Source: an uncultured Verrucomicrobiales bacterium
GTDB lineage: Bacteria; Verrucomicrobiota; Verrucomicrobiia; Limisphaerales; UBA1100
Length of the DNA stretch: 64,000 nt
Direction: 5' to 3'
Assembly: GCA_964013675.1 (NCBI GenBank)
Contig: CAXGXE010000001.1
Location: forward strand, 5,411 to 69,410
In this document: positions 1 through 64,000 of the stretch, piece by piece
Numbering within the stretch: the first letter of the stretch is position 1
Layout of the letters: each line of letters starts with the position of its first letter
The notes under the pieces: generated by a model
What the model was told of the DNA's origin: nothing
Seen by the model: the letters and a program-made list of their open reading frames with translations, nothing else
Databases searched by the model: none
Made by a program: the position numbers and the translations under genes

Positions 1-972
1 AAGCAGCGGCTGAATCAGGTGCTCGACGCGGTGCGAGGTGAGCCGCGTTTGGTGGGGTTGGTTAAAAAATTTAAGGTCAACCGCCGCGAGGCGGATCTGC
101 TGGCGGTGGCGACGCGGCATCCCAATGATCCCGCCGGCGTGGAGGCTCTGGGTATGGTGCTGGGCGGCGACGGGCTCAAGGCGGTCAACGCCCTCCTCAC
201 TGGCAACGACCCTCAACAAGCCGCCGCTGTGGCGCGCGCGCTGGGCAACAGTAACAATCAGAAAGTGCTCCCGCTGTTGACCCCGCTGGTGACCAATCCC
301 AACGTGCACGCCAACGTGCGCAAGGAGGCGCTGAAAGGGCTGGCCAATTTTGAGACCGGCGCCCGCCAGATTTTGGCGTGGGCCAAGGAAGGGAAACTGC
401 CGCAGAACGCGACGTTTACTGCGAGCCTAGCTTTGAGCACGGTACGCTGGCCGGACATCAAAGCCGAGTCGGCCAAGGTGTTTCCCCGACCGCCGGGTGC
501 CAACGCCAAGCCGTTGCCGCCGGTCGCGGAATTGGTCAAACGTAAAGGCAACGTAGCGAATGGGGCCAAAGTGTTTCTGCGTGAGACGGCCGCCTGCGCG
601 CGCTGCCACAAGGTGGGAGCGATCGGGCAGGAGGTGGGTCCGGCACTCACGGAGATCGGCGATAAACTGCCTAAGGAAGAATTGTACGAGGCGATTATTG
701 ATCCGAGTGCAGGGATTTCCTTTGGCTATGAAGCGTGGCTGGTGACGATGAAGGACGGTAATGCCGCGTTCGGTATCGTCCAAAGCGAGACGGACTCGGA
801 GCTGGAGATGAAAGGCCCGACTGGCGCCGTGACACGCCACGCGAAAGCGGGCATTAAGAGCCGGCAACAGCAACCCCTCTCGCTCATGCCGCCCGGTCTG
901 CACCTCACGATCAAGGAAGGGGAACTGGTGGACCTAATCGAATATCTGGCTTCACTGAAGAAAAAGCCCTGA
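1..972 (+). CDS. c-type cytochrome domain protein with HEAT-like repeats (PVC-type heme-binding CxxCH protein); N-terminus lies outside the window
   Basis: Frame 1 is open from nt 1 into the listed 19..972 ORF, so the gene is 5'-truncated. The C-terminal third carries a CARCH (CxxCH) heme motif and a downstream Met-containing segment (LSLMPPG). The upstream part is Ala/Leu-rich and resembles HEAT repeats. Confidence 0.7.
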   Translation, partial: KQRLNQVLDAVRGEPRLVGLVKKFKVNRREADLLAVATRHPNDPAGVEALGMVLGGDGLKAVNALLTGNDPQQAAAVARALGNSNNQKVLPLLTPLVTNPNVHANVRKEALKGLANFETGARQILAWAKEGKLPQNATFTASLALSTVRWPDIKAESAKVFPRPPGANAKPLPPVAELVKRKGNVANGAKVFLRETAACARCHKVGAIGQEVGPALTEIGDKLPKEELYEAIIDPSAGISFGYEAWLVTMKDGNAAFGIVQSETDSELEMKGPTGAVTRHAKAGIKSRQQQPLSLMPPGLHLTIKEGELVDLIEYLASLKKKP

Positions 973-989
973 CACTTTCCCGGGACTGA

Positions 990-1328
990 TCAGCCAGGGG
1001 GCCAGTTGAGGGCGCGGCCACCGAGGATATGGCAGTGCAGGTGCGGTACACTCTCACCTCCGTCAGGGCCGTTATTGATCACCAGTCGAAAGCCGTTTTC
1101 CTTCAGGCCAAGTTCACCGGCTACGTCCCGGGCTTTGAGTAGCAGATGCCCGAGGAGATCCTGATCGTGGTCCGCCGCCTCGGCGATGCGTGGGATGGAT
1201 TGCTTGGGGATCACCAGCACATGCACGGGTGCCTGTGGGTTGATGTCCTTGAAGGCGAGTATGCGGTCATCCTCGTAAACAATGTCCGCGGGAATCTCGC
1301 GCGCGATGATTTTTTCGAACAGCGTCAT
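990..1328 (-). CDS. HIT (histidine triad) family protein
   Basis: Histidine triad HLHCHILGG near the C-terminus. The N-terminus reads [19 protein letters not shown], which is typical of HIT/Hint proteins. I moved the start to the Met at 1328 because the listed ORF adds an unsupported 35-aa Arg/Pro-rich extension. Stop and start overlap as TGATG with the upstream gene. Confidence 0.85.
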
Positions 1329-1891
1329 CACACAATCATGAGTGTGAGCTTCGCTTCCTGCTGGTGTTGCGCGACGATGTGGCGAAGGTAATCTACAATT
1401 TGATCGTTGAGCTTTTGCGATCGCGGCCCCCAATTTTTAGTACCGGTGAGTTTGTGCACGGCATCGCGCAGGCCCTTTACTTTGAGGAGTTCGGGCTGCC
1501 CATGCAGGTCGGCATGGATTTGATCACGTAGAGTGCAGAAGAACACCATCTCCAACCCTTCCCCCGCCTGATGGGCGAGGTGATGTAGATCGGTTTCAGC
1601 GGCCGAACGGTTGGCGATTTCATCCTCTTCATCGGCGGCCATGATCTTGTAGCCGAACCCTCGCAGGATGCGTTCCAGCGCTAGGGTGAATTCTGCCACA
1701 GTGATGGAGGCCCGTTCCTGGTCGACCTTGAAATGGTACAGCACGGCCTCGGCGGCCTCGGTGATCAAGTGGGGTTCGATCTCCGTGACGGCGTCGCCCA
1801 GCAGTTCCACAGTCACATCGTGAGCGGAGCAGGGAATGGCTTCGCCGTCTGAGGTTTCAAAAACCAGGCAATCGGTATGTAGCTGAATCAT
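1328..1891 (-). CDS. hypothetical protein (acidic, 187 aa) wedged between nrdR and the HIT gene
   Basis: Uninterrupted ORF on the same strand as its neighbours. Its start overlaps the nrdR 3' end by 35 nt and its stop overlaps the HIT start by 1 nt. I recognise no motif in it. Confidence 0.5.
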
Positions 1892-2342
1892 GCTTTGTCT
1901 CGAGTTTCTTTACTGCCTGGACGAAATCGTCTGCCTCCTCAAAGCGCCGGTAGACGCTCGCATATCGCACGTAGGCCACCTGATCGATCTCGCGCAGGCC
2001 GTTCATCACCGCCTCGCCGATCGACATGCCTGGTACCTCCTCGGCGTACTGCTCCGAGATCGTGTCGTAGATCCGTTGGGTCAGGTCCTCAATCGACTGT
2101 TGACTAATGGGGCGCTTTTGACAGGCCTTGGCTATGCCGGAGAACAGTTTCTCTCGAGAGAATTCCTCCCGGCGGCCGTCCCGTTTCACCACCATCAGCC
2201 GCTGGTGCTCTATCTGCTCGTAGGTTGTGAAACGATGTTGACATTCATTGCATTCACGGCGACGGCGAATAATGGCGCCTTCTTTCGATGAGCGCGAATC
2301 AATCACCTTGTCCTCAATACAGTCGCACTTCGGACAACGCAT
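1857..2342 (-). CDS. nrdR: transcriptional repressor NrdR
   Basis: N-terminal zinc ribbon (CPKC...CNEC) followed by an ATP-cone (VVKRDGRREEFSREKL...). The 161-aa length is typical. An AGGAGG sits 14 nt upstream of the ATG. Confidence 0.95.
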   Translation of the reverse strand: MRCPKCDCIEDKVIDSRSSKEGAIIRRRRECNECQHRFTTYEQIEHQRLMVVKRDGRREEFSREKLFSGIAKACQKRPISQQSIEDLTQRIYDTISEQYAEEVPGMSIGEAVMNGLREIDQVAYVRYASVYRRFEEADDFVQAVKKLETKHDSATYRLPGF

Positions 2343-2526
2343 GTCGTTGTTTCAAACCTCCTTGGCAGAAAGCCACATGTAGTGGCTGATGATTGTCTAA
2401 CATCCAGACACTGCACGGTCAAGATTGCACACGATGTCTCTTGTTAACACAACGGCTCATTCGCCTGAATAACCCCGCACGCATTCGCCCTTCGACAATG
2501 CGCAACGGTTACCGTAAACCACCTGC

Positions 2527-3288
2527 GTGACGGAGTTGCCGGTCATACTGTTAGTGGGTATCGCGGTCGTATTCATCGGCTTGAGTAAAGCCGGCTTCGG
2601 TGGCGGCTTAGGGATGCTTACTGCGCCTTTGTGCGTCGTCGCCTTTGGCATGGCCGGGCAGTCTCCTCAGTTTGCAATCGGTTTTCTCCTGCCGCTCCTT
2701 TGCGCGGGCGATTCCTTTTCGCTTTATCACTACTGGCGCCAGTGGCGGTTGGAGAATTTAAAGTACCTGTTGCCCGGCGTGGTGCTGGGCGTGATCGCAG
2801 GGATTCAGTTGATGGACCGGATGGAACCCCGCCACTTCAGTCTCATCATCGGCGTGTTGGCCGTGAGCTTTGTGGTGTTTCAGTTGGTGAAAGAAAAAGT
2901 TTTCAAAAACGAAACCCCCTTTGTGCCGGGATATGGCTCTGGCACTGCCGCGGGGATCGGGGCCGGTCTGACCAGTACCTTTGCGCATGGTGCCGGGCCG
3001 ATGATCAATATTTTCATGATCCCTCAGCGATTATCCAAGGAGGTTTTTGTCTCCACGCGTGTGCTCATCTTTACGTGTATTAATTGGATCAAAATGCCCT
3101 TTTTCCTAGGTTGGGGGTTGGTAACGTTGGAATCACTGAAGTGGAACGCCCTCTATTTACCGCTTGTGCCAGTGGGCGTGTGGCTGGGTGTATGGTTAAA
3201 TAAAAAAATCCCTGAGGACAAATTCCGCACCCTCACCTACGCCCTCACGCTGGTGGCCGGGCTGCACCTCATTCTCTCCAACTTATAG
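2527..3288 (+). CDS. TauE/SafE family sulfite/anion exporter (membrane protein)
   Basis: Polytopic membrane protein of 253 aa with two Gly-rich TM repeats (GFGGGLGMLTAPL; GAGLTSTFAHGAGPM) typical of the TauE/SafE family. GTG start. Confidence 0.8.
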   Translation: MTELPVILLVGIAVVFIGLSKAGFGGGLGMLTAPLCVVAFGMAGQSPQFAIGFLLPLLCAGDSFSLYHYWRQWRLENLKYLLPGVVLGVIAGIQLMDRMEPRHFSLIIGVLAVSFVVFQLVKEKVFKNETPFVPGYGSGTAAGIGAGLTSTFAHGAGPMINIFMIPQRLSKEVFVSTRVLIFTCINWIKMPFFLGWGLVTLESLKWNALYLPLVPVGVWLGVWLNKKIPEDKFRTLTYALTLVAGLHLILSNL

Positions 3289-3750
3289 GATTAACGGATC
3301 AACGCATTGAGCACGGTGGTCCAGCGTTCGCGCGAAGGCATCACGCCCTGCACAGTGTGGCGTTTTCCGTTCGGCGTCAATTCCACCTCGATCGTGATCC
3401 GACTGTTGCGCCGGTAGGGAATCGGCGGCAGATCGCGGGATTCGTAATTGCGATTGGTCTACACCCAAAACGATTGCGGGAGTATTCTAAATGGGGCACA
3501 AAAAAGCATGCACCTATTATGCTCGACAAAGAAAGAGCTTCTAACTATGTTGACGTCAGTTCTCACCGATGCAGCAACGATACGCGCTGCCTTCGCCTAC
3601 TTGCGATAAGGTGATGAACGCCACCGCTTCCGCCTGACCCCTTCCACTTTATCCAACTTGGTGTACCAGTGTTATATGAACACGCGCCAATGTTCGTTGC
3701 GAACTCTGACCAACTTTTGGGGCGTTAGGCGAAGGATAATTGTGATGATT

Positions 3751-3787
3751 AAACAAAAAAATCCCCCGGTGGTTTATTGTGCCGGGG
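3751..3787 (-). terminator. putative intrinsic terminator of the LRR lipoprotein gene
   Basis: On the minus strand, a 6-bp GC stem (3782-3787 pairs with 3764-3769) with a 12-nt loop is followed by AUUUUUUUGUUU (reverse complement of 3751-3762). It starts 12 nt after the stop codon at 3799. Confidence 0.55.
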
Positions 3788-3798
3788 TATGAGGGCGG

Positions 3799-4362
3799 TT
3801 ACTTCGTGGGGTTGCTGTGGATTTTGCAATTGAGTAACGCCTTTTGCAGTTGGTCAACCTGAGCCTTGGTGAGGTCGGGGTTGTTGTAGAGATCCAGATC
3901 CTTTAACTGGTCAAGATTCTCCAGACCCTTCACATCGGTCAGTTTGTTGCCATTGAGATTCAGCCACGTTAACTGCGTGAGCTTCTCCAGTTCCTTCACG
4001 GAGGTCAGTTGATTACCAATGAGATACAGTGTCTTTAACTGCGTAAGCTTCTCCAATCCTTTCAGTGAGGTTAGACCTTCACCGTTCAGAACCAGCCGCG
4101 TGACCTTTTCGTAATCTGCCTTGGTGAGTTCGCCGGTGGGTTTCTTGAGTTTCTCCCGAATCGCCTTCTCAACAATGGGTTCGGTAATGAGCTTCTCGGA
4201 TGTGGTTTTGGGTTGTTGAGGGATCGTTGCCGTTTCAGTTGCCTTCTTCTCCGCTACAGCTCTGTCATCTGCCGCTGCTTTAATTTGAGCACCTTTCTCC
4301 TTGGTCGCCTTCCCGCACCCCACCAACGCCACCACCGCACATATCAAGAGGAGCTGTTTCAT
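3799..4362 (-). CDS. leucine-rich repeat (LRR) lipoprotein
   Basis: Signal peptide with a lipobox (LVGCGK), a Lys/Glu/Ala-rich linker, then about five 22-aa LRR units (LxxLxxLxLxxNxLTxVKxLEKLTQL). Confidence 0.8.
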   Translation of the reverse strand: MKQLLLICAVVALVGCGKATKEKGAQIKAAADDRAVAEKKATETATIPQQPKTTSEKLITEPIVEKAIREKLKKPTGELTKADYEKVTRLVLNGEGLTSLKGLEKLTQLKTLYLIGNQLTSVKELEKLTQLTWLNLNGNKLTDVKGLENLDQLKDLDLYNNPDLTKAQVDQLQKALLNCKIHSNPTK

Positions 4363-4649
4363 GCCTCGAATCTACCTCCCCCCTGTATGCTATCAATATC
4401 AAAGAAAATCTCCATAAATTACTCTGACCAATTCCTGACCAAATTTTTTGGTCACAACCCGTGTAGAAAACTGTTTTTCACAGTTTAAGAGTTATTAAGG
4501 TGATTTTGGATGAACCCGTTATTTCCCGATTCTAGCACTGTTAATGGGGGGTTGTTTCACAAGTTGTGCCTCGTTAACTAACTTATGTTTGTTACTTGGA
4601 TAACGTGGCCTTTGTAGGGGTCGACCTTGTGCGATAATCGAATTCGTTG

Positions 4650-5054
4650 ATGCCAAGTAAACGTGTCCAGCCAGCCAGTGCTCATCCGCCCACGTGGGCG
4701 GCGCGTAGTATTCTGGCCCAATGGCGCGGCATTGATCTCACTGAGCAGGAAAAGGCCCGACTCAATCACGCACGCACCACGGCGGATCTCATGCCGGCGG
4801 TGATGCAAAAGCTCGGGCTGAAGCAACGCCAAAGCGAGGCGGAGATCAGCAAAGTGTGGACGGAGTTGATCGACCCCACGGTCACCGAACACGCCTCCCC
4901 GGTGGGCATCCGCAAGGGCACGTTGTTTGTGAATGTGGACAGCAATGTGTGGCTTAGCGAGATCGTGCGCTATCGGCGCCATGAAATTCTGAAGCGCCTC
5001 CAGCACGCGTTTGGCTCGGAAATGATCGCGCGAATTTCGTTCCGTGTCGGGTAG
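4650..5054 (+). CDS. DUF721 / DciA-family protein
   Basis: C-terminal pattern VWTELIDPTVTEHASPVGIRKGTLFVNVDSNVWLSEI...ILKRL matches the DUF721 (DciA) signature W..iv....a.h..p..l..g.L.v.v.s..w..el. ATG at 4650; a TTG at 4647 is the alternative start. Confidence 0.7.
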   Translation: MPSKRVQPASAHPPTWAARSILAQWRGIDLTEQEKARLNHARTTADLMPAVMQKLGLKQRQSEAEISKVWTELIDPTVTEHASPVGIRKGTLFVNVDSNVWLSEIVRYRRHEILKRLQHAFGSEMIARISFRVG

Positions 5055-5063
5055 GGCGAGGCC

Positions 5064-5900
5064 TCAGTGCCCGCCCTGCTCTTCACTGATCAATGCGCCG
5101 TAGCCTTCCCGGAAGTTCGGGTATTTCAATTGCCAGTCGGTTGCCTTGAGTTTGGCATTGCACACACGTTTGTTGGTCGCCGCTCGTTTGCGTTTTTGCA
5201 CTTCGCCTTCTGGCGGCACTGTTTTGTCCAGCTCCTTAGCCAACCACTCAAAGAACGCGCGTTGGGTAAGTGGCTCATCATCGCTCGCATTATAAATGCC
5301 CGGAGGGATGTTCAATGCAGTAACCAGAGCGCTGACGACATCATCTCGGTGAATCATGTTGATCCAGCGCGAGCCACCCAGGGTAATCACGGCTTCATCT
5401 TTTAGAAACTGACGGTAAAGGTAGCCACGCTCCGGTCCATATATGCCGGCCACTCGCAGGATGGTCGCCAGTTGGGGGCTCTCTTGAAATAAAGCTTCAG
5501 CCTGTAAAAGATTAATTGCGGTGCCGGTAGCGCCATCGTGGTTGGCTGTTTCGTCAACCCAGTTGCCATCAGTTTGCGGGTACACGCTCGTGCTGCTGGT
5601 AAAAATTAATCGGGTTTCAGTATCTCCCAGCCAGTTTAGAAGATGGGCGGTGCCATCCGCAAACACAGCTTGGTGCACCGAAGCATCTCCGCGTGAGGAA
5701 GATGGGGTGTAGTAAATGACATCAAAGTCTCGGGGGATGGCATCAAAGCTACTGCGGTCCGTGACATCGAGCGCGTGCGGCGTAACGTCTGCGGCGGAAA
5801 ACTCGCTGCGTCTTGTGCCGTGCACCTGGTGCCCCATACGCGCCAACGTTTGCGCCAAGGGCAGCCCTACGTAGCCACAACCGATTACGAGGATCCGCAT
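5064..5900 (-). CDS. NAD(P)-binding SDR / epimerase-dehydratase family protein
   Basis: Rossmann motif MRILVIGCGYVGLPLAQTL at the chosen start. I trimmed the listed ORF by 13 aa to this Met. It sits 1 nt downstream of the cyclase gene stop. Confidence 0.8.
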   Translation of the reverse strand: MRILVIGCGYVGLPLAQTLARMGHQVHGTRRSEFSAADVTPHALDVTDRSSFDAIPRDFDVIYYTPSSSRGDASVHQAVFADGTAHLLNWLGDTETRLIFTSSTSVYPQTDGNWVDETANHDGATGTAINLLQAEALFQESPQLATILRVAGIYGPERGYLYRQFLKDEAVITLGGSRWINMIHRDDVVSALVTALNIPPGIYNASDDEPLTQRAFFEWLAKELDKTVPPEGEVQKRKRAATNKRVCNAKLKATDWQLKYPNFREGYGALISEEQGGH

Positions 5901-5901
5901 A

Positions 5902-6537
5902 TTAGATTGGTCGCAGCGCCGCTCGGGCGGGGGCCCCATCGCTGCCGATTAGTTTCATGGGTAAGCAAGCCAGTTCATAGTTCCCGGGCTCCACGCCGCT
6001 AAGGTTCAGGCCTTCGATGATCCATACCTCGGCTCCGAGCAATTCCATGTGTGTTTCTACGCCGTCTTTCTTAAAGCCGCCCACGCTGAGGTAGTCTACG
6101 CCGACCGTCTGCACGCCGGCGGCGGTGATATGCCTTGCGCCATCCTGTGCTATGTAAATGAAGTCCTCATCAAAATCATCGCTTTGCCAACTGCGCGTGG
6201 AGTTGCGTGTCTTGAACAGGATACGTTCGCCGCGTTGCAGGTTGTGCGGCTCGAGCTCGGCGGCGGTGATGGCGGTCTGGTCCTGGATCTCAATCACCCG
6301 GCAGGGCCCAAGCACAGCATCCAGCGGTAGGGCTTCCATGGTGATGCCGCCATCGATGAAGTGCCGCGGGGAATCCATGTGCGTACCGGTATGCGCGCTG
6401 AGGCTCATGTGGGTGAGATTGCACGGACTGCCGTTGGCGTCGCCAATGGTCTTGTGCAGGCGCGATTGGAACCTGGGATCACCGGGCCAATGCACCATGC
6501 CGTTGCGAACAGGAATGCTGATGTCGATCCAGCTCAT
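5902..6537 (-). CDS. cyclase family protein (kynurenine formamidase-like)
   Basis: HxGTHxDxPxH motif (SAHTGTHMDSPRHF). The 211-aa length fits arylformamidase/cyclase family proteins. Confidence 0.8.
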   Translation of the reverse strand: MSWIDISIPVRNGMVHWPGDPRFQSRLHKTIGDANGSPCNLTHMSLSAHTGTHMDSPRHFIDGGITMEALPLDAVLGPCRVIEIQDQTAITAAELEPHNLQRGERILFKTRNSTRSWQSDDFDEDFIYIAQDGARHITAAGVQTVGVDYLSVGGFKKDGVETHMELLGAEVWIIEGLNLSGVEPGNYELACLPMKLIGSDGAPARAALRPI

Positions 6538-6579
6538 TCGGAGAAACTAAATCCTAAAACCAAAATCCAAAATCCTAAA

Positions 6580-6960
6580 CTAATCGAGACCGCGGGCTTC
6601 AAGGTCGTCTTCGTCCATGCCGAAATAATGGCCGAGCTCGTGTAGGTAGGTGATGCGGATCTCTTCGCGATACGCCGCCTCATCGGTGCCGGCGAATTCC
6701 CAGAGGTTTTCGAGGAAGAGAATGATCTGAGTTGGCTGCGGATGGCTGCTCGGCCCGTCGGCCAACGATTCACCCAGAAACAAACCCAGCGTATCTGGCG
6801 CAATTCCGTCTGCCACAAAGCCGGTATTCGGGCTGGGTTCAAAGGTGACCGGTACAGACCGCGCGCCGGTCTGCAGGGCCTCGGGCAGTTCGCCCTGAGC
6901 GGTAGCCATTTCCTCATGTGCCACCATGAGCAGGTGATCGAACGAGCCGACCTGCATCAT
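6580..6960 (-). CDS. zincin-like metallopeptidase family protein (DUF1025/Zincin_1 type)
   Basis: C-terminal YLHELGHYFGMDEDDLEARG (HExxH followed by an acidic tail). Small 126-aa protein. 4-nt overlap with the upstream regulator gene. Confidence 0.75.
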   Translation of the reverse strand: MMQVGSFDHLLMVAHEEMATAQGELPEALQTGARSVPVTFEPSPNTGFVADGIAPDTLGLFLGESLADGPSSHPQPTQIILFLENLWEFAGTDEAAYREEIRITYLHELGHYFGMDEDDLEARGLD

Positions 6961-7403
6961 TTACCCTTGGAAGCTCCAGCCGGTTGGGCTGCACGGGAGG
7001 CCTTGAACTGCGCCAGCACTTCGGGGTGTTGCTCGAAAAACACTGTGAGATCGGCCAATGTTTTAAGGGTGTCAGCACTCAGATGGTGCTCGATTCCCTC
7101 GATATCGCGTGCCTGCGTTTCGGCGTCCAACTCGAACAACGTAAAAAACCCGGCCAACACTTCATGCCGATCGCGGATTTGCTCCGCCACCGCCCGGCCG
7201 GCATCGGTCAACGTGAGCGCCCGGTATTTCTCGTAATGAAGATACCCCTCATCCGCCAGCTTCTGCACCATACTGGTGACACTCGGCTGCCCGACCCCAA
7301 GCGATTGGGCAATATCGGCCACATGCGCCGTGCCCTTGCTCTCCAGTAATTCATGAATGCGCTCGAGATAATCCTCGGCACTTTGACTCGGCTTGGAAGG
7401 CAT
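6957..7403 (-). CDS. DtxR/MntR family metal-dependent transcriptional regulator
   Basis: N-terminal winged-HTH (EDYLERIHELLESKGTAHVADIAQSLGVGQPSVTSMVQKL) plus the dimerisation helix region (DRHEVLAGFF) typical of the DtxR/MntR family. Confidence 0.85.
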   Translation of the reverse strand: MPSKPSQSAEDYLERIHELLESKGTAHVADIAQSLGVGQPSVTSMVQKLADEGYLHYEKYRALTLTDAGRAVAEQIRDRHEVLAGFFTLFELDAETQARDIEGIEHHLSADTLKTLADLTVFFEQHPEVLAQFKASRAAQPAGASKGK

Positions 7404-7542
7404 ATCCAGAGATTACAGATAAAACTTCGGTGCGCCAATAAATTATCGCCGAAATCAGAGCTCGTGAAGTGCTGTTTGAGCCTTGAATTACTGTTGTGAA
7501 CGGCCGAAACAAAAAAAGTTCATGTTCAGCAGAAAAAAGGCT

Positions 7543-7558
7543 TGTGAAATAATTCACA
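7543..7558. promoter_or_regulatory. perfect TGTGA-N6-TCACA palindrome (CRP/FNR-type operator shape) between the DtxR-family gene and atpB
   Basis: The sequence tgtgaaataattcaca lies 66-81 nt upstream of the atpB ATG, in the divergent intergenic region. Confidence 0.3.
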
Positions 7559-7623
7559 CACCCTAATTTCAACCGCGCTGAGTGCCGCAATAGGCGGTGT
7601 TTTCTGCAAATTTTTGCGTAAAA

Positions 7624-8568
7624 ATGGATTTTAAGCGAATACTGGCCGCCTTGTTTCTCATGATGGCCGTGCCGTGTCTGGTGGCCGAGGAGGCTTCGGG
7701 CACTTCTGGGCACTTGATCCAGGTATTCCCCTCGTTTTCTGAGTTGATCGGTGGCGGGGGGCTGCTTTTCCTTGGATCGCTGCCCCCAAACGCGGTGGAA
7801 TTGTTTAAAATTGGGCCGCTACCAGTCACCAACTCCATGGTGGTGACCTGGATTGTGGCGCTTGGGATCATCTTCGTCGTTCAGCTGGCAACCCGCAATG
7901 TGAAGCTCGTGCCGGAAGGCATTCAAAATTTCGTAGAGTTTTTGGTAGAGGGTTTGTACGACTTTTTCCGGAGCGTGGTAGGGGATCACATGATCCATCG
8001 CACCTTCTGGTTTTTGGCCACCGCCTTCATCTTTATTTTATTTGCCAACTGGTTTGGCCTAATCCCCGGATTGGGCACAATTGGCTGGGCTGAGCCGGGC
8101 CACCACAATGAACATATCACCGAACCCTTGATGCGCGGCATGAACGCGGATTTGAACATGACACTCGCCATGGCGACTATTTTCATGGGCCTGTGGTTGT
8201 ACTGGAGCCTGACGGAGCAGGGAGTGGGTGGATTTGCGGGCCACATTTTTTCGGTGAAAGGTCACGGAGGCGGGTTGCTGGGCACGTTCTTGGTAATTGT
8301 CTTTATTTTTGTGGGACTGATCGAAGTGGTGTCCATCGGCGTGCGCCCCGTGGCACTAACCTTTCGTCTCTACGGCAACGTGTTTGCCGGTGAAAATATC
8401 TTGGAAACGGTGATGGCGATGGGCGGCCTGTATTTTGGCTGGCTGGCCGTGCTGCCGTTTTACCTGCTGGAGATTCTGGTAGGATTAGTGCAGGCACTGG
8501 TTTTTGCACTTTTGTGCGCGGTGTTCACGGCTCTCATGTGTGAGAAGCACGACGACCACGCACACTGA
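7624..8568 (+). CDS. atpB: F0F1 ATP synthase subunit a
   Basis: C-terminal TM helices carry the conserved Arg (LTFRLYGNVFAGE). First gene of the atp operon. ATG at 7624 chosen; a GTG at 7597 is the alternative start. Confidence 0.9.
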   Translation: MDFKRILAALFLMMAVPCLVAEEASGTSGHLIQVFPSFSELIGGGGLLFLGSLPPNAVELFKIGPLPVTNSMVVTWIVALGIIFVVQLATRNVKLVPEGIQNFVEFLVEGLYDFFRSVVGDHMIHRTFWFLATAFIFILFANWFGLIPGLGTIGWAEPGHHNEHITEPLMRGMNADLNMTLAMATIFMGLWLYWSLTEQGVGGFAGHIFSVKGHGGGLLGTFLVIVFIFVGLIEVVSIGVRPVALTFRLYGNVFAGENILETVMAMGGLYFGWLAVLPFYLLEILVGLVQALVFALLCAVFTALMCEKHDDHAH

Positions 8569-8636
8569 ATAATTTCGACGCCGGACCATGGGCAACCCGT
8601 GGAGGCGTTGGGAACAACTGAACAAAAGGAAATATT

Positions 8637-8876
8637 ATGTTGGAAATGTTAGCAGCAGCAGCCCCTGAAGCCGCCGCCGCCGCCCCGGCGGTAGCCAGCA
8701 AATTGCACGTCGGCTTGGCCGCGATTGGTTCCGCACTCGGTGTGGGAATCATCGGTATGAAAGCCGCTGAGGCCACTGGCCGCAACCCTGACGCCGCCGG
8801 TGATATCCGGACGCAGGCGATCATCTTCGCCGCGTTGGCTGAAGGTGTTGTGTTTATTGCGATCTTCCTAGGATAG
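8637..8876 (+). CDS. atpE: F0F1 ATP synthase subunit c
   Basis: 79-aa two-helix proteolipid with a polar loop (ATGRNPDAAG) and a carboxylate in helix 2 (FAALAEGVVF). Confidence 0.9.
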   Translation: MLEMLAAAAPEAAAAAPAVASKLHVGLAAIGSALGVGIIGMKAAEATGRNPDAAGDIRTQAIIFAALAEGVVFIAIFLG

Positions 8877-8893
8877 AGCGCTTAAACCCTTAC

Positions 8894-8918
8894 ACTGGGC
8901 GGGGTTTTCCCGCCCAGT
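8894..8918 (+). promoter_or_regulatory. perfect 10-bp stem-loop in the atpE-atpF spacer
   Basis: actgggcggg / gtttt / cccgcccagt. No U-tract follows, so it is more likely an mRNA stabiliser or processing hairpin than a full terminator. Confidence 0.5.
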
Positions 8919-8935
8919 AACCAATTTACTTAGAC

Positions 8936-9484
8936 ATGGAAAACTTGATCTTGTTTGCGGCAGACGCCGGCGGGGGTGGGCGAGTGGATGAAATCGTCAA
9001 GACCTTCGGCGTCAACTGGCCGCTCTTTATTTCGCAGTGCATCGCCTTTCTCATCGTGGCGTTTGCGTTGAAGAAATTTGCTTACGGCCCAGTACTGCAA
9101 GTGCTGGAAGAACGCAAGCAGCGCATTGCCGAAAGCATGGAGAATGCGGAAAAGATCAAGACCGAGTTGGCTGAGGCACAGACAAAGAAGGATGAGATTC
9201 TGAGCCAAGCCAACGACGACGCCAAACAGTTGATCAAGGAAGCCCGCGAGGCTGCCTCCAAGGTGACCGAGACGGAGAATCAGAAGGCCATCAAGCAGGC
9301 TGAGGAGATTATTGCCAAGGCACGCGAGGCCAGTGAGGCTGATCGCGACGTGATGATGGCCGAGCTCAAAGCCGAGATTGGCCGGTTGGTGGTGGAGACC
9401 ACGGCCAAGGTCAGTGGCAAGGTGTTGAGTGATGGGGATCAGCAGCGTCTGATCGACGAGACCAATAAGGAATTGGCTGCTTAA
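8936..9484 (+). CDS. atpF: F0F1 ATP synthase subunit b
   Basis: N-terminal TM (WPLFISQCIAFLIVAFAL) followed by a long Ala/Glu/Lys coiled coil. The position in the operon fits. Confidence 0.85.
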   Translation: MENLILFAADAGGGGRVDEIVKTFGVNWPLFISQCIAFLIVAFALKKFAYGPVLQVLEERKQRIAESMENAEKIKTELAEAQTKKDEILSQANDDAKQLIKEAREAASKVTETENQKAIKQAEEIIAKAREASEADRDVMMAELKAEIGRLVVETTAKVSGKVLSDGDQQRLIDETNKELAA

Positions 9485-9488
9485 TTTC

Positions 9489-9881
9489 ATGAAAGGCAGC
9501 AAGCAATCCCGTCGTGATGCCAAACAGCTCTTTCAAAGTTGTCAGGTGGATGGCGCGCTGGACGAGGCGCGCGTGCGGCAGGCGGTGGCGTTGTTGATTG
9601 AAAAGAAACCGCGCGGGTATTTCGGCACCTTGCAGGAGCTGCAGCGGTTGGTGAAGTTGGATGTAAATAATCGCTCGGCCCGCGTGGAAAGTGCAGTGGC
9701 CCTGAGTGAGGCGCAGCAGCAGGAAGTGCGCGCCAGCCTCGGTCGCCTGAAGGGCACCGACGTGGAAGTGGAATTTGCCGAGAGCGCCGACCTGATCGGC
9801 GGCATGCGCGTAAAGCTCGGTGACGATGTGTATGACGGCAGTGTGAAGACGCGCTTGAGCCGATTGGCCGAAAGTTTCTAA
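9489..9881 (+). CDS. atpH: F0F1 ATP synthase subunit delta (short form, 130 aa)
   Basis: C-terminal OSCP-like motif (DLIGGMRVKLGDDVYDGSVKTRL). Lies between atpF and atpA. The N-terminal domain is abbreviated. Confidence 0.8.
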   Translation: MKGSKQSRRDAKQLFQSCQVDGALDEARVRQAVALLIEKKPRGYFGTLQELQRLVKLDVNNRSARVESAVALSEAQQQEVRASLGRLKGTDVEVEFAESADLIGGMRVKLGDDVYDGSVKTRLSRLAESF

Positions 9882-9903
9882 CCCAATTTAAGAACGACAA
9901 ATC

Positions 9904-11430
9904 ATGAGCAACCTATTGCAGGACATTGAAGCCCAAATCGCCGGTGCCAAGACCGATGTGGCGCGCGAAAACGTGGGTGTGGTGCGCGAGATCGGTGACG
10001 GTGTGGCCAAGATCGAAGGCCTGACCGGCGCGATGATGAACGAGATGCTGGATTTCGGAAACGGCGTGACCGGCCTAGCGTTGAACCTCGAAGAAACCGA
10101 GGTGGGCGCGGTGATCCTTGGTGATCACACGGGCATCGCCGAGGGCCAAGAGGTGCGCACGACCGGCAAGCTGTTGTCCGTGCCTGTGGGCAAATCGCTG
10201 CTCGGCCGCGTGGTGGACGCGCTGGGCCGACCGATTGATGATAAGGGCGATCTGGGGGCGGAGACGAATTATCCGGTGGAGAAAATCGCGCCTGGTATCG
10301 TGAGCCGCCTGTCGGTGGATCAACCGCTACAAACGGGCATCATGCCGGTGGACGCAATGATCCCGATTGGGCGCGGCCAGCGTGAGTTGATCATTGGCGA
10401 CCGCCAAACCGGCAAGACGGCCGTGGCGATTGACGCGATCATCAATAACGCTCGCATCAACAAAGAGAATGAGGGCGTCGAGGGCTTCCGCCCCGTATAC
10501 AGCATTTACGTGGCCGTGGGCCAGAAGCGCGCGAATGTGGCTAAGGTGATTCAGGATCTGACGGACGCCGGCGCCTTGGAGCACACTATCGTGGTTGCCG
10601 CCACGGCGAGTGACTCGGCCACTAACCAATATCTCGCGCCGTTCTCCGGGGCGTCGATGGGCGAATGGTTCATGGACAACAACATGGACGCGCTGATTGT
10701 GTACGATGATTTATCCAAGCACGCGGTGGCTTACCGGCAGGTGTCGCTGGTGCTGAAGCGCCCTTCCGGTCGTGAGGCGTATCCGGGTGATGTGTTTTAC
10801 CTGCACAGCCGGTTGCTGGAGCGTGCGGCTCGTCTGCGGGCTGATGCGGGCGGTGGTTCGCTCACGGCGTTACCGATTATTGAGACGCAGGCCGGCGACG
10901 TGTCCGCGTACATTCCGACCAACGTGATTTCGATTACTGACGGCCAGATCTTCCTGGAGACGGACCTCTTTTATCAGGGCGTGCGTCCGGCGATTTCGGT
11001 GGGTCTCTCTGTGAGCCGCGTAGGTTCCGCCGCGCAGGTGAAGGCCATGAAACAGGTGGCCGGGACGGTGAAGCTGGAGCTGGCACAGTTCCGCGAACTG
11101 GCCGCCTTCGCTCAGTTTGGCAGCGACCTGGATGACGCCACCAAAGCTAAGCTCGAGCGCGGTAAACGAATTGTGGAAGTGTTCAAGCAACCGCAGTTCA
11201 AGCCGGTGAGCGTGCCGATGCAGGTGGTGACGCTATGGGCCGTGCAGAACGGATACTTTGACGATGTGGATGTGGACGACTTGAAAGCCACGCAGGAGGC
11301 GATCGGCGAATACATGACTGATCGCAAGGCGGAGATCATCAAGAAGATTTCGGATTCCGGCAAACTGGATGACGCGCTTGAGGCGGAACTCAAGGGCGCG
11401 TTGGACGAGTACAAGGCCGCGAACAAGTAA
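9904..11430 (+). CDS. atpA: F0F1 ATP synthase subunit alpha
   Basis: Walker A GDRQTGKT. The alpha-specific sequence is conserved throughout (508 aa). Confidence 0.97.
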
Positions 11431-11437
11431 GACTTAA

Positions 11438-13830
<2,393 letters not shown>

Positions 13831-13847
13831 GCTGAATTTCGACGATT

Positions 13848-14261
13848 ATGGCCAGCACCCTCAAGCTTGAGATCGTGACCCCAGAGGCGAAAGTGTACTC
13901 CGAGGAAGTGGACTCCGTGCGCCTGCCCGGTGCCGAGGGGGAGCTTGGCATTTACCCGAACCACGCGCCCTTGATGGCACAGGTGAAGGCCGGCGAACTG
14001 ATTGCCAACAAAGGCGGCGAGGAATCCATTCTTGCCGTAGGACACGGGTTCGTGGAAATCACCGGCGACCACGTGGCCATCCTCACCGATAACGCTGCAG
14101 ACAGTGCCGACATCGACGAGGCCGCCGCCGAGGAAGCCAAAGCCAAGGCCCAGCAACGGCTCGAGGAAGGCAGCGACATTTCCGAGGACGAAGCCAAGGC
14201 TCTAGCCCAAGCCATCCTTTACTCCGAAGCCCAGCTCAAGGCCAAGCGCCACCGCGGCTAA
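13848..14261 (+). CDS. atpC: F0F1 ATP synthase subunit epsilon
   Basis: N-terminal beta-sandwich (LKLEIVTPEAKVYSEEV) and a C-terminal Ala/Glu helical hairpin. Last gene of the operon. Confidence 0.9.
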   Translation: MASTLKLEIVTPEAKVYSEEVDSVRLPGAEGELGIYPNHAPLMAQVKAGELIANKGGEESILAVGHGFVEITGDHVAILTDNAADSADIDEAAAEEAKAKAQQRLEEGSDISEDEAKALAQAILYSEAQLKAKRHRG

Positions 14262-14308
14262 GCAGGGATTTTCTGCCGGACGACTGAGTACGTTTCATTT
14301 TCTCAGAA

Positions 14309-16138
14309 CTATTGATCCGTGCCGGAATTTTGCAGGGCGGGAGTGAGCAGCGGGAACAGGATGATTTCGCAGGCGTTGTAGGTGTTCAGCGGACATTCAA
14401 ATACCACCGCTTCCTGCTCCAAGGGATCGGTGGCGAAGGCAAAGTAGTTAAAGAGTTCCGATTGTTTGCCGAATTGAATTTTGCGCGTCAAAGTTTGGCC
14501 GTTGTGTTGGAGTTCCAGAGTAACGCTTTTTTTCCGCTGGATGATCTCGTAGGTGGCCAGCTTGTCTGCGCCGCGGGCTGTCCAGCGGGCGGCTTGCAAC
14601 CGGCCCAAGGCACCCAGTGCGGTGGGGATTTTTTCCCGCTGATCATCCGTCAGCGACTGGCCTGTCCGAGTCCATTCCCCATCTTGATTGCGCAACAATT
14701 CCAGTGACTGCTCGCCCTGAGTGAGGGTGATCTTGGTAACGGCTTTGGCGGGAAAATCCCAGAAGCGCCGTTGGCGGAGTTGATAGGAATAGGCCGGTAA
14801 CAATTGACGTTCCACGGCCCGAACGCGGTACACGGAATCCTCATCAAAACGCCGGGCAAAGAGTTCCTCACTGGTTTCTCCGGCGGGCGCGCCAAATGAG
14901 ATTTGCCCGAGAATGGCATTGGTGCCGCCGCGTTGCAGCAACGTGTATTGGGCGGTCGGTTGGGCTAGGCCGAACGCGGAAAAATCCCCCACCACTTCAC
15001 GTTCACGCGACACCGCCTCCATGTTTCGCAAGCGCCCTAGCAGAGCAAACACCAGTTCCTCATCTGCGGGGAGTTTTGATGGCGAACTGATCTGCCACAT
15101 CCCGTTGGTGGATTGTTCAAGGCTGAAGCTGTCGCCGGCGCTGATATTGATGCGCTGAAGGGATTCGGCACCCGGATCAAAGGAATCCATCAAATGATGG
15201 TCGCTGTAATCCCAAACCGGCGCGCGTAAATTGGTGAGCCATGGCTTGGGGATGATCACTACGTTGGTGTGTTGCAGCAGGCGGGCGTACACCATGCCGG
15301 GTTGGTTGGTGGGGCTGTGGCCGAACTGCACGGCCGCCAGCCGGTTGGTGCCCCGGCTGAGGATGAGTTCGGCTTCCGGCGATTGCAGGCCATACGGCTG
15401 AAGATCTACCTTTGGATCGTCGCTTACGAAATCCACGACATTCCAATTCCAGAGATTGATGAGCGTTTTTGTGATGAGCGTTTGATTGGCGCGCTTGGTG
15501 GGTTGCGGCTGGCTGATGTGCCAGATTTCGTTGGTGGATTGCTGGAGGGTGAGTTGGCGCGGTCCGGATTTAATTTGAATGTGATCCACCTCCAACTGAT
15601 TGGCCCGGCTCAGGTGCAGTAGATGTTGATCGCGCCAATAGTTGGCTGTGAATGGCAGGAAATTGAGCAACTGCCGGCTCACCGTAAATACGCCGGGTCG
15701 GCCGGGCGTGCGCGCATAGAGCTTGTCTTCAAGCGGGGTGAAGTCTCCCAGTTGGAGTTCGATGTCTTGATCCGGCTGTTCCAACCGAATGGCGACACGG
15801 GGCGGGGCAAAGCCAAACTCCTCCGGTGAGCCCATGGTTTCACGGTAGTTCAACGGGGTCAGGGTCCGGAGTTCGCTGATCAATTTGTTAGGGCCCTCGG
15901 GCATGGCGGGATAGGGCAGTGGACGCTCGAGGTGCCATTGTTCGCCGGATTGTGCGGCACGGATCGTGTTGGTGCCGTTGTAGGTGATCTCAATGGCTTG
16001 GATTTTGCTCGGATTAAACGTCGTTAGCAGCTTGGGTACGGTCGGTGCTTCTTCGGTGTGCTCCCGCTCGAACAGCAACAGGTAGCCTACGGCAAAAACC
16101 GCGATAGCCATCAACCAAGCTGTATCTTTTCGGATCAT
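14309..16138 (-). CDS. DUF4340 domain-containing protein
   Basis: N-terminal TM anchor followed by repeated beta-rich modules. It lies immediately downstream of a GldG-like gene (2-nt gap), which is the usual genomic context of DUF4340. Confidence 0.65.
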   Translation of the reverse strand: MIRKDTAWLMAIAVFAVGYLLLFEREHTEEAPTVPKLLTTFNPSKIQAIEITYNGTNTIRAAQSGEQWHLERPLPYPAMPEGPNKLISELRTLTPLNYRETMGSPEEFGFAPPRVAIRLEQPDQDIELQLGDFTPLEDKLYARTPGRPGVFTVSRQLLNFLPFTANYWRDQHLLHLSRANQLEVDHIQIKSGPRQLTLQQSTNEIWHISQPQPTKRANQTLITKTLINLWNWNVVDFVSDDPKVDLQPYGLQSPEAELILSRGTNRLAAVQFGHSPTNQPGMVYARLLQHTNVVIIPKPWLTNLRAPVWDYSDHHLMDSFDPGAESLQRINISAGDSFSLEQSTNGMWQISSPSKLPADEELVFALLGRLRNMEAVSREREVVGDFSAFGLAQPTAQYTLLQRGGTNAILGQISFGAPAGETSEELFARRFDEDSVYRVRAVERQLLPAYSYQLRQRRFWDFPAKAVTKITLTQGEQSLELLRNQDGEWTRTGQSLTDDQREKIPTALGALGRLQAARWTARGADKLATYEIIQRKKSVTLELQHNGQTLTRKIQFGKQSELFNYFAFATDPLEQEAVVFECPLNTYNACEIILFPLLTPALQNSGTDQ

Positions 16139-16139
16139 T

Positions 16140-17660
16140 TTAAGTGCGTCGCCTGAGCCAAACCAAAATTCCCAGTATCAACGTGCTGAGTGGCATCAAC
16201 CCCACCAGGATGACGGCGAGGTTTCGAAATTCATTTGCCTTAAATTCAAACCGATACGTTTGGATCGGCTGCGGTCCGATGGTCTGTAACAAATGCGACC
16301 GGTCGAGCAGCCAGTTGACCGTGTGCCAAGCCAGCTCACGGTTACCTTCCTTGTCGATCATTTGATTGCTGAGAAACAGCGAATCGCCAATGACCACCAT
16401 CCGCGCAAGATGATCCGTATTGACGCCTTCCAACGTATCGCGCTCCACCGCTGCGGCCACAGGCAGGGAGCCCTGATGTTCGAGTGTGGGTTGTGTGCCG
16501 GCGTTGCTCTGCAGGAAATGCTGGTAGGCTTTGCCTTGAGGGCCGGTCTGGATTAACGGATACATCTTCTGCTTGGTGGCCAGCGGATCGGTGCCGGGTA
16601 AGGGGCTGATGGTGCGGGGCAGGAGCAGACGCACGGGCAATTGCTCGCGATGCAGAGTTTGCACTACGGGATGATGCACGTATTGCCGCAGCGTGATGGA
16701 GCCGTCGCCGAGAGTGTTGTCCTGATCCAGCACGGTATTGTGCCCGACGGTCAGGCCCCAAAAGCGCAGCAGATCGGTGAGCCCGCCATCGGAACGATGG
16801 TTGAGCAACACCATCAGCCTTCCGCCGCGATCGAGATATTGATTGAGCCGGCGCTGTTCCTCTAGGGTGAGTTCGGATTTCGGGCCGGGGATAATGAGCA
16901 ACTGGCAATCGGCGGGAATGGTCGGTTGTTTCTGCAGCTCAAGATTGCGCACCTGTAAATTCATTTCGCCTAGCAACTGGCCAAACTCCCCGTAGCCCAT
17001 GCTGGTGAGGTTGGTTATACTGTGTTCGCCATGGCCGGTGAGGCAATAGGCGAGCGGTTGCTCGTTTCCAGAGACTGCAAGCAGGGCCGAGGTGAAATGG
17101 CGTTCACCCAGAAACGCCGTCCGTTCCATCACAAAGCCGCCGCCTTGGTTGGCATTTTCTTGGCCGGCCGATTGGAGTTCGCTGGTTGATGCCTGGCGGG
17201 GCGTGAGGTGGGATAGTTGCGCGCTGGAGACGACCTTGTGTTTGTCATTGGAGGCAAACACTACGACGTTGTGCTGCTGCTCGCTCAACCGAAAACGCGC
17301 CTGCACCCGGCGGGCTTCACGAGGTTGCTGTAGGGGATCCACATGCGTCACCTTGAGGCGCGGGTTGCGATGGACGTATTGCTTGAGCAGCTCGTCCACC
17401 AGCCGGAAGGTCGACTCGGTGCGATCAAAGAAGACGGTGATCTCCACCTCGTTGGTCATGTCGCCCAGCAACTGCTCGGTGCGTGGCGAAAGTTCATGCT
17501 CGAGATTCTGCGCCCAAGTATGCCTTTGATAATGCCGGTGCGCATAGTAGTTCAACGCCACCCCCAGCGTGATCACCGCCAGCGAGGCTGCTAGCAGATT
17601 GATCCAGCCGCTCCAGCGGAGGCGCGCCGAAAAGCCTGTTGTGGGTTGATTCATTTCCAT
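16140..17660 (-). CDS. GldG-like ABC-transport auxiliary protein (ABC-type uncharacterized transport system domain)
   Basis: N- and C-terminal TM anchors flank a large periplasmic domain. Overlaps the ABC-2 permease gene by 10 nt. Confidence 0.7.
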   Translation of the reverse strand: MEMNQPTTGFSARLRWSGWINLLAASLAVITLGVALNYYAHRHYQRHTWAQNLEHELSPRTEQLLGDMTNEVEITVFFDRTESTFRLVDELLKQYVHRNPRLKVTHVDPLQQPREARRVQARFRLSEQQHNVVVFASNDKHKVVSSAQLSHLTPRQASTSELQSAGQENANQGGGFVMERTAFLGERHFTSALLAVSGNEQPLAYCLTGHGEHSITNLTSMGYGEFGQLLGEMNLQVRNLELQKQPTIPADCQLLIIPGPKSELTLEEQRRLNQYLDRGGRLMVLLNHRSDGGLTDLLRFWGLTVGHNTVLDQDNTLGDGSITLRQYVHHPVVQTLHREQLPVRLLLPRTISPLPGTDPLATKQKMYPLIQTGPQGKAYQHFLQSNAGTQPTLEHQGSLPVAAAVERDTLEGVNTDHLARMVVIGDSLFLSNQMIDKEGNRELAWHTVNWLLDRSHLLQTIGPQPIQTYRFEFKANEFRNLAVILVGLMPLSTLILGILVWLRRRT

Positions 17661-18403
17661 CGCCGGCTCTCCACGGATTTTAGGGTGAAAAATAGAAACA
17701 CCACCGTCAGCGACACGTAAAACATCACGTGCCGGCTATCGACAATGCCTGTTGAGAAATCCTGCATGTGCCGAAGCATGGAAATGTGCTGCACCAGATG
17801 ATGCCACCACTGCACCTCCGTGGGTCGCAGGTCCGCTAGGTACCCCAAGATGAACAAGCCCGTTCCCACGGCGAAGGTGAGCACGGCGGCTACAATTTGG
17901 CTGCGCGTCAAGGACGAGGCGAAGCAGCCCAGCGCCATAAAAAAGGCGCCGTATAATCCGATCCCCAAGGCTAGGCTCCAAACCGCGCCCGAATCCACCT
18001 TTAACGCTTCATGCGCGTAATGCTCCAGAAGAAACGGGTAGATCACCGTGGGCAGGAACGCGATTAGAAAAAAAACATACGAGCCAATGAACTTCGCCAG
18101 CACCACTTGGATATCGCTGATCGGCGTGGTCATGAGCGTTTCAAAAGTGCCACTCGCTTTTTCGTGGGCAAAGGTGCGCATGGTGATCACCGGCGCCACC
18201 ATCAACAACACCAGCCAGAAGAACTCGGTCTGCGGAAATTTTTCCGTAAACGGCAGATCATACGCCAGCCCGTTAAGCAAATACACCACCGTGAGCAGGC
18301 TGGCTCCAAGCAGCAGTTGCACCCCGGCCATGATTACATAACCGCGCAGGGAAAAGAAATGGCCGGCCAATTCGCGTCGAGTCAGAGTCAGCAGGGCCGT
18401 CAT
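17651..18403 (-). CDS. ABC-2 type transporter permease (GldF-like)
   Basis: Six-TM 250-aa protein. Its start shares 1 nt with the stop of the ATPase gene (18403). Confidence 0.8.
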   Translation of the reverse strand: MTALLTLTRRELAGHFFSLRGYVIMAGVQLLLGASLLTVVYLLNGLAYDLPFTEKFPQTEFFWLVLLMVAPVITMRTFAHEKASGTFETLMTTPISDIQVVLAKFIGSYVFFLIAFLPTVIYPFLLEHYAHEALKVDSGAVWSLALGIGLYGAFFMALGCFASSLTRSQIVAAVLTFAVGTGLFILGYLADLRPTEVQWWHHLVQHISMLRHMQDFSTGIVDSRHVMFYVSLTVVFLFFTLKSVESRRWK

Positions 18404-19371
18404 TAATCGTCGTCCTCCCGGGTAATGTGCACGAAGATGTCTTCCAGCGTATGCCGTTCGCGGGTGAGTTCCCGCAATGGCCAGCCGCGGGCCCGAGCTA
18501 GGGCAGAGACGCGTGGGCGCAAATCTTCTCCGTCTCGTGGCGTCAACGCGCAGCGCGAAAAGTCGCCTTCAGCCGGCAAGACCCGGTGATGCTCGATCTC
18601 CGCCATCTCTTCCCAAGCCTCGTGTAGCACTTCCTGTGGTGCCTGCAATTCCACCGTGATCCGGTGGTGTCCACCGAGGGATTGTTCTAAGCCGCGTGGT
18701 GTATCATTGGCGACCACGGTGCCTTCGTGGAAAATCAACAGGCGCGAGCAGGTAACCTCCACCTCCGGCAGGATATGAGAGGAAATCAAAACAGTATGAT
18801 TTTTGCCCAGCTCCTTAATGTGCTGGCGAACTGTGCGGATTTGGTGTGGATCCAGGCCGATGGTGGGTTCATCCAGAATCAAAAGCTCCGGTTCATGCAC
18901 CAGGGCATCGGCCAGCCCGACGCGTTGGCGGAAGCCTTTGGAGAGTTCCCCGATCATGCGTCCTTGCACGTCGCCCAGATCAAATTGCGCGATCACATCC
19001 TCCACTCGGTCGCGGCTGGTGGGTTTGTCTAGGCCCTTGAGGCGGGCGCGAAATTTCAAATATTCCCGCACTCGCATGTCATCGTGCAGCGGGTTGTTCT
19101 CCGGCATAAACCCGACTCGCCGGCGTACAGCTTCCGAATCCGTGGCCACGTCATGGCCGGCTACCCGTGCAGCACCTTCGGTGGCGGAGAGAAACCCGGC
19201 CAGGATGCGCATGGTTGTGCTTTTTCCGGCGCCGTTGGGGCCGAGGAAGCCGACGATTTCGCCGTGAGGGACCGTAAAGGAAAGATCCTGAATTGCCGGC
19301 CGGCCGCCGTAATATTTGGTGAGGTGATTCACCTCAATCATTGGCGGAGCATCAGGTTTGGTTTCAGCCAT
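18403..19371 (-). CDS. ABC transporter ATP-binding protein
   Basis: Walker A GPNGAGKST, signature LSKGFRQR, Walker B LLILDEPT. I moved the start to MAETKPD at 19371, which abuts the upstream HtrA stop. The listed ORF adds 22 aa. Confidence 0.9.
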   Translation of the reverse strand: MAETKPDAPPMIEVNHLTKYYGGRPAIQDLSFTVPHGEIVGFLGPNGAGKSTTMRILAGFLSATEGAARVAGHDVATDSEAVRRRVGFMPENNPLHDDMRVREYLKFRARLKGLDKPTSRDRVEDVIAQFDLGDVQGRMIGELSKGFRQRVGLADALVHEPELLILDEPTIGLDPHQIRTVRQHIKELGKNHTVLISSHILPEVEVTCSRLLIFHEGTVVANDTPRGLEQSLGGHHRITVELQAPQEVLHEAWEEMAEIEHHRVLPAEGDFSRCALTPRDGEDLRPRVSALARARGWPLRELTRERHTLEDIFVHITREDDD

Positions 19372-20750
19372 TATCGTGCTTTCACCGTCGCCACGCCTGA
19401 CCGCCGTTGTGTAAAGGCGCCCCGCCGAATTTCCCACACCACGCTTAGTCTTACCGGATCATTGGTTTCTCGGCCGTGGATATCACGAGCAAAGGCCATG
19501 AGGCTTTGCGGCTGTGAATCATCCACCCGTTGAATCACTGCGCCAGCTTCCAGTCCCGCTTCGGCGCCTGGGCCGCGGGCGGCCACCTTGGTAATCAGGT
19601 AGCCTCCATAAAAAGATAGCCCGAGTTGTTCCGCCAAATCTTTGGTGAGAGTGCGTACGGTCAGTCCTAGGCGCTCCTCGATGACCTTGGAATTAAACAC
19701 CTGCTCCTCCTGCAACAATGTCAGGTTCGTCGTCACCACTCGACCGCCGCGAAAGATCTTCAGCGACAGTTTTTCTTTTCCGCGGCCTGCAGTTTCCCTA
19801 GCCCATTCCACAAAATTGGCTACTGGCTTTTCGTTGACCTCAAGCACGGTATCGCCGGTGCGCAGGCCGGCTTTGGCGGCAGGGCTGTTGGCTTCTACTT
19901 GGGTCACTCGAAGTCGGTTACCGTCCAGTCGCACGCGGGCGCCGAGCCAGAGGCCGCGCAGGTGTTCGGGCGTGAAAAACTTGCCGAGTGTTTCGTTCAC
20001 GCGGGCGATGGGAATGGCGAATCCAATGCCCTGACCTTCGCGATAAATTGCCACGTTAATCCCAATCAGGTCGCCATTCAGGTTAATCAAGGGGCCGCCG
20101 CTGTTGCCAGGATTGATGGCCGCATCTGTTTGAAGCCAGTTAGCCATGTCTAGGATCTCGCCCGCTTGAGGTACCTGCCGATCGCGGCTACTGAGAATGC
20201 CGCGGCTGACCGAGCCCCCCAGTCCAAAGGGGTTGCCCAGCGCAATCACTGTTTCGCCCAGTAACAAGTCGCCATCACGGGCGAAGGGCACAGGGGTGAA
20301 GCGTGTCTTAGATCCTTTGGGCAGAAGAATGCGAAGTAGGGCAAGATCGCTTCGTTGATCATAGGCGACTCGATCAGCTTCGTATTCCCGGCCATTGGCA
20401 AATTTTACACGGATTTTGGTGGCACGTCGCACCACGTGATCGTTGGTGATGATGTATCCATCCTGATGAATCACTACACCAGATCCCAGACTGCGGCGCA
20501 CATCCTGCCGCGGTTGCCGATAATAGGGATTCCAGAAATCCGAGAACAATTCGGCAAACGGGTCGCGCACTTCCTGAACAGTTTCCGTTCGGATATTCAC
20601 CACTGAAGGCAGCGCCTTGGTAACAGCCTTAACCACCGGGGTTTGCCGGACATCATCCGCGCCGATGAGGGAAGGGGGCACTAGTAATCCCGTCACCAGC
20701 GCCAGCCCCGTGACGGCGTTCCTGAAATGGAGAGTATTCAAAAATCCCAT
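19371..20750 (-). CDS. HtrA/DegP-family serine protease with two PDZ domains
   Basis: Trypsin-like triad context (TNDHVV, ...DLALL..., GNSGGPL) followed by two PDZ-like segments. The signal peptide starts at MGFLNTLHF; the longer start at 20804 is possible. Confidence 0.85.
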   Translation of the reverse strand: MGFLNTLHFRNAVTGLALVTGLLVPPSLIGADDVRQTPVVKAVTKALPSVVNIRTETVQEVRDPFAELFSDFWNPYYRQPRQDVRRSLGSGVVIHQDGYIITNDHVVRRATKIRVKFANGREYEADRVAYDQRSDLALLRILLPKGSKTRFTPVPFARDGDLLLGETVIALGNPFGLGGSVSRGILSSRDRQVPQAGEILDMANWLQTDAAINPGNSGGPLINLNGDLIGINVAIYREGQGIGFAIPIARVNETLGKFFTPEHLRGLWLGARVRLDGNRLRVTQVEANSPAAKAGLRTGDTVLEVNEKPVANFVEWARETAGRGKEKLSLKIFRGGRVVTTNLTLLQEEQVFNSKVIEERLGLTVRTLTKDLAEQLGLSFYGGYLITKVAARGPGAEAGLEAGAVIQRVDDSQPQSLMAFARDIHGRETNDPVRLSVVWEIRRGAFTQRRSGVATVKAR

Positions 20751-20942
20751 ACCAAACTGTGTGGGGTCTACTTTGGCAAAAAAACTGTGCTCAGGCAACG
20801 GCAAGACCCAAGTATGACAGGCACGTTTTATTCACAGCGGTGCTTTGCCGGTCTTATTACCTACGTGCGGAATGTTGGCTCCGGTAAACCATAGGGAGTT
20901 GCTTGGCCCGTGCCGCTCCTATTCACGACCACCTAAGGCATT

Positions 20943-21128
20943 GTGATAATTAATCAATCCCTCCGCGTGCTCGATGTAGCCGGTACGCCAATCCTCGGAT
21001 TGTTTGCCGTGGGCCAAAACGGATTGGGCGGACAAATCCTTTGGGGACATGGACGCACATCGACTGGGCTCTCCATTAGTGGACATCTGGTGGGAAAAAC
21101 TTTGGCCGGAATAAAATCGACAGCATGA
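20943..21128 (+). pseudogene. possible C-terminal remnant of an FAD-dependent flavoprotein (fumarate reductase/KstD-like)
   Basis: The 61-aa ORF reads VLDVAGTPILGLFAVGQNGLGGQILWGHG...SISGHLVGKTLAG. This resembles the C-terminal FAD-contacting segment (VLD..G.PIpGLYAaGe..gG) of such enzymes. It is preceded by an in-frame stop and has no upstream domain. Confidence 0.3.
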
Positions 21129-21180
21129 GGTTGAACAGTATTTTCGACGAGCTGACTGAGTCAGTTTAATCATCGCTATT

Positions 21181-22803
21181 ATGCTTCATCCTTTTTTTGC
21201 GCAAGCCGCTGAATCCATGTCCTACTGGCCGCTGGGAATTTTGTTGATCAGCGTGGCATTCATTCTGGTTTCTATTATCAAGCTCAAGCTGCATCCATTT
21301 TTGGCGCTCACTTTTGCCGCAATTTTAACGGGGCTTCTCACTGGTGATCTGCCAGGGATGACTCATGAAAATGTGGGCCTCTTTAAAGATCGCGTTGAGT
21401 TAAAGGAAACTCCGGACGATACCGGGAATGACTTGTTGCTGGCGGTGAAATGGTCATTCCTTGGGTTTGGAAACACCGCGGGTGGGATTGGTTTTATAGT
21501 CGCTTTGGCCGCCATTATTGGCGTGTGTATGCTGGGTAGCGGTGCGGCGGACCGGGTGGTACGCTGGTTACTTAGCGTGTTTGGGGAGGATCGTGCAGGG
21601 ATTGTTTTATTACTCAGTGGGTTTCTCCTCTCGATTCCGGTGTTCTTTGATACCGTTTTCTTTCTACTGATTCCCTTGGCCAGAGCCTTGAGCTTGCGAA
21701 CGGGAAAGAGCTATACACTCTTTGTGATGGCGATGGCCGGGGCCGGGGCCATTACACACTCAATGGTTCCCCCTACACCGGGGCCATTGATGATTGCCGA
21801 TGGTCTGAAATTGGACTTGGGCGTGGCAATGATGGCCGGTTTGGCGGCAAGTACTTTGCCAGCTTGGTTAGTGTTGTATCTAGCGAGGAAGTTCGATGAA
21901 AAATACGATCTGCCAATGCGCGAAGCATCGGGAGCTTCCACCAGTGAGTTAAAAACAATCGTTGAGAAAAAGGATTCCGAATTACCGAATTTGTTTATGG
22001 CGGCACTCCCGGTGGCAATGCCCGTTGTGCTGATTTCGTTGGTTTCGATTTTGAAACTGGTGGCTAAGGATACAGTTTCCGGTCAGGAATGGTTCAAGTA
22101 CCTTGAGTTCTTTGGGTCGCCAAACATCGCCATGCTGTTGGCTGCAATTGCAGCTGTTTACACACTGGCTGCTCAGTTGATTAAAGATAGCAAGGTCTCT
22201 GATGACGGGCTCATGAGCACAGTGAGCAAAGCCATGGAAGATCCATTGCAGACGGCTGGTGTGATTATTCTCATCACGGGCGCGGGGGGAGCGTTCGGAG
22301 GAATGATCCGAATGGCGGGTGTCGGAGAAACTATCGAGGGTTTGGCCACCAGTTATAACATCTCACTGATTCTTTTGGCATGGGGAGCAACGGCTGTCGT
22401 TCGAATCGCTCAAGGTTCGGCGACGGTGGCGATGATTACCGGAGTGGGGTTAATGAGTTCGGTAATCGGAGACGGGTCCAGTTTACCGTATCATAGCTTC
22501 TATATCTTTTTGGCTATTGGCTTTGGGTCGATCACACTCTCATGGATGAACGACAGCGGATTTTGGGTTGTACAAAGGTTGAGCGGGTTTACAGAGAAAG
22601 AAACACTCAAAACTTGGAGCGTGATGTTGACGGCCATTAGCCTCCTGGGACTAATTCAAATTATGATTTTCTCCACTCTGTTCCCGATGAAACCAGGAGC
22701 GGCGGCGGCGAAACCGGAGAAGACGGCGATGGTTAGTTCAGTTGAAGGGTGGGCTTCGCCGGAAAATCATCCACCTCTGCTTCCTCAGCAAAAATCACGG
22801 TAA
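21181..22803 (+). CDS. GntP family permease (gluconate:H+ symporter family)
   Basis: 540-aa polytopic membrane protein with GntP-like segments (GSGAADRVV..., ITGAGGAFGGMI, RIAQGSATVAMIT). Confidence 0.8.
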   Translation: MLHPFFAQAAESMSYWPLGILLISVAFILVSIIKLKLHPFLALTFAAILTGLLTGDLPGMTHENVGLFKDRVELKETPDDTGNDLLLAVKWSFLGFGNTAGGIGFIVALAAIIGVCMLGSGAADRVVRWLLSVFGEDRAGIVLLLSGFLLSIPVFFDTVFFLLIPLARALSLRTGKSYTLFVMAMAGAGAITHSMVPPTPGPLMIADGLKLDLGVAMMAGLAASTLPAWLVLYLARKFDEKYDLPMREASGASTSELKTIVEKKDSELPNLFMAALPVAMPVVLISLVSILKLVAKDTVSGQEWFKYLEFFGSPNIAMLLAAIAAVYTLAAQLIKDSKVSDDGLMSTVSKAMEDPLQTAGVIILITGAGGAFGGMIRMAGVGETIEGLATSYNISLILLAWGATAVVRIAQGSATVAMITGVGLMSSVIGDGSSLPYHSFYIFLAIGFGSITLSWMNDSGFWVVQRLSGFTEKETLKTWSVMLTAISLLGLIQIMIFSTLFPMKPGAAAAKPEKTAMVSSVEGWASPENHPPLLPQQKSR

Positions 22804-23545
22804 CGGTCCGGAATCGGTCTTCGCGCCAGTGATCTTCCTTCATGAGCCATTGGCGGACGAACTCCGCCACGGTCTTGCGGGCGTGTTCACGGACGAGGTT
22901 CAAGTGGGAATCGGATGAGGCGTGTGAGGTCAGGCGAGGCGTGATGGATTGCATGAGTCCGTCCATTTGTTCATCGGCATTGAATCGAGCCCAGCCGTTC
23001 TCTGAGCGTTTTTCAATTTTATCGGTGTGAATGGCTACGGGAGTGGTGGGTAAAAGCATAGGGGCAATGACGATGCATTGTTGATCGCGCACTTCGATTT
23101 TCCATTCAGCCGATAGATCAATGTGATAGCGGAAAGTTGCGGGCACCTTGATCTCAGTGACGGTGGTGCCTAGGTTGATTTTATTCCACAGAATGGTGCG
23201 AGTGTTGGAGCGCTTGAAGACCTTGGTGTTTTCCAGTGTGGCAACTTCCAAGCGGCCTTCGCCGGCATCGCTAACTTCGGGCAGGGATTCGATAAAAGTT
23301 TCAGTAATTTTTGCCTGCTGGAAATTTTCGGCAATGGTTACAGCCGCTTCGCCGATCTCGGCAATGGTTTCGCGGGTTTCACGAATGGTGCCAGCAGCGG
23401 CGTCTTTGGCGGTTTTAAGGGAAACGATGTAGGCTACGAGCACCATCATGGCGAGGACGACCACCACGATGGGCCAGCGCCAGGCGGCTGCGGAGACGGG
23501 AGTGGATTGCGACTGCGGTTCGGGCTTGGGGTTTTCCGATTCCAT
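22733..23545 (-). CDS. membrane-anchored protein, DUF4230-like
   Basis: Single N-terminal TM, then a domain whose layout (beta-rich core ...VPATFRYHIDLSAEWKIEV..., C-terminal helices) resembles DUF4230. Assignment by architecture only. Confidence 0.45.
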   Translation of the reverse strand: MESENPKPEPQSQSTPVSAAAWRWPIVVVVLAMMVLVAYIVSLKTAKDAAAGTIRETRETIAEIGEAAVTIAENFQQAKITETFIESLPEVSDAGEGRLEVATLENTKVFKRSNTRTILWNKINLGTTVTEIKVPATFRYHIDLSAEWKIEVRDQQCIVIAPMLLPTTPVAIHTDKIEKRSENGWARFNADEQMDGLMQSITPRLTSHASSDSHLNLVREHARKTVAEFVRQWLMKEDHWREDRFRTVTVIFAEEAEVDDFPAKPTLQLN

Positions 23546-23621
23546 GTAATAACCATATCAAGCTTTGCGAACTTTGGCGAGATTTGTGTAACGGGATTAA
23601 TGCGTTCACGTCTTTATAGAT

Positions 23622-24359
23622 ATGATCACGGGCAGGAGTTTTTCCGTCCGGAAACGTCTGCGGGCGTTTACTCTCACGGAGTTATTGGTGGCCATTGCCT
23701 TGGTGGGCATTTTGTTTTCCATGATGGCACCAGTGTTGGCCCGAGCCAAAGGTAAGGCTTTTGAGGTTTATAGTCTCAATAATCTCCGCAATATATCGCT
23801 GGCCCAGCAGCTTTTTGCCTTAGACCATGATGACCGATTAGTGCCCCACGCAATTTTACGACCGCCGGCACAGGGCGCCGTGATTCCTAACGCGCACCTC
23901 ACCTTATGGCCGGATTTATTGGAGAGCTACGTGGGGGATCGTCGAGTCTACCAAAGCCCTTGTATGAAGTGTGATCCGGACCGTGGGATTGGATATGGCA
24001 TGAATCTTTCAGTGGCTGGAGCGTTTGCTGTGGAAACAGAGTCGGATGGAGCGCATTCAACTGAAATAAGAAACCCGGCTCAAACCATTCTGTTTGCGGA
24101 TGCGGCATTTGTAACCCGCGATACGATGTATCGGCCCGCGAATGAGTGGGAGGAAGATGTCAGCCGTCCGATGGGCACTTGGACGATTCGGACGCCGCCG
24201 GACCCATTATGGAACCTGGCACCCACACGGGTAATGCCGCGAAATGGTGGTCGTGCTAATGTGGCTTTTGTGGATGGCCATGTGGAATCGCTTACGATTC
24301 CGCAGTTGGGTTTTGATAAGCCGGTGGGGCATCCGTTGAACTGGTGGGATCGATATTAA
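23622..24359 (+). CDS. prepilin-type N-terminal cleavage/methylation domain protein (H-X9-DG family)
   Basis: N-terminal AFTLTELLVAIALVGILFSMM and C-terminal NVAFVDGHVESL (H-X9-DG-type motif). Confidence 0.85.
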   Translation: MITGRSFSVRKRLRAFTLTELLVAIALVGILFSMMAPVLARAKGKAFEVYSLNNLRNISLAQQLFALDHDDRLVPHAILRPPAQGAVIPNAHLTLWPDLLESYVGDRRVYQSPCMKCDPDRGIGYGMNLSVAGAFAVETESDGAHSTEIRNPAQTILFADAAFVTRDTMYRPANEWEEDVSRPMGTWTIRTPPDPLWNLAPTRVMPRNGGRANVAFVDGHVESLTIPQLGFDKPVGHPLNWWDRY

Positions 24360-25126
24360 TCGGTCCAGCGGCGGCCGAAGATGATTTCGGTGCCGTCGGG
24401 CCATTGTTCCTGCGGCTCAAATGCGGCGATAGCATGGGCGCGATCCAATCTATATCGTAGGGTCTCCACCGGCTTGCTGGTGGCGTAAAGGATTTCGTAG
24501 CGCACCTCTGGCCCCGCCTCCACGCAGCCGACAAAGAACCGGCCGGCATCGGCCGGACTGAGGTAGACATCCTGATAAATGGTTTCGTCGGCAATCTCGC
24601 GCACCTGCCCTTCATCACGGGGGCACCAGCCCAGTCGAGCGATGATGACACTCATGCCGTACGTGACTGAGTAACTGTGCCCGATGCTTTCCAAAAACAT
24701 CTTGGTGGCTGCGTACCAGCCTTTGGGTGAGACGGGCACGGTTTCATCGAGCGGCCAGGGGCCTTCGAAATTGCGAAACCAATTCACCTGACCGCTGCTG
24801 GGTAGCACGAGCCGTTGCACGCCGGCTTCGCGTGCGAGTTCCAGAGTGTGATACAGTCCCGTGATGTTTGGCGGAAATAGATTGTTCACCGGATCCTCCA
24901 CGTCATCGGGCGTGGCGGCCAAATGCACGAGCGCCTCGACGCCGCCCAGCGCGGCCTTGAGCGCCTCAAGATCACTGAGATCGGCCACGGTTGCTTCCGG
25001 CAATCCGGGCGAGGGCGCGCGGTCGAAGCCCCGTACGGAATGGCCACGCTCCAGTAATCCCTGCACCGCTGCCTGTCCCACGCGTCCGGCTGAGCCGGTG
25101 ACCAAAACTGTTTTTGGATCGCTCAT
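24356..25126 (-). CDS. NAD-dependent epimerase/dehydratase family protein
   Basis: Rossmann motif VLVTGSAGRVGQAAV directly after the chosen Met (MSDPKT) and a YxxxK-type segment (YAATK). Confidence 0.8.
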   Translation of the reverse strand: MSDPKTVLVTGSAGRVGQAAVQGLLERGHSVRGFDRAPSPGLPEATVADLSDLEALKAALGGVEALVHLAATPDDVEDPVNNLFPPNITGLYHTLELAREAGVQRLVLPSSGQVNWFRNFEGPWPLDETVPVSPKGWYAATKMFLESIGHSYSVTYGMSVIIARLGWCPRDEGQVREIADETIYQDVYLSPADAGRFFVGCVEAGPEVRYEILYATSKPVETLRYRLDRAHAIAAFEPQEQWPDGTEIIFGRRWTD

Positions 25127-25200
25127 GCGCGGAGTGTTCCACAAGCGTCTTCGTCCGCCAAATCATTTGCCATCAGGCGGGATCGTGGCACAGTGGGCGC

Positions 25201-26130
25201 ATGCAACGGTTCTTGATCTGCAGTTTGATTCTGGTCGTCACCGGTCTGTTGGCCCAACCAAAAAAAACCTGGCCGGCTCAGCTTAAGGGTGCGGAGAGGG
25301 TGGTGTACAAGACGGTGGGCGATACCCAACTGCACCTGCATATTTTCCGCCCGACCAAACAACGAACGAAGGCGCCGGCGGTCGTGTTCTTTTTTGGCGG
25401 TGGCTGGAGAAGCGGTACGCCGGCGCAGTTCGAGCAGCAATGCCGGTATCTCGCCAGTCGGGGCATGGTGGCTATGACCGCGGAGTATCGGATACGCAAT
25501 ATGCATGGCACGCTGGCGACGGCCTGTGTGGCGGACGGCAAAAGCGCCGTGCGCTGGATTCGGGCGAATGCCGGCAAGCTTGGCGTGGATCCGGACCGCA
25601 TCGCGGCGGGTGGCGGTTCAGCAGGAGGTCATGTGGCCGCATGCACGGGAGTCATCGACGGTTTTGAGTCTAAGGACGAAGATGATAAGATAAGTTCAGC
25701 GCCCAACGCTATGGTGCTCTTCAACCCGCCCTGCGTGCTGGCGCCGATTCCCGGGAGAAATGATTTTTTGAACGCGGATAACATAACCGCGCTTAAGGAA
25801 CGCATGGGAGCAGAGCCGATGGATCTGTCTCCATGGCATCAGATAAAGAAAGGGCAACCACCCACTCTTGTTTTACACGGCGAAAAAGATCCCACGGTGA
25901 AATTCTGGACGGCCAAAGTGTTTGCCGGAAAATCTACCGCGGCCGGTAACCAAACGGAGCTAGCGGCATACCCGGGCGAATCACATGGGTTTTTCAACTA
26001 CGGCCGCGGCGGCAACAAGATGTTCATTGCCACGATGCAGCGGACCGATGCGTTCTTCAAACAACTCGGCTGGCTGCGCGGCAAGCCGACGATTGAGCAG
26101 TTTACTGCCGGTCTTTCCAAGGGCCGGTGA
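25201..26130 (+). CDS. alpha/beta hydrolase (esterase/lipase type), secreted
   Basis: Signal peptide from MQRFLICSLILVV, oxyanion FFFGGGW, nucleophile elbow GGSAGG, and HGEKD near the C-terminus. I trimmed the listed ORF by 29 aa. Confidence 0.75.
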   Translation: MQRFLICSLILVVTGLLAQPKKTWPAQLKGAERVVYKTVGDTQLHLHIFRPTKQRTKAPAVVFFFGGGWRSGTPAQFEQQCRYLASRGMVAMTAEYRIRNMHGTLATACVADGKSAVRWIRANAGKLGVDPDRIAAGGGSAGGHVAACTGVIDGFESKDEDDKISSAPNAMVLFNPPCVLAPIPGRNDFLNADNITALKERMGAEPMDLSPWHQIKKGQPPTLVLHGEKDPTVKFWTAKVFAGKSTAAGNQTELAAYPGESHGFFNYGRGGNKMFIATMQRTDAFFKQLGWLRGKPTIEQFTAGLSKGR

Positions 26131-27460
26131 TGGCCAGAGTGAGTGCCTGATGCTGGATGTTCACGAAGAGCGTGGAGCCATCGGGTGAGAAGGTGGCCCC
26201 GGCAAATTCACTGTTGCTCTTGGCGTTGCGGCCAAGCTTGTAAAAGCGGCCGGCGGGCGTGATACCCACGAGAAATTGTTCGCCGCCACCGTCCTCGCAC
26301 AACACCACATCGCCCCAAGGGGCCACGGTGAGGTTGTCGCAGTTATCGCACAGATCCTTGTCGTTCGGCTCGGCAAACAACTCGAGGGTGTCGCCGGTGA
26401 GTTTCCAGACTTGCCCCGCTTTTTTGGCGCCGCCATTGGTGCAGGCAAAATAGATTGAGCCTTCGGCGTACCACATGCCTTCGCCGCGGGCGAACCGGGC
26501 GGCACCCTTGGCAAAGCCGCGCTGGCGCAGGTCGTCTTTGGGTGACTCTACCTTATCCATCTCGAGCCAACGCGCGGTCAGTTTTTCCCCGACTTGCACG
26601 CGTTGCTCTTCCCAGTTGCGAGTATCCAACGCTGCGGCGTCCACCACCACCAGCGCTTGTAGTTTGCCGCCGCGGGCAAGTTGACCTTTGACGGTGGGAA
26701 TGAACCGGTAGAGCAGTCCATCATGACGATCTTCGGTTTGATAAACGATGCCGGTCTTGGGATCAACCGCAATGGCCTCGTGATTAAACCGTCCCATCGC
26801 CTTAAGCGCTACAGCCTTGGCCAGATGCGGTTTGGCGGTGGCCGGCACTTCAAAGTTATAACCATGATCTAGCGAGCACACTTTACCGGCGCGTTCGACC
26901 GTTTCCTCGCAGGTGATCCAACTGCCCCACGGTGTGAGTCCGCCGGCGCAGTTGCGCAGAGTGCCGGAGAGGCTGAGGAATTGCTGCACCGTACGTTGGC
27001 GCTGAGTATCGTATACTAGGGTGGTAGTACCACCGAGGCAGGGCACGCGGGCACCTAAATTGGGGCGTTCGCCGGGGTCGTACAATTTGGCGCGAATCGC
27101 GTCGGTGAGCTTATTGTTGTCCTTGCCAAAGGGGCCTGTGGTGGGTGTCACGGCCGGATTGATCTCGTGGTTGCGCACCAGAATCGTCGTGCCCTTGGGG
27201 CCAGGGAAGGCGGCCATTCCGTCTGGTTTTCCAGGCACAACCAGGCCGTCATTCATCATTTGACCAGCTTCAGAAATGATACGGTAGCGGAAGCCCTTGG
27301 GTAGTTCTAGAATCTGGTCCGGGTCAGGCTGCAATTCGCCGTAGCCTTCGGTAAGTAGGGCGTTCTTGTCGGATTGGTACGCGCTGAGGGTTTGCAACCC
27401 GCCAAAACCAGCGGCGACTGCAGCGGAGTGTTTCAGAAAATCGCGGCGTGAAAATTTCAT
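26102..27460 (-). CDS. PhoX-like / DUF839 beta-propeller protein with Tat signal
   Basis: Twin-arginine signal MKFSRRDFLKHSAAVAAGFGG. The NCAGGLTPWGSWITCEE motif is characteristic of PhoX/DUF839. Confidence 0.8.
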   Translation of the reverse strand: MKFSRRDFLKHSAAVAAGFGGLQTLSAYQSDKNALLTEGYGELQPDPDQILELPKGFRYRIISEAGQMMNDGLVVPGKPDGMAAFPGPKGTTILVRNHEINPAVTPTTGPFGKDNNKLTDAIRAKLYDPGERPNLGARVPCLGGTTTLVYDTQRQRTVQQFLSLSGTLRNCAGGLTPWGSWITCEETVERAGKVCSLDHGYNFEVPATAKPHLAKAVALKAMGRFNHEAIAVDPKTGIVYQTEDRHDGLLYRFIPTVKGQLARGGKLQALVVVDAAALDTRNWEEQRVQVGEKLTARWLEMDKVESPKDDLRQRGFAKGAARFARGEGMWYAEGSIYFACTNGGAKKAGQVWKLTGDTLELFAEPNDKDLCDNCDNLTVAPWGDVVLCEDGGGEQFLVGITPAGRFYKLGRNAKSNSEFAGATFSPDGSTLFVNIQHQALTLAITGPWKDRQ

Positions 27461-27566
27461 GACATGAACGTCCCCCAATTGCTATGCAAAGTCAAAAGGC
27501 TTTCGTGGCACCCCCACTCAATCTGGCAATCAGCAGGCTTGGGTGACTCCTACAGCGGTTGTAGGG

Positions 27567-28997
27567 TTAGGGTTTGATCTTTTTCAGTACAGGATCCTTC
27601 ACGGCCTTCATACGGGTAAGGATTTGGGTGTGGAGTTCCCTGACGACGACGGCGTTTTTCTTTTGGCCGATCACATTGCGTGATTCGGCTGGATCATTTT
27701 TCAAATCAAACAACTCATCACGTTCTGGATTCAGGAAATCGCGGACCAATTTCCAATTGGATGTGCGGATCATGCGCATGTGGGTTTTGGACTGGTGATG
27801 GGTGCTGTATTCGCCATAGCAGACATCCGGCCATTCGATTTCCTTGCCCATGAGCGCGGGCGTGATGTCTCGGCCACGGATAGTCTCGCCTTTGGGCAAC
27901 GGCACGCCGGTGAGGTTGAGTAGGGTAGGGTACCAATCGAGATTGGCCACAGGTAAATCCAATGTGGAGTTGGGCGCAATCTTACCCGGCCATCGGACGG
28001 CGGTGGGCACGAAGATCGAATTGTCGTACATGTTCGGCCGTTGGTTGCGCGGAATGTTCGGGTTGGTTACAGCAGGCGCGGGCTTGAGAGCCCAGTGCCC
28101 GTTGCCTTTGTGCCAGATGCCGTTGTGGCCCATGCTGTAGCCGTGGTCGCTCGTGAAGACTACGATGGTATTTTCGGCGAGTTGGAGCTGATCCAAATGT
28201 TTCAAGACACGTCCCACGTTGCGGTCTATGCCCTTTACACTGCCGAGATAATCGCGCGTCATGCGTTTTACACGTTCGACATCGAGGTTGGGGAAATCCG
28301 GGTTGGGGATTTTTGGGTCCAGATTTTCAAACGGCTTCCGGTCGCTATCCGGCTGCGGTAACCACGCGGTGTGTGGGGCGCGGTAATGGAGACAAAGTAA
28401 AAACGTGCGATCTTTGTTGCGGTCGATAAACCGCAGGGCGTCGTCGGTGAGGATATCGTAGGTGTAGCCATCGACCTGCTGATCTTTGCCATTCACCTCG
28501 AGTGTGGGGCGGATGACCTTGTTGCCGCCGGTGCGGAAACCCATGAAATAATCGAAACCGGTCTCGGTGGGGTGAAACTTGTCCGGCACGCCCAGGTGCC
28601 ATTTGCCCACCAGCCCAGTGCGGTAGCCGGCGGACTGCATGGCCTCGGTCCAGGTCACGGTTTTAGGGTTCAGGCCCAGGTCGGGTTCATTGCGCGGATG
28701 AATCCAGTCCGTGACGCCCAGCTCACTGCCGTAACGGCTGGTCATCAGGCTGGTGCGAGATGGACTACAAACGGGGGTGACGACGTACGATTTCTTGAGC
28801 CACATGCCCTGCTTGAATAGCTTGTCGAGATGGGGTGTGTCGGCGTGTGGATGCCCAGAAAGGCCGAGCGCCCAGGGTGCCTGATCGTCCGTCAGGATGA
28901 ACACCACATTGGGTTTTTGAAACTCGGGACCTTTGGCTGAAACCAGCGAGCCGAGTATCATTCCAAATACGAGTAGAAAACGAACAGTCCATTGCAT
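27567..28997 (-). CDS. sulfatase (arylsulfatase A family)
   Basis: Signal peptide, formylglycine motif CSPSRTSLMT, and the conserved TSDHG and GKWH segments. Confidence 0.9.
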   Translation of the reverse strand: MQWTVRFLLVFGMILGSLVSAKGPEFQKPNVVFILTDDQAPWALGLSGHPHADTPHLDKLFKQGMWLKKSYVVTPVCSPSRTSLMTSRYGSELGVTDWIHPRNEPDLGLNPKTVTWTEAMQSAGYRTGLVGKWHLGVPDKFHPTETGFDYFMGFRTGGNKVIRPTLEVNGKDQQVDGYTYDILTDDALRFIDRNKDRTFLLCLHYRAPHTAWLPQPDSDRKPFENLDPKIPNPDFPNLDVERVKRMTRDYLGSVKGIDRNVGRVLKHLDQLQLAENTIVVFTSDHGYSMGHNGIWHKGNGHWALKPAPAVTNPNIPRNQRPNMYDNSIFVPTAVRWPGKIAPNSTLDLPVANLDWYPTLLNLTGVPLPKGETIRGRDITPALMGKEIEWPDVCYGEYSTHHQSKTHMRMIRTSNWKLVRDFLNPERDELFDLKNDPAESRNVIGQKKNAVVVRELHTQILTRMKAVKDPVLKKIKP

Positions 28998-29067
28998 GCC
29001 GCGATGCTACGGCGGGTAGGGAGGGGTGACAACTGCGGAGTGAGAGGGGAGCACCTCCTTCCCCTGC

Positions 29068-30369
29068 TTAGGCCGGGGTCATCAGTTCCGGGACCAGGAT
29101 GCCGTCGGTCAGGCCCATGGGGCGGCCGACGGGGGTCATCAGTTCCTTGAAAGTATCAATGCCCAGAGCATGCAGGAGCGTGGCGTGCACGTCTGCAACG
29201 CCGACGGCCTTGCCGGGTTCCTTGCTGACGCCTTCCGGATCAGTTTCGCCATGCACATAACCGCGCCGGATTCCGCCGCCGGCGAGGGCGATCGAAAAGC
29301 CTGTGGGCCAATGATCCCGACCATCGGCGGCGTTGATCTTGGGCGTGCGCCCGAATTCGCCGGCGCAGACCACGAGGGTATCTTTCAGGCGATCGCGCGC
29401 GCGCAATTCGCGGATTAGACCGGCGAGAGCGGGGTCCAAAATGGCGTTTTGCTCGGCCACAAAGGCGTGGTTATTGGCGTGGGTATCCCAGCCATTGAGG
29501 GTGACCTCCACACAACGGACACCGGTCTCGATGAGCTGCACGGCGGCTAGGCAGGCGTTGCCAAAAGGAGTTTTACCGAAACCATCGCGCGTGGCGGCCG
29601 GTGCCTGCGTGACATCGAATGCTCTGATTTGGTCTGAACGCATCATGCGTAGGGCCTTGTCGATGGTGTGATTGTGCAGCGTGGTTTTCTCATCCAACTG
29701 CGGCCGGCGCCGGCGGGCGAAGTTTTGCTCCACGACTTGCAGATCTTCGACGCGCCGATCCAGTCGATCGGGTTTCACGCGTGCGGTGAGATTGCCGGCG
29801 CGACCTTCGGTATTGTAGACCTTGAAGGCATCCCATTGCGCACCGAGATAACCGCCACGGGCGGGCCATTGGTTGGGTAGAATGGAAATGTGTCGGGGAA
29901 TATCCACCTGTTGATCTTCCGGCCCGTTCAACTGATGACACACCACCGCGCCAATGGCCGGATGCACCAGCGTGGGATCGGGTCGATGCCCCGTCTTCAC
30001 GTGGTAGGTGCCGCGTTCGTGATCGCCTTCGCGGCTAACTACCGATCGCACCAGTGTCATCTCATCCATCACCTCGGCAGTCTGCGGCAGGCCGGCGGCA
30101 ATTCGGATGCCCTTGACCGCCGTACCGATGGCCTTTGTGCCGCCGGCAATTTTCTTACCGGGATGAGGGTCAAAGGTTTCTAGCTGGCTCGGTCCGCCGC
30201 CCATCCAAAGCATGATGATGGATTTGGCTGAGCCGCCCTTAGGCGCCTGCTCTTGCGCGCGACCGAGCCAATGAGCCACTGGCGTGAGCCACGTCAGACC
30301 GCTGAGGCCGGCGGTGCGAAGGAGGGTTCGGCGGGAAATGTGCGTGGAACTATTGCAGGCGGGATTCAT
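29068..30369 (-). CDS. DUF1501 domain-containing protein (sulfatase-fold, Tat-signal)
   Basis: ISRRTLLRTAGLSGL Tat-like signal after the Met at 30369. C-terminal GEFGRTP...GRDHW motif. The start lies 1 nt after the stop of the upstream DUF1549/DUF1553 gene. I discarded the 71-aa extension in the listed ORF. Confidence 0.85.
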   Translation of the reverse strand: MNPACNSSTHISRRTLLRTAGLSGLTWLTPVAHWLGRAQEQAPKGGSAKSIIMLWMGGGPSQLETFDPHPGKKIAGGTKAIGTAVKGIRIAAGLPQTAEVMDEMTLVRSVVSREGDHERGTYHVKTGHRPDPTLVHPAIGAVVCHQLNGPEDQQVDIPRHISILPNQWPARGGYLGAQWDAFKVYNTEGRAGNLTARVKPDRLDRRVEDLQVVEQNFARRRRPQLDEKTTLHNHTIDKALRMMRSDQIRAFDVTQAPAATRDGFGKTPFGNACLAAVQLIETGVRCVEVTLNGWDTHANNHAFVAEQNAILDPALAGLIRELRARDRLKDTLVVCAGEFGRTPKINAADGRDHWPTGFSIALAGGGIRRGYVHGETDPEGVSKEPGKAVGVADVHATLLHALGIDTFKELMTPVGRPMGLTDGILVPELMTPA

Positions 30370-30370
30370 G

Positions 30371-32026
30371 TCAGTGGTTCCAGGAAAACTCGGTGGAATT
30401 GAGCAGAGCCCAATACAGATCGGACATACGGTTGCGGCGGGCAAAGCGGCCGCCTTCGTCCAGTGCGGCCACAAAATGGGCCGATTCCTTCGGGCTGGGC
30501 CGGCGGCTGAGCACAGCCAGATAGGCTGCCTCCACGGCGGATGGGTTATCGCGCGCCGTGGCAAGAATGCGGGTGGCGGCATTGACCACGATGTTGTCCT
30601 TGATGCGTTCGTGCACCATGTTGCCGTTCATCAACAGTAACCGCTGCGGGATGGTGCCGCCGGTGGCGGAAAATTCATCCTCCCCCACATCGCCATAGAG
30701 CTTGATGAAATCACTCTGTTGCGCGGACCGGCTAAGCTGCCAGATGATGTGGGCATTGGCATCAATCGGCTTGAGCGACGCGGCCTGCAAGATGCTGCCG
30801 GCCACCTGCTCGGGCCGCAGGCGCGTGAGACCAAAGGCGGCCCAGTGGGCGTCATGTTGGTCGGTGGGCGGTTCGGCGCCCTCGCTGTCCAACTGAAATA
30901 CACGCGTGGCGGCGATTACGCGAATGAGCCGGCGCAGATCGTAGTTGTTGGCGATGAAATCGTCGGTCAACGTTTCCAGCCCGGGTGGGAACGGTTTATC
31001 GGTGGTGGCTTGGAGAGGGATTTGATCCACCGGCGTCACCAGCGGTCGCCCGAACATGAGTGCCCATACGCGGTTCACGGTGGCGCGGGCAAAGGCGCGA
31101 TTTTCCGTGTGTGTCACCCAATCGGCCAGACGTCGGCGCGGGTGTCCTTCCTCGGGTAATAACTCCGCGCTAAACGGCACCTGCGGCGGCACGGCGTTGG
31201 TTTCGCTCGCTCCGCGATACTTGAAAACATACGGTTTGTCCGTCTCATGAATGCCCGAGGCGGTCATGTCGGCTTTGCCAAAAAACGAGGCGAGCTGATG
31301 GAAATCCTTCTGCAACCAATCGTCGCCAAGATAATCGTCATGACATTGCACGCAGTCGATGCGCACACCGAGAAAGGCGCGGGTAACGCGGGCGGCCAGC
31401 TTGGCTTCGTCGGGGCCCTTGTTTTCGTTTTGATCGATGGTGACCGTCACGAAGTTCACCTCGGGATTGTTCGTCCACAATCCTTTAGCGGTGATGAGCG
31501 AGCGCACGATGCGGTCGTAAGGCCGGTTCACATGAATCTCGTCTGATAACCAGCTAACAAACCGGCGCCGCCGGTAGATGAGAAACGGGCCGTTCTCCAC
31601 GCCTACCGTGGCGCGCGCGAAGCGCTCGGCCAGATGATCACTGGTACGGCGGTCCTCAAACAGATGGCTAAGCCACCATTGAACCCGCGTGCCTTCAGGC
31701 TGTTTTTCCAGTTCGCGGATTTCCTCCAGTGAAGGAATGGTGCCGGTGAGGCCGAGGGATAGGCGGCGGACCAGCGTGAGTTCGTCGGCCGGCTGCATTG
31801 GCTTCAGCCCGGCCCGGGCCCAGTTCGCTTCGAACTGGTTATCCACCACTTGAACCGTTGCCTCAAAGCTGGCGTTTTGAAATTCGCGCGGTTCATGATC
31901 GCGCGGCGAGTTCATGGTATCGGACTGCAAGAGGTCGCTGACCACCGCGCCCGCGCCTGCTAAGCAGATCACGGCGAAGAGCAGGTTGCGCTGCCATACG
32001 GGCGGGGGTACCTTGGCGCTGGTCAT
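30371..32026 (-). CDS. DUF1549/DUF1553 domain-containing protein (lacks the N-terminal PSCyt cytochrome module)
   Basis: N-terminal TM, the CVQCHDD motif of DUF1549, and C-terminal DUF1553-like LLNSTEFSWNH. Paired with a DUF1501 gene, like the two larger paralogues in this window. Confidence 0.8.
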   Translation of the reverse strand: MTSAKVPPPVWQRNLLFAVICLAGAGAVVSDLLQSDTMNSPRDHEPREFQNASFEATVQVVDNQFEANWARAGLKPMQPADELTLVRRLSLGLTGTIPSLEEIRELEKQPEGTRVQWWLSHLFEDRRTSDHLAERFARATVGVENGPFLIYRRRRFVSWLSDEIHVNRPYDRIVRSLITAKGLWTNNPEVNFVTVTIDQNENKGPDEAKLAARVTRAFLGVRIDCVQCHDDYLGDDWLQKDFHQLASFFGKADMTASGIHETDKPYVFKYRGASETNAVPPQVPFSAELLPEEGHPRRRLADWVTHTENRAFARATVNRVWALMFGRPLVTPVDQIPLQATTDKPFPPGLETLTDDFIANNYDLRRLIRVIAATRVFQLDSEGAEPPTDQHDAHWAAFGLTRLRPEQVAGSILQAASLKPIDANAHIIWQLSRSAQQSDFIKLYGDVGEDEFSATGGTIPQRLLLMNGNMVHERIKDNIVVNAATRILATARDNPSAVEAAYLAVLSRRPSPKESAHFVAALDEGGRFARRNRMSDLYWALLNSTEFSWNH

Positions 32027-32047
32027 TGCTTCAGGACCATACCACCA

Positions 32048-33382
32048 GTGGATAAGCAATCGCAAGAGGAGGGTCTAAATGGGGCAGGGGAAAACCCTGA
32101 AGTCCCGCCCTTGCTGAATGAAGACGATGCTTCTGAATTGCCGCCGATCCTGAAAGAACAAGCCACCAAGCCGTCTTCGGAATCCGTTGCGTCTCAGGCT
32201 CCTGATGCGTCCGAACCGGAAACGCCGGCGCCTCGGTCGAACTCGCCGGTGGCTGAACCGGTGACTGCGTCCGTTCAGCAATCCATTTTCGTTCGGGCTT
32301 GGACTGGCTTTTACGCCGCAATCGGCTGGTGCTTTGGCTTGGTGTGCCTGATCGCGGGGCTGGCAGTGGTGGCGGCCATTCCGTTGGTGAACCTGGTCGG
32401 CTTGGGCTACTTGCTGTTTGCCTGCGGGCATATTGCCAGTACTGGCAGATTTCGGTGTGGCTTTGTGGGTGTGCGGCGGGCCGGCCGGCTGGGCGGCGCG
32501 ATTCTGGGCGTGTGGCTGGTACTTTGGCCGGCGCGTATGGTGGCGTCCTTACGTGATTCGGCGATGGTCGTGTCACCTGAGAAGGCCGGGTTTTGGATTG
32601 TTGCACTCTGGGTAGTTACGGGCATTACCATACTGCATATAGCTTGGGCGTTGATACGTGGAGGAAAGTTGCGCCATTTCGTTTGGCCGGCACCCATAAA
32701 GTTATTTTTTTGGCTGGGTGAGTCCAATAAATTTGCCACAGCTCGTGATGCGCTGTGGAAAACCGTTGCCGGCTTGCAGTTGCCGCGGTTGTTCTGGCTT
32801 GGCGCGCGTGGTTTTGCAGGTACCGTACTCTGGTTAATTATACCGGTGGGCTTGATGGTTCTTGCCTCCTTGATTCCACATAATGCAGGCATCTTAGTTT
32901 CTCTGCTTGGAGGGTTATTAATGATGTTTGTCGTTTTGCTTCTTCCGTTCCTGCAGGTATGGTTTGCGAAGGAGGGACGTATGCGTGCTTTCGTGGAGGT
33001 ATGGCCGGTACTTAAGCTGATGGGTCGTTCACCATTTCGATGTTGGATCGCTCTGGTCTTAACCCTCACCTCATCTTTGCCGTTGTTCCTTTTAAAAGTG
33101 GAACTCACCCCGGCCGAGATCACCTGGCTGCCGGCTTTGTTCTTTGTGGTGTTTGGTTTACCTGCTCGCCTGATTGCCGGTTGGGCAATGGGCAGAGCCA
33201 TATCACACGAGCCCTTGAAATCAGGCTGGGCTCGATGGTTGAGTCGGTTGGCTGCTTTTGGCCTGGCGGTTCCGTTTATCTTTGCCTACGTGTTGATTCT
33301 CTTTTTCTCCCAGTTCATATCCTGGAACGGAACACTAAGCCTTTTGGAGCAACACGCCTTTTTGATTCCTAGCCCGTTTTAA
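32048..33382 (+). CDS. hypothetical polytopic membrane protein with acidic/Pro-rich N-terminal tail
   Basis: About 10 predicted TM helices after an approximately 80-aa low-complexity N-terminus. GTG start only 21 nt from the divergent gene start, so the start is uncertain. Confidence 0.5.
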   Translation: MDKQSQEEGLNGAGENPEVPPLLNEDDASELPPILKEQATKPSSESVASQAPDASEPETPAPRSNSPVAEPVTASVQQSIFVRAWTGFYAAIGWCFGLVCLIAGLAVVAAIPLVNLVGLGYLLFACGHIASTGRFRCGFVGVRRAGRLGGAILGVWLVLWPARMVASLRDSAMVVSPEKAGFWIVALWVVTGITILHIAWALIRGGKLRHFVWPAPIKLFFWLGESNKFATARDALWKTVAGLQLPRLFWLGARGFAGTVLWLIIPVGLMVLASLIPHNAGILVSLLGGLLMMFVVLLLPFLQVWFAKEGRMRAFVEVWPVLKLMGRSPFRCWIALVLTLTSSLPLFLLKVELTPAEITWLPALFFVVFGLPARLIAGWAMGRAISHEPLKSGWARWLSRLAAFGLAVPFIFAYVLILFFSQFISWNGTLSLLEQHAFLIPSPF

Positions 33383-33387
33383 GGCTT

Positions 33388-34329
33388 TCAGTTTCCGGTC
33401 AGGGCCAATATCGCCCAGCAGGTGGCACTGATGGAGATGAACTGGTCCTGACCGTGCGGAAAGCCACTTTCGAAATATTTTTGGATGGGGCGGCTGCGAG
33501 TCTTTACGTGCCACGAGCCGTCTGGCTTCTGGTTTTTGAGTAACCATTGGATACCCTTTTTAAATTGAGGCGAGTCGCTTTTTAGTAGGCCGCATTTATT
33601 GAGGGCAGTCAGGGCCTGACCAGTGGCATAGGCATCACTTTTCATCGTGGTCAACTGGGCCCAGCCACCTTCTTCGTCTTGCAGTTTGAGTAAAACCTTG
33701 GCGGCAGCTTGCGATTCCTTTTGTCGATCGGCCCAGTGTAGGCCGAGTACTTTAAAGACGTGATCCTCGGTGGTTTTTGGCTGGGCTTGGGCGATCCATT
33801 GAGCAGTTTTTTTTGCCGGCTCAGAGTTGATCATTGCTTTGATGCCTAAAGCCGTAGCGGTGAAGTGGCTATCCTCCAGTGGTGGGCGGTGGGTGCGGAT
33901 GCGCCAACTGCCGTCCGGCTTCTGGGTTTTGAGCAGGTAATTGATTAGGGCTTTCGAGGTGGGGTTGGGGGGTTCCTGTGTCGCCTGGAATTGGGCGAGA
34001 GCGTAGCCGGCAGTGTAGGCTCCACCGGGCACACCTTCCCCTTTGGGCAGACGATCCTGACGATCGGAAAAGTACTCCAGAGTAAACCGGGTTTGGGTAG
34101 TAAATGTTTTTTGCGCGACAGAAAATCCGGACCGTCGGGCCTGGCTAAGAGTCATGATGGGAAGGGCCTGATGATGGCAGGTGAAGCAATCGCGTGCTTC
34201 TACATAGGTAGCGACACTTTTTTCTATCAACAATATTGAACGCTCTACCGCACGGGTAATGGCCGGATCGGCGCCGAAGGCCATCGTCTTTAATAGTAGG
34301 CAAAGAAGAACTAAAAAAGGCTTAATCAC
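33388..34329 (-). CDS. prenyltransferase/squalene-oxidase-repeat (alpha/alpha toroid) protein with a CxxCH motif
   Basis: Repeated QxxDGSW-type segments (QKPDGSWRIRT, QDEEGGWAQ, QKPDGSWHVKT) and CFTCHHQ near the N-terminus. I set the start at the GTG at 34329, which forms a GTGA overlap with the upstream stop and yields a clean signal peptide (IKPFLVLLCLLLKTMAFGA). Confidence 0.7.
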   Translation of the reverse strand: MIKPFLVLLCLLLKTMAFGADPAITRAVERSILLIEKSVATYVEARDCFTCHHQALPIMTLSQARRSGFSVAQKTFTTQTRFTLEYFSDRQDRLPKGEGVPGGAYTAGYALAQFQATQEPPNPTSKALINYLLKTQKPDGSWRIRTHRPPLEDSHFTATALGIKAMINSEPAKKTAQWIAQAQPKTTEDHVFKVLGLHWADRQKESQAAAKVLLKLQDEEGGWAQLTTMKSDAYATGQALTALNKCGLLKSDSPQFKKGIQWLLKNQKPDGSWHVKTRSRPIQKYFESGFPHGQDQFISISATCWAILALTGN

Positions 34330-35549
34330 TGGGTAGCGGGCGCGCGGCTGGTGTGTTGGGGGTTTTGGCCACGCATAGGCCAAGGGCTTTTGGCAAGGCC
34401 CGTGGAATCTGTCTTGATGGCATAGAGCTTTTTGTTCCCATACCTGACAAAGTCCCCTGATCCCACGTAAACAGTACCATCCGCGCCGATGGCGGGTGAG
34501 GAGAACACAATGTCTTCTGATTTAAATTCCCATAGTTTTATCCCAGTCTTGCTACTGATGGCATACAGCTTTTTGTCATTTGACCCGAAGTAAACTGCGC
34601 CATTAGTGCCGATGGCGGGGGTGGAGAACACCTCACCTCCCGTTTCGAACTCCCATAACTCATCCCCGGTCTTGCCATTGAGAGCATAGAGATTGTTGTC
34701 CCCTGACCCGACGTAAACCGTGCCATCAGAGCCGATGGCTGGGGAGGAGAGCACAAGAGCTCTCGTTTCAAATTCCCATAGCTTGACCCCAGTCTTGCCA
34801 TTGATGGCGTAGAGCTTGTTGTCCAATGACCCGACGTAAACCGTGCCATCAGAGCCGATGGCGGGGAAGGAGGTCATAATACCTCCCGTTTCAAATTCCC
34901 ACAGCTTCTTCCCACTCTTACCATTGATGGCATAGAGCTTGTCGTCATATGACCCAACGTAAACCGTGCCATCAGAGCTAATGGCGGGGGTAGACAAAAA
35001 GCCTCCCGTTTTAAATTCCCATAGTTTGGCCCCAGTCTTGCCATTGATGGCGTAGAGCTTTTTGTCAGATGCCCCGATATAAACCGTGCCATCAGATCCG
35101 ATGGCGGGGGAGGAGTTCACAGAATCTCCCGTTTCAAATTCCCATTGTTTCTTCCCACTCTTACCATTGATGGCATAGAGCTTGTTGTCCAATGACCCGA
35201 CGTAAACCGTGCCATCAGATCCAATGGCGGGGGAGGATCGTACCCAACCACCCGTTTCAAATTCCCATAGCTTGATCCCAGTCTTGCCATTGAGGGCATA
35301 GAGCTTGTTGTCTAATGATCCGAAGTAAACCGTGCCATCCGAGCCGATAGCGGGAGAAGAGTATACATCACCACCCGTTTCAAATTCCCAGATAGGGGCG
35401 CGGACCTTGGCTTTGGAATCCTGATTTGTGTGCTGCCCCTCCTCCGAAAGCGGAGATTTGGTTTTACTCAGAGGTTCAGGTTCATTTTTCTCTCCACACC
35501 CGGCAGCAACGAGAATGGTAAGGAGATGCAACATCCGCATGCAGTTCAT
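34326..35549 (-). CDS. PQQ-like (BamB-like) eight-bladed beta-propeller repeat lipoprotein
   Basis: Lipobox LVAAGCGEK, then eight approximately 41-aa blades of consensus LWEFETGGxVxSSPAIGSDGTVYVGSxDNKLYAINGKTGxK. Ends with SPWPMRGQNPQHT. Confidence 0.85.
   Translation of the reverse strand: MNCMRMLHLLTILVAAGCGEKNEPEPLSKTKSPLSEEGQHTNQDSKAKVRAPIWEFETGGDVYSSPAIGSDGTVYFGSLDNKLYALNGKTGIKLWEFETGGWVRSSPAIGSDGTVYVGSLDNKLYAINGKSGKKQWEFETGDSVNSSPAIGSDGTVYIGASDKKLYAINGKTGAKLWEFKTGGFLSTPAISSDGTVYVGSYDDKLYAINGKSGKKLWEFETGGIMTSFPAIGSDGTVYVGSLDNKLYAINGKTGVKLWEFETRALVLSSPAIGSDGTVYVGSGDNNLYALNGKTGDELWEFETGGEVFSTPAIGTNGAVYFGSNDKKLYAISSKTGIKLWEFKSEDIVFSSPAIGADGTVYVGSGDFVRYGNKKLYAIKTDSTGLAKSPWPMRGQNPQHTSRAPATQ
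34400..35400 (-). repeat. intragenic tandem repeat, 8 copies, period 123 nt (one copy 120 nt)
   Basis: The marker gtaaac(c/t/a)g recurs at 34467, 34590, 34713, 34836, 34959, 35079, 35202 and 35325. Neighbouring copies share long identical stretches. Confidence 0.9.
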
Positions 35550-35749
35550 CCTATCGGCACGTCCTCGACTCGTCTATTATAAAGTAAGCAATATATTATA
35601 GTCAGCAATAACATTATCTTTTCCAAGGTTGGTGGTTTTACGTGATTCTGTATCTCAGAGAACGATTATTTTGGGCATGGGGATAACCCGTGAATTGCCC
35701 GTGTATACGAAATAATAACTGCAACTTTGCGCGCGACCTTTTTGTGGTA

Positions 35750-36158
35750 GTTTCAATCCGTTGAGCGGATCTTCGGAATCGCTCGGTCAGCCAACTGACC
35801 ACGGGGATGCGACACCTCCAGAGGAATCTTCGGATGCCAAAGGAAATGTCACCCAGCCCTCCTCCGGGAGAGCTGATTCTCTCCGGCGATGTTCTCTCGG
35901 GAACATCGCCACGGACAACTTCTTCGGAAGGAGTCCACGAGGTTCACGCCTTCGGGCAGGGATTTCGGTACGAGAGGCAGAACCAAGTCCACGGCAGGCT
36001 CCTTTCGGGGAGACTGCTACTGGGCGGTCGGAAGGCAAGTGCCCTACCAAGGGCATTGACCTTCGAGCAAAAGCTCTCTCGGGAGCGGATGCGAAAAGGA
36101 TTGGTAGCCGCCCGGCGGTTGAGCTTCGGTTCAATCCAAGGGCGGCTTTTTTGTGTTT
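35750..36158 (+). ncRNA. unassigned, hairpin-dense structured RNA element (independent ncRNA or glyQS leader)
   Basis: A chain of at least 11 hairpins on the + strand. It has seven TTCGG pentamers (UUCG-type loops), a perfect 10-bp stem at 35885-35910, a recurring CC-ACGR linker, and a terminal GC stem plus U6. No credible ORF. The 5' boundary is uncertain. Confidence 0.6.
36107..36152 (+). terminator. intrinsic terminator closing the structured element, 49 nt upstream of the glyQS ATG
   Basis: gccgccc (36107-36113) pairs with gggcggc (36140-36146). The stem is extended by an inner ttgagc-UUCG-gttcaa hairpin (36119-36134) and followed by TTTTTT (36147-36152). Confidence 0.6.
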
Positions 36159-36200
36159 TGTTGACTTTTTTGGCGGTTTTCCCGATACACTCGCCGCCTC

Positions 36201-37841
36201 ATGGCACGGGATAATTCCTTGATGGATGCGATTGTGGCGTTGTGTAAACGCCGCGGGTTTGTGTTTCAATCCTCCGAAATTTACGGGGGCTTCAGTGGTT
36301 TGTGGGATTACGGCCCGCTGGGGGTGGAATTGAAGCGTAACATCAAGGAGACGTGGTGGCGCGATATGATCACCACACACGATGAGCTGGATCAGCCCGA
36401 GGGGGCACCGCGCCGGTTCCAGATGGTGGGCATCGAGTCGAGTGTCATCATGCACCCGCGCGTGTGGAAGACTTCTGGCCATTACGATTTGTTTCATGAT
36501 GAGATGGTGGATTGCCGGGAGACCAATAAGCGTTACCGGTACGATCATGTGAAAGGCCGCTGGGTGACGCATGAGGGTCGCCGGCTTTTTGTGACCACCG
36601 TGGGGGCTGATGATTTGCAGGCGGCTCTGCAGGAACGCGCGTTACGTTTCTTTGGCCTGAAAAACAAGTATGCCGATAAGCTGGAATGGGACGGTGAGAT
36701 TGTCGATCTGCCGACGGTAAAGGATCACACCGAGGTGTTGGGCCCGGACGCCAAGGAACTCGGCTCGCTCACCGAACCGCGGGAGTTCAATCTGATGTTT
36801 GAAACGCACGTGGGCGCGATGCGCAATGACGACAACAAGGCCTTTCTGCGGCCGGAGACGGCGCAGGGGATGTTTGTGAATTTTAAGAACGTGGTGGATA
36901 GCAACCGCGTGAAGGTGCCCTTTGGCATCGCGCAGCAAGGCAAGAGTTTCCGCAACGAGATTACGCCGCGCAACTTCACCTTCCGCAGCCGCGAATTTGA
37001 GCAGATGGAGATGGAGTTTTTCTGTCACCCGGAAGAATCCTTCAAGTGGTACACCTACTGGCGCGATCGCCGGTTCAAGTGGTACACGGATTTGGGGATC
37101 GATGCCTCCAAGCTGATTCTGCGTGATCACGAGCAGGACGAGCTCTCGCATTACTCGGTGGGCACGGCTGATGTGGAGTACGCGTTTCCGTTCTGCGAGG
37201 AAGGCGAATTCGGCGAGCTGGAAGGCATCGCGCACCGCGGCGATTTTGATCTGCGCTCGCATATGGAAGGCAAGCTCGTGCGCGAAGGCGAGGAGCTGGT
37301 GGTGGAAAAGGATGCTGAGGGGAACCCGAAATACCCCGGCAGTGGGAAGGATCTTACTTTCTTCGATGACGAAACGAAGGACCGCTTTGTGCCTCACGTG
37401 ATCGAGCCGGCCGCCGGAGCGGATCGCACGGTACTGGCGTTTATTTGCAATGCCTACCATGAGGAGACCATCACCAACGAAAAGGGCAAGGAAGAGACGC
37501 GCGTGGTCATGAAGTTTCACCCGCGCATTGCGCCGTACAAGGTGGGCGTCTTCCCGCTACTCAAGAACAAGCCCGAGCTGGTCGCTAAAGCACGCGAGGT
37601 TTGTAACCTGCTGCGCCCGCACATGGCGGTGTTTTATGATGAAGGCGGCGCCATTGGTCGACGCTATCGCCGCCAAGACGAGGCCGGCACGCCTTACGGT
37701 GTGACCATCGATTTCGATACGCTCGGCGAAAACGGCGATGAGTCCAAGGACACCATCACCTTGCGTGATCGCGATACCATGGAGCAAACCCGTATGCCCA
37801 TCAGCGAGCTCCTGCCGTTTCTGCTGGAGAAAATTCGGTAG
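36201..37841 (+). CDS. glyQS: glycine--tRNA ligase (class II, homodimeric alpha2 type)
   Basis: N-terminal RRGFVFQSSEIYGG...WDYGPLG, motif 2 FRNEITPRNFTFRSREFEQMEMEFF, and motif 3 region EPAAGADR. 546 aa. Confidence 0.95.
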   Translation: MARDNSLMDAIVALCKRRGFVFQSSEIYGGFSGLWDYGPLGVELKRNIKETWWRDMITTHDELDQPEGAPRRFQMVGIESSVIMHPRVWKTSGHYDLFHDEMVDCRETNKRYRYDHVKGRWVTHEGRRLFVTTVGADDLQAALQERALRFFGLKNKYADKLEWDGEIVDLPTVKDHTEVLGPDAKELGSLTEPREFNLMFETHVGAMRNDDNKAFLRPETAQGMFVNFKNVVDSNRVKVPFGIAQQGKSFRNEITPRNFTFRSREFEQMEMEFFCHPEESFKWYTYWRDRRFKWYTDLGIDASKLILRDHEQDELSHYSVGTADVEYAFPFCEEGEFGELEGIAHRGDFDLRSHMEGKLVREGEELVVEKDAEGNPKYPGSGKDLTFFDDETKDRFVPHVIEPAAGADRTVLAFICNAYHEETITNEKGKEETRVVMKFHPRIAPYKVGVFPLLKNKPELVAKAREVCNLLRPHMAVFYDEGGAIGRRYRRQDEAGTPYGVTIDFDTLGENGDESKDTITLRDRDTMEQTRMPISELLPFLLEKIR

Positions 37842-37859
37842 CCCCGCATACTTGCCCGC

Positions 37860-38618
37860 GTGACCCCCACCGAAGCTGCCCAGCTGCTTGAAGAGTTCCG
37901 CGCCGGCAAAATCAGCCAGGCGCAGGCTCTTGCTGCCCTCGGTAAAGAACCCGTCACCGACCTCGGCTTCGCGCAGGTGGATCAACACCGCGCCCTACGG
38001 CAGGGTTTCCCTGAGGTCATCTTCGGTGCCGGAAAAACGCCCGTGCAGGTCGTTAAGATTGCCGGTGAAATTCTCAAGCAAAGCGATCGCGTGCTCATCA
38101 CCCGCACCACACCGGCGCACGCCAAGGCCATCGCCAAGAAATTCAAGAAAGCCGTTCACCACGAAACCGCCCGTTGTGTGGTGATCGAAAAGAAAAAATC
38201 CAAACCCCAACGCGCTGGTGCCATCGCCATCCTCTCCGCCGGGACCAGCGATCTACCAGTGGCCGAGGAAGCCGCGGTCACTGCCGAGACGATGGGTAAC
38301 CCTGTTCGGCGCTTGTTCGATGTCGGTGTCGCCGGACTGCACCGGCTGCTGGCGCGCGTGGAAGATTTTCGGGAGGCCAATGTCATCATCGTCGTGGCCG
38401 GCATGGAAGGCGCCTTGCCTAGCGTGGTGGCTGGCCTCGTCGACAAACCCGTCATCGCTGTGCCCACCAGTATCGGTTACGGCGCCAGCTTCGAGGGCGT
38501 GGCCGCGCTACTTGGCATGCTCAATAGCTGCGGTAGCGGCGTCACCGTCGTCAATATCGATAACGGCTTCGGCGCCGCCTACGCCGCCAGCCAGATTAAT
38601 GCACTGACTGATTCATGA
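37860..38618 (+). CDS. larB: nickel-pincer cofactor biosynthesis protein LarB (PurE-like carboxylase/hydrolase)
   Basis: C-terminal PurE-like domain ([24 protein letters not shown]...[15 protein letters not shown]...VIAVPTS.GYG) preceded by the LarB-specific N-terminal segment. GTG start. Confidence 0.85.
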
Positions 38619-39589
38619 ATTGCCTTCGGTTGATGTTCCCGGCACTTCTTGGTGCCCTTGTCATGGGTGGAGCCGGTTGTGTGACGCCCATTCCGTCCGC
38701 CGCGGCGGTTTATGAACGCGTCCAACCGGCGGCTTTGGAGATCTTGGTGAATGGCCGAATGGCCGGCTCAGGCAGTATCGTGGATGCCGGCGGCAGCGTG
38801 CTGATTGCTGCGCACATGTTACCGGCAGGTAATGAAGCGCATTTGGAAGCGCACTCCTCAACACTCGGTCGGCAGCCGCTTCGCTTGATTGCCCTTGATC
38901 TTGCGCATGACCTCGCCTTGCTACAGTTGCCCTTGCAAGCTGAGGAATATCCGCATCTAACCATAGCCCAACGCTCCCCAGGTCCTGGCGAGCCGGTTTA
39001 TCTCTATGGCGCTCCGGTGTTTCGACATGATGTTATGATCTCCGGCAAGATCGCGCGTGCCCAGCCAACCTTTGAATTTTACGATGGTGCGTATCGGGAG
39101 GTTCTCCATATCTCCGGTATTTCACCCATTGGCACTTCGGGCGGTCCGTGGGTTAACGCGCGCGGGGAATTAATTGGAGTACAAAGTGCGGCAATGACCA
39201 TCAAGGGAGCACATCAGGGGATTGCCTATGCAAGCCCGCTGGCATCTCTCAAGGGTCTGCTGCAAAAAAAGAAAACAGTTCAAAGCGCCACCATGCAAAC
39301 GGGTGTGGAAGAATTGTGGAGTCAGGAACCGAGCTTTATCAATAAACTACATAAGGATTTTCGAGGGCTGGTGGTCCGTCAACTCCGCAAAGATGGAGTT
39401 GCCGCCAAGGCTGGCCTGAAAGAGTGGGATATTATTGTGGCCATTGATGGCCGATCGGTGAATCGCACTGATGACTTGATGCGTATGATTCGCAGCCGGG
39501 AGCCCGGTCAAACAGTTCGTTTGAAGGCCACAGACCGGGAAGGGAAGAATTCACGCGATCTCACTATCAAGTTGGTTCCGATCAACTGA
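38615..39589 (+). CDS. trypsin-like (S1C) serine protease with C-terminal PDZ domain, lipoprotein
   Basis: Lipobox GGAGCV, a His/Asp/Ser context (AAHML; DLALLQL; GTSGGPWVN), and a PDZ-like C-terminus (GLVVRQL...[14 protein letters not shown]). 4-nt overlap with larB. Confidence 0.8.
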
Positions 39590-39604
39590 ACAGCCCCCTC
39601 TGGT

Positions 39605-41152
39605 TTATTTTTCCAGCTTGGGAATCGCCGGCAGGCCAAAGCCTCCCTTTTGTGGATTCTCGCGCTGAAGTTTCTTTAATTCTTTTTTGTTGAGCGTTTT
39701 GTCGCTCGTGTCGCGTTTTTGATCTGTATTGAAGGTAAGTGAATCAATCATCGCACCATTCAAGGTGGCTTTGCCAAAAATGGGGCTCTCCACCTCAAGT
39801 TTGTTTTCCGTCCAGCTAATGAGTTTGAAATCCAGTACGTCAGCCCCTTTTAACGTTGCCTTAACCAGTCCATTGTTGACCTTGACCTCCTTGCTAACGG
39901 TTGATTTAGCAAACTGAATCAGGCGTGAATGAGCCCAGGGAATATCTACCTCGCCGAAGCTGCTCTTGATTTTAACTTTTCCATCACCAATGCGGGTGAT
40001 GGTCCCAGTAACTGTATCTTCGTTGATCAGGCGGATAGTATCCTGCTTGGGGCTAATGGTTGTATCGGTTGCGGCAATTGGCTCGCTTCCATCCCATTGG
40101 CTGATTCGGATATTACTAACCTTCAAAGGATAAGGGGAGCGTGAGGTAAAGAGCAATCCATCTCCCTTGCCTGCAAAGGCTTCCTTATCTTTCCAATTGG
40201 CTATTTGGATTCCATTGATTGACAGGATAAATGATCGTGATTTTTTATTGGTGCGTAGTGAGTAGCGTACACGCGACCCAATCCCCGTCAGGTTTACCCG
40301 AGTGTTGGACCCCAACCGATCGGATATGAAATCATCATTCCGTTTACTTTGCCGGTGAAAGTTGGCACCGGCTTGGCTCAGCTTCAGGGCGTATGAGCTG
40401 CCGTTGGATGGGGATTTCAGGTTGTCGGTGAACAAATTTACATTCAGGGAAAAGTAACCGGAGTTGCGCCCCGGAGTGGACCAGTCCACGTCAAATTCAA
40501 TCAGGGCCTTATCAGGGAACCCCACTTTACGCCCGGCCGTTGCGCCGGCGCCAGTGCTAGTGATGGCACCTGCCTTGAATTCGAATTTACCAGAGCCATT
40601 TTTTTGAGCTGGGATAGGCAAGGCAAAGCCGCCACCTCCTATAATATTTTTGGAAGAACCAAAGACCCAATCCTTTTCTGAGGAGGGGCCATTGTAGACA
40701 ACTTTGCCTATTCCTGCTGTCGCCGGAATGATCGCCTTGAGCTGGCTCCGCATGAATTCTATTTGGCCGGCCGCGGTATGGCTCATAACTACCCGCTCAG
40801 TATCGGCCAGGTCCAGCTGACCTGAAAAGGAGTTTCCATTAGTCAGCAAAACCTGGCTTTGAGTGGGCTGCGCGGGGGCGGATCCGGTGAAGGTGACACG
40901 GTCAATTGCTTCCGGGTTAATCTGCAATGCCGGTTTAATATTGGCAGCTTCCCACACGAGGCCAAGTTTGGGATCGAATTTGACAAATTTACCGGTGATA
41001 ACATCACCATTGAGCATATACACCGCTTCAATATTGGCTGACGATTTACCCAGTGCCGGCACGGTCATCATGGGAGGGCGGGCAGCTTGAATAGGGAAGC
41101 TTGGAAGCAAAGCCCACAAGAGGATGAAGTACAGGCGGAACATCGTCATCAC
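39605..41152 (-). CDS. hypothetical secreted protein (515 aa) with repeated beta-modules and a jelly-roll-like core
   Basis: Clear signal peptide (MFRLYFILLWALLPSFPIQAA) and an uninterrupted ORF. Four approximately 40-aa modules of the form LxNGDxxTGxxxxxxxxxxxxxxxxGxxxxxxxxIxxxxF. Lys-rich tail. I recognise no family. Confidence 0.6.
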   Translation of the reverse strand: MMTMFRLYFILLWALLPSFPIQAARPPMMTVPALGKSSANIEAVYMLNGDVITGKFVKFDPKLGLVWEAANIKPALQINPEAIDRVTFTGSAPAQPTQSQVLLTNGNSFSGQLDLADTERVVMSHTAAGQIEFMRSQLKAIIPATAGIGKVVYNGPSSEKDWVFGSSKNIIGGGGFALPIPAQKNGSGKFEFKAGAITSTGAGATAGRKVGFPDKALIEFDVDWSTPGRNSGYFSLNVNLFTDNLKSPSNGSSYALKLSQAGANFHRQSKRNDDFISDRLGSNTRVNLTGIGSRVRYSLRTNKKSRSFILSINGIQIANWKDKEAFAGKGDGLLFTSRSPYPLKVSNIRISQWDGSEPIAATDTTISPKQDTIRLINEDTVTGTITRIGDGKVKIKSSFGEVDIPWAHSRLIQFAKSTVSKEVKVNNGLVKATLKGADVLDFKLISWTENKLEVESPIFGKATLNGAMIDSLTFNTDQKRDTSDKTLNKKELKKLQRENPQKGGFGLPAIPKLEK

Positions 41153-41249
41153 TCTGGAGGTAAACTCGCCTACCCGTCAAGCTGACGTGTAAAAGGGCAG
41201 TCGTTTTTTAGGTCTGGTTCCGAATGAATTACCACCTTATTGTCATAAC

Positions 41250-43118
41250 GTGAAGCGGGAGCAATTATTAAAAAAGCGGCTCACTACTGAGCAGCAATGG
41301 ATTCTCTTCAATCATTCCGCTTTATCCCGGCGTTTGCCGGAGGATCATTACCAGGAAATGGAAGGGCTCATGCATGTTTTTTGGCATGAGGTCAAATTCG
41401 AACCTCATGGGGTCGATGAGATAACTGAAGAGATGCGGGTACTAGTGGCCGCTGAAGCCTGTATTCTTATAATCCTGCTAGGCTATGAAAAATATCGCTA
41501 TCTCAAGAAGGTTGAAATCCATGGTAAATATATTGATTTAGAGGATGGTAGAAAGGCGGCAGGCACAGGTGGTCGCAGGGTTGTGCAATTGGTTTGGTCT
41601 TCCACTCTGGAAGGGTGCCAACATGGTACAGATAACGAAAATGTTTTATTACATGAATTTGCTCATGTTATTGATCAAGCACAATATGGCATAGCTGAAA
41701 GTATTCCAGTGGGTATCAACTCGGTTGATTACGAGGAATGGAAGGCGGTGCTGGGCCAAGAATATACGAAATTACAGGAAGCCTTTCAATCTGGAGAGGG
41801 ACACACTCTAAGAGAATACTCGATATCCTGTGATTCGAAGGCGGAATTTTTCACATGTGCCACCGAAGCATTTTTTGAGCGATCCACTCAGTTACATTCA
41901 TCTAACAATGAAATATACCGGCTTTTATCCAATTTTTATGGATTAGATCCCGTCGGCTGGAACCATGAATTTTGTCCCGGATGTTTTGGTGCTGTAGGGA
42001 AAATTGTTGAAGGGTGGTCATTATGTTCAAATTGTGGTTGGCCTGGGAGAGATAAAGATCAACCGCCTCAATTTCACAAGGTGGATACGCCGTCACATGG
42101 AGAACAATTACACTCTGAAGAGCCAGCAGCTGAATTGCCACCCATCCTTGAGCAGTTGACTATTGGGCAGCGAAAAATCCTCACTTACCATTCTGCCCTC
42201 TACAATCGTCTCCCTGGGGATTTAAAAATCAGACTTGAGGGCCTCATGCATGTTTTTCTGCGGGAAGTTACTTTTGAAGTGGATGGGTTCGATGAAGTGA
42301 CTGAAGAGATGCGTATTTGTGTGGCCGCTGAAGCTTGTGTTCTTATTTTAAGCCTCGGCTACGACAGTTATTCTCAATTAAGGCGGGTCACAATTTCGAG
42401 AGATGCCTTGAAGTGGGACGGAAAAGAATGGGGTGGTTTGGCGGGGCGCCACGAAGTGTCATTATACTGGGACCAAGCTCTTACTGGAATGCTTTGGGGT
42501 AGTGATAATCGCAATGTCATTTTACATGAGTTTGCCCATGTCTTGGATCAGGCAGATGATGCAACTGCGCAGAGCATCCCTGTGGCAGTAGATTCACTGG
42601 TCGATCGTGTGAAATGGGAACAAGTAATTGATCAGGAATACCCTAAGATCAAAGCGGCGTATGCGGAGGGAAGAGCGCATACGATCGATGACTATTCTCT
42701 CACCGATAATGCAGAGTTTTTTTCCTGTGCCACGGAATCTTTTTTTGAAAGATCTAAGGAGTTGCATCAGCATAACCCCGAGATATATGAGTTATTGCAG
42801 GACTATTATAGATTAGACCCGGTACAATGGAAACCAGTGGATGAGGAAGCGGATCGGGCGGCAAAACGTCAAAGAGCACTTGATCATCAGTTAACCATAG
42901 CCAAAACGTTTGGATCTCTTTTGGTGCTAATTATTCCGGCTATTGGCATCTGTTTTATGGGTTTGTTGGGTCATGCACCTTGGGATGGGATTCTTTTTTG
43001 TTTCATGCCGATCTTTTTATTCCTGTTCTATTGCTGGTGGTTGTTGGCAAAGCCAACCATCGCCCGCCTTAAGGCGGATCAGGCCGAATCTTTTGACGCT
43101 AAAACGAATCTTCGATAG
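41250..43118 (+). CDS. tandem-duplicated M90 (MtfA-like) zinc metallopeptidase with central zinc ribbon and C-terminal TM anchor
   Basis: Two homologous approximately 230-aa halves, each with HEFAHV(I/L)DQ (nt 41652 and 42525) and ...AEFF(T/S)CATE(A/S)FFERS. A CPGC...CSNC ribbon (nt 41973-42035) lies between them. Two hydrophobic helices near the C-terminus. GTG start. Confidence 0.75.
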   Translation: MKREQLLKKRLTTEQQWILFNHSALSRRLPEDHYQEMEGLMHVFWHEVKFEPHGVDEITEEMRVLVAAEACILIILLGYEKYRYLKKVEIHGKYIDLEDGRKAAGTGGRRVVQLVWSSTLEGCQHGTDNENVLLHEFAHVIDQAQYGIAESIPVGINSVDYEEWKAVLGQEYTKLQEAFQSGEGHTLREYSISCDSKAEFFTCATEAFFERSTQLHSSNNEIYRLLSNFYGLDPVGWNHEFCPGCFGAVGKIVEGWSLCSNCGWPGRDKDQPPQFHKVDTPSHGEQLHSEEPAAELPPILEQLTIGQRKILTYHSALYNRLPGDLKIRLEGLMHVFLREVTFEVDGFDEVTEEMRICVAAEACVLILSLGYDSYSQLRRVTISRDALKWDGKEWGGLAGRHEVSLYWDQALTGMLWGSDNRNVILHEFAHVLDQADDATAQSIPVAVDSLVDRVKWEQVIDQEYPKIKAAYAEGRAHTIDDYSLTDNAEFFSCATESFFERSKELHQHNPEIYELLQDYYRLDPVQWKPVDEEADRAAKRQRALDHQLTIAKTFGSLLVLIIPAIGICFMGLLGHAPWDGILFCFMPIFLFLFYCWWLLAKPTIARLKADQAESFDAKTNLR

Positions 43119-43133
43119 AGTTTCAACTCAATC

Positions 43134-44420
43134 GTGAAAACCCTTTACCTCGATATTTTTAGCGGCATCAGTGGCGACATGTTTCTGGGAGCCATGATCG
43201 ATCTGGGCGTGGATTTTGATGCGCTGGATATAGAGCTGAAGAAGCTCAAACTGGAGGGCTACACACTCAGTGCCAATCGCCGGCAAAAATGCGCCATTGA
43301 TGGGGTGAAGTTTGATGTGCATTTGGCGGCCGGCGGCGAAGGCGATCATGACCACAGTCATTCGCATGATCATTCTCACGAACACAGTCACTCGCACGAA
43401 CATTCCCATGAGCACAGTCATGGAGGCGATGATGGTCACGGACACAGCCGAAATTTTGCGCAGATCTCGGAGATGATCCACGCCAGTACCCTGAGTGATT
43501 GGGTGAAGGAGAAGTCGGTAGCCGTGTTTCAACGCGTGGCCAATGCCGAGGGCAAGATTCATGGGATGCCGCCTTTTGAGGTGCACTTTCATGAGGTGGG
43601 TGCGGTGGATTCCATTGTCGATATCGTGGGCGGCTGTATTGCGCTGGAACTTTTGGGTAAACCACGCGTGCGCAGCGGGCCGGTCATTGAGGGCACCGGG
43701 TTTATCATGTGCGCCCATGGCCGCTTTCCCATTCCCGCACCGGCGACACTCAATATTCTCGCTGAACGCGGTGTAGCCATTACCCAGTGTGAGGAACCCA
43801 ATGAACTCATTACCCCGACAGGTGCGGCCTTGATTGCTGAATTTGCTGAGGACTTTGGGCCCTTGCAAAATCTCACGCCTGAGAAGGTCGCCTTTGGGTT
43901 GGGCACACGCGATTGTGAAACGCGCCCCAACGTTCTGCGTGCGGTGTTGGGCGAGGAAACCGCATCAACATCCGGCAATGATTGGGAGACGGATACCATT
44001 GCGGTTTTGGAAACCAACCTTGATGATATTAGTTCAGAAGTCTTGGGCGACTTTGTGGAACGCGCACTGAAAGCCGGCGCACTGGACGTGGTGCACACGC
44101 CCATTCAGATGAAGAAGAACCGGCCGGGGGTACAGCTGAGTGTCCTGTGTGCTGAAGGTGATGCGGATCAGTTCTGCGAAATGATCCTGCGCGAGACCAG
44201 CGCCTTTGGTGTGCGCCGTACCTTAACTGAACGCCGCAAGCTCCAGCGCGAGACCAAGACGGTGGCTACCCCACATGGGGAAGTGACCGTGAAGTTGGGC
44301 AAACTCAATGGCGAAATCGTGCAGGTGGCGCCCGAGTATGAAAGCTGCCGCGCTATTGCGGCAAAGGCTGATGTGCCGCTAAAGGCCGTGTATGATGCAG
44401 CCGTGGCGGCGGCGCGTTAA
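43134..44420 (+). CDS. larC: nickel-pincer cofactor biosynthesis protein LarC (nickel insertion)
   Basis: N-terminal MKTLYLDIFSGISGDMFLGAMIDLG. A His-rich tract DHDHSHSHDHSHEHSHSHEHSHEHSHGGDDGHGHS (nt 43344-43448). LarC-like C-terminal domain. It starts 15 nt after the M90 gene. Confidence 0.9.
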   Translation: MKTLYLDIFSGISGDMFLGAMIDLGVDFDALDIELKKLKLEGYTLSANRRQKCAIDGVKFDVHLAAGGEGDHDHSHSHDHSHEHSHSHEHSHEHSHGGDDGHGHSRNFAQISEMIHASTLSDWVKEKSVAVFQRVANAEGKIHGMPPFEVHFHEVGAVDSIVDIVGGCIALELLGKPRVRSGPVIEGTGFIMCAHGRFPIPAPATLNILAERGVAITQCEEPNELITPTGAALIAEFAEDFGPLQNLTPEKVAFGLGTRDCETRPNVLRAVLGEETASTSGNDWETDTIAVLETNLDDISSEVLGDFVERALKAGALDVVHTPIQMKKNRPGVQLSVLCAEGDADQFCEMILRETSAFGVRRTLTERRKLQRETKTVATPHGEVTVKLGKLNGEIVQVAPEYESCRAIAAKADVPLKAVYDAAVAAAR

Positions 44421-44427
44421 TTGGGTT

Positions 44428-44922
44428 TTATTCCCTCGTGGATGTGCGGCCGGTGTGTTGTGCATTCTGCCCAAACATTGGCCAAGGGCTTTTGGCGGGG
44501 CCTTTGGAATCGGTTTTGATGGCATAGAGCTTGTTGTCATCTGACCCGACGTAAACCGTGCCATCAGAGCCGATGGCGGGGGGGGACCACACATCACCTC
44601 CCGTTTCAAATTCCCATAGCTTGACCCCACTCTTGCCATTGATGGCATAGAGCTTGTTGTCAATTGACCCGACGTAAACCGTGCCATCAGAGCCGATGGC
44701 GGGGGAGGACCCCACCATACCTACCGTTTCAAATTCCCATAGCTTGCCCCCTACGGTTGTCTTGGCTTTGGTTGGCTCATTCGGACGTGCATTTGACAAT
44801 GCTTCCACCTCAGCTTCCCACGCTTTGTTTCGAGCATCTAATTCTTCTGATAGTTTTTTCGCATCTGATCTTCCACACCCCATCACCAAGAATAGAGCCA
44901 AACCAATCATCACAGCTTTCAT
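44428..44922 (-). CDS. two-blade PQQ-like repeat lipoprotein (short paralogue of 34326..35549)
   Basis: Lipobox LVMGCGR, a coiled linker, and only two LWEFET...GSDGTVYVGS.DNKLYAI blades. It has the same C-terminal AKSPWPMFGQNAQHTGR tail as the long paralogue. Confidence 0.7.
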   Translation of the reverse strand: MKAVMIGLALFLVMGCGRSDAKKLSEELDARNKAWEAEVEALSNARPNEPTKAKTTVGGKLWEFETVGMVGSSPAIGSDGTVYVGSIDNKLYAINGKSGVKLWEFETGGDVWSPPAIGSDGTVYVGSDDNKLYAIKTDSKGPAKSPWPMFGQNAQHTGRTSTRE

Positions 44923-45074
44923 GCGGCTAATAAAAGGTAGTCGCCCATAGCCCGTCTACTACAAGCTCAATGATTTTTTGTAGCTGCTCTTAATCACGTA
45001 AAGAGTGATAGGCTAGACAAATTTACACCTTACGAATGACGGCCTGAGTCATTGGTGTCATAGTCACCGCTCTG

Positions 45075-45815
45075 ATGCTGGATGCCGAACAACTCGATGC
45101 CTTTGGGCGTGATGGACAATTGACTGTGCCTGATCTCTTTAGTGCAGAAGAAATCGACCGCGCACTGGAAGACTTGGGGCAGTGGGATAAAGAATTTCGG
45201 CCTACGCTTACTGATGAAGAGCGCGAATGGTATTTGGAAGATCCCAGTGATCCATCCAGTCCGTTTCGAAAATTGGATGATCCGGTATTTCATCGGGCAG
45301 CGTTTAGGGCTTTGGCCATGGCCCCGGCGTTGCTGGAGGCAGTGGAGCAATTGATCGGCGAGGGGGTGACCTTGTTTTTTAGTCAGGTGTTTTGCAAACC
45401 GCCTGAGGTCGGCGGCCCCAAGCCGGTGCATCAGGATAATTTCTATTTCGCCCCCAGTGATACCGATGCACTGCTCACCACATGGATCGCACTCGATGAG
45501 GCGACGGAAGAAAATGGCTGCCTCCACTATGGCCTCGGCAGCCACCACGAACCGGTGCTCGAACATACCGCACCTGAAGATGCGCCTTTCAACCTGCAAG
45601 TACCGGCGGATGTCGCCAAAAAATATCCGATGACACCAGCGCCCGTACCTCGCGGTGGAGTGTCCATCCATCACGGCAACACACTGCACCAGTCATCCGC
45701 CAACCGCAGTGCTCATCCGCGCCGAGCAGTGACCTTCCACTTCCTGCGTAATGATGCTGAATTAGTCGAGCCGGCCCTCAAATATGATCCTTCCCACTCG
45801 GTGAAGGTCAGCTAA
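45075..45815 (+). CDS. phytanoyl-CoA dioxygenase (PhyH) family protein
   Basis: Fe(II)/2OG facial-triad context (PVHQDNFYF ... HHGNTLHQS ... R..AVTFHF). The 246-aa length fits. Confidence 0.8.
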   Translation: MLDAEQLDAFGRDGQLTVPDLFSAEEIDRALEDLGQWDKEFRPTLTDEEREWYLEDPSDPSSPFRKLDDPVFHRAAFRALAMAPALLEAVEQLIGEGVTLFFSQVFCKPPEVGGPKPVHQDNFYFAPSDTDALLTTWIALDEATEENGCLHYGLGSHHEPVLEHTAPEDAPFNLQVPADVAKKYPMTPAPVPRGGVSIHHGNTLHQSSANRSAHPRRAVTFHFLRNDAELVEPALKYDPSHSVKVS

Positions 45816-45863
45816 AAATTCTGCTGGCTTGCCAAGCGGCGTGTGAGCCTCAAACTAACTGCG

Positions 45864-48800
45864 ATGCGATGTTGGATCTCCATCGCGGTGTTTTCTGTCG
45901 CCTGCAATGTGTTTGCCGCCCCGGATTTTAGCCGGGACGTTTTGCCTATTCTTTCGGATACCTGTTTTACCTGCCACGGTCCCGATGCTAACGCGCGTAA
46001 AGCTAAGCTGCGTTTGGATGTGGAGGCGGATGCCAAGCAGGAAGTTATTATTCCGGGTAAAAGTGCAGAGAGCGAAATCATCGCGCGCATTTTTTCAGAG
46101 GATGCGGATGAACTCATGCCGCCGCCGGAATCGAATCTCAAACTAACCGCAGCCCAAAAGGCTACGCTCAAGGAATGGATCGATGCGGGTGCCAAGTGGG
46201 GTAAGCATTGGGCGTATGAAACTCCCAAACCCGTGGCCCTACCAAAAGTGAAGCTGGCCGACTGGCCGCGTAGTGGAATCGATAACTTTATTCTGGCGCG
46301 ATTGGAGCGGGAAGGTTTGAAGCCTTCCAAGGCAGCGGATCGGATTACATGGTTGCGCCGAGTAACTTTGGATCTCACTGGATTACCCCCCACTTTGGTC
46401 GAAGTGGATGCTTTCCAGAAAGACAAATCTCCCAAGGCATTTGAAACAGTGGTCGACCGCCTTTTGGCTTCACCGCGTTATGGCGAGCGTATGGCTTGGG
46501 ATTGGCTCGAGGCCGCAAGGTATGCCGATAGCAATGGGTATCAGGGTGATCGCGAACGAACCATGTGGCCGTGGCGTGATTGGGTGGTTCGCGCCTTCAA
46601 TGCCAATCAGCCGTACAACGATTTTACCGTGGAACAGATCGCCGGCGACCTGCTGCCGAATGCAACGGAGGAGCAGGTGCTGGCGACGGGCTTCAATCGT
46701 AACCACATGATCAACGGCGAAGGTGGCCGTATCGCAGCAGAAAACCGTGTGGAGTATGTTTTTGATCAGACTGAAACGGTCGGCACGGTTTGGATGGGAC
46801 TGACCTTTAATTGCTGCCGCTGCCATGATCATAAGTTCGACCCGATCAGTCAGCGTGATTACTTCAGCATGTATTCTTTCTTTAATCAAACGCCGGTGAA
46901 TGGTGGTGGTGGAGATCCAGCAATGGCGCCCAATATTCAGGTGGGCACACCGGAGCAGAAAAAGGAGATTGCCGGTCTCGAGCAAAAGATCGCCGCGTAT
47001 ACGAAAGCCATCGCCGCCCGACGCGCGGTATTGGCACAAGGGCAGGCGAAGTGGGAAGCGGAGCAGTTGAAGCGCGGATCAGCCTCGGCGTGGACGTCAC
47101 TGAAACCCATCGCCGCCCGCGCGCAGCAGCAGACTTTGGAATTGCTGCCGGATCAATCCGTGCTGGCGAAAGGCAAGCTGCCCGATCGCGATGAGTATGC
47201 GGTGCAAATGGCCGCGGGCGTGAAACCGTTTCGTCATGTGCGGTTGGAGGCATTGCAGCATGCGAGTTTGCCTGCGGGCGGGTTGAGCCGCGTGAAAGGC
47301 GGCAACTTTGTGCTAACGGATTTCAAGATAATGATCGAGAGCACGGGTTCCGAACCAAAGGAATTGAAGCTAACGGGCGCTAAATCGACATTCAATCAGG
47401 GCGGCCTTGATGTGAAACAGGCGATTGATGACAACGCCGGTAGTGGATGGGGAGTATGGCCGGGGCAGCAAGGTGTTAAGCAGGCACACACGGCAATATT
47501 CACGCTTGCTGAACCTGCGGTGGAAAAAGCTGGCACCAAGTTGACGGTTCTCATGAAATTTAATCACTCGGCTAAGCAGCATGTAATGGGACGGTTTCGC
47601 GTGTCCGTTTCTAATGCAGGCGAGCCGGACTTTGGTTCAGGCGAATTACTGACAGCGCTGCAGGCTGAGCCCGCCAAACGTACGGTGGCTATGAAGGAGA
47701 TAGTCAGCAAAGCCTACAGTTTGAATGACCCTGAATTGCGCCGGTTGCAAACCGAGACAGATGCCGCGAAAAAACGCATCAACGATTTGCGCAAAGCGTT
47801 CCCCAAAGTGATGGTGATGCGTGATGGGACCAAGCGCGAAACGCGCGTGCTCATCCGCGGTGTGTACAACAAGCCTACGGACATCGTGGTGAGCAGTAAC
47901 ACGCCGGAGAGTTTGCCGCCGTTACCAGAAGATGCTCCGCGCAACCGGTTGGGATTGGCGGAGTGGCTGGTCAATCCCAAGCATCCGTTGACCGCTCGTG
48001 TGACGGTTAACCGGATCTGGCAGCAGTTCTTTGGTACGGGATTAGTGAAGACCACCGAGGATTTTGGTGTGCAAAGTGAACGGCCGAGTCATCCGGGTTT
48101 GCTTGACTGGCTGGCGCAGGAATTTGTTTCCGATAACTGGAACGTCAAGAGGCTGCATCGACGGATCTTGCTGAGTGCAACCTACCGCCAAAGCTCAGCG
48201 GTGACATCTGCGTTGCACGAGCGCGATCCGGAAAACCGGCTGCTGGCACGTATGACACGCTACCGGTTGCCTTCGTGGATGATTCGTGATCAGGCCCTGG
48301 CGATAAGCGGACTGTTGGTGGAAAGGATGGGAGGGCCTCCAGTGAAGCCTTATCAGCCGCCGGGCGTTTGGGCCGAAAGCACGTTTGGCAAAAAACGCTA
48401 CGCACAGGACAAAGGCGAAGCTTTGTATCGACGTAGTCTTTATACTTTCTGGCGGCGGATTGTGGGGCCCACGATGTTCTTTGATGAAGCCAAACGCCAG
48501 ACCTGTGAAGTGCGCCGCGCGCGGACGAACACGCCGCTGCATGCATTGATCACCCTCAACGATGTTACCTATGTAGAAGCCGCCCGCGCAATGGCCCAGC
48601 GGGTTCTTCACGAAGGCGGAGTCGATGACGTAGCCCGCGTGGCGTATGCCTTTCGCCTAGCGACTGCCCGCCCGCCATCCGCAGAGGAAGCGGTCGTGCT
48701 GCGTCAGCGCATCCAGCAATTGCGCGTCACCTACGCTGCCAAACCTGAGGCTGCGCAGGAGTTGTTAAAGGTCGGCGAACATGTCCGCGACGAAACTCTT

Positions 48801-48878
48801 ACCGTGACCGATCATGCGGCATATACGGTGTTGTGCAATCTGCTGTTTAACCTCGACGAAGTGATTACGCGTGAATGA
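45864..48878 (+). CDS. PSCyt/DUF1549/DUF1553 domain-containing protein (Planctomycete cytochrome c family)
   Basis: Signal peptide, N-terminal CFTCHGPD, DUF1549 with CCRCHDHKFDP, and C-terminal DUF1553 (LLFNLDEVITRE). ATG at 45864 chosen; a GTG at 45843 is the alternative start. Confidence 0.85.
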   Translation: MRCWISIAVFSVACNVFAAPDFSRDVLPILSDTCFTCHGPDANARKAKLRLDVEADAKQEVIIPGKSAESEIIARIFSEDADELMPPPESNLKLTAAQKATLKEWIDAGAKWGKHWAYETPKPVALPKVKLADWPRSGIDNFILARLEREGLKPSKAADRITWLRRVTLDLTGLPPTLVEVDAFQKDKSPKAFETVVDRLLASPRYGERMAWDWLEAARYADSNGYQGDRERTMWPWRDWVVRAFNANQPYNDFTVEQIAGDLLPNATEEQVLATGFNRNHMINGEGGRIAAENRVEYVFDQTETVGTVWMGLTFNCCRCHDHKFDPISQRDYFSMYSFFNQTPVNGGGGDPAMAPNIQVGTPEQKKEIAGLEQKIAAYTKAIAARRAVLAQGQAKWEAEQLKRGSASAWTSLKPIAARAQQQTLELLPDQSVLAKGKLPDRDEYAVQMAAGVKPFRHVRLEALQHASLPAGGLSRVKGGNFVLTDFKIMIESTGSEPKELKLTGAKSTFNQGGLDVKQAIDDNAGSGWGVWPGQQGVKQAHTAIFTLAEPAVEKAGTKLTVLMKFNHSAKQHVMGRFRVSVSNAGEPDFGSGELLTALQAEPAKRTVAMKEIVSKAYSLNDPELRRLQTETDAAKKRINDLRKAFPKVMVMRDGTKRETRVLIRGVYNKPTDIVVSSNTPESLPPLPEDAPRNRLGLAEWLVNPKHPLTARVTVNRIWQQFFGTGLVKTTEDFGVQSERPSHPGLLDWLAQEFVSDNWNVKRLHRRILLSATYRQSSAVTSALHERDPENRLLARMTRYRLPSWMIRDQALAISGLLVERMGGPPVKPYQPPGVWAESTFGKKRYAQDKGEALYRRSLYTFWRRIVGPTMFFDEAKRQTCEVRRARTNTPLHALITLNDVTYVEAARAMAQRVLHEGGVDDVARVAYAFRLATARPPSAEEAVVLRQRIQQLRVTYAAKPEAAQELLKVGEHVRDETLTVTDHAAYTVLCNLLFNLDEVITRE

Positions 48879-50340
48879 TATGAATCCATTGACTGAATCC
48901 CAGCTCATGATCAATCGCCGGCAGTTTTTCGGCCGGACGGCGACGGGGATTGGCGCGGCGGCTTTGGGGGATCTGTTACAACAAGACGGCTTGGCGGGCC
49001 AGACCGACGGGGCGTTTGGCGGGCTGGGTTCAGTGCCTCATTTTGCACCCAAGGCGAAGCGGGTGATTTATCTATTCATGAATGGAGCGCCAACGCACAC
49101 GGATTTGTATGACTACAAGCCGTTGCAGGAGCAGTTGCATGGTAAGCCGGTGCCTCAGGATTTTGTGGAGGGCAAACGGTTCAGCACCATGACGGGAAAT
49201 CCGCAGGGCAAGTTGATGCTGGCGCCGATTGAGCCGTTCAAGCAGCACGGGCAAAGCGGCGCGTGGGTGAGCAACTTCATGCCGCACGTGGGTAAGGCGG
49301 CCGATGATATTTGCTTCATTAAGAGCATGCACACTGAGCAGGTGAACCATGCGCCTGCGATTTCGTTTTTCATGTCCGGCGCGGAAATACCCGGTCGACC
49401 GACGCTGGGCGCGTGGCTTAGCTATGGGCTGGGTAGCGACACAGACAGTCTGCCGTCGTTTGTGGTGATGACCAGCGTTAGCAAGGGGACGACCTGCGGC
49501 CAGATTTTCTATGATTTTTACTGGGGCAGCGGATTTCTGCCCTCGCGCTTTCAGGGTGTAAAATTTCGTGCGGGCGGCGATCCGGTATTGTATTTGCAAA
49601 ACCCCAACGGCATCACAGGCCAAGAGCGTCGTGGGATGCTTGATGATCTGGGTAAACTCAACCGCATGCGCCATGCGGAGTTTGGTGACCCGGAAATTCT
49701 CACGCGCATTGCACAGTACGAGATGGCCTACCGTATGCAAACCAGCGTGCCGGAACTCACCGATGTGGCTAAGGAACCGAAGAGTGTGCTGGATCTCTAC
49801 GGGCCCTCGGTGAAGGAGCGCGGCTCCTTTGCCTACAACTGCCTGATGGCGCGCCGGTTGATTGAGCGCGGCACGCGGTTTGTACAGGTGATGCACGCGG
49901 GCTGGGATCAGCACCGCAGCGTGACCACCGAGCTGTACAATCAATGCCGCGACACGGACCAGCCGAGCGCTGGATTGATTGCCGATCTCAAACAACGCGG
50001 GTTGCTGGAGGATACCTTGGTGGTCTGGGGTGGCGAATTCGGTCGCACGCCGTTTATTCAGGGTGACATCCGGAATCGCAAGCAATGGGGGCGCGATCAT
50101 CATCCTTACGCCTTCACCACGTGGATGGCCGGCGGCGGGGTGAAGCCGGGTATGACCTACGGTGCGAGTGACGATCTGGGTATCAACGCCGTGCAGAACC
50201 GCGTGCATGTGCACGATTTCCAAGCCACGCTGCTGCATTTGCTGGGCATTGATCATGAGCGGTTCACCTACAAGTTTCAGGGCCGGCGATATCGCCTAAC
50301 CGATGTGCATGGAAAAGTGGTGAAACCAATTTTGGTATGA
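48871..50340 (+). CDS. DUF1501 domain-containing protein (Tat signal)
   Basis: INRRQFFGRTATGIGAAALG and GGEFGRTP...GRDHHP. 8-nt overlap with the upstream PSCyt gene. Confidence 0.9.
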   Translation: MNDMNPLTESQLMINRRQFFGRTATGIGAAALGDLLQQDGLAGQTDGAFGGLGSVPHFAPKAKRVIYLFMNGAPTHTDLYDYKPLQEQLHGKPVPQDFVEGKRFSTMTGNPQGKLMLAPIEPFKQHGQSGAWVSNFMPHVGKAADDICFIKSMHTEQVNHAPAISFFMSGAEIPGRPTLGAWLSYGLGSDTDSLPSFVVMTSVSKGTTCGQIFYDFYWGSGFLPSRFQGVKFRAGGDPVLYLQNPNGITGQERRGMLDDLGKLNRMRHAEFGDPEILTRIAQYEMAYRMQTSVPELTDVAKEPKSVLDLYGPSVKERGSFAYNCLMARRLIERGTRFVQVMHAGWDQHRSVTTELYNQCRDTDQPSAGLIADLKQRGLLEDTLVVWGGEFGRTPFIQGDIRNRKQWGRDHHPYAFTTWMAGGGVKPGMTYGASDDLGINAVQNRVHVHDFQATLLHLLGIDHERFTYKFQGRRYRLTDVHGKVVKPILV

Positions 50341-50408
50341 ATCTTTTTTCGCCCAATCTCATCCAATCTTTACACGCCTCCCCACGGGCGGCATGATTGA
50401 TTTTTGGC

Positions 50409-53400
50409 ATGAAAAATTGGCGGATTTTATTGAGCTTCGGGTTGTTGACGGCGATGGCTTCGGCGGCACCCAAGAAGATTTCATTTAATCGCGATGTCCG
50501 CGCAATTCTCTCGGAGAATTGCTACACTTGTCACGGACCAGATGCCGCCGCCCGTAAGGCAAAACTGCGTTTGGATAAGCGCGAGGCTGCAGTTGCAGAA
50601 AATAAGGGCGGTCTATTCGCCATTAAGCCGGGCGACGTGGAGGACAGCGAGCTGATCTACCGCATTTTTGCCAAAGACGCCGATGAACTGATGCCGCCCA
50701 AGGAATCCAAGCTCGCCCTGACGGCGGAGCAAAAGGCGATCCTGAAACAATGGGTCGCTGAAGGCGCGGAGTACGAGCCGCACTGGGCGTATGTAAAACC
50801 GAAACGTGAAGCAGTGCCGGCGGTGAAGAATTCCCAGTGGAGCCGCAACGACGTGGATCGCTTTATTCTCGCGCAACTGGAGAAGCGTGGCTGGGCACCC
50901 TCGAAGGTGGCGGACAAGCAGGCGTTAATACGAAGAGTGAGCTTGGATTTAACAGGGTTGCCACCGGCGCGGGCGGAGGTGGCGGCGTTTGTGGCTGATA
51001 CCTCGCCGGAAGCGTATGAGAAACTCGTGGACCGTCTCTTGGCCAAGCCGGCGTATGGCGAGCATTGGGCGCGGCAATGGCTGGACCTTGCGCGGTACGC
51101 TGACAGTACCGGTTACGCGGATGATCAGCCGCGCACGATCTGGGGGTATCGCGATTGGGTCATCCGCGCGCTGAACAGCAATATGCCGTTTGATCAATTC
51201 ACGCGCGAACAACTGGCGGGCGATCTGCTCGATAAACCGACCAATGATCAGCTGATCGCCACTGCGTTTCATCGTAATACGCAGACGAACAACGAAGGTG
51301 GCACGTCCGATGAGGAGTTTCGCAATGTAGCGGTGGTCGATCGCGTAAACACCACCATGCAGGTGTGGATGGGCACCACGATGGCCTGCGCGCAATGCCA
51401 TGATCACAAGTACGATCCGCTGAGCCAGGAGGAGTACTTCCGCATGTTCGCGATTTTCAACAACACCGAGGACAGCGACAAACGCGACGAGGCGCCGTTT
51501 GTCAGCCTGTTTACGGATGAACAGAAAAAGCAACGGGCGGCCACCGAGCTGAAGGTGACCGCGCTGGAGAAGGAGCTGAATCAGCTTAAGGCCACGGCGT
51601 TGGATGGGCTGGAACCGTGGGCCAAGCAGTTCGAGCAGCACGTGCCGGTGAAGCGGTTACAGATTCAACGCGAAGGCAATCAGCTGAATGTGCTGCCGCT
51701 GCCCGGCAAATTCGATCGCCTGCAGGTGGCTGGGGTGGATCCGGCGCGCGTGACGCTGAAGCTGCGGCCGCAGGGTGCGAAACATTTAAAGGGTCGCTTC
51801 GTGCGCGTCACCAACGTGGGCAAGGGCGTGTTTCTTCATCTGGGTGAGGTGCAGGTGTTCAGCAAAGGCGCCAACATCGCGCCCAAAGGCAAAGCCACCC
51901 AAAGCAGCACGGATTTCGGTGGCCCGGCGAAGTACGGCAATGACGGCAATACCAGCGGCGATTTTGCCAAGGAAACCGTAACGCACACAGCGCAGGAAGA
52001 CAACCCGTGGTGGGAGGTGGATCTCGGTAGCGAACAGCCCATCGAGAAGCTCGCGCTCTGGAACCGCACCGACTCCGGCCTAGCCGAGCGGCTCAAGGTG
52101 CATCGCGTGGAGGTGCTGGACGCCGATCGCAAGGTGGTTTGGAAACAGGAATCCAACAAGGTCTTCAAGGTGAATGTCGACTACGCGCTCGACGGTGCGC
52201 GGTTGCTGCCCTTCGTGTCCGTGCCCAACACGCGCGATCCGGGTTTCCTGAAATTCAAGGGCGCTGTCGACGTGGCCGAGGGCGATGTCGCCGAGGTGAC
52301 CATTAAGGATCTCAAGGACGAGGAGGTCATCATCTCCATCATCGTCGGCGCGTTGCCTAAGCTGGAGCAGGCGCTGCCCAAGGACGTGCACGGCATTCTC
52401 AGTACGCCGGTTGAAAAACGCAGCGTGGCGCAAGTGAAACGGCTCAAGGGTTATTTCGCCGACAACAACCCCAAGATCCTCGCCAAGGCGAAGGAGCTGG
52501 AAGCGGCCAAAAAACAGCTCGCCGTTATGAAAGGCACCACCACCGTGCCGGTGATGCGCGAGATGGCCAAGGGCCGCGAGACGCATATTCAGCTGCGCGG
52601 TAACTATCAGCAGAAAGACAAGCGCGTGTACGAGGGCGTGCCTGAAGTGTTCGGCGTGCCGACCGCTGAGAAGCCCAACCGCCTGCAGCTGGCCGACTGG
52701 ATTCTGGATGAGGGGAACCCGCTCACCGCGCGCGTGATTGCTAACCGATATTGGGAATCCATCTTCGGCACCGGCATCGTACGCACCAGCGAGGAGTTTG
52801 GTTCGCAGGGCGAATTGCCGACGCATCCGGCGTTGCTCGACTGGCTGGCCACCGAGTTGGTGCGGGTGAAGTGGGATCCTAAGACGTTTCTCAAACTGCT
52901 GGTCACCAGCGCCGCGTACCGGCAGGACTCACGCTCCACACCGGAACATTTGGAGAACGACCCGGCCAACCGCTTTTACGCGCGCGGACCGCGCTTGCGG
53001 TTGACCGCCGAGATGATCCGCGATCAGGCAATGTTCGTCAGTGGCTTACTCAGCAGCAAAATGTACGGCGTGCCGGTGAAGCCTTATCAACCAAGCTTCG
53101 GTGTGTCGGCGGCGTTTGGGCCGGGTATGGACTGGAAAACTAGCGCGGGCGAGGACAAGTATCGCCGCGGTATTTACACCCACTGGCGCCGCACCAATCC
53201 GTACCCCTCCATGGCGGCGTTTGATGCGCCAAACCGCAACGTTTGCACCGTGCGCCGAGTGCCCACCAACACTCCGCTGCAAGCATTGGTGACGATGAAC
53301 GATCCAGTGTACGTGGAAGCCTCACAGGCTCTGGCCCGCCGCATGATGAAAGAGGGTGGCGACACGGCGGCCGCGCGGGTGACTTTCGGTCTGCGCCTAT

Positions 53401-53618
53401 GCCTCTCGCGTGAGCCCAAGCCCGCCGAGGTGGGTCGTCTGGAGGAACTCTTCAACGAATTGCTGGCCGATTACCAACAGGATCCCGAGGCCGCCAAGAT
53501 GATGGCCACCGACCCGCTTGGTCCGCTTCCTGAGGGCATGAAAGCCGACGAGCTTGCGGCTTGGACCATCGTCGGCAATGTAATTTTGAATCTCGATGAG
53601 ATGTTCATGAAACGTTAA
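50409..53618 (+). CDS. PSCyt/DUF1549/DUF1553 protein with an inserted F5/8 type C (discoidin)-like domain
   Basis: CYTCHGPD, CAQCHDHKYDP, C-terminal ILNLDEMFMKR. The middle segment FVRVTN...GEVQVFS...ATQSST...NDGNTSGDF...NPWWEVDLG...LWNR resembles a discoidin/galactose-binding-like domain. Confidence 0.85.
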   Translation: MKNWRILLSFGLLTAMASAAPKKISFNRDVRAILSENCYTCHGPDAAARKAKLRLDKREAAVAENKGGLFAIKPGDVEDSELIYRIFAKDADELMPPKESKLALTAEQKAILKQWVAEGAEYEPHWAYVKPKREAVPAVKNSQWSRNDVDRFILAQLEKRGWAPSKVADKQALIRRVSLDLTGLPPARAEVAAFVADTSPEAYEKLVDRLLAKPAYGEHWARQWLDLARYADSTGYADDQPRTIWGYRDWVIRALNSNMPFDQFTREQLAGDLLDKPTNDQLIATAFHRNTQTNNEGGTSDEEFRNVAVVDRVNTTMQVWMGTTMACAQCHDHKYDPLSQEEYFRMFAIFNNTEDSDKRDEAPFVSLFTDEQKKQRAATELKVTALEKELNQLKATALDGLEPWAKQFEQHVPVKRLQIQREGNQLNVLPLPGKFDRLQVAGVDPARVTLKLRPQGAKHLKGRFVRVTNVGKGVFLHLGEVQVFSKGANIAPKGKATQSSTDFGGPAKYGNDGNTSGDFAKETVTHTAQEDNPWWEVDLGSEQPIEKLALWNRTDSGLAERLKVHRVEVLDADRKVVWKQESNKVFKVNVDYALDGARLLPFVSVPNTRDPGFLKFKGAVDVAEGDVAEVTIKDLKDEEVIISIIVGALPKLEQALPKDVHGILSTPVEKRSVAQVKRLKGYFADNNPKILAKAKELEAAKKQLAVMKGTTTVPVMREMAKGRETHIQLRGNYQQKDKRVYEGVPEVFGVPTAEKPNRLQLADWILDEGNPLTARVIANRYWESIFGTGIVRTSEEFGSQGELPTHPALLDWLATELVRVKWDPKTFLKLLVTSAAYRQDSRSTPEHLENDPANRFYARGPRLRLTAEMIRDQAMFVSGLLSSKMYGVPVKPYQPSFGVSAAFGPGMDWKTSAGEDKYRRGIYTHWRRTNPYPSMAAFDAPNRNVCTVRRVPTNTPLQALVTMNDPVYVEASQALARRMMKEGGDTAAARVTFGLRLCLSREPKPAEVGRLEELFNELLADYQQDPEAAKMMATDPLGPLPEGMKADELAAWTIVGNVILNLDEMFMKR

Positions 53619-53631
53619 CCTGATTACCAAA

Positions 53632-55089
53632 ATGAATCTGCAACACGAACAGCTTTTACATCGCACGCGCCGACAGTTTCTCGGCGAGGCAGGGATGGGT
53701 CTAGGCGCGGCAGCGCTGACCTCGATGATAGGCGGCGCGCAAACGGCCTCGGCCGATGTGGAGTTTGATCCCACGCAACCGCTCAAACCACGCCGCCCGC
53801 ATTTTGCGCCCAAAGCTAAGGCCGTCATTTACCTGCACATGACCGGGTCACCGCCAGTTTTGGACATGTTCGATTACAAGCCGCAGCTGCAGAAGCGGGA
53901 AGGCGAGAATTGTCCGGACGAATATCTGAAAGGCCGGCGGTTTGCCTTTACCTCGGGCGTGCCGAAGCTGATGGGCACGCCGCACGATTTCAAACAGCAC
54001 GGACAAACCGGCGCGTGGATGAGCGACGCGGTGCCGGAGCTGGCCAAGCACGTGGACGATATTTCGTTTATCAAATCCATGACGACGGATCAGTTTAACC
54101 ACGCGCCGGCGGAGCTGCTGCTCTACACCGGTAACGCGCGCGAAGGTCGGCCGAGCATGGGTTCGTGGGTCACGTACGGGCTCGGCAGCGCGAACCAGAA
54201 TCTACCTGGCTTCGTGGCACTCATCTCCAGCGGCGTACAGCCCAATGGCGGCAAGAACTCCTTCGGCAGCGGCTTTATGCCTAGCGTGTTTCAGGGCGTG
54301 CAATGTCGGTCCAAGGGCGATCCGGTGCTCTATGTGTCCAACCCCAAAGGCATGAGCCGTGCGTTGCGCCGTAAGAGCCTTGATGCGCTCAATGACCTGA
54401 ATCGCATTCAGGCGAAGGAACTCGGTAGCCCCGAGACTATCACGCGTATTGCGCAGTACGAGATGGCTTATCGCATGCAGGCAAGCGTGCCAGAAGTCAT
54501 GGATATTACTAAGGAGCCGCAGCACATCCTCGACAGCTATGGCGCCAAGCCCGGCGCGGGAAGTTTGGCCAACAACATTTTGCTTGCTCGGCGCTTAGTG
54601 GAAAAGGGAGTACGTTTTGTACACCTCTTCGATTGGGGCTGGGATTTCCACGGTACCGGCGCCGGAACCGGCCTCGGCGATGGTCTGCGCAACAAATGCA
54701 AGACGATGGATAAACCCATCGCCGCACTAATCAAGGATCTCAAGGAGCGCGGATTATTTGAGGATACCCTCATCGTGTGGGGCGGCGAATTCGGTCGCAC
54801 GCCCTTCCGCGAAGGCCGCACAGCCAAGGGTAAAGTGCTTGGGCGCGATCATTATCCGGACGTTTACACTCAATGGATGGCCGGCGGTGGCACCAAGCCC
54901 GGCACCTACGGCGCCAGCGACGAGCTGGGCTTCAAGGTCGCCGAGGACAAGGTGCACGTGCACGATCTACAGGCCACCATCCTGCATCTCATGGGTATGG
55001 ATCACGAGAAACTCTATTACCGTTTCCAAGGCCGCAAATATCGCCTCACCGATGTGCACGGCAAAGTGGTGAAGGGCGTACTGGCTTAG
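53632..55089 (+). CDS. DUF1501 domain-containing protein (Tat signal)
   Basis: TRRQFLGEAGMGLGAAAL and GGEFGRTP...GRDHYP. Paired with the upstream PSCyt gene. Confidence 0.9.
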   Translation: MNLQHEQLLHRTRRQFLGEAGMGLGAAALTSMIGGAQTASADVEFDPTQPLKPRRPHFAPKAKAVIYLHMTGSPPVLDMFDYKPQLQKREGENCPDEYLKGRRFAFTSGVPKLMGTPHDFKQHGQTGAWMSDAVPELAKHVDDISFIKSMTTDQFNHAPAELLLYTGNAREGRPSMGSWVTYGLGSANQNLPGFVALISSGVQPNGGKNSFGSGFMPSVFQGVQCRSKGDPVLYVSNPKGMSRALRRKSLDALNDLNRIQAKELGSPETITRIAQYEMAYRMQASVPEVMDITKEPQHILDSYGAKPGAGSLANNILLARRLVEKGVRFVHLFDWGWDFHGTGAGTGLGDGLRNKCKTMDKPIAALIKDLKERGLFEDTLIVWGGEFGRTPFREGRTAKGKVLGRDHYPDVYTQWMAGGGTKPGTYGASDELGFKVAEDKVHVHDLQATILHLMGMDHEKLYYRFQGRKYRLTDVHGKVVKGVLA

Positions 55090-55096
55090 AAGCAAT

Positions 55097-55435
55097 TTAG
55101 TCCTCCTCAAACCACAACACGCCGTCTTCCTCCACCACCTCTAGGGGAAACAAACTCGCCCCCGCACATGGCCCGCGCGTGCAGAGCCCCGTGTCGGGTT
55201 CATATACCGCGCCGTGTGTCTGGCACATCAGCGCATCGCCCTGATTAGTGAAAAACCGGTTATCGCCGTAATCGAGTGAAATCGGAATGTGCCGGCAGGT
55301 ATTTTCGTAAGCAAATAGTTTCCCTTTAAATCGTCCAACAAACCCTTCCAATAGTCGCTCTCCACGTGTGAATGAGAATTTGATGGTTTTGCCCTCCTCA
55401 ATTTCTTCCAGTGTTGCGATCCGAATGCGTGACAC
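55097..55435 (-). CDS. Rieske (2Fe-2S) domain protein
   Basis: CRH...(17 aa)...CQTHG motif pair (CxH / CxxH). Typical of small soluble Rieske ferredoxins at 112 aa. Confidence 0.85.
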   Translation of the reverse strand: MSRIRIATLEEIEEGKTIKFSFTRGERLLEGFVGRFKGKLFAYENTCRHIPISLDYGDNRFFTNQGDALMCQTHGAVYEPDTGLCTRGPCAGASLFPLEVVEEDGVLWFEED

Positions 55436-55508
55436 GGCCGCATCCTATTCATTGACTAGTGACGGAAAAGACTTTTCGACTTTTGTGTGTCTTTGGCAAA
55501 CTGCGTAC

Positions 55509-56486
55509 GTGAAACCTCTACTGATATTAATAATACTGTTTGTTGCTACAGGCACTCAGGCCGCTTTAAGAGGTTGGCCAGCGGAAATTAAGGAAATCAA
55601 ATACCGCAGTGCAGCAGATAAATCTGATCAGCCATCGCTACATTTTGCGCCAAAAACCAAAAAAGCGAGACCGTTGTTGGTGGGGTTGCATTCGTGGTCT
55701 AGCGATTATCGGCAGGCGAACACTTCTTACGGTCAGTGGGCTGTGAATCACGATTGGCACTTCATTCATCCTAACTTCCGTGGGCGTAATCGTACGCCGT
55801 CTTCGATGGGCTCGGAGCTTGCAGTACAGGATATTCTCAGTGCTGTTTCGTGGGCTAAGCAGCAAGGGAACGTTGATCCTAATCGAATTTATGTAATTGG
55901 AGCCTCGGGCGGTGGTTATGCGAGCCTATTGATGGCGGGGCGTGCGCCTAAACTGTGGGCGGGTGTCTCGGCGTGGGTGCCGATTTCAGATTTGGTGAAG
56001 TGGCATGCAGAAACGGCCGCCCGCAAGCTGCGATATGCGGGCGAGATTGAGGCGGCGCTGGGCGGTCATAAACCTGTGCCCGGCACGCCGGCGCATGCGG
56101 ATGCCTTGAAACGCTCGGCCATTACCTACATGGCCCGCGCGCGCGGCGTGAATCTGGACATCAACGCCGGCATCACTGACGGCCACGACGGCAGTGTGCC
56201 GATCAGCCATTCGCTGGAGGCCTTCAACGCGTTGGCGGCGCCCAAGGATCGGCTCAGCCCGGCGTTGATCGGAGAGTTTGTAAAAACGGCCAAGGTGCCG
56301 ACCACCTTGCGAAAAGAAGCGGCAGTCGATTCGCGTTATGGGCGAAAAACTGTTCTTTTCCGCAGAAAATCAGGCGCCGCGCGGGTGACGATTTTTCAGG
56401 GCGGCCACGAAATAATCCCCGAGGCTGGCCTGCAATGGCTTGCCAAGCAAGTGCGGAAAGAACAGGATTCGCCCCCCGAAAAATGA
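55509..56486 (+). CDS. alpha/beta hydrolase, prolyl oligopeptidase (S9)-like, secreted
   Basis: Nucleophile elbow GASGGGY. Signal peptide from the in-frame GTG at 55509 (KPLLILIILFVATGTQA). The longer listed ORF would overlap the divergent Rieske gene. Confidence 0.65.
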   Translation: MKPLLILIILFVATGTQAALRGWPAEIKEIKYRSAADKSDQPSLHFAPKTKKARPLLVGLHSWSSDYRQANTSYGQWAVNHDWHFIHPNFRGRNRTPSSMGSELAVQDILSAVSWAKQQGNVDPNRIYVIGASGGGYASLLMAGRAPKLWAGVSAWVPISDLVKWHAETAARKLRYAGEIEAALGGHKPVPGTPAHADALKRSAITYMARARGVNLDINAGITDGHDGSVPISHSLEAFNALAAPKDRLSPALIGEFVKTAKVPTTLRKEAAVDSRYGRKTVLFRRKSGAARVTIFQGGHEIIPEAGLQWLAKQVRKEQDSPPEK

Positions 56487-57892
56487 GTGACGTGAATCTT
56501 TTGCCCGAACCGAAGTTTCTTCCTGAACTCCATCCCACCTTTCGCCCGGCGATCTTGGTGAACCGCGCCTTCGAGGCGGCGGTTCGTGACACCGGCGCGG
56601 CAGTGGACGTCGGTATCGGCCTCGAGCAGGCTGATGGTTCCGTGTTTCATCACCGCACCGTGCTGTTCTCGGCTGATCACGATCTGGAGCCTAACAATTT
56701 CCGTCACCTCGAGCGCATGGTAAAATTTCTCCTGTGGCAACGCGGCGGCTGGAAGATTCACCTGAGCGGCGCGGATGCTTATGTCGATCGGCTACAGGAT
56801 TATTATCGCACTAACGAGTTCGGCAAATTTGACGACGACGTGATTGGCGTGAAGAACAATCGTCACTCGCTCGAGGTGGTGGCTTGCGCCGAATTGCCCG
56901 CAGAAAATTTTCAGGCGCGCCCGATTGGCCGGCACTTGGACGGTTGCCGCATCGGCTTCGACTTGGGCGGCAGTGACCGCAAGGCGGCGGCGGTGATTGA
57001 TGGAGAAGTAAAGTTCAGCGAAGAGATCGTGTGGGATCCGTACTTTGAGCCGAACCCGGACTATCATTACGAAGGCATCATCGATTCCCTAAAGCGCGCC
57101 GCCGAACATCTCCCGCGCGTGGACGCCATTGGCGGCAGCGCCGCCGGCTGTTACTCGCACAACAAGGTAACGTGGGCCTCGCTTTTTCGCGGCGTGGGCC
57201 CTGAGGATTTCGAGGCCGTGGTGCGCGATATGTTCACCAACATTGCCGAGGAATGGAATTGCCCGCTGGAAGTGATTAATGACGGTGAGGTGACTGCCCT
57301 GGCCGGCTCAATGGCGCTGCGCAAGAAGGGTGAATCCGGCAACGGTGTGCTCGGCATTGCCATGGGCACGAGTGAAGGCGGCGGGTATGTGGATATGGAT
57401 GGCAACATCACCACGTGGCTCAGCGAGCTGGCCTTTGCCCCGGTGGATCTGCACCCCGAGGCACCGGCCGATGAATGGAGCGGCGACCTTGGCGTGGGTG
57501 CCCAGTATTTCTCGCAACAAGCAGTCGCCCGCCTGCTGCCGGCTTCGGGCATTGAGTACGATGCCAGCTTGAGCATGCCCGAGCAGTTGAAGATCGTGCA
57601 AAAGCTGATGGAAGAAGGCGACGAGCGCGCGCTGAAGATTTACGATGCCATCGGGATTTACCTCGGCTACACGCTGGCGCATTACGCGGAGTTTTATGAA
57701 TTCCAGTACGTGCTGCTGCTGGGCCGCGTGACCACCGGCCCCGGCGGTGAGCACATCATCACGCGCTCCAAGGAAGTAATGGCCTCGGAATTTCCGGAAC
57801 TGGCAGAACGGATAAAGTTCCACTTCCCGGATGAAACCGAGAAACGCCACGGCCAAGCCATCGCTGCGGCGAGCCTGCCGAAGATTAGCTAG
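56483..57892 (+). CDS. ROK/ASKHA-superfamily sugar-kinase-like protein with an approximately 150-aa N-terminal extension
   Basis: DLGGSDRK (phosphate-1) and INDGEVTALAG segments. ATGA overlap with the upstream hydrolase. I do not recognise the N-terminal domain. Confidence 0.6.
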   Translation: MSDVNLLPEPKFLPELHPTFRPAILVNRAFEAAVRDTGAAVDVGIGLEQADGSVFHHRTVLFSADHDLEPNNFRHLERMVKFLLWQRGGWKIHLSGADAYVDRLQDYYRTNEFGKFDDDVIGVKNNRHSLEVVACAELPAENFQARPIGRHLDGCRIGFDLGGSDRKAAAVIDGEVKFSEEIVWDPYFEPNPDYHYEGIIDSLKRAAEHLPRVDAIGGSAAGCYSHNKVTWASLFRGVGPEDFEAVVRDMFTNIAEEWNCPLEVINDGEVTALAGSMALRKKGESGNGVLGIAMGTSEGGGYVDMDGNITTWLSELAFAPVDLHPEAPADEWSGDLGVGAQYFSQQAVARLLPASGIEYDASLSMPEQLKIVQKLMEEGDERALKIYDAIGIYLGYTLAHYAEFYEFQYVLLLGRVTTGPGGEHIITRSKEVMASEFPELAERIKFHFPDETEKRHGQAIAAASLPKIS

Positions 57893-57966
57893 GCAAACGC
57901 AGACCGGGCTTGCAATCGTTCGTGGTCAGCCCATCATCGGGCCGTTCCACGAACGATTTTTTTGTC

Positions 57967-58689
57967 ATGAAACTGATGAAACTCATCCCCGCATTCCTCC
58001 TCGCGGCCGTCACTGTGACGGGCGCCGACCTCAACCAGCCGCCCAAGGGATTCAAGGCCCTGTTCAACGGCAAAGACCTCAAGGGCTGGTGGGGGTTGAA
58101 GACTGAAGACCCCGCCAAATGGATGGCGCTGGACAAGAAGGCGTTGGCCAAGAAAAAGGCGGACAGCCTCAAGGACATCCAACAACACTGGTCCGTGAAG
58201 GACGGCATCCTGATCAATGACGGGCATGGCCTTTACCTGAGCACCGTGAAAAACTACGGCGACTTTGAGTTGTACGTGGACTACAAAACCGTCGCCAAGG
58301 CCGACAGCGGTATTTATCTGCGCGGCGTGCCGCAAGTGCAGATTTGGGACACTACCAAGGAAGGTGGCAAATGGAAGATCGGCGCGGACAAAGGCTCCGG
58401 AGGTCTTTGGAACAATGGCCCTGCCGGTACGCCCGGTCGCGACCCACTCGTGCTGGCCGACAAGCCTTTTGGTGAGTGGAACACTTTCTACATTAAAATG
58501 GTCGGCGACAAGGTCACCATCAAGCTCAACGGCAAACTCGTCGTGGACAATGCGCCCCTCACCAATTTCTGGGACCGCAAAACGCCCAAAGCCAACCGCA
58601 AGCCTCTGATTGCCCGCGGCCCGATCCAGTTGCAAACCCACGGCGGCGAAATCTGCTGGCGCAATATCTTCATCAAGGAATTGAACTAA
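57967..58689 (+). CDS. DUF1080 (3-keto-disaccharide hydrolase-like) domain protein
   Basis: Signal peptide MKLMKLIPAFLLAAVTVTGA, FNGKDLKGWW, and C-terminal GPIQLQTHGGEICWRNIFIKEL, which is typical of DUF1080. Confidence 0.85.
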   Translation: MKLMKLIPAFLLAAVTVTGADLNQPPKGFKALFNGKDLKGWWGLKTEDPAKWMALDKKALAKKKADSLKDIQQHWSVKDGILINDGHGLYLSTVKNYGDFELYVDYKTVAKADSGIYLRGVPQVQIWDTTKEGGKWKIGADKGSGGLWNNGPAGTPGRDPLVLADKPFGEWNTFYIKMVGDKVTIKLNGKLVVDNAPLTNFWDRKTPKANRKPLIARGPIQLQTHGGEICWRNIFIKELN

Positions 58690-58690
58690 T

Positions 58691-59329
58691 ATGAAAAAAC
58701 CACTCATCGTACTCACTCTGCTGCTGAGCCTGAGCCTCAACGCGGTCGCTGAGGAGAAAGGCTTCAAGCCCCTTTTCAACGGTAAGGATTTCACCGGTTG
58801 GGCCGGCCCGATTGACAACTATCAGGTCACCGACGGCACTATCCAGTGCAAGCCCGGCAAAGGCGGCACCATCTACACCAAGGACAGCTACGACGATTTT
58901 GTCGTGCGCTTGGAGATCAAGCTGCCCGAAGGCGGCAACAACGGTCTTGCCATTCGGTACCCCGGCAAGGGCGACACCGCCTACGTGGGCATGTGCGAAT
59001 TGCAGGTGCTCGACAACACTTCTAAGAAATACTCCAAGCTTCACCCGGCGCAGTACCACGGCAGTGCTTATGGTATGGTCGCCGCCAAGCGCGGGTTCCT
59101 CAAAAAACCGGGCGAATGGAACACCCAGGAAGTCACCGTGAAAGGCCACACCATCAAGGTCGTGCTCAACGGCGAAACCATCCTTGATGCGGACCTGAGC
59201 AAGGTGGAGAAATCCATGGCGCCCATTGCCAAGTACAAGGGTCGCCTGCGCACCGAGGGCCACTTTGGCTTCGCCGGACACGGCGCAGCGGTGCAGTTCC
59301 GCAATGTGCGCATCAAGCGCCTGAAGTAA
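58691..59329 (+). CDS. DUF1080 (3-keto-disaccharide hydrolase-like) domain protein
   Basis: Signal peptide, FNGKDFTGW, and C-terminal GHFGFAGHGAAVQFRNVRIKRL. It starts 1 nt after its paralogue. Confidence 0.85.
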   Translation: MKKPLIVLTLLLSLSLNAVAEEKGFKPLFNGKDFTGWAGPIDNYQVTDGTIQCKPGKGGTIYTKDSYDDFVVRLEIKLPEGGNNGLAIRYPGKGDTAYVGMCELQVLDNTSKKYSKLHPAQYHGSAYGMVAAKRGFLKKPGEWNTQEVTVKGHTIKVVLNGETILDADLSKVEKSMAPIAKYKGRLRTEGHFGFAGHGAAVQFRNVRIKRLK

Positions 59330-59351
59330 GCGCGGGAAGAATCAAACTCAC

Positions 59352-59401
59352 GAACGGCGGCAGTGCGGCTATCCCCCCGCCTGTCGCCGTTCTTGTTTTT
59401 T
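59352..59401 (+). terminator. putative intrinsic terminator of the DUF1080 pair, embedded in the 3' end of the convergent gene
   Basis: 12-bp stem gaacggcggcag / ctgtcgccgttc (one G-U pair) with a 17-nt loop, followed by TTGTTTTTT. Confidence 0.5.
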
Positions 59402-60709
59402 CTGGGCCAACAACTGCTGACAGCCGTTGGCCATGTTCTGGTAAATCATAAACGACTCATCCGCCGCCAGCTTCTCTCTCACCAGCTCACTTAACGCATC
59501 CTTGCGCAGCGAGATCAATTCTTTCTCCAATTCATCCACGCACTCCTCATTCTCGCGCAACCGGCCAATGATGCTTTCAATCGCCTGATAATACTTATCA
59601 ATCCGATCCTTCCGTTTCTGCAGTAACCACTTGCGCACGCCACTCCCCAGACCCCAGAGAAGAATGCAGGCGGACAAAATAAAACCCATGGCCTCCGCGT
59701 ACTTCACCAGAAAGCCCGGTTCATCACGCCGGAAAAATTGTTCGGCCCCCACGTGAGTGGGAAATTGCAGCCGGGCGGTGGCCTGTGACTCATCCAAGTT
59801 ACTGAAAGCCGAATGCTTTTGTGACAACACCGCACGATGCTCAAAGATTGTGCGTGTAATTGTCTCGGCCAATTCTTCAGGCAACTCGCGATGACAGGTG
59901 AGCACGGCTTTCACGCCCACCGTGGGGATGGGTCGGATGGGATGGCCGGGTTTGCCATCGGCTCCCGGGTAGGCGAGTAACGGCAACGTGTGCGGAGTGA
60001 CATGCGGATAATGAACACGGAACCCCTCCGCCAACGTTTCGGCCCAAGTGCCGGCATGCGACCAATCCGAATCGGGAGCTGTGACCAGTGGCGTCAATTG
60101 CACTTTACCTGATTGCAACGCCTGCGCGCAGGCTGCATTGCCAAGACCGGTCAGAAACAGCAAAGCGTCCACTTCCCCGGCGACCAGTTGCCGCGTGGCC
60201 TCGGCCAAGGACAGGTTTTTTAAATTCAATTCGGTTACAGGCAGGCCGAGGTACTGGAAAAGTTCATGAGTGAACTGCTCGGATCCGCTGCCTTTGGGGC
60301 CGACTGCAATGGTGTGTTCGGCCAGATCATGCAGGGATTGGATGCCGGCATCGCGGTGGCAAAGGAAGTGCAGTAATTCCGGATGAATGGCGGAGAGACT
60401 GCGGGCTTGTGCACCGGCTTGCGTGTCATTTTGCAGCAGCGCCAGATCGGCATTCCGGTTTTGCAGGCGTTGAGCATTGTCCAAACTACCGTCCGTCTCA
60501 ATTACCTCAATGCGCAAGCGCGGATGGGCGGCTTGGAGTTCCGTGGCCAGATGCTGCGCGAGCTCGTGGTACAATCCTCCGCGCTGACCGGCGGCAAACA
60601 CCAGCCGTTGTTCCTCAGGCAGCAACCATCGCTGGCCCATAAATCCAACCAGCAATGCGCCCAGAACACCAAAGCCGATTAACCATTTGCGAAGAGATTC
60701 GTTTTCCAT
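59369..60709 (-). CDS. TAXI-family (TRAP-type) solute-binding domain protein, membrane-anchored, with C-terminal TM and coiled coil
   Basis: N-terminal TM, a TAXI-like core (FAAGQRGGLYHELAQHLA...IETDGSLDNAQRLQNRNADLALLQND), a second TM (FILSACILLWGLG), and an approximately 90-aa helical tail. Confidence 0.65.
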   Translation of the reverse strand: MENESLRKWLIGFGVLGALLVGFMGQRWLLPEEQRLVFAAGQRGGLYHELAQHLATELQAAHPRLRIEVIETDGSLDNAQRLQNRNADLALLQNDTQAGAQARSLSAIHPELLHFLCHRDAGIQSLHDLAEHTIAVGPKGSGSEQFTHELFQYLGLPVTELNLKNLSLAEATRQLVAGEVDALLFLTGLGNAACAQALQSGKVQLTPLVTAPDSDWSHAGTWAETLAEGFRVHYPHVTPHTLPLLAYPGADGKPGHPIRPIPTVGVKAVLTCHRELPEELAETITRTIFEHRAVLSQKHSAFSNLDESQATARLQFPTHVGAEQFFRRDEPGFLVKYAEAMGFILSACILLWGLGSGVRKWLLQKRKDRIDKYYQAIESIIGRLRENEECVDELEKELISLRKDALSELVREKLAADESFMIYQNMANGCQQLLAQKKQERRQAGG

Positions 60710-60727
60710 TAAACGGAATGAAAGGTG

Positions 60728-61894
60728 CTATTGTTGATTTTGAGGCGCATCGACCGGGACAAACGACTGGACACGGTCTATGTATGGTGTGATGGGGCCC
60801 GGGGAGTATCCTTGGCGGCGATCCAAGACCTTGCCACTTGGGTCCAAGAGAATCTGGGTGGGATAGGAGGTCACATTAAAACTCTTTGCCAAGCGGTTGT
60901 TCTCAGCTTGATCCTGTGGAGAGATATTTTTCTGCACAGGAAAATCACAGATGTGCATGAGGACGTGATCGCCAACGCGTTGTTGCCATTGGGCGCTTTG
61001 CAGGACTTTGTTGTTCAGGCTGATGCAGGAAGGGCACCAATCGGAGCCGGTGAACAGGAGGTACACGATTTTATTTTCCTGCTTCGCCTGCGCCAGTGTG
61101 GCGTTGAGGCCACTTAGTACCTGTTTGGTTTGTTTCTTGCCTCCTGTGCCGTGCAGGATGCGCGTGCTAGAATTACCGACACTGACCCCACCACTGGATT
61201 GAATGTGCGCCTTGACGACCATGCCGATGTCCGTCAGGTCACTGTCCTTTGACAGTTTTGCACTACCATCGGCGAGGGCGAGTTGCCCCTGGCTTTCAAA
61301 CAGGCCGGTCATGGCGTTTTCTGGTGGATTACCTTCTTTGTCCACACGTTCATCGGCTCCAACCCAGTGGGCATCGGCCAGATCGCTATGGGATAGGTTT
61401 CGTGTGGCTGCTAGCACGGTCATGGGGCGTCCGATGTCGCCGCCTTCACAGAAAACATAGCTGATGGCGTCATTGCGCATGGGACGGCCTTCGCGAGTTT
61501 TGTAAGTTTCCCAATCCTGCACGGCGTATTCTGCGGCAGCTTGGCGTTCGGCATCACAGGGCGACCAAAGAATTTTTGGGGTGACAATTTCCCGTTTCAC
61601 ACCGCGGCTGGCAAATATGGACCCGGGATCGAGGGCAAAATTTTTCCCGAAATGTTCAATCTGCCCACTGGGCGTCAGCTGCCAGGGAAGTCGGTCATCG
61701 TTATCCTGTGCAAACATAATAAGGCCAGTGCCGATTTGGCGCATGTTCGCCACACACTTGATGCGTTTGGCCTTGGCTAAGGCACGGGAGAGGGTGGGTA
61801 ACAGCATGCTGGCTAGGATGCCGATAATTGCGATTACCACGAGTAACTCAATCAAGGTAAAAGCTTGGCGGCGCCGCGAATGCGTTTGAACCAT
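60728..61894 (-). CDS. prepilin-type N-terminal domain protein fused to a C-terminal thioredoxin-like domain
   Basis: RRRQAFTLIELLVVIAIIGILASMLLP at the chosen start (Met at 61894). C-terminal thioredoxin fold with WCPSC (nt 61025-61036) and ...YPTQILLDPSGKVL. Confidence 0.75.
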   Translation of the reverse strand: MVQTHSRRRQAFTLIELLVVIAIIGILASMLLPTLSRALAKAKRIKCVANMRQIGTGLIMFAQDNDDRLPWQLTPSGQIEHFGKNFALDPGSIFASRGVKREIVTPKILWSPCDAERQAAAEYAVQDWETYKTREGRPMRNDAISYVFCEGGDIGRPMTVLAATRNLSHSDLADAHWVGADERVDKEGNPPENAMTGLFESQGQLALADGSAKLSKDSDLTDIGMVVKAHIQSSGGVSVGNSSTRILHGTGGKKQTKQVLSGLNATLAQAKQENKIVYLLFTGSDWCPSCISLNNKVLQSAQWQQRVGDHVLMHICDFPVQKNISPQDQAENNRLAKSFNVTSYPTQILLDPSGKVLDRRQGYSPGPITPYIDRVQSFVPVDAPQNQQ

Positions 61895-61977
61895 ACCGGA
61901 ACCTAAGCCTGTTTGGGCGGCCTCGCAAGTGAATTGCCTTGAATTTCTGGGAGTTATGTATCTAATACGTAAGCTCC

Positions 61978-62985
61978 ATGGCTGAGGTTTTTCCACAATT
62001 GTCGCGGCGGCCGCGGCGGCTGCGCCGTAATGCTTCGGTGCGGGCTTTGGTGCAGGAAACGCAGGTGACGGTAGATGATTTTATCTATCCGCTGTTTGTG
62101 CGTGAGGGCGAAGGTGCGGGCGAGCCGGTGCCTTCCATGCCGGGGGTGGAGCGGCACAAGATCGAAGGTTTGGTGGCGGAATGCCGGGCGGCTGCTGCGT
62201 TGGGTATCAAGGCCGTAGCCTTGTTTCCGGTGACGCCGGTGGAATTGAAGGATGAACGTGGCACCGAAGCGTTGAATCCTGATTGTCTTGTGTTGCGAGC
62301 GGTGAAGGCCGTGAAGGCAGCAGTGCCGGACTTGGTGGTGATTACGGATGTGGCGTTGGATCCTTACACGAACACCGGCCATGATGGCGTGCTCAATGCC
62401 TCGGGCAATGATGTGGATAATGATACCACGGTGGAGATCCTTGCCAAGATGGCGGTGGTGCAGGCTGATGCCGGAGTGGATTGGGTGGCGCCTTCGGATA
62501 TGATGGACGGCCGGGTGGGCGCGATTCGTTCAGCATTGGATGCGGCCGGTCACACGCAGGTTGCCATCCTTGCCTACTCGGCCAAGTACGCTTCGGCGTT
62601 TTATGGTCCGTTCCGTGATGCGGTTGGTAGCCAGCAAGCCGTTGGAAAAAGTTATTTGGATAAGAAGACTTACCAACTGAATCCGGCCAATCCTCGGGAA
62701 TCCATAATGGAAGCGGCACTGGATATCGAGGAGGGGGCCGATGTGTTGATGGTCAAACCGGCCGGGGCGTATCTCGATATTTTATGCCAATTGTGGCAGC
62801 TGACGGATTTGCCGTTGGCGGCGTATCAGGTGTCCGGCGAATATGCGCAAATCCATGCAGCGGCGGAGAAGGGCTGGCTGGACTACGCGGCGACGCGGGA
62901 TGAATCGCTGCTGGCGATTAAGCGTGCGGGTGCCAGTTTGATTCTCACTTACTTCGCCAAGGAGATCGCCGAAGAACAGGTCTAG
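61978..62985 (+). CDS. hemB: porphobilinogen synthase (delta-aminolevulinate dehydratase), Asp-rich/Mg-type metal site
   Basis: DVALDPYTNTGHDG (aspartate-rich rather than the Cys-rich Zn motif), active-site Lys contexts (SDMMDGR; MVKPAGAYLD), 335 aa. Confidence 0.95.
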   Translation: MAEVFPQLSRRPRRLRRNASVRALVQETQVTVDDFIYPLFVREGEGAGEPVPSMPGVERHKIEGLVAECRAAAALGIKAVALFPVTPVELKDERGTEALNPDCLVLRAVKAVKAAVPDLVVITDVALDPYTNTGHDGVLNASGNDVDNDTTVEILAKMAVVQADAGVDWVAPSDMMDGRVGAIRSALDAAGHTQVAILAYSAKYASAFYGPFRDAVGSQQAVGKSYLDKKTYQLNPANPRESIMEAALDIEEGADVLMVKPAGAYLDILCQLWQLTDLPLAAYQVSGEYAQIHAAAEKGWLDYAATRDESLLAIKRAGASLILTYFAKEIAEEQV

Positions 62986-64000
62986 TCTTCGGTCGACGGC
63001 GCCTGCTGCATCGTGACGGTGACCGGCGTGCTACAGCTTAGGTTGTACTCTCCCTGTAATTCATAGGCTGCCAAATTCACCGCATCGCGTACGGTCAATA
63101 ATTGGTGTGGCGAATGCAGCACATATGCCAGCCTCCAGCGCACGGCGTGATCGTCGTTTTCCTTGAGCGCAATACGCGGGGTGTCTTTGGCGGAAAGTCC
63201 ATCCGTTGCCTGACACGCCCGTTCATAGACTGCCTTCAAGTAGTCTTTTACATGATCGGCTGGCAAATCGTAACCGATTTTGAAATCCACAAAATCGCGA
63301 AACACGCCACCGGGGTTTTCCTTGTAGAAATCCACACGGCATTTGAGGAGCGTGGAATTGGGCACTTCGATGTCATGCCCGCGCACCAAATCGCGGATGA
63401 TGGTTTGCAGTCCGCGAATTTCGAGAATGATACCGAGCATGTCTTCATCGGGAATCGCAATTACATCCCCGCGCTGCATGCGTTCGCCGCTGATTAAGAG
63501 AATACCACTGAGAAAATCGCGCAGCCAATAATCCTTGGTGGTGAACACCAATACAGCGAGAAAGCCAACCACTCCGGTGGTTTGTAGGGAACTGGTCAAA
63601 CCCCAGATATTGATGAGCACCACCAGTGTGCTTAGGAGAATAACGCCGCTAGCTACCAGCTCGAGGGTGCGCGAAGTGGAGGTTTCCACTTTGCGAGTGA
63701 ATCCCATCACTGTGATTTCGTTGCCATAGCGGGCCAGCAACAACGCCTCGGTCAGGTGCACCAGCAGGTAGGCGATCAGGAGGGCGAGAAAGGTTTGGCT
63801 CAGTTGATCCGCGGGAAAGTGGTCGCTGTTCATTATCAGTGACACCACGAACATCACAAAGACGGTGAGGTTGAACCCGTGCAAAATGCGCAGGCGTGCC
63901 CGCATTTTGGCTTCGTCCTTGATCTCGCCATAGTGCGACGCAATAGATTTAGAAAATAGAAAAACCAGTGCGTTGACTGCGAAGGTAAAATACTCCAGTG
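62982..64000 (-). CDS. mechanosensitive ion channel (MscS) family protein; N-terminus probably outside the window
   Basis: TM helices followed by the MscS beta-domain (ERMQRGDVIAIPDEDMLGIILEIRGLQTIIRD). The reading frame stays open upstream of the listed Met (63905) to the window edge. Confidence 0.8.
   Translation of the reverse strand, partial: LEYFTFAVNALVFLFSKSIASHYGEIKDEAKMRARLRILHGFNLTVFVMFVVSLIMNSDHFPADQLSQTFLALLIAYLLVHLTEALLLARYGNEITVMGFTRKVETSTSRTLELVASGVILLSTLVVLINIWGLTSSLQTTGVVGFLAVLVFTTKDYWLRDFLSGILLISGERMQRGDVIAIPDEDMLGIILEIRGLQTIIRDLVRGHDIEVPNSTLLKCRVDFYKENPGGVFRDFVDFKIGYDLPADHVKDYLKAVYERACQATDGLSAKDTPRIALKENDDHAVRWRLAYVLHSPHQLLTVRDAVNLAAYELQGEYNLSCSTPVTVTMQQAPSTED

What the first reader, a model, noticed from the sequence alone, without database searches (positions are those of the whole stretch)
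35750..36158. Hairpin-dense ~400-nt structured RNA of unknown family immediately upstream of glyQS
About 650 nt of non-coding DNA lies between the PQQ-propeller gene (start 35549, minus strand) and glyQS (ATG 36201). From about 35750 the + strand reads as an almost uninterrupted chain of hairpins.
- 35763-35784: gagcg...c[UUCG]g...cgctc.
- 35785-35800: ggtcag/ccaa/ctgacc.
- 35823-35838: c[UUCG]g loop.
- 35867-35884: ggagag/ctgatt/ctctcc.
- 35885-35910: perfect 10-bp stem ggcgatgttc/gaacatcgcc.
- 35913-35936: ggac-aa-cttc[UUCG]gaag-ga-gtcc.
- 35941-35984: ggttc...gaacc, enclosing gcc[UUCG]ggc.
- 35994-36017: gcag..ctccu[UUCG]gggag..ctgc.
- 36028-36066: tcggaagg/ccttcga, enclosing 36040-36055 tgccct/acca/agggca.
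- 36073-36086.
- 36107-36152: the terminator.
The pentamer TTCGG occurs 7 times in about 400 nt, where roughly 0.4 would be expected for a random 5-mer. UUCG-type loops only make sense if the + strand is the transcript. Hairpins are joined by a recurring CC-ACGR linker (ACGG/ACGA at 35801, 35911, 35937, 35991). GGATGCGA occurs at 35805 and 36087, and its GGATGC core once more at 35833. I could not match the element to RNase P, tmRNA, 6S, SRP, the glycine riboswitch or a canonical T-box. It is therefore a candidate for a new large structured RNA, either a glyQS leader or a stand-alone ncRNA.
Basis: partly seen in the sequence, partly recalled or inferred. Interest (0 to 1): 0.85.

Follow-up and report, generated by a model that had tools for sequence, protein, structure and literature searches.

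The report
New hairpin-rich noncoding RNA family
The 393 bases in front of the glycine-tRNA-ligase gene of this marine Verrucomicrobiales bacterium look like a self-contained gene for a heavily folded RNA that fits no catalogued RNA family, has shorter and longer relatives in other marine metagenome contigs, and does not appear to regulate its neighbour.

Summary
Window 35760-36152 (+) is the most over-folded stretch of the 64 kb window. It is a chain of about 11 local hairpins, most capped by UUCG, and it ends in a strong intrinsic terminator.

- **No known family:** Rfam 15 and ARAGORN give no match for it or for its homologues.
- **Not a glyQS leader:** Relatives with 78-89% identical GlyRS lack it but keep the glyQS promoter-like block. 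In the window that block lies downstream of the element's terminator. Diverged homologues sit next to unrelated genes.
- **How homologues were found:** I translated a spurious ORF across the element and searched protein databases. This gave L161 (390 nt), L160 (235 nt), L162 (237 nt) and L159 (246 nt).
- **What is shared:** All share a promoter-like block, two 5' hairpins, a 3' core with a possible ACCA/UGGU pseudoknot, and the terminator. The middle hairpin array varies.
- **Evidence for selection on the fold:** Base pairs covary. Within the species, 12 of 13 substitutions at paired sites keep pairing on the + strand. The ORFs carry stop codons in some strains.

Verdict: a new stand-alone structured ncRNA family of unknown function. 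My guess, by inference only, is an RNA-protein scaffold.

The parts
35685..35694 (+). Conserved upstream block AACCCGTGAA, about -75 from the RNA start. It is the outer edge of the conserved promoter-like region.
   Evidence: Kept in the window, L161, L162 and L159 while sequence further upstream is unrelated. In strain L144 homology to the window starts at about 35640, with unrelated DNA before it.
35705..35720 (+). Conserved A/T-rich block ATACGAAATAATAACT. It is either an UP-element-like sequence or a regulator site (inference).
   Evidence: Identical or near-identical in all five lineages. Among the 164 fetched loci it occurs only upstream of this RNA. In the window there is one exact copy and one unrelated 3-mismatch match at 46043-46058.
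35743..35751 (+). Extended -10-like TGTGGTAGT. The homologues have TGTGATAAT, TGTGATAGC and TGTGATAGG. The predicted start is about 35758-35760.
   Evidence: Invariant in 13 same-species copies, whereas 35756-35759 just downstream are hypervariable. It aligns with the same motif in the homologues at a fixed distance from the conserved GTTGAGCG. The transcription start is inferred, not measured.
35760..36152 (+). The RNA gene: 393 nt, from GUUGAGCG to the terminator U-tract.
   Evidence: Fold z -6.6. Top outlier of the window. 13 near-identical copies plus 4 diverged homologues of 235-390 nt with the same ends. No Rfam family.
35763..35784 (+). H1: a 9-bp hairpin with one mismatch and a UUCG loop. 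Part of the conserved 5' module.
   Evidence: Present in all five lineages. Pair 9-20 appears as GC, GU and AU, and the A x A mismatch becomes C-G in three lineages. On its own this is not statistically significant.
35785..35800 (+). H2: GGUCAG / NCAN loop / CUGACC. The stem sequence is invariant.
   Evidence: The stem is identical in five lineages. The loop is CCAA, CCAG or UCAA.
35803..35859 (+). H3: a long irregular hairpin tipped by c[UUCG]g at 35828-35833.
   Evidence: 96.7-100% of cells paired across its three segments in the window types plus L161, with one pair changed on both sides. It is much shorter in L159, L160 and L162.
35867..35967 (+). H4-H7: the expansion array present only in the long forms. 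H4 35867-84, H5 35885-910, H6 35913-36, H7 35938-67.
   Evidence: Absent from the 235-246 nt homologues. In L161 the stems are kept through changes on both sides: two pairs in H5, three in H6, two in H7. H4 is kept with a one-base register shift, which I read by hand from the alignment.
35987..36025 (+). H8: a three-tier hairpin with a UUUCGG tip.
   Evidence: Three pairs changed on both sides in L161 and 97.8% of cells paired. A UUCG-capped hairpin occupies the same place in L159, L160 and L162.
36026..36061 (+). 3' core, first part: helix 36026-30/36057-61 enclosing H10 (36039-45/36050-56) with the invariant loop ACCA (36046-49).
   Evidence: In five lineages the H10 pair 28-35 is CG three times and UA twice. 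The outer pair 14-41 is AU, GC and GU. The alternative pairing CCUU/AAGG (36060-63/36096-99) is also possible.
36067..36092 (+). H11: a hairpin of variable sequence inside the 3' core.
   Evidence: Five pairs changed on both sides across the lineages.
36096..36105 (+). Invariant single-stranded AAGGAUUGGU. UGGU (36102-05) is complementary to the ACCA loop, so it is a pseudoknot candidate.
   Evidence: GGAUUGGUAGCCGCCCGGC is identical in all lineages. Because both partners are invariant, pairing cannot be tested by covariation (helix 3).
36106..36152 (+). Intrinsic terminator: invariant outer stem AGCCGCCC/GGGCGGCU, inner UUCG hairpin 36117-36136, then U6.
   Evidence: The inner hairpin covaries, with three pairs changed on both sides. 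The outer stem is invariant and a U-tract follows it in all lineages.
36161..36200 (+). Not part of the RNA. This is the glyQS promoter-like block: TTGACT, 17 nt, GATACA, then CTCGCCGCCT.
   Evidence: Conserved in relatives L084, L085 and L086, which lack the RNA. The spacer sequence varies between them. It lies downstream of the RNA terminator.

Best explanation
Window 35760-36152 (+) is a stand-alone gene for a structured noncoding RNA of a family that is not in Rfam.

**Architecture.**
- It appears to be transcribed from its own conserved promoter-like region: an extended -10-like motif at 35743-51 and conserved upstream blocks reaching about -80.
- It ends at its own intrinsic terminator (36106-36152), upstream of the separate glyQS promoter-like block.
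- The family has a conserved core: 5' hairpins H1 and H2, a 3' domain with hairpin H10 (ACCA loop), the invariant GGAUUGGUA, and the terminator.
- The middle is a variable array of UUCG-capped hairpins. This array makes the RNA 235 to 394 nt long in different lineages.

**Shown here.** Structure, homologues, covariation, independence from glyQS, and absence of coding signal.

**Inferred.**
- The transcription start.
- That the RNA acts in trans as a folded molecule, most likely as a scaffold that binds a conserved protein or other partner through its invariant core, while the hairpin array is a tolerated or stabilising peripheral expansion. I put this specific mechanism at only about 0.3.
For: **The fold is exceptional.**
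- Fold z -5.4 to -6.6, and the top + strand outlier of 425 sliding windows.
- Strand asymmetry: TTCGG 7 against CCGAA 0.

**Not coding.**
- No Pfam match.
- Stop codons arise in both + frames in some strains. Nonsynonymous to synonymous counts are 14:9 and 16:7.

**No known family.** Rfam at gathering and E-value thresholds, and ARAGORN, find nothing.

**Selection on the + strand structure within the species.**
- 13 substitution events fall at 236 paired positions, and 12 of them keep a standard pair. These are mostly C to U opposite G, plus one G-C to U.G double change.
- 14 events fall at 157 unpaired positions.

**Homologues and covariation.**
- Diverged homologues L159, L160, L161 and L162 share the ends and the promoter-like block.
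- Full-length alignment A3: 97.5% of cells paired. 11 pairs changed on both sides, against 2.1 +/- 1.3 in shuffles (0 of 500 reach 11) and 0-5 in slid controls.
- 3' core alignment A4, five lineages: 10 such pairs against 4.0 +/- 1.4 (0 of 500) and 0-3 in slid controls.

**Independence from glyQS.**
- L004, L084, L085 and L086 (GlyRS 78-89% identical) have only 30-210 nt upstream of glyQS and no element.
- The TTGACT-17-GATACA block is conserved in L084, L085 and L086 and lies after the terminator in the window.
- Neighbours of the homologues are GYF/RHS genes and a DUF1501 gene. In one strain of the same species the upstream neighbour is a sulfatase.
Against: - No expression data. The promoter, the start site and the very existence of the transcript are inferred from sequence.
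- Only five lineages are available. Four were found through called ORFs, which is an ascertainment bias. A3 is in effect one pairwise comparison, window type against L161.
- The most conserved parts (H2, ACCA/UGGU, the outer terminator stem) do not vary. Their pairing and the pseudoknot are therefore untested.
- No partner protein or target is identified, so the scaffold mechanism is a guess based on the pattern of conserved core and variable periphery.
- The distribution in the clade is unknown. Close relatives could lack the RNA altogether, which would argue for an accessory rather than a core role.
Confidence: 0.8

Rival explanations
1. It is a cis-acting leader of glyQS: T-box-like, another attenuator, or a riboswitch. 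The terminator at 36106-36152 would gate read-through into glyQS.
For: - It sits directly upstream of glyQS on the same strand, with a terminator 49 nt before the ATG.
- UUGGUAGCCGCC loosely resembles the T-box sequence UGGUACCGCG (my own reading of the sequence).
- GGGCGG at 36021 duplicates the 3' arm of the terminator, so an alternative pairing is conceivable (sequence).
Against: - No T-box or glycine riboswitch match in Rfam, even at E up to 10.
- Relatives with 78-89% identical GlyRS lack it.
- The conserved glyQS promoter-like block lies downstream of the terminator.
- Homologues L160, L161 and L162 are followed by unrelated genes.
Confidence: 0.03
2. It is a trans-acting regulatory RNA. 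It would act either as a CsrB/RsmZ-like sponge that titrates an RNA-binding protein through repeated motifs, or as a base-pairing sRNA using the conserved single-stranded AAGGAUUGGUA.
For: - About 390 nt, a chain of hairpins, a terminator, and its own promoter-like region.
- GGA occurs 17 times, against about 7 expected.
- Repeated 8-mers are enriched.
- An invariant unpaired A-rich GGA segment lies next to the terminator.
Against: - No hairpin loop contains GGA. All loops are UUCG, CUCG, CCAA or ACCA.
- The repeated GGAUGC and CCACGR motifs are not conserved in L161.
- By my own reading of the L160 sequence, GGA is not enriched in that short form.
- In L161 the stems, not the loops or linkers, are what is preserved.
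- No CsrB, RsmX, RsmY or RsmZ match in Rfam.
Confidence: 0.12
3. It is an RNA, or a DNA site, that belongs to a flexible genomic island or mobile element and arrived upstream of glyQS by insertion or recombination.
For: - It is absent at this locus in close relatives.
- It lies exactly at the edge of a strain-variable region. The upstream PQQ gene is 76-92% identical between strains and is replaced by a sulfatase in L144, while the RNA and glyQS are 98-99% identical.
- L159 joins a different 5' half to the window-type 3' core.
- One homologue lies next to an RHS-repeat gene.
Against: - None of the loci shows an integrase, transposase, terminal inverted repeat or target-site duplication.
- No match in phage, plasmid or viral collections.
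- This reading explains location, not function, and is compatible with the best explanation.
- L159 is a 630-nt contig of low coverage and may be an assembly chimera.
Confidence: 0.1
4. It is not a functional RNA. It would be a chance GC-rich palindromic spacer, a REP or MITE-like repeat, or a small protein gene (the 135 or 153 aa ORFs).
For: - Long + strand ORFs cross it.
- Gene callers produced proteins from it in some metagenomes.
Against: - No other copy or similar hairpin exists in the window or in 1.2 Mb of fetched loci.
- Stops and a near-neutral nonsynonymous to synonymous ratio in the ORFs.
- Compensatory changes and pair-preserving polymorphism.
- The fold is an outlier.
Confidence: 0.02

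Closest known systems
T-box leader RNA (Rfam RF00230), for example the Bacillus glyQS leader
   Same: - Lies upstream of an aminoacyl-tRNA synthetase gene on the same strand.
- Has several hairpins and ends in an intrinsic terminator.
- Has a UGGU element just 5' of the terminator that could pair with an ACCA sequence.
   Different: - No covariance-model match.
- The ACCA is in the RNA itself (H10 loop), not in a tRNA.
- The homologues are not next to aminoacyl-tRNA synthetase or amino-acid genes.
- glyQS has its own promoter-like block after the terminator.
- Close relatives lack the element.
CsrB/RsmX/RsmY/RsmZ protein-sponge RNAs
   Same: - A stand-alone gene with its own promoter and terminator.
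- Up to about 390 nt, built as a string of hairpins with repeated short motifs.
- Length varies between lineages.
   Different: - GGA motifs are not in the loops.
- The repeated motifs are not conserved in the full-length homologue.
- It is the stems that are conserved, through compensation.
- No Rfam match.
Housekeeping structured RNAs with a conserved core and variable peripheral helices (RNase P RNA, tmRNA, SRP RNA, 6S RNA)
   Same: - Similar size class and many UUCG-capped helices.
- Invariant core segments beside helices that expand, shrink or covary.
- An independent transcription unit.
   Different: - No match to any of their Rfam models or to ARAGORN.
- The 5' and 3' ends do not pair in a supported closing helix.
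- The hallmark motifs are absent: the P4 sequences, the tRNA-like domain and tag ORF, the helix 8 GGAA loop, and the central bubble.
Large orphan structured RNAs found by comparative genomics (OLE, GOLLD, HEARO, ROOL, raiA)
   Same: - Found in uncultured or metagenomic bacteria.
- Complex multi-helix fold, function not obvious from context, lineage-restricted.
   Different: - No sequence or structure match to them.
- Smaller than OLE, GOLLD and ROOL.
- No associated protein gene, unlike HEARO with IscB.
- Known from only five lineages so far.

Membership tests
T-box leader (RF00230) | Matches the T-box covariance model (Stem I, T-box sequence, antiterminator) | tested here: not met
   cmscan with permissive filters, E up to 10, on window 35550-36260 and on L159-L162 gave no T-box hit. 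The gathering-threshold scan of the whole window gave 0 hits.
T-box leader (RF00230) | Sits in the 5' leader of aminoacyl-tRNA synthetase or amino-acid genes in homologous loci, with no promoter between terminator and gene | tested here: not met
   L160, L161 and L162 are followed by unrelated genes. A conserved promoter-like block lies between the terminator and glyQS. Relatives lack the element.
T-box leader (RF00230) | Specifier loop presenting the cognate codon (GGC) and a UGGN bulge that pairs with the tRNA 3' end | tested here: inconclusive
   An invariant UUGGUA precedes the terminator. However, it is complementary to the RNA's own ACCA loop, and no Stem I or specifier architecture was recognised. 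tRNA binding is not testable with these tools.
Glycine riboswitch (RF00504) | Matches the glycine aptamer model upstream of glycine metabolism genes | tested here: not met
   No hit at E up to 10.
CsrB/RsmZ-type sponge RNAs | Many GGA motifs exposed in hairpin loops or single-stranded linkers, conserved among homologues | tested here: not met
   The loops are UUCG, CUCG, CCAA and ACCA. The GGAUGC motifs are not conserved in L161. No Rfam match.
RNase P RNA, tmRNA, SRP RNA, 6S RNA | Match to the family covariance models; for tmRNA, a tRNA-like domain plus tag ORF | tested here: not met
   Rfam gave 0 hits at gathering and only unrelated weak matches at E up to 10. ARAGORN found no tRNA or tmRNA in the window.
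REP/BIME or MITE-type intergenic repeats | The same palindromic unit recurs at many intergenic sites; MITEs have terminal inverted repeats and a target-site duplication | tested here: not met
   nhmmer of the element against the window and all loci finds only the orthologous copies. The repeat finder shows no terminal inverted repeat or ordered flanking duplication.
Large orphan RNAs (OLE, GOLLD, HEARO, ROOL, raiA) | Match to the family covariance model | tested here: not met
   Assuming these families are in Rfam 15, the scans gave no hit.
Protein-coding gene | An open frame kept across strains, with an excess of synonymous change or a recognisable domain | tested here: not met
   Both + frames have premature stops in some strains. 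Nonsynonymous to synonymous counts are 14:9 and 16:7. No Pfam domain.

The most novel reading that the evidence does not exclude
This is a previously undescribed class of medium-to-large structured RNA in marine Verrucomicrobiales.
- It has an invariant, possibly pseudoknotted core.
- It carries a modular cassette of UUCG-capped hairpins that is gained, lost or exchanged between lineages (235 to 394 nt), possibly even by recombination inside the gene.
- The core would work as part of an unknown ribonucleoprotein or as a catalytic or ligand-binding RNA.
Probability: 0.6. Interest if true: 0.75.

Novelty: categorically new. Interest (0 to 1): 0.7.

Why it matters
**Scientific interest.**
- Structured bacterial RNAs of more than 200 nt with conserved cores are few. 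Those understood so far are ribozymes, ribonucleoprotein scaffolds or large assemblies.
- A new family from an abundant, uncultured marine clade would add a candidate to that short list.
- It comes with an unusual natural experiment. Short and long forms differ by a four-hairpin cassette, which shows directly which parts are core and which are dispensable.

**Caution for annotation.**
- An RNA that sits in front of an aminoacyl-tRNA synthetase gene and ends in a terminator is not necessarily a leader.
- Gene callers repeatedly turn this RNA into hypothetical proteins.

**Limit of the claim.** It is new at the level of RNA family. Whether the mechanism is new is unknown.

Tried and rejected
**Searches that found nothing useful.**
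- Rfam at gathering threshold on the whole window, and at E-value threshold on the region and on four homologues: nothing.
- ARAGORN: nothing.
- blastn in distant mode against the phage and plasmid collections: only chance matches of about 30 nt.
- Four viral-contig pattern scans: only matches inside coding sequence.
- nhmmer with the 3' core profile over 1.2 Mb of fetched loci: no further members.

**Anchors that did not lead to the RNA.**
- GlyRS-anchored genome scan: only one close relative, L004. The rest were distant phyla, and none carries the element.
- GlyRS homologues at 83-89% identity: no element upstream of glyQS.
- The PQQ propeller as a synteny anchor: useless, because it is a repeat family without clear orthologues.
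- Metagenome DNA pattern built on the CCACG linkers and UUCG loops: 57 loci, of which 51 were Gly/Ala-rich coding noise and 6 were the same species. The pattern relied on linkers that later proved to be lineage-specific.

**Structural ideas that failed.**
- The minimum-energy closing helix 35756-62/36084-90 is broken by strain polymorphism.
- The 5'-3' long-range helices and CCGGGAGAGCU/AGCUCUCUCGG are broken in L161.

**Readings rejected.**
- CsrB-like sponge: rejected on loop content and lack of motif conservation.
- Protein-coding: rejected.

**Not done.** I did not build a covariance model. All caps for searching public collections were already used, so a model could only have been run on loci already held.
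Full report

Yes. Between the start of the PQQ beta-propeller gene (35549, - strand; Pfam PF13570/PF13360) and the glyQS ATG (36201) lie about 650 nt without a credible gene.

The + strand of 35740-36160 folds at -190.1 kcal/mol (z = -5.4). The stretch 35760-36153 folds at -187.3 (z = -6.6). In a scan of the whole window with 300-nt windows, regressed on G+C, the element is the strongest + strand outlier (residual z -4.56). It is much more stable on + than on - (-149.9 against -133.6 kcal/mol).

TTCGG occurs 7 times, where the window's own frequency predicts about 0.6. Its complement CCGAA occurs 0 times. All nine hairpin loops of the minimum-energy fold are tetraloops: CUUCGG five times, UUUCGG, UCUCGG, CCAA and ACCA. 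The recurring CCACG and GGATGC words are there. Short internal repeats are enriched: 14 repeated 8-mer pairs against 2.4 in shuffles, with 0 of 1000 shuffles reaching 14.

**2. Known families.**

Rfam 15 gives no hit at gathering thresholds anywhere in the window. At E up to 10 with permissive filters it gives only unrelated weak matches on the region. The same holds for four diverged homologues. ARAGORN finds no tRNA or tmRNA. There is no match in the phage, plasmid or viral-contig collections.

**3. Not a protein.**

Three ORFs cross the element: 153 and 135 aa on +, and 261 aa on -. None has a Pfam match. Among 13 same-species copies, both + frames acquire stop codons in some strains. Nonsynonymous to synonymous counts are 14:9 and 16:7.

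**4. Not a glyQS leader.**

The exact GlyRS protein occurs on contigs that also carry the element at 98-99.5% identity (L001-L003, L087, L088). The next relatives are L084 (89% identical GlyRS), L085 (87%), L086 (83%) and L004 (78%). They have only 30-210 nt upstream of glyQS and no trace of the element.

L084, L085 and L086 do share with the window a block TTGACT, 17 nt, GATACA, CTCGCCGCCT immediately before the start codon. The hexamers are conserved and the spacer varies, as expected of a promoter. In the window this block (36161-36200) lies after the element's terminator. So glyQS appears to have its own promoter, and the element is a separate unit placed upstream of it.

**5. Finding homologues.**

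What worked was translating the spurious 153-aa ORF and searching the protein collections. Gene callers had made "proteins" out of homologous RNA loci, and their contigs could be fetched.

This gave the following.
- L161: 390 nt, full length. nhmmer aligns it to the window from end to end, with many substitutions.
- L160: 235 nt.
- L162: 237 nt.
- L159: 246 nt. Its 3' third and its glyQS are identical to the window, but its 5' half and centre differ.
- L164: a same-species variant.

All start with GUUGAGCG and end with AAGGGCGGC plus a U-tract. Cluster look-ups show that the window type has been seen on at least 30 marine metagenome contigs, including Tara samples.

Gene neighbours differ. L161 lies between a GYF-domain gene and an RHS-repeat gene. 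L162 lies next to a DUF1501 gene. L160 is followed by an unrelated ORF. In strain L144 the upstream gene is a sulfatase instead of the PQQ propeller.

**6. Anatomy.**

*Upstream.* The five lineages share AACCCGTGAA (about -75), ATACGAAATAATAACT (about -55 to -40), CTTTG, and an extended -10-like TGTGRTARN, all at a fixed distance from GUUGAGCG. Similarity stops at about -80. The A/T-rich block occurs nowhere else in the fetched loci. In the window its only other match is an unrelated one with 3 mismatches.

Within the species, the -10-like motif is invariant while 35756-35759 just after it are hypervariable. This fits a start at about 35758-35760, which is an inference.

*The RNA.* It has four parts.
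- Hairpins H1 and H2. The H2 stem is invariant.
- A variable middle. The short forms have two UUCG-capped hairpins there. The window and L161 have six (H3 to H8). H4-H7 (35867-35967) are the extra cassette.
- A conserved 3' core. It comprises helix 36026-30/36057-61, H10 with its invariant ACCA loop, the variable hairpin H11, and the invariant AAGGAUUGGUA.
- The terminator, with an invariant outer stem and a covarying inner UUCG hairpin.

UGGU (36102-05) is complementary to the ACCA loop (36046-49). That makes it a pseudoknot candidate, but it cannot be tested because neither side varies.

**7. Is the structure under selection?**

*Between lineages.* On the full-length alignment, a model of local hairpins has 97.5% of cells paired. 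11 pairs changed on both sides, against 2.1 +/- 1.3 in shuffles (0 of 500 reach 11) and 0-5 when partners are slid. On the 3' core in five lineages there are 10 such pairs, against 4.0 +/- 1.4 (0 of 500) and 0-3 when slid.

The long-range helices that single-sequence folding proposes are broken in L161 or by strain polymorphism. These are the 5'-3' closing helix and CCGGGAGAGCU/AGCUCUCUCGG.

*Within the species.* 13 substitution events fall at 236 paired positions, and 12 keep a standard pair. They are mostly C to U opposite G, which would be A.C mismatches on the other strand, plus one G-C to U.G double change in L164. 14 events fall at 157 unpaired positions.

*Caveats.* There are only five lineages. 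The full-length comparison is in effect one pair. The homologues were found only where an ORF had been called.

**8. What the recurring motifs are.**

The CCACGR linkers and the GGAUGC(GA) words are not kept in L161. They are lineage-specific and probably left over from internal duplication. This, together with loops that never contain GGA, argues against a CsrB-like sponge.

**9. Location.**

The RNA sits at the edge of a strain-variable region. The RNA and glyQS are 98-99% identical between strains. The PQQ gene is 76-92% identical and is replaced in L144, where homology begins at about 35640. L159 may show recombination inside the gene, or it may be an assembly chimera (630 nt, coverage 2.5). 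No mobile-element genes or termini were seen.

**10. Verdict.**

This is a stand-alone structured ncRNA gene of a family not in Rfam, with a conserved core and a modular hairpin expansion. Its function is unknown. The pattern of invariant core and compensating or dispensable periphery is what ribonucleoprotein scaffolds and other housekeeping RNAs show. That is my preferred, explicitly inferred, mechanism (about 0.3).

The glyQS-leader reading is essentially excluded by context. Expression has not been shown and is the first thing to test.

Noticed in passing
window 34326-35549 (-) and 44428-44922 (-): The PQQ/beta-propeller gene upstream of the RNA is built from 7.6 tandem DNA copies of a 123-nt unit (79% matches). 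A second gene at 44516-44751 carries the same unit at 92%. This gene is the strain-variable neighbour: 76-92% identical between strains, and replaced by a sulfatase in L144.
   Followed up: partly
window 36161-36222: The glyQS promoter-like block TTGACT-17-GATACA ends only about 11 nt before the ATG at 36201. The mRNA would be nearly leaderless, unless the true start is the second ATG at 36222, which some database entries use (540-aa forms). The block is 100% identical in all same-species copies that reach it and is conserved in L084, L085 and L086.
   Followed up: partly
window 35897-35911 and 36171-36185: The 3' arm of hairpin H5 (TCGGGAACATCGCCA) is 87% complementary over 15 nt to the spacer of the glyQS promoter-like block (TGGCGGTTTTCCCGA) (I2). 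The spacer is not conserved in relatives, so this may be chance.
   Followed up: no
L159 1-630: This contig joins a short-form 5' half of the RNA and a different promoter-region sequence to a window-identical 3' core and glyQS. The switch is at about window 36040. It is either a natural recombinant allele or an assembly chimera across the conserved core.
   Followed up: partly
window 35763-35770 / 36083-36090, 35785-35800 / 36026-36061, and 36021-36026 / 36140-36145: Several exact repeats create mutually exclusive pairings. GAGCGGAU occurs at both ends. GGUCAG/CUGACC of H2 resembles the 3' core helix. GGGCGG upstream duplicates the 3' arm of the terminator. This could mean alternative conformations, or only duplication history.
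   Followed up: no
protein collections (P0241-P0274): Gene callers have deposited at least seven clusters of hypothetical proteins of 64-156 aa that are translations of this RNA. These are mis-annotations, but they proved useful as a handle for finding RNA homologues.
   Followed up: yes
window 44251-44550 (+) and 59251-59550 (-): These are the next most over-folded 300-nt windows (residual z about -3.0). The first spans the convergent gene ends at about 44420-44428. The second was not examined.
   Followed up: no

Follow-up and report, generated by a model that had tools for sequence, protein, structure and literature searches.

The window, i.e., the whole 64,000-nt stretch of DNA analysed here, derives from an uncultured Verrucomicrobiales bacterium (GenBank assembly GCA_964013675.1, contig CAXGXE010000001.1, positions 5,411 to 69,410, forward strand). 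At 35760-36152 on the forward strand it carries the gene of a stand-alone structured small RNA (sRNA), which has a conserved promoter and an intrinsic terminator of its own. Upstream lies a gene for a BamB-like propeller protein on the opposite strand, and downstream a gene for a class II glycyl-tRNA synthetase (GlyRS), glyS (Table 1). In the alignment of copies, sequence conservation begins at CGTTGAGCGG and ends past the U-run; no similarity is left 3' of the U-run, and about 80 nt are kept 5' of the RNA. The sRNA stretch folds with -200 kcal/mol (z = -5.2 against shuffled sequences). As expected of a stand-alone sRNA, it has its own promoter, a covarying terminator, copies in varied contexts and RNA contigs that start at 35760. 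The original prediction had pointed to two hairpins (35785-35800 and 36040-36055) and to a UUGGU tract (36101-36105) directly 5' of the terminator strand, and all of these elements were recovered at these positions.

Table 1. Coordinates of the sRNA gene, its promoter, its predicted structural elements and the neighbouring glyS gene (positions in the window).
Feature	Position	Strand	Sequence or remark
Upstream promoter block	35679-35720	+	Conserved in 26 aligned promoters of three genera
GTGAA-type direct repeats	35690-35694, 35701-35705	+	GTGAA and GTGTA, 11-nt spacing; from promoter alignment
AATAACT block	35714-35720	+	3' of the repeats; from promoter alignment
Core promoter	35725-35753	+	Conserved columns CTT.G and TG.TAgtTT
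-35-like element	35725-35730	+	CTTTGC, then 17-nt spacer to the extended -10
Extended -10	35745-35746, 35748-35753	+	TG and TAGTTT; spacing read directly from the sequence
sRNA transcript	35760-36152	+	393 nt, long form of the family
P1 hairpin	35763-35784	+	GAGCGGAUC, UUCG loop, GAAUCGCUC; internal mismatch zone
P2 hairpin	35785-35800	+	GGUCAG-CCAA-CUGACC; stem covaries, A-U to G-C
Variable middle	35801-36023	+	Insertion relative to short forms in the copy alignment
Pw helix	36024-36030 with 36057-36063	+	Encloses Px; 89% of cells paired, compensatory changes
Px hairpin	36040-36044, 36045-36050, 36051-36055	+	UGCCC, loop UACCAA, GGGCA; 98% paired
Pz helix (short) and Py hairpin	36064-36093	+	Py is GCUC (36073-36076) with GAGC (36083-36086)
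Single strand and tract	36094-36106	+	Invariant AAAAGGA, then UUGGUA (36101-36106)
Intrinsic terminator	36107-36152	+	Outer stem, inner hairpin, U6
Terminator outer stem	36107-36113 with 36140-36146	+	GCCGCCC and GGGCGGC; 99.8% of cells paired
Inner terminator hairpin		+	GGUUGAGC-UUCG-GUUCAAUC; compensatory changes in 8 of 8 stem pairs
U6 run	36147-36152	+	End of the terminator
glyS promoter-like element	36161-36189	+	TTGACT (36161-36166), 17 nt, GATACA (36184-36189)
glyS	36201-37841	+	Class II homodimer-type GlyRS, 546 aa; Pfam tRNA-synt_2b and HGTP_anticodon

A 153-aa open reading frame with a TTG start (35761-36222) traverses the whole RNA and continues into glyS. It was rejected as a coding sequence because the lengths of the copies cover all residues modulo 3 and the substitutions in the stems are compensatory. 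Judged by these features, the frame arises incidentally from structured, G+C-rich sequence and does not merit annotation as a gene.

A covariance model (R1) was built on the 3' domain of the RNA and used for a genome survey. The RNA was found in 27 of the 31 genomes of one Verrucomicrobia family, with 1-5 copies per genome. By genus, it was detected in 13 of 14 genomes of g1, 9 of 9 of g5 and 4 of 4 of g4, and in none of the two genomes of g2 and the one of g3. R1 gave no hit elsewhere in the order, which was sampled with about 148 genomes of 85 further families. The carriers are marine Verrucomicrobiales and Limisphaerales MAGs and SAGs. DNA searches of the relatives yielded at most 8 matching pieces per same-family genome, with many copies at contig ends; the 5' and 3' parts of the copies are conserved, and the middle is variable and mostly much shorter. 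A convergent gene follows the terminator in at least 8 contexts, other neighbours are unrelated, and no link of the family to aminoacyl-tRNA synthetase genes was found across the copy contexts. In Rfam searches, the window gave no match to any family for the sRNA (neither at the gathering score nor at E ≤ 10), and in 20 other copies no sRNA match was obtained at E ≤ 0.1; over window and copies together, the hits were confined to neighbouring tRNA genes and a tmRNA end. The RNA is not in Rfam 15, and no published description of it was found in a full-text literature search. The sRNA family is uncatalogued and multi-copy and, among the genomes surveyed, limited to one marine Verrucomicrobia family.

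Some matches and neighbourhoods deserve mention on their own. Ten 20-mer matches outside Verrucomicrobia gave no model match and were discarded as chance. A 3.1-kb contig labelled Acidimicrobiaceae UBA9040 (L065, DMOB01000172.1) has the RNA in full (110 bits); it probably belongs to Verrucomicrobia and was mis-binned. A tRNA gene adjoins the sRNA gene in 4 of 20 loci (L005, L019, L032 and L097), and L005 also lies near the end of a tmRNA gene.

The 78 distinct full-length copies are 232-478 nt long and have up to about 12 hairpins. The variable middle consists of about 220 nt of UUCG/UCGG-capped hairpins in the window copy and of about 80 nt in most copies. The word CCACGR follows hairpins at 35799, 35909, 35935 and 35989, a number of occurrences (four) that was reached by none of 2000 shuffles. 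This recurrence points to duplication of hairpin-plus-linker modules as the origin of the ~150 nt by which the long form is extended.

In 76 distinct copies, the nested helices were paired in 82-99.8% of cells, against 29-50% in slid registers, and changes on both sides were seen in 26 of the 34 nested-helix pairs. Such two-sided changes were seen at every pair of Py (four) and of Pz (three), and the Px stem showed C-G to U-A exchange in 33 copies. The pairs of P1 (73 copies) were formed in 96-100% at the ends of the helix and in 56-82% in its middle, with C-G/A-U exchange. Nearly all other hairpins are capped by UUCG or GNRA; the loop of Px is conserved in sequence instead. Two further pairings were considered and dropped. 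A closing helix proposed by RNAalifold, between the 5' strand of P1 and AAGGAUUGGU, was rejected because the tract is fixed but the 5' strand is not (GGCUCUU, GGAUCUU, GGCUCUC and others), and because a pair is broken in 11 copies. A pairing of GGAUUGG with TTCAATCC (35752-35759) was rejected as well, since this word lies 5' of the contig start at 35760 and is not conserved.

Across copies, the -35-like element of the sRNA promoter reads CTT(T/G)G and the extended -10 reads TG-n-TA(G/A)(T/A)TT, and these features predict transcription to start at G35760. The repeats of the upstream block show an 8+3 periodicity, as OmpR/PhoB-type boxes do, and by this analogy the GTGAA-repeat block is likely a binding array for a response regulator of the OmpR/PhoB type. 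The repeats are also similar to CCTGTGAAaatCCTGTGAA, the optimal PhoR site of C. glutamicum (PMC3353115). The link to a phosphate regulon is a resemblance only: no PstS-type gene was found in the bacterium's own genome (87% complete), and no three-repeat promoter site was found elsewhere in it. Two-repeat sites in this genome number 10, against about 5 expected.

When the same genome was scanned with a position weight matrix of the promoter block, one further strong site was found, and it is the promoter of a sister sRNA (family B). This gene lies on the minus strand of another contig (G000 C215), with the promoter at ~2082 and the RNA at ~1990-1700; the family is also present in two other loci (L112 and L114). 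It has a GCCUC-CACCC-GAGGC hairpin and a two-tier terminator like that of the main sRNA, and it always follows a gene whose product ends in ...AAY(G/A/V)KK. A consistent loop-tract pairing was not found in family B (G000 C215, L112, L114). The promoter type is common to both sRNAs, and therefore at least two RNAs of this genome appear, by their promoter sequences, to be under the same regulator.

The sRNA is covered by RNA-library contigs from four marine studies. The contigs from two of the four start exactly at 35760, the predicted start, a weak hint at the 5' end of the sRNA, and no RNA-library contig of the four studies lies at 35600-35754. In addition, RNA-library runs of more than 10 studies contain one third to one half of the words sampled from a 751-nt stretch, 52% of which is the RNA. 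At 36127-36188, contigs are missing from three of the four runs, and the contig depths of the RNA and of glyS are orders of magnitude apart, figures that are not usable for termination efficiency or relative expression. In one oligo-dT library, overlapping contigs extend from 35760 past the terminator into glyS. In one run (X2), an RNA contig passes from 36024 directly to 35760, as a circularly permuted sequence of 265 nt would; this junction may come from a cycle in the assembly, from a ligation artefact or from a processed species with its end at the start of the 3' domain.

The gene glyS is a neighbour of the sRNA and lies outside the RNA unit. Its promoter-like element is followed by a leader of 11 nt to the ATG at 36201, with no Shine-Dalgarno word, and the element is kept in five other genomes (G003, G018, G023, G008 and G020) across genera of the family. 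In three of these (G003, G018 and G023) the RNA lies elsewhere in the genome and glyS is preceded by other sequence, with TTGAC(T/A)-N17-GATACA and the 11-nt leader kept; in G012, another gene lies between the RNA and glyS. Since glyS has the same promoter without the RNA in relatives, the adjacency of the two genes is local synteny of a few g1 genomes. At one locus (L018, G020:C83), ~350 nt upstream of glyS (about 60-460 nt) read N, and an inverted repeat (CACAGAGACACAGAGAACACAG / CTGTGTTCTCTGTGTCTCTGTG) flanks them.

This bears directly on the original prediction, which had read the RNA as a leader of the synthetase gene (glyQS), the CCA-containing loops and UGGU acting in the manner of a T-box or mimicking tRNA-Gly for GlyRS as in thrS. 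In T-box leaders, the UGGN bulge captures the NCCA-3' end of the tRNA, and the core consensus is UGGNACCGCG. The likeness to the T-box antiterminator (RF00230) is that UGGU lies directly 5' of the terminator 5' strand and has a complementary ACCA-containing partner; UUGGUAGCCGCC is similar to the T-box core and abuts the terminator, and the window copy stands 49 nt upstream of glyS. Beyond this the two differ, since the partner of the tract is an internal loop of the same RNA, the sRNA is a separate gene without linkage to amino-acid genes, and it is missing before glyS in the three relatives named above. No match to the covariance model RF00230 was obtained in the window (gathering score, E ≤ 10) or in the 20 other copies (E ≤ 0.1), and a Stem I specifier loop (GGC for Gly) in the sRNA is therefore unlikely. 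The sole antiterminator candidate, GGGCGG at 36022-36027, is the one sequence upstream of GCCGCCC in the window that is complementary to it, and it is missing from most copies, which have GGGGUY there; among the aligned copies, no conserved antiterminator helix competing with the terminator was found. The three tRNA-Gly genes of this genome (UCC, CCC and GCC) all end in gcUCCA, i.e., they carry U73, and this base is no pairing partner for the final U of UGGU; a glycine T-box needs UGGA, not UGGU.

The thrS-like half of the idea fares no better, as the sRNA terminator ends 49 nt before the ATG of glyS, and glyS has its own promoter and 11-nt leader. The proposal that GCC in the first hairpin (P2) imitates the Gly anticodon fails because the P2 loop varies freely among copies and this GCC is not conserved. 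Nor does the Px loop resemble an anticodon loop, being mostly UACCAA and not UUGCCAA. We consider a leader function of either kind very improbable. The T-box and thrS readings are not supported, because the RNA is a stand-alone gene, glyS occurs with its own promoter and without the RNA, and tRNA-Gly carries U73; the likeness of UUGGUAGCCGCC is a resemblance only. In this lineage glyS is without a T-box-like or thrS-like leader, and the genome should not be annotated as if it had one.

The original prediction had further proposed that an internal CCA loop could occupy the UUGGU tract, and the two loops behaved differently in the homologues. For the first loop (P2), the 63 parsed copies read CCAG (25), CCAA (18), UCAA (11), UCAG (7), CUAA (1) and CCGA (1), with the consensus YCAR, so that CCAA is not conserved in this loop. 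The P2 hairpin itself is real as far as sequence comparison can tell, because its stem covaries. All the loop variants are Watson-Crick or wobble compatible with UUGG and differ by transitions only, and P2, unlike most of the hairpins, has neither a UUCG nor a GNRA cap, so that its loop must be under some constraint (YCAR). A closed tetraloop cannot pair at all four bases, and the tract is not singled out by the data as the partner of P2.

It has to be considered whether the tract might alternate between the P2 loop, the Px loop and the 3' strand of the inner terminator hairpin, and so tune the terminator and read-through into glyS. The compatibility of all six P2 loop variants (YCAR, CUAA and CCGA) with UUGG is consistent with such a switch, as are the contigs of the oligo-dT library that cross the terminator into glyS, and in the window copy GGAUUG can pair with CAAUCC (36133-36138). 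However, the closed 4-nt loop is unable to pair at all its bases, and the pairing with the inner terminator strand is not conserved, since this strand differs among copies (GUUGAAUCC, GUUUAUCUC, GUUCGCUUU and others) although the tract stays constant. Furthermore, most copies have no same-strand gene to regulate, and glyS has its own conserved promoter. We regard a switch of this kind as improbable.

The second loop (Px) gave a different result: it is conserved and complementary to the tract, and for this loop the proposal stood. The complementarity within a single sequence is not beyond chance, since shuffled copies contain on average 0.42 RCCAA words; the comparison of copies carries the argument. 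When 56 marine metagenome copies were retrieved by a pattern of flanking words, with loop and tract left free, the tract read TTGGTA in 56 of 56 and the loop N-R-CCAA in 56 of 56. Among 76 distinct copies, the core RCCAA:UUGGY (36046-36050 with 36101-36105) had a standard pair in 99.2% of cells, and pairing fell to 0.5-43% when the core partner was slid by 1-3 columns. The shuffle control for pairing (1 of 500) is inflated by the relatedness of the copies. In almost all copies, the distance of RCCAA from the 3' end is 101-113 nt. The divergent copies of g4 retain a CCACCAA loop together with the tract, and in long forms the distance between loop and tract exceeds 100 nt.

Pair by pair, the three central pairs of the core (C-G, C-G and A-U) are invariant in the 76 copies. 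A36050-U36101 is A-U in 72, G.U in 1 and other in 3, and R36046-Y36105 (pair 27-97 of the alignment) is A-U in 57, G.U in 15 and G-C in 4, without a single mismatch. A tract C occurs only opposite a loop G, in four copies of two lineages (L032/L092/L116 and L111), and the compensation from A-U to G-C within the core concerns one peripheral pair only, with about two independent events. A sixth pair, U36045-A36106, would be possible but is not kept, being open in 21 of 75 cells. In nested folds, the Px loop has a mean unpaired probability of 0.73 and the tract one of 0.44; nested thermodynamic folding is thus ambiguous on the tract, which is unpaired to 44% on average. Against the pairing also stands sister family B, in which no consistent equivalent was found.

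These alignments make it somewhat probable that the loop at 36046-36050 pairs with the tract at 36101-36105 in the folded RNA as a 5-bp pseudoknot. They also indicate that the constraint on the tract exceeds the demand of pairing, because UUGGUA is kept whatever the change in the loop. It is here that another explanation gains some ground, namely that loop and tract are unpaired, each contacts an outside partner, and their complementarity is incidental; for example, AAAAGGAUUGGUA could be a seed or a protein site beside the terminator, with a further contact made by the ACCAA loop. Loop and tract are closer to invariance than a helix requires, the tract does not respond to changes at loop position 1, and the adjoining AAAAGGA is just as invariant without a clear partner. 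On the other hand, for two complementary invariant 5-mers at a fixed distance pairing is the simplest account, and the tract C is found only with the loop G. Moreover, sites complementary to the tract are no more frequent in the genome than expected (16 against 16), and genes for Hfq and CsrA were not found in the 87%-complete genome. Contact with outside partners in place of pairing is possible but, in our judgement, rather unlikely.

A regulated stand-alone sRNA with a loop-to-tail pseudoknot in its conserved 3' module is therefore the explanation that we prefer, and we hold it to be moderately probable. The RNA is made as a free-standing transcript from its own promoter, probably under the control of a response regulator, and ends at its own intrinsic terminator. 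Its Px loop RCCAA would pair with UUGGY, and the five loop-tract pairs could run straight on, stacked, into the terminator stem on the same strand. In this way the pseudoknot may join the terminator to the two arms, Pw/Px and Pz/Py, in a single compact module. The CCAA loop of P2 would be one YCAR variant, dispensable for the pseudoknot pairing. The 3' module would be the functional core, serving either as a docking surface for a partner or in the protection of the A/U-rich linker from nucleases. The limits of the gene, the existence of the family, its nested helices and the conserved, complementary sequences of loop and tract are shown by the comparison of copies; the physical pairing of loop and tract and the purpose of the fold are what we infer.

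In the genome-wide target search, the complements of the tract, the Px loop, the 5' end and P2 occurred in about the number expected by chance (16 against 16 for the tract). Neither Hfq (PF17209) nor CsrA (PF02599) had a match in the bacterium's own genome, which at 87% completeness does not prove their absence. As a working model, we suggest a regulated, trans-acting structured RNA with the pseudoknotted 3' module as a partner-binding or stabilising core. A more specific role, in which the RNA is a trans-acting sensor whose UUGGUA captures the ACCA-3' end of uncharged A73 tRNAs in a T-box-like manner, with the ACCAA loop as a built-in competitor, seems to us highly doubtful. If it were true, a principle of recognition like that of the T-box would have been transferred out of mRNA leaders to an sRNA that is free-standing and regulated.

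OmrA/OmrB, Qrr1-5 and RsmX/Y/Z are examples of sibling sRNAs that occur in several copies, have a regulated promoter in common and are conserved at the ends around a variable middle. The RNA described here is like them in having several paralogues per genome, common regulator sites, conserved 5' and 3' parts and Rho-independent terminators. In contrast to them, it is of far greater length and has more structure (232-478 nt, up to ~12 hairpins), it has no repeated GGA loops, no targets were found, and the 87%-complete genome yielded no gene for Hfq or CsrA. With H-type pseudoknots it shares the topology, the Px loop pairing with a 3' strand so that the new helix can stack on its neighbour; it differs in that the Pz/Py unit (~45 nt) stands between the strands and the stacking partner would be a transcription terminator. 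Orphan structured RNA motifs of the Weinberg type, e.g., Bacteroidales-1 and Acido-Lenti-1 (PMC5737381, PMC11109978), are likewise free-standing, found in one clade only and supported by covariation of their helices, without an assigned function. The present family differs from these motifs in its absence from Rfam 15, its restriction to one marine Verrucomicrobia family and its conserved, putative loop-to-tail pairing at the terminator.

The present analysis contributes a test of the pairing between loop and tract, the grounds for rejecting the tRNA-Gly/GlyRS reading, the anatomy of the promoter, the coverage by RNA contigs and the sister family. The regulatory RNAs of Verrucomicrobia, which are uncultured marine heterotrophs, are almost unexplored, and here a well-defined RNA gene family can be added to them. 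Within this RNA, the loop-tract region is the most conserved surface, and it is the place where a partner should be sought.

What the first reader, a model, noticed from the sequence alone, without database searches (positions are those of the whole stretch)
41250..43118. Tandemly duplicated M90 (MtfA-like) peptidase with a zinc ribbon and membrane anchor, likely co-transcribed with larC
Residues about 10-237 and about 300-527 are clear duplicates, for example LMHVFWHEVKFEPHGVDEITEEMRVLVAAEACILI versus LMHVFLREVTFEVDGFDEVTEEMRICVAAEACVLI. Both retain HEFAHV(I/L)DQ and the downstream AEFF.CATE.FFERS glutamate region, so both halves look catalytically competent. A CPGC-x16-CSNC zinc ribbon links them, and two hydrophobic helices end the protein. 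E. coli MtfA is a single-domain cytoplasmic M90 peptidase. I do not know of a described double-M90, ribbon-linked, membrane-anchored architecture. larC starts only 15 nt downstream, which suggests an operon linking this protein to nickel-pincer cofactor synthesis or metal handling.
Basis: partly seen in the sequence, partly recalled or inferred. Interest (0 to 1): 0.6.

Follow-up and report, generated by a model that had tools for sequence, protein, structure and literature searches.

The report
Two-headed membrane-anchored M90 zinc peptidase
This gene from a marine Verrucomicrobium encodes a membrane-tethered zinc peptidase with two intact MtfA-type catalytic domains; it is a rare variant of a known family, close relatives often lose the first domain by a clean in-frame deletion, and its position next to larC looks like local gene order rather than a shared function.

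Summary
ORF 41250-43118 (+) encodes 622 aa with two Peptidase_M90 domains (Pfam E=4e-89). The halves are 52% identical (E=1e-80). Both keep HEFAH, the zinc-ligand Glu and all 27 family-conserved positions. A conserved Cys4 knuckle follows domain 1; its spacing is x13, not x16. Two C-terminal hydrophobic helices end the protein. AlphaFold gives two confident MtfA folds (TM 0.86-0.87 to 3DL1/3KHI); the ribbon and linker are unresolved.

The two domains are each other's closest relatives (NJ bootstrap 98), so the duplication is lineage-specific.

In the same populations, single-domain alleles sit at the same syntenic site:
- 341 aa instead of 622 aa, from an 843-nt in-frame deletion (window 41268-42110) between 9-nt repeats.
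- 311 aa instead of 588 aa in the sister population, from a different junction.

Related marine Verrucomicrobiota carry unannotated proteins with 2-6 M90 repeats.

larC starts 15 nt downstream with no terminator-like site. That adjacency is kept only in this narrow clade. It is absent around four distant relatives and in 80 metagenome loci; of 80 genome loci only the clade's own SAG and two related Gemmatimonadota MAGs (M90-larE-larB-larC) carry lar genes.

Verdict: a new architectural variant of a known peptidase family; a link to the nickel-pincer pathway is not supported.

The parts
41250..43118 (+). CDS of the 622-aa double-M90 protein (GTG start, TAG stop)
   Evidence: ORF list. The exact protein is on 11 public contigs. 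Orthologues P0001 (94%) and P0002 (74%) have the same architecture. The N-terminal 40 aa align with the start of domain 2, which supports the GTG start over the internal ATGs used by some gene callers.
41274..41969 (+). M90 domain 1 (aa 9-240)
   Evidence: Pfam PF06167, first stretch. phmmer domain 9-240. AF2 pLDDT is mostly 85-97. dN/dS is 0.28 against P0002.
41652..41666 (+). HEFAH zinc-binding and catalytic motif of domain 1 (aa 135-139)
   Evidence: Motif scan. It aligns with HEXXH of MtfA.
41844..41846 (+). Glu199, predicted third zinc ligand of domain 1 (AEFF)
   Evidence: It is the equivalent of domain-2 Glu489. Glu489 aligns with the Glu of PAECF in MtfA, which is E211 in E. coli MtfA.
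41973..42035 (+). Cys4 zinc-ribbon-like knuckle CPGC-x13-CSNC (aa 242-262)
   Evidence: The four Cys are conserved in P0001, P0002, P0003 and P0109 (x12 in P0109), while the residues between them vary. Pfam zinc-ribbon hits are only sub-threshold. AF2 pLDDT is below 50.
42036..42149 (+). Low-complexity linker (aa 263-300)
   Evidence: AF2 pLDDT is below 50 over aa 240-298. The linker is shorter in P0002.
41268..42110 (+). 843-nt segment (281 codons: domain 1, ribbon and most of the linker) that is missing in the 341-aa alleles; it is bounded by imperfect 9-nt direct repeats, GAGCAATTA and GAACAATTA
   Evidence: The 341-aa alleles P0256/58/60/63 are in the same 90% cluster. Locus L176 is 93-97% identical in the flanks. 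SAG locus L013 has the same junction. Coordinates were checked.
42150..42839 (+). M90 domain 2 (aa 301-530)
   Evidence: Pfam best stretch 307-521. AF2 pLDDT is 90-98. dN/dS is 0.19 against P0002. It matches PDB MtfA over aa 418-528.
42525..42539 (+). HEFAH motif of domain 2 (aa 426-430)
   Evidence: Motif scan. These columns are invariant in the 81-sequence family alignment.
42714..42716 (+). Glu489, predicted third zinc ligand of domain 2
   Evidence: Alignment to 3DL1 and 9SRW MtfA. E211 is the ligand in E. coli MtfA.
42906..42974 (+). Hydrophobic helix 1 of the C-terminal anchor (aa 553-575)
   Evidence: Kyte-Doolittle 19-residue means up to 2.45. AF2 helix 532-572. K/R-rich sequence precedes it.
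42987..43049 (+). Hydrophobic helix 2 of the C-terminal anchor (aa 580-600)
   Evidence: Kyte-Doolittle means up to 2.33. AF2 helix 578-613. The inter-helix loop is 4-5 residues and a K/R-containing tail follows.
43119..43133 (+). 15-nt spacer between the M90 stop codon and the larC GTG start
   Evidence: Sequence. No terminator-like site lies here. The gap is 47 nt in L002/L003 and about 95 nt in L004.
43134..44420 (+). larC (neighbour; probably the same transcription unit, but not shown to be functionally linked)
   Evidence: PF01969 E=3.5e-138. NCBIfam LarC1 and LarC2 score above their cut-offs.

Best explanation
The gene encodes a membrane-tethered zinc metallopeptidase of the M90 (MtfA-like, gluzincin) family with two complete catalytic domains in one chain.

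Shown:
- There are two MtfA-fold domains, and each keeps the H-E-x-x-H helix and the downstream Glu. The predicted zinc ligands are H135/H139/E199 and H426/H430/E489. The predicted general bases are E136 and E427.
- Both domains are under purifying selection.
- They arose by a duplication specific to this small clade of marine Verrucomicrobia.

Inferred:
- The protein has no signal peptide. Lys and Arg flank the outer ends of the two C-terminal helices, the loop between them is only 4-5 residues, and a Cys4 metal knuckle is present. Together these point to an N-in/C-in hairpin that holds both peptidase heads on the cytoplasmic face of the inner membrane.
- A flexible tether of about 60 residues carries the Cys4 knuckle between the heads.
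- The likely activity is trimming or cleaving peptides or exposed protein termini near the membrane, as proposed for MtfA. The natural substrate of MtfA is itself unknown.

The first head plus ribbon is an accessory module. In two sister populations it is removed by independent in-frame deletions between short repeats left by the duplication. This leaves a one-headed protein with the same anchor at the same locus.

The gene is probably transcribed together with larC in this clade, but that reflects local gene order, not a dedicated role in nickel-pincer cofactor synthesis.
For: Family and fold:
- Pfam PF06167 at E=4e-89 in two stretches.
- Halves are 52% identical, E=1e-80.
- 27 of 27 family-conserved positions are kept in both halves.
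- AF2 mean pLDDT is 83, with both domains mostly above 90.
- Foldseek to Klebsiella MtfA 3DL1/3KHI gives E about 4e-8 and TM 0.86-0.87.
- Sequence alignment to MtfA places Glu489 on the zinc-ligand Glu. The ligand identities come from PMC13482132.

Selection:
- dN/dS is 0.28 for domain 1 and 0.19 for domain 2 against P0002, 0.19 for domain 1 against P0109, and 0.08 for domain 2 against P0111.

Origin of the duplication:
- NJ tree bootstraps are 100 for the d1 clade, 100 for the d2 clade and 98 for d1+d2 together.

Single-domain alleles:
- The 341-aa and 311-aa forms are in the same 90% clusters as the double forms and at the same syntenic site.
- The deletion junctions were mapped to 9-nt and roughly 8-11-nt repeats.

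Membrane anchor:
- Hydropathy, charge distribution and AF2 helices.

Link to lar genes:
- No lar genes lie near the M90 genes of four distant relatives.
- None lie in 80 metagenome loci.
- Only 3 of 80 genome loci have them, and one of those is the same clade.
Against: - No enzymatic, metal-binding, topology or transcript data exist.
- The relative placement of the two heads is not resolved (pTM 0.53), and the ribbon is not modelled (pLDDT below 50).
- The Cys4 element does not reach any Pfam zinc-ribbon threshold.
- Topology rests on hydropathy and the positive-inside rule only.
- The protein scores 69.8 bits against a 400-bit cut-off for the MtfA equivalog model, so E. coli MtfA biology cannot simply be transferred.
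- A second, independent M90-larE-larB-larC arrangement in Gemmatimonadota is more than I would expect by chance for direct same-strand adjacency. A functional link therefore cannot be fully dismissed.
Confidence: 0.7

Rival explanations
1. The peptidase is an accessory factor of nickel-pincer nucleotide cofactor biosynthesis and is co-expressed with LarC. It might process or turn over LarC or a LarA-type client, or handle metal at the membrane.
For: - The gene is on the same strand as larC, 15 nt upstream, with no terminator-like site between them.
- The adjacency is kept in every clade member examined, with either one or two domains.
- larB lies 2.6 kb upstream.
- An independent MBL-M90-larE-larB-larC arrangement on one strand occurs in two Gemmatimonadota MAGs.
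Against: - The clade is narrow (75-96% DNA identity), so conserved synteny there carries little weight.
- Four more distant Verrucomicrobia contexts, 77 of 80 genome loci and 80 of 80 metagenome loci have no lar gene within reach.
- The two Gemmatimonadota MAGs are close relatives (M90 83% identical), so they count as one event. The next-closest M90 gene (59% identical, L057) has no lar neighbour.
- Neither the word peptidase nor a gene-neighbourhood discussion appears in the recent LarC structural paper; the only 'protease' there is the TEV tag site.
Confidence: 0.1
2. The protein works mainly as a membrane-tethered titration or anti-repressor factor, as MtfA does with Mlc. It would sequester one or two copies of a regulator at the membrane, with peptidase activity secondary.
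For: - E. coli MtfA is best known as a binder of the Mlc repressor, and its substrate is unknown.
- Relatives with 3-6 repeats contain M90-like domains that have lost HExxH. This suggests that M90 domains can serve as binding modules.
Against: - Both domains here keep every catalytic and family-conserved residue under purifying selection.
- The MtfA equivalog model is far below its cut-off (69.8 against 400 bits).
- No ROK or Mlc-type gene was seen among the neighbours examined.
Confidence: 0.15
3. The double-domain ORF is an artefact (assembly chimera or collapsed paralogues), or one half is a decaying pseudo-domain.
For: Single-domain versions exist at the same locus.
Against: - The identical 622-aa protein is on 11 contigs, and double forms occur in ENA, JGI, NCBI and Tara assemblies.
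- The halves are only about 52% identical, so assemblers would not merge or duplicate them.
- dN/dS is well below 1 in both halves.
- 27 of 27 conserved positions are kept in both halves.
Confidence: 0.02

Closest known systems
MtfA / YeeI (Mlc titration factor A), MEROPS family M90, Pfam PF06167; structures 3DL1, 3KHI (Klebsiella) and 9SRW (E. coli, with Mlc)
   Same: Each half has the same fold (TM 0.86-0.87) and the same gluzincin signature, HEXXH plus a downstream Glu. The Tyr and the FxxATE(A/S)FFE helix are conserved, and the location is cytoplasmic.
   Different: - This protein has two domains in one chain.
- It has a Cys4 knuckle after domain 1.
- It has a C-terminal two-helix membrane anchor.
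- It is only 17-22% identical over the structurally aligned region and far below the NCBIfam MtfA equivalog cut-off.
- There is no evidence for an Mlc-type partner.
Single-domain membrane-anchored M90 proteins of marine Verrucomicrobia (for example P0023 and P0025, annotated 'zinc-dependent peptidase [Verrucomicrobia bacterium]', and P0135)
   Same: They have the same M90 subfamily (41-51% identical to either half) and are membrane tethered. P0135 also has a C-terminal two-helix anchor.
   Different: They have one domain only. Most are anchored by N-terminal helices. They have no ribbon after the domain, and they are not next to lar genes.
Unannotated multi-M90 repeat proteins of marine Verrucomicrobiota (P0013/P0018 with 3 repeats, P0007 with 3, P0110 with 4, and the L014 protein of 1586 aa with about 6)
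   Same: They have several M90 units in one polypeptide and come from the same phylum and habitat.
   Different: - They arose by independent duplications; their domains group apart from d1 and d2 in the tree.
- Several of their repeats have lost HExxH.
- They have N-terminal anchors or none.
- They have no inter-domain ribbon.
Other peptidases with tandem catalytic domains (somatic angiotensin-converting enzyme with two M2 domains; carboxypeptidase D with three M14 domains). This comparison is from general knowledge and was not tested here.
   Same: An internal duplication gives two zinc-peptidase heads on one membrane-anchored chain.
   Different: These are unrelated families. They are eukaryotic ectoenzymes, and their anchors and topology differ.

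Membership tests
Peptidase family M90 (Pfam PF06167, MtfA-like) | Significant match to the family profile above the curated threshold, for each half | tested here: met
   PF06167 scores 298.8 bits against a 26.2-bit cut-off, in two stretches. phmmer finds domains at 9-240 and 301-530.
Peptidase family M90 (Pfam PF06167, MtfA-like) | Gluzincin zinc site: HEXXH plus a downstream Glu (EXXA in E. coli MtfA) | tested here: met
   HEFAH lies at 135 and 426. Glu199 and Glu489 in AEFF(T/S) align with the MtfA ligand Glu. The fourth residue of the motif is Thr or Ser instead of Ala.
Peptidase family M90 (Pfam PF06167, MtfA-like) | MtfA three-dimensional fold | tested here: met
   The AF2 model has both domains at high pLDDT. 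Foldseek to 3DL1/3KHI gives TM 0.86-0.87 normalised to the target.
Peptidase family M90 (Pfam PF06167, MtfA-like) | Zinc-dependent peptidase activity | not testable with these tools
   This needs purified protein. Only residue conservation and dN/dS below 0.3 are available.
MtfA proper (DgsA/Mlc anti-repressor, NCBIfam NF011939 equivalog) | Score above the equivalog cut-off, which implies an Mlc-binding orthologue | tested here: not met
   69.8 bits against a 400-bit cut-off.
Cys4 zinc ribbon | Two CxxC pairs about 12-16 residues apart, conserved among orthologues | tested here: met
   CPGC-x13-CSNC is found in the window protein, P0001, P0002 and P0003, and CPGC-x12-CRSC in P0109. The residues between the pairs vary.
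Cys4 zinc ribbon | Match to a curated zinc-ribbon profile, or a confident ribbon fold | tested here: inconclusive
   Only sub-threshold hits were found: Zn_Ribbon_1 at E=0.053, and DZR_2 at E=3e-4 for P0109. AF2 pLDDT is below 50.
Integral-membrane anchored protein (C-terminal helical hairpin) | Two hydrophobic segments of about 20 residues with a charge distribution consistent with one topology | tested here: met
   Kyte-Doolittle means reach 2.45 and 2.33. AF2 models helices there. K/R lie before helix 1 and after helix 2, and the loop is 4-5 residues. No dedicated transmembrane predictor was available.
Operon with larC / lar gene cluster | Same strand, short gap and no terminator between the genes | tested here: met
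   The gap is 15 nt and no terminator-like site was found. This is a consensus scan only.
Operon with larC / lar gene cluster | Adjacency conserved across phylogenetically distant genomes | tested here: not met
   The adjacency is conserved only within the clade. It is absent and in 80 of 80 metagenome loci. One other lineage, Gemmatimonadota, has M90 upstream of larEBC.
Operon with larC / lar gene cluster | A transcript spanning both genes | not testable with these tools
   This needs RNA-seq or RT-PCR across 43118-43134.

The most novel reading that the evidence does not exclude
M90 peptidases are an unrecognised accessory of the nickel-pincer nucleotide cofactor pathway. On this reading, the gene sits directly upstream of larC in this Verrucomicrobial clade, and directly upstream of larE-larB-larC in Gemmatimonadota, because the peptidase matures, recycles or quality-controls a Lar protein or a nickel-pincer-dependent client. 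The presence or absence of the first head would then tune that role.
Probability: 0.1. Interest if true: 0.65.

Novelty: new variant of a known kind. Interest (0 to 1): 0.35.

Why it matters
M90 is a widespread peptidase family whose natural substrates are still unknown, even for E. coli MtfA. This locus offers a natural experiment. Within the same populations and at the same genomic site there are one-headed alleles (d2-only) and two-headed alleles, and a more divergent relative (about 80% DNA identity) carries a d1-only form. All forms are membrane-tethered and all retain intact catalytic residues. This gives ready-made constructs and comparisons for asking what an M90 head does and why heads are multiplied, up to about six per chain, in marine Verrucomicrobiota. 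It also gives a precisely mapped example of domain-number polymorphism produced by deletion between short repeats that an internal duplication left behind. For annotation, the result shows that the larC adjacency should not be used to transfer a nickel-pincer function to this protein.

Tried and rejected
- A genome-contig scan with the single protein found no relative. The repeat scan with the family alignment worked.
- A Foldseek search of afdb50, meant to look for double-M90 entries in UniProt, was not possible because the library is not installed.
- The MtfA structure paper by Xu et al. 2012 (PMC3370624) is not held. Zinc-ligand identities were therefore taken from PMC13482132.
- Literature searches for Peptidase_M90, family M90, COG3228 and K09933 returned nothing on multi-domain or membrane-anchored M90 proteins.
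- PADLOC gave no hit for the protein or for the 515-aa neighbour, so a defence-system reading was dropped. The only PHROGs hit was a family of unknown function.
- Rfam found no RNA element in 37000-46000 at E up to 0.1, so no riboswitch or leader explains the arrangement.
- The promoter and terminator consensus scans were at or below the shuffle expectation and are uninformative beyond the absence of a terminator-like site in the 15-nt gap.
- I considered that the single-domain forms are ancestral and that the double form arose by insertion. I rejected this because the junction repeats are part of the duplicated N-terminal segment, and because P0111, P0256 and P0267 fall inside, or match at 90% or more, the domain-2 clade. 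Asymmetric evolutionary rates remain a caveat for the most divergent lineage, L005.
Full report
**What is at the coordinates**

The window has an uninterrupted ORF at 41250-43118 (+). It has a GTG start and encodes 622 aa. The exact protein is present on 11 public contigs from NCBI and ENA sources. Near-identical 622-aa versions occur in ENA and Tara assemblies, so the gene is real.

Some gene callers start it at internal ATGs, giving 586-aa and 582-aa versions. The 40 residues upstream of those ATGs align with the beginning of the second domain, which supports the GTG start.

The neighbours are as follows:
- prolyl-tRNA-synthetase-like gene at 36201-37841 (+)
- larB at 37860-38618 (+)
- trypsin-like/PDZ protease at 38615-39589 (+)
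- a 515-aa protein with no family match at 39605-41152 (-)
- the M90 gene at 41250-43118 (+)
- larC at 43134-44420 (+)
- a small PQQ-repeat protein (-)
- PhyH, PSCyt/PSD1 and DUF1501 genes

Homologue names and a related single-cell genome place the organism among uncultured marine Verrucomicrobia.

**Checking the observation**

- Pfam PF06167 (Peptidase_M90) matches at E=4e-89 in two stretches.
- BLASTP of residues 9-238 against 301-528 gives 52% identity and E=1e-80.
- HEFAH lies at 135-139 and 426-430.
- An 81-sequence family alignment has 5 invariant and 22 nearly invariant columns. All 27 carry the same residue in both halves.
- The Cys4 element is CPGC-x13-CSNC, not x16. The four Cys are conserved in five orthologues while the residues between them vary.
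- Two hydrophobic segments, about 553-575 and 580-600, have Kyte-Doolittle means up to 2.45.

**Fold and active sites**

AlphaFold2 was run with the family alignment. It gives mean pLDDT 83, with both M90 domains mostly above 90. The ribbon and linker (240-298) are below 50, the C-terminal helices are around 75, and pTM is 0.53. The two domain folds are therefore trustworthy, but their mutual arrangement is not.

Foldseek finds Klebsiella MtfA (3DL1, 3KHI) at E about 4e-8 and TM 0.86-0.87. Pro-Pro endopeptidases and anthrax lethal factor follow.

Sequence search of the PDB aligns residues 418-528 with MtfA. It places Glu489 on the Glu of PAECF. In E. coli MtfA, H148, H152 and E211 bind zinc and define a gluzincin (PMC13482132). 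By alignment, the ligands here are H135/H139/E199 and H426/H430/E489.

The protein is far below the NCBIfam cut-off for MtfA proper (69.8 against 400 bits). It is therefore an M90 family member, not an MtfA orthologue.

**Origin of the duplication**

In a neighbour-joining tree of M90 domains, all first domains form one clade and all second domains form another. The two clades are sisters to the exclusion of every other sampled M90 domain. Bootstraps are 100, 100 and 98. The duplication is therefore specific to this small clade.

Both halves are under purifying selection. Against P0002, dN/dS is 0.28 for domain 1 and 0.19 for domain 2. Against the single-domain relatives it is 0.19 and 0.08.

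**Domain number is polymorphic**

This is the most informative new result.

- The 90%-identity cluster that holds the window protein also holds 341-aa proteins that read MKREQL|HSEEP....
- The sister cluster has 588-aa double forms, 74% identical to the window protein. It also holds 311-aa proteins that read MKRDELLKKRLT|TDQRK....
- These short alleles sit at exactly the same syntenic site. Their flanks are 93-97% identical to those of the double alleles.
- For the 341-aa allele, the junction is an in-frame loss of window 41268-42110 (843 nt, 281 codons). It lies between 9-nt repeats: GAGCAATTA at the gene start and GAGCAATTA or GAACAATTA at the end of the linker.
- A single-cell genome, AG-365-D08, carries the same junction.
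- For the 311-aa allele, the crossover lies in AAGCGGCT(T/C)ACT. This motif is repeated at the start of each domain.

Two independent deletions therefore remove the first head, the ribbon and the linker, using repeats inherited from the duplication.

A more divergent relative (about 80% DNA identity) keeps only the first head, the ribbon and one helix. This is P0109, flanked by the 515-aa gene and larC. Another relative (about 75% DNA identity) keeps only the second head and the hairpin (P0111). Either head can evidently stand alone on a membrane anchor.

**Wider family**

An exhaustive search of 1.84 billion representatives found 2599 relatives at E up to 1e-3. Among the best 150, almost all are single-domain.

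Marine Verrucomicrobiota nevertheless hold several multi-M90 forms, none of which carries an informative annotation:
- proteins with three repeats, of which only the last is catalytic (P0013, P0018)
- three repeats behind N-terminal helices (P0007)
- four repeats (P0110)
- about six repeats (1586 aa in MAG locus L014)
- two adjacent separate M90 genes (L093)

Their domains group apart from d1 and d2, so these were independent expansions.

Membrane anchoring is common in this subfamily. It is usually N-terminal, though P0135 has a C-terminal hairpin. A similar Cys4 ribbon is inserted inside the M90 domain of P0040 and P0052.

What is rare is the exact combination of two active heads, an inter-head ribbon and a C-terminal hairpin. 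I saw it only in the two sister clusters.

**The larC question**

- larC starts 15 nt after the stop codon, and no terminator-like site intervenes. Co-transcription is therefore plausible.
- The adjacency is kept in all clade members, with gaps of 15-95 nt. However, these share 75-96% DNA identity, so the conservation says little.
- M90 genes of four more distant relatives have unrelated neighbours.
- Of 80 genome loci, three have larC within 10 kb. One is the SAG from the same clade. The other two are closely related Gemmatimonadota MAGs with MBL-M90-larE-larB-larC on one strand.
- Of 80 metagenome loci (666 kb), none has a lar gene.
- The recent LarC structure paper mentions no peptidase; its only 'protease' is the TEV tag site.

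I read the adjacency as local gene order. The Gemmatimonadota case is a second, independent instance, and it keeps a functional link alive at about 10%.

**Mechanism**

Shown:
- two intact MtfA-type gluzincin domains
- a conserved Cys4 element
- two terminal hydrophobic helices
- purifying selection on both heads
- dispensability of the first head in nature

Inferred:
- There is no signal peptide.
- K/R-rich sequence lies before helix 1 and after helix 2, and the loop between them is 4-5 residues.
- A cysteine-ligated metal site is present.
- Together these indicate an N-in/C-in hairpin, with both heads on the cytoplasmic face of the membrane, joined by a flexible tether.
- The likely activity is peptide or protein-terminus cleavage near the membrane. 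The substrate is unknown, as it is for MtfA itself.

**Verdict**

This is a new architectural variant of a known family. It is of moderate interest, mainly because natural one-headed and two-headed alleles coexist.

Noticed in passing
window 37860-39589: larB (NF033503, 303.7 bits) overlaps by 4 nt with a trypsin-like/PDZ protease gene. Each of the two lar genes here is therefore paired with a protease gene. No larE or larA was found among the neighbouring ORFs scanned.
   Followed up: partly
window 41250-41370: Public gene calls for this same protein start at internal ATGs (Met37 and Met41, giving 586 and 582 aa). This cuts off about 40 residues that belong to the M90 domain. The GTG at 41250 is the better start.
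   Followed up: partly
window 41274-43118 compared with L002: Synonymous divergence from the P0002 gene is very uneven. dS is 0.24 in domain 1, 0.88 in domain 2, and saturated in the anchor. This suggests that the domain-1 segment was exchanged between populations more recently than the rest of the gene.
   Followed up: no
window 43132-44751 compared with L013 11023-12642: The larC region is 90% identical in DNA (97% in protein) to the SAG AG-365-D08, whereas the flanking genes are only about 73-77% identical. This could reflect a recombination tract or unusually strong constraint on larC.
   Followed up: no
P0264 (member of the window protein's 90% cluster): This is a 564-aa double-domain allele whose C-terminal anchor is replaced by an unrelated pair of hydrophobic helices. 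The membrane anchor is therefore also swapped between alleles.
   Followed up: no
L014 4745-9505 (MAG Verrucomicrobiota ETNP1_MAG_4): A 1586-aa protein has N-terminal hydrophobic helices and about six M90-like repeats. Some of the repeats lack HExxH. It is the largest M90 array seen here.
   Followed up: partly
P0040 and P0052 (380 and 386 aa): A CPKC-x13-CWKC ribbon is inserted inside the M90 domain, between the HExxH helix and the Glu helix. This is a second, differently placed Cys4 insertion in the same subfamily.
   Followed up: no
L040 2221-7429 and L089 3089-8654 (Gemmatimonadota MAGs): A metallo-beta-lactamase-fold gene, a 261-aa soluble M90 gene, larE, larB and larC all lie on one strand. 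This is the only M90-lar adjacency found outside the window's clade.
   Followed up: partly
window 39605-41152 (-): A 515-aa protein with a hydrophobic N-terminus has no Pfam, PADLOC or PHROGs match. It is transcribed divergently from the M90 gene across a 97-nt spacer and is syntenic in all relatives.
   Followed up: no
window 44428-44922 (-) compared with L013 12407-13380: The small PQQ/beta-propeller-repeat protein downstream of larC corresponds, in the SAG, to a longer array of repeats of about 123 nt. The copy number of this repeat protein varies between relatives.
   Followed up: no
window 43134-44420 (LarC aa about 68-105): LarC carries a long His/Asp/Ser/Glu-rich insert (GEGDHDHSHSHDHSHEHSHSHEHSHEHSHGGDDGHGHS). 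It weakly matches ZrgA and nickel/cobalt efflux models. It is presumably an extended nickel-binding region.
   Followed up: no
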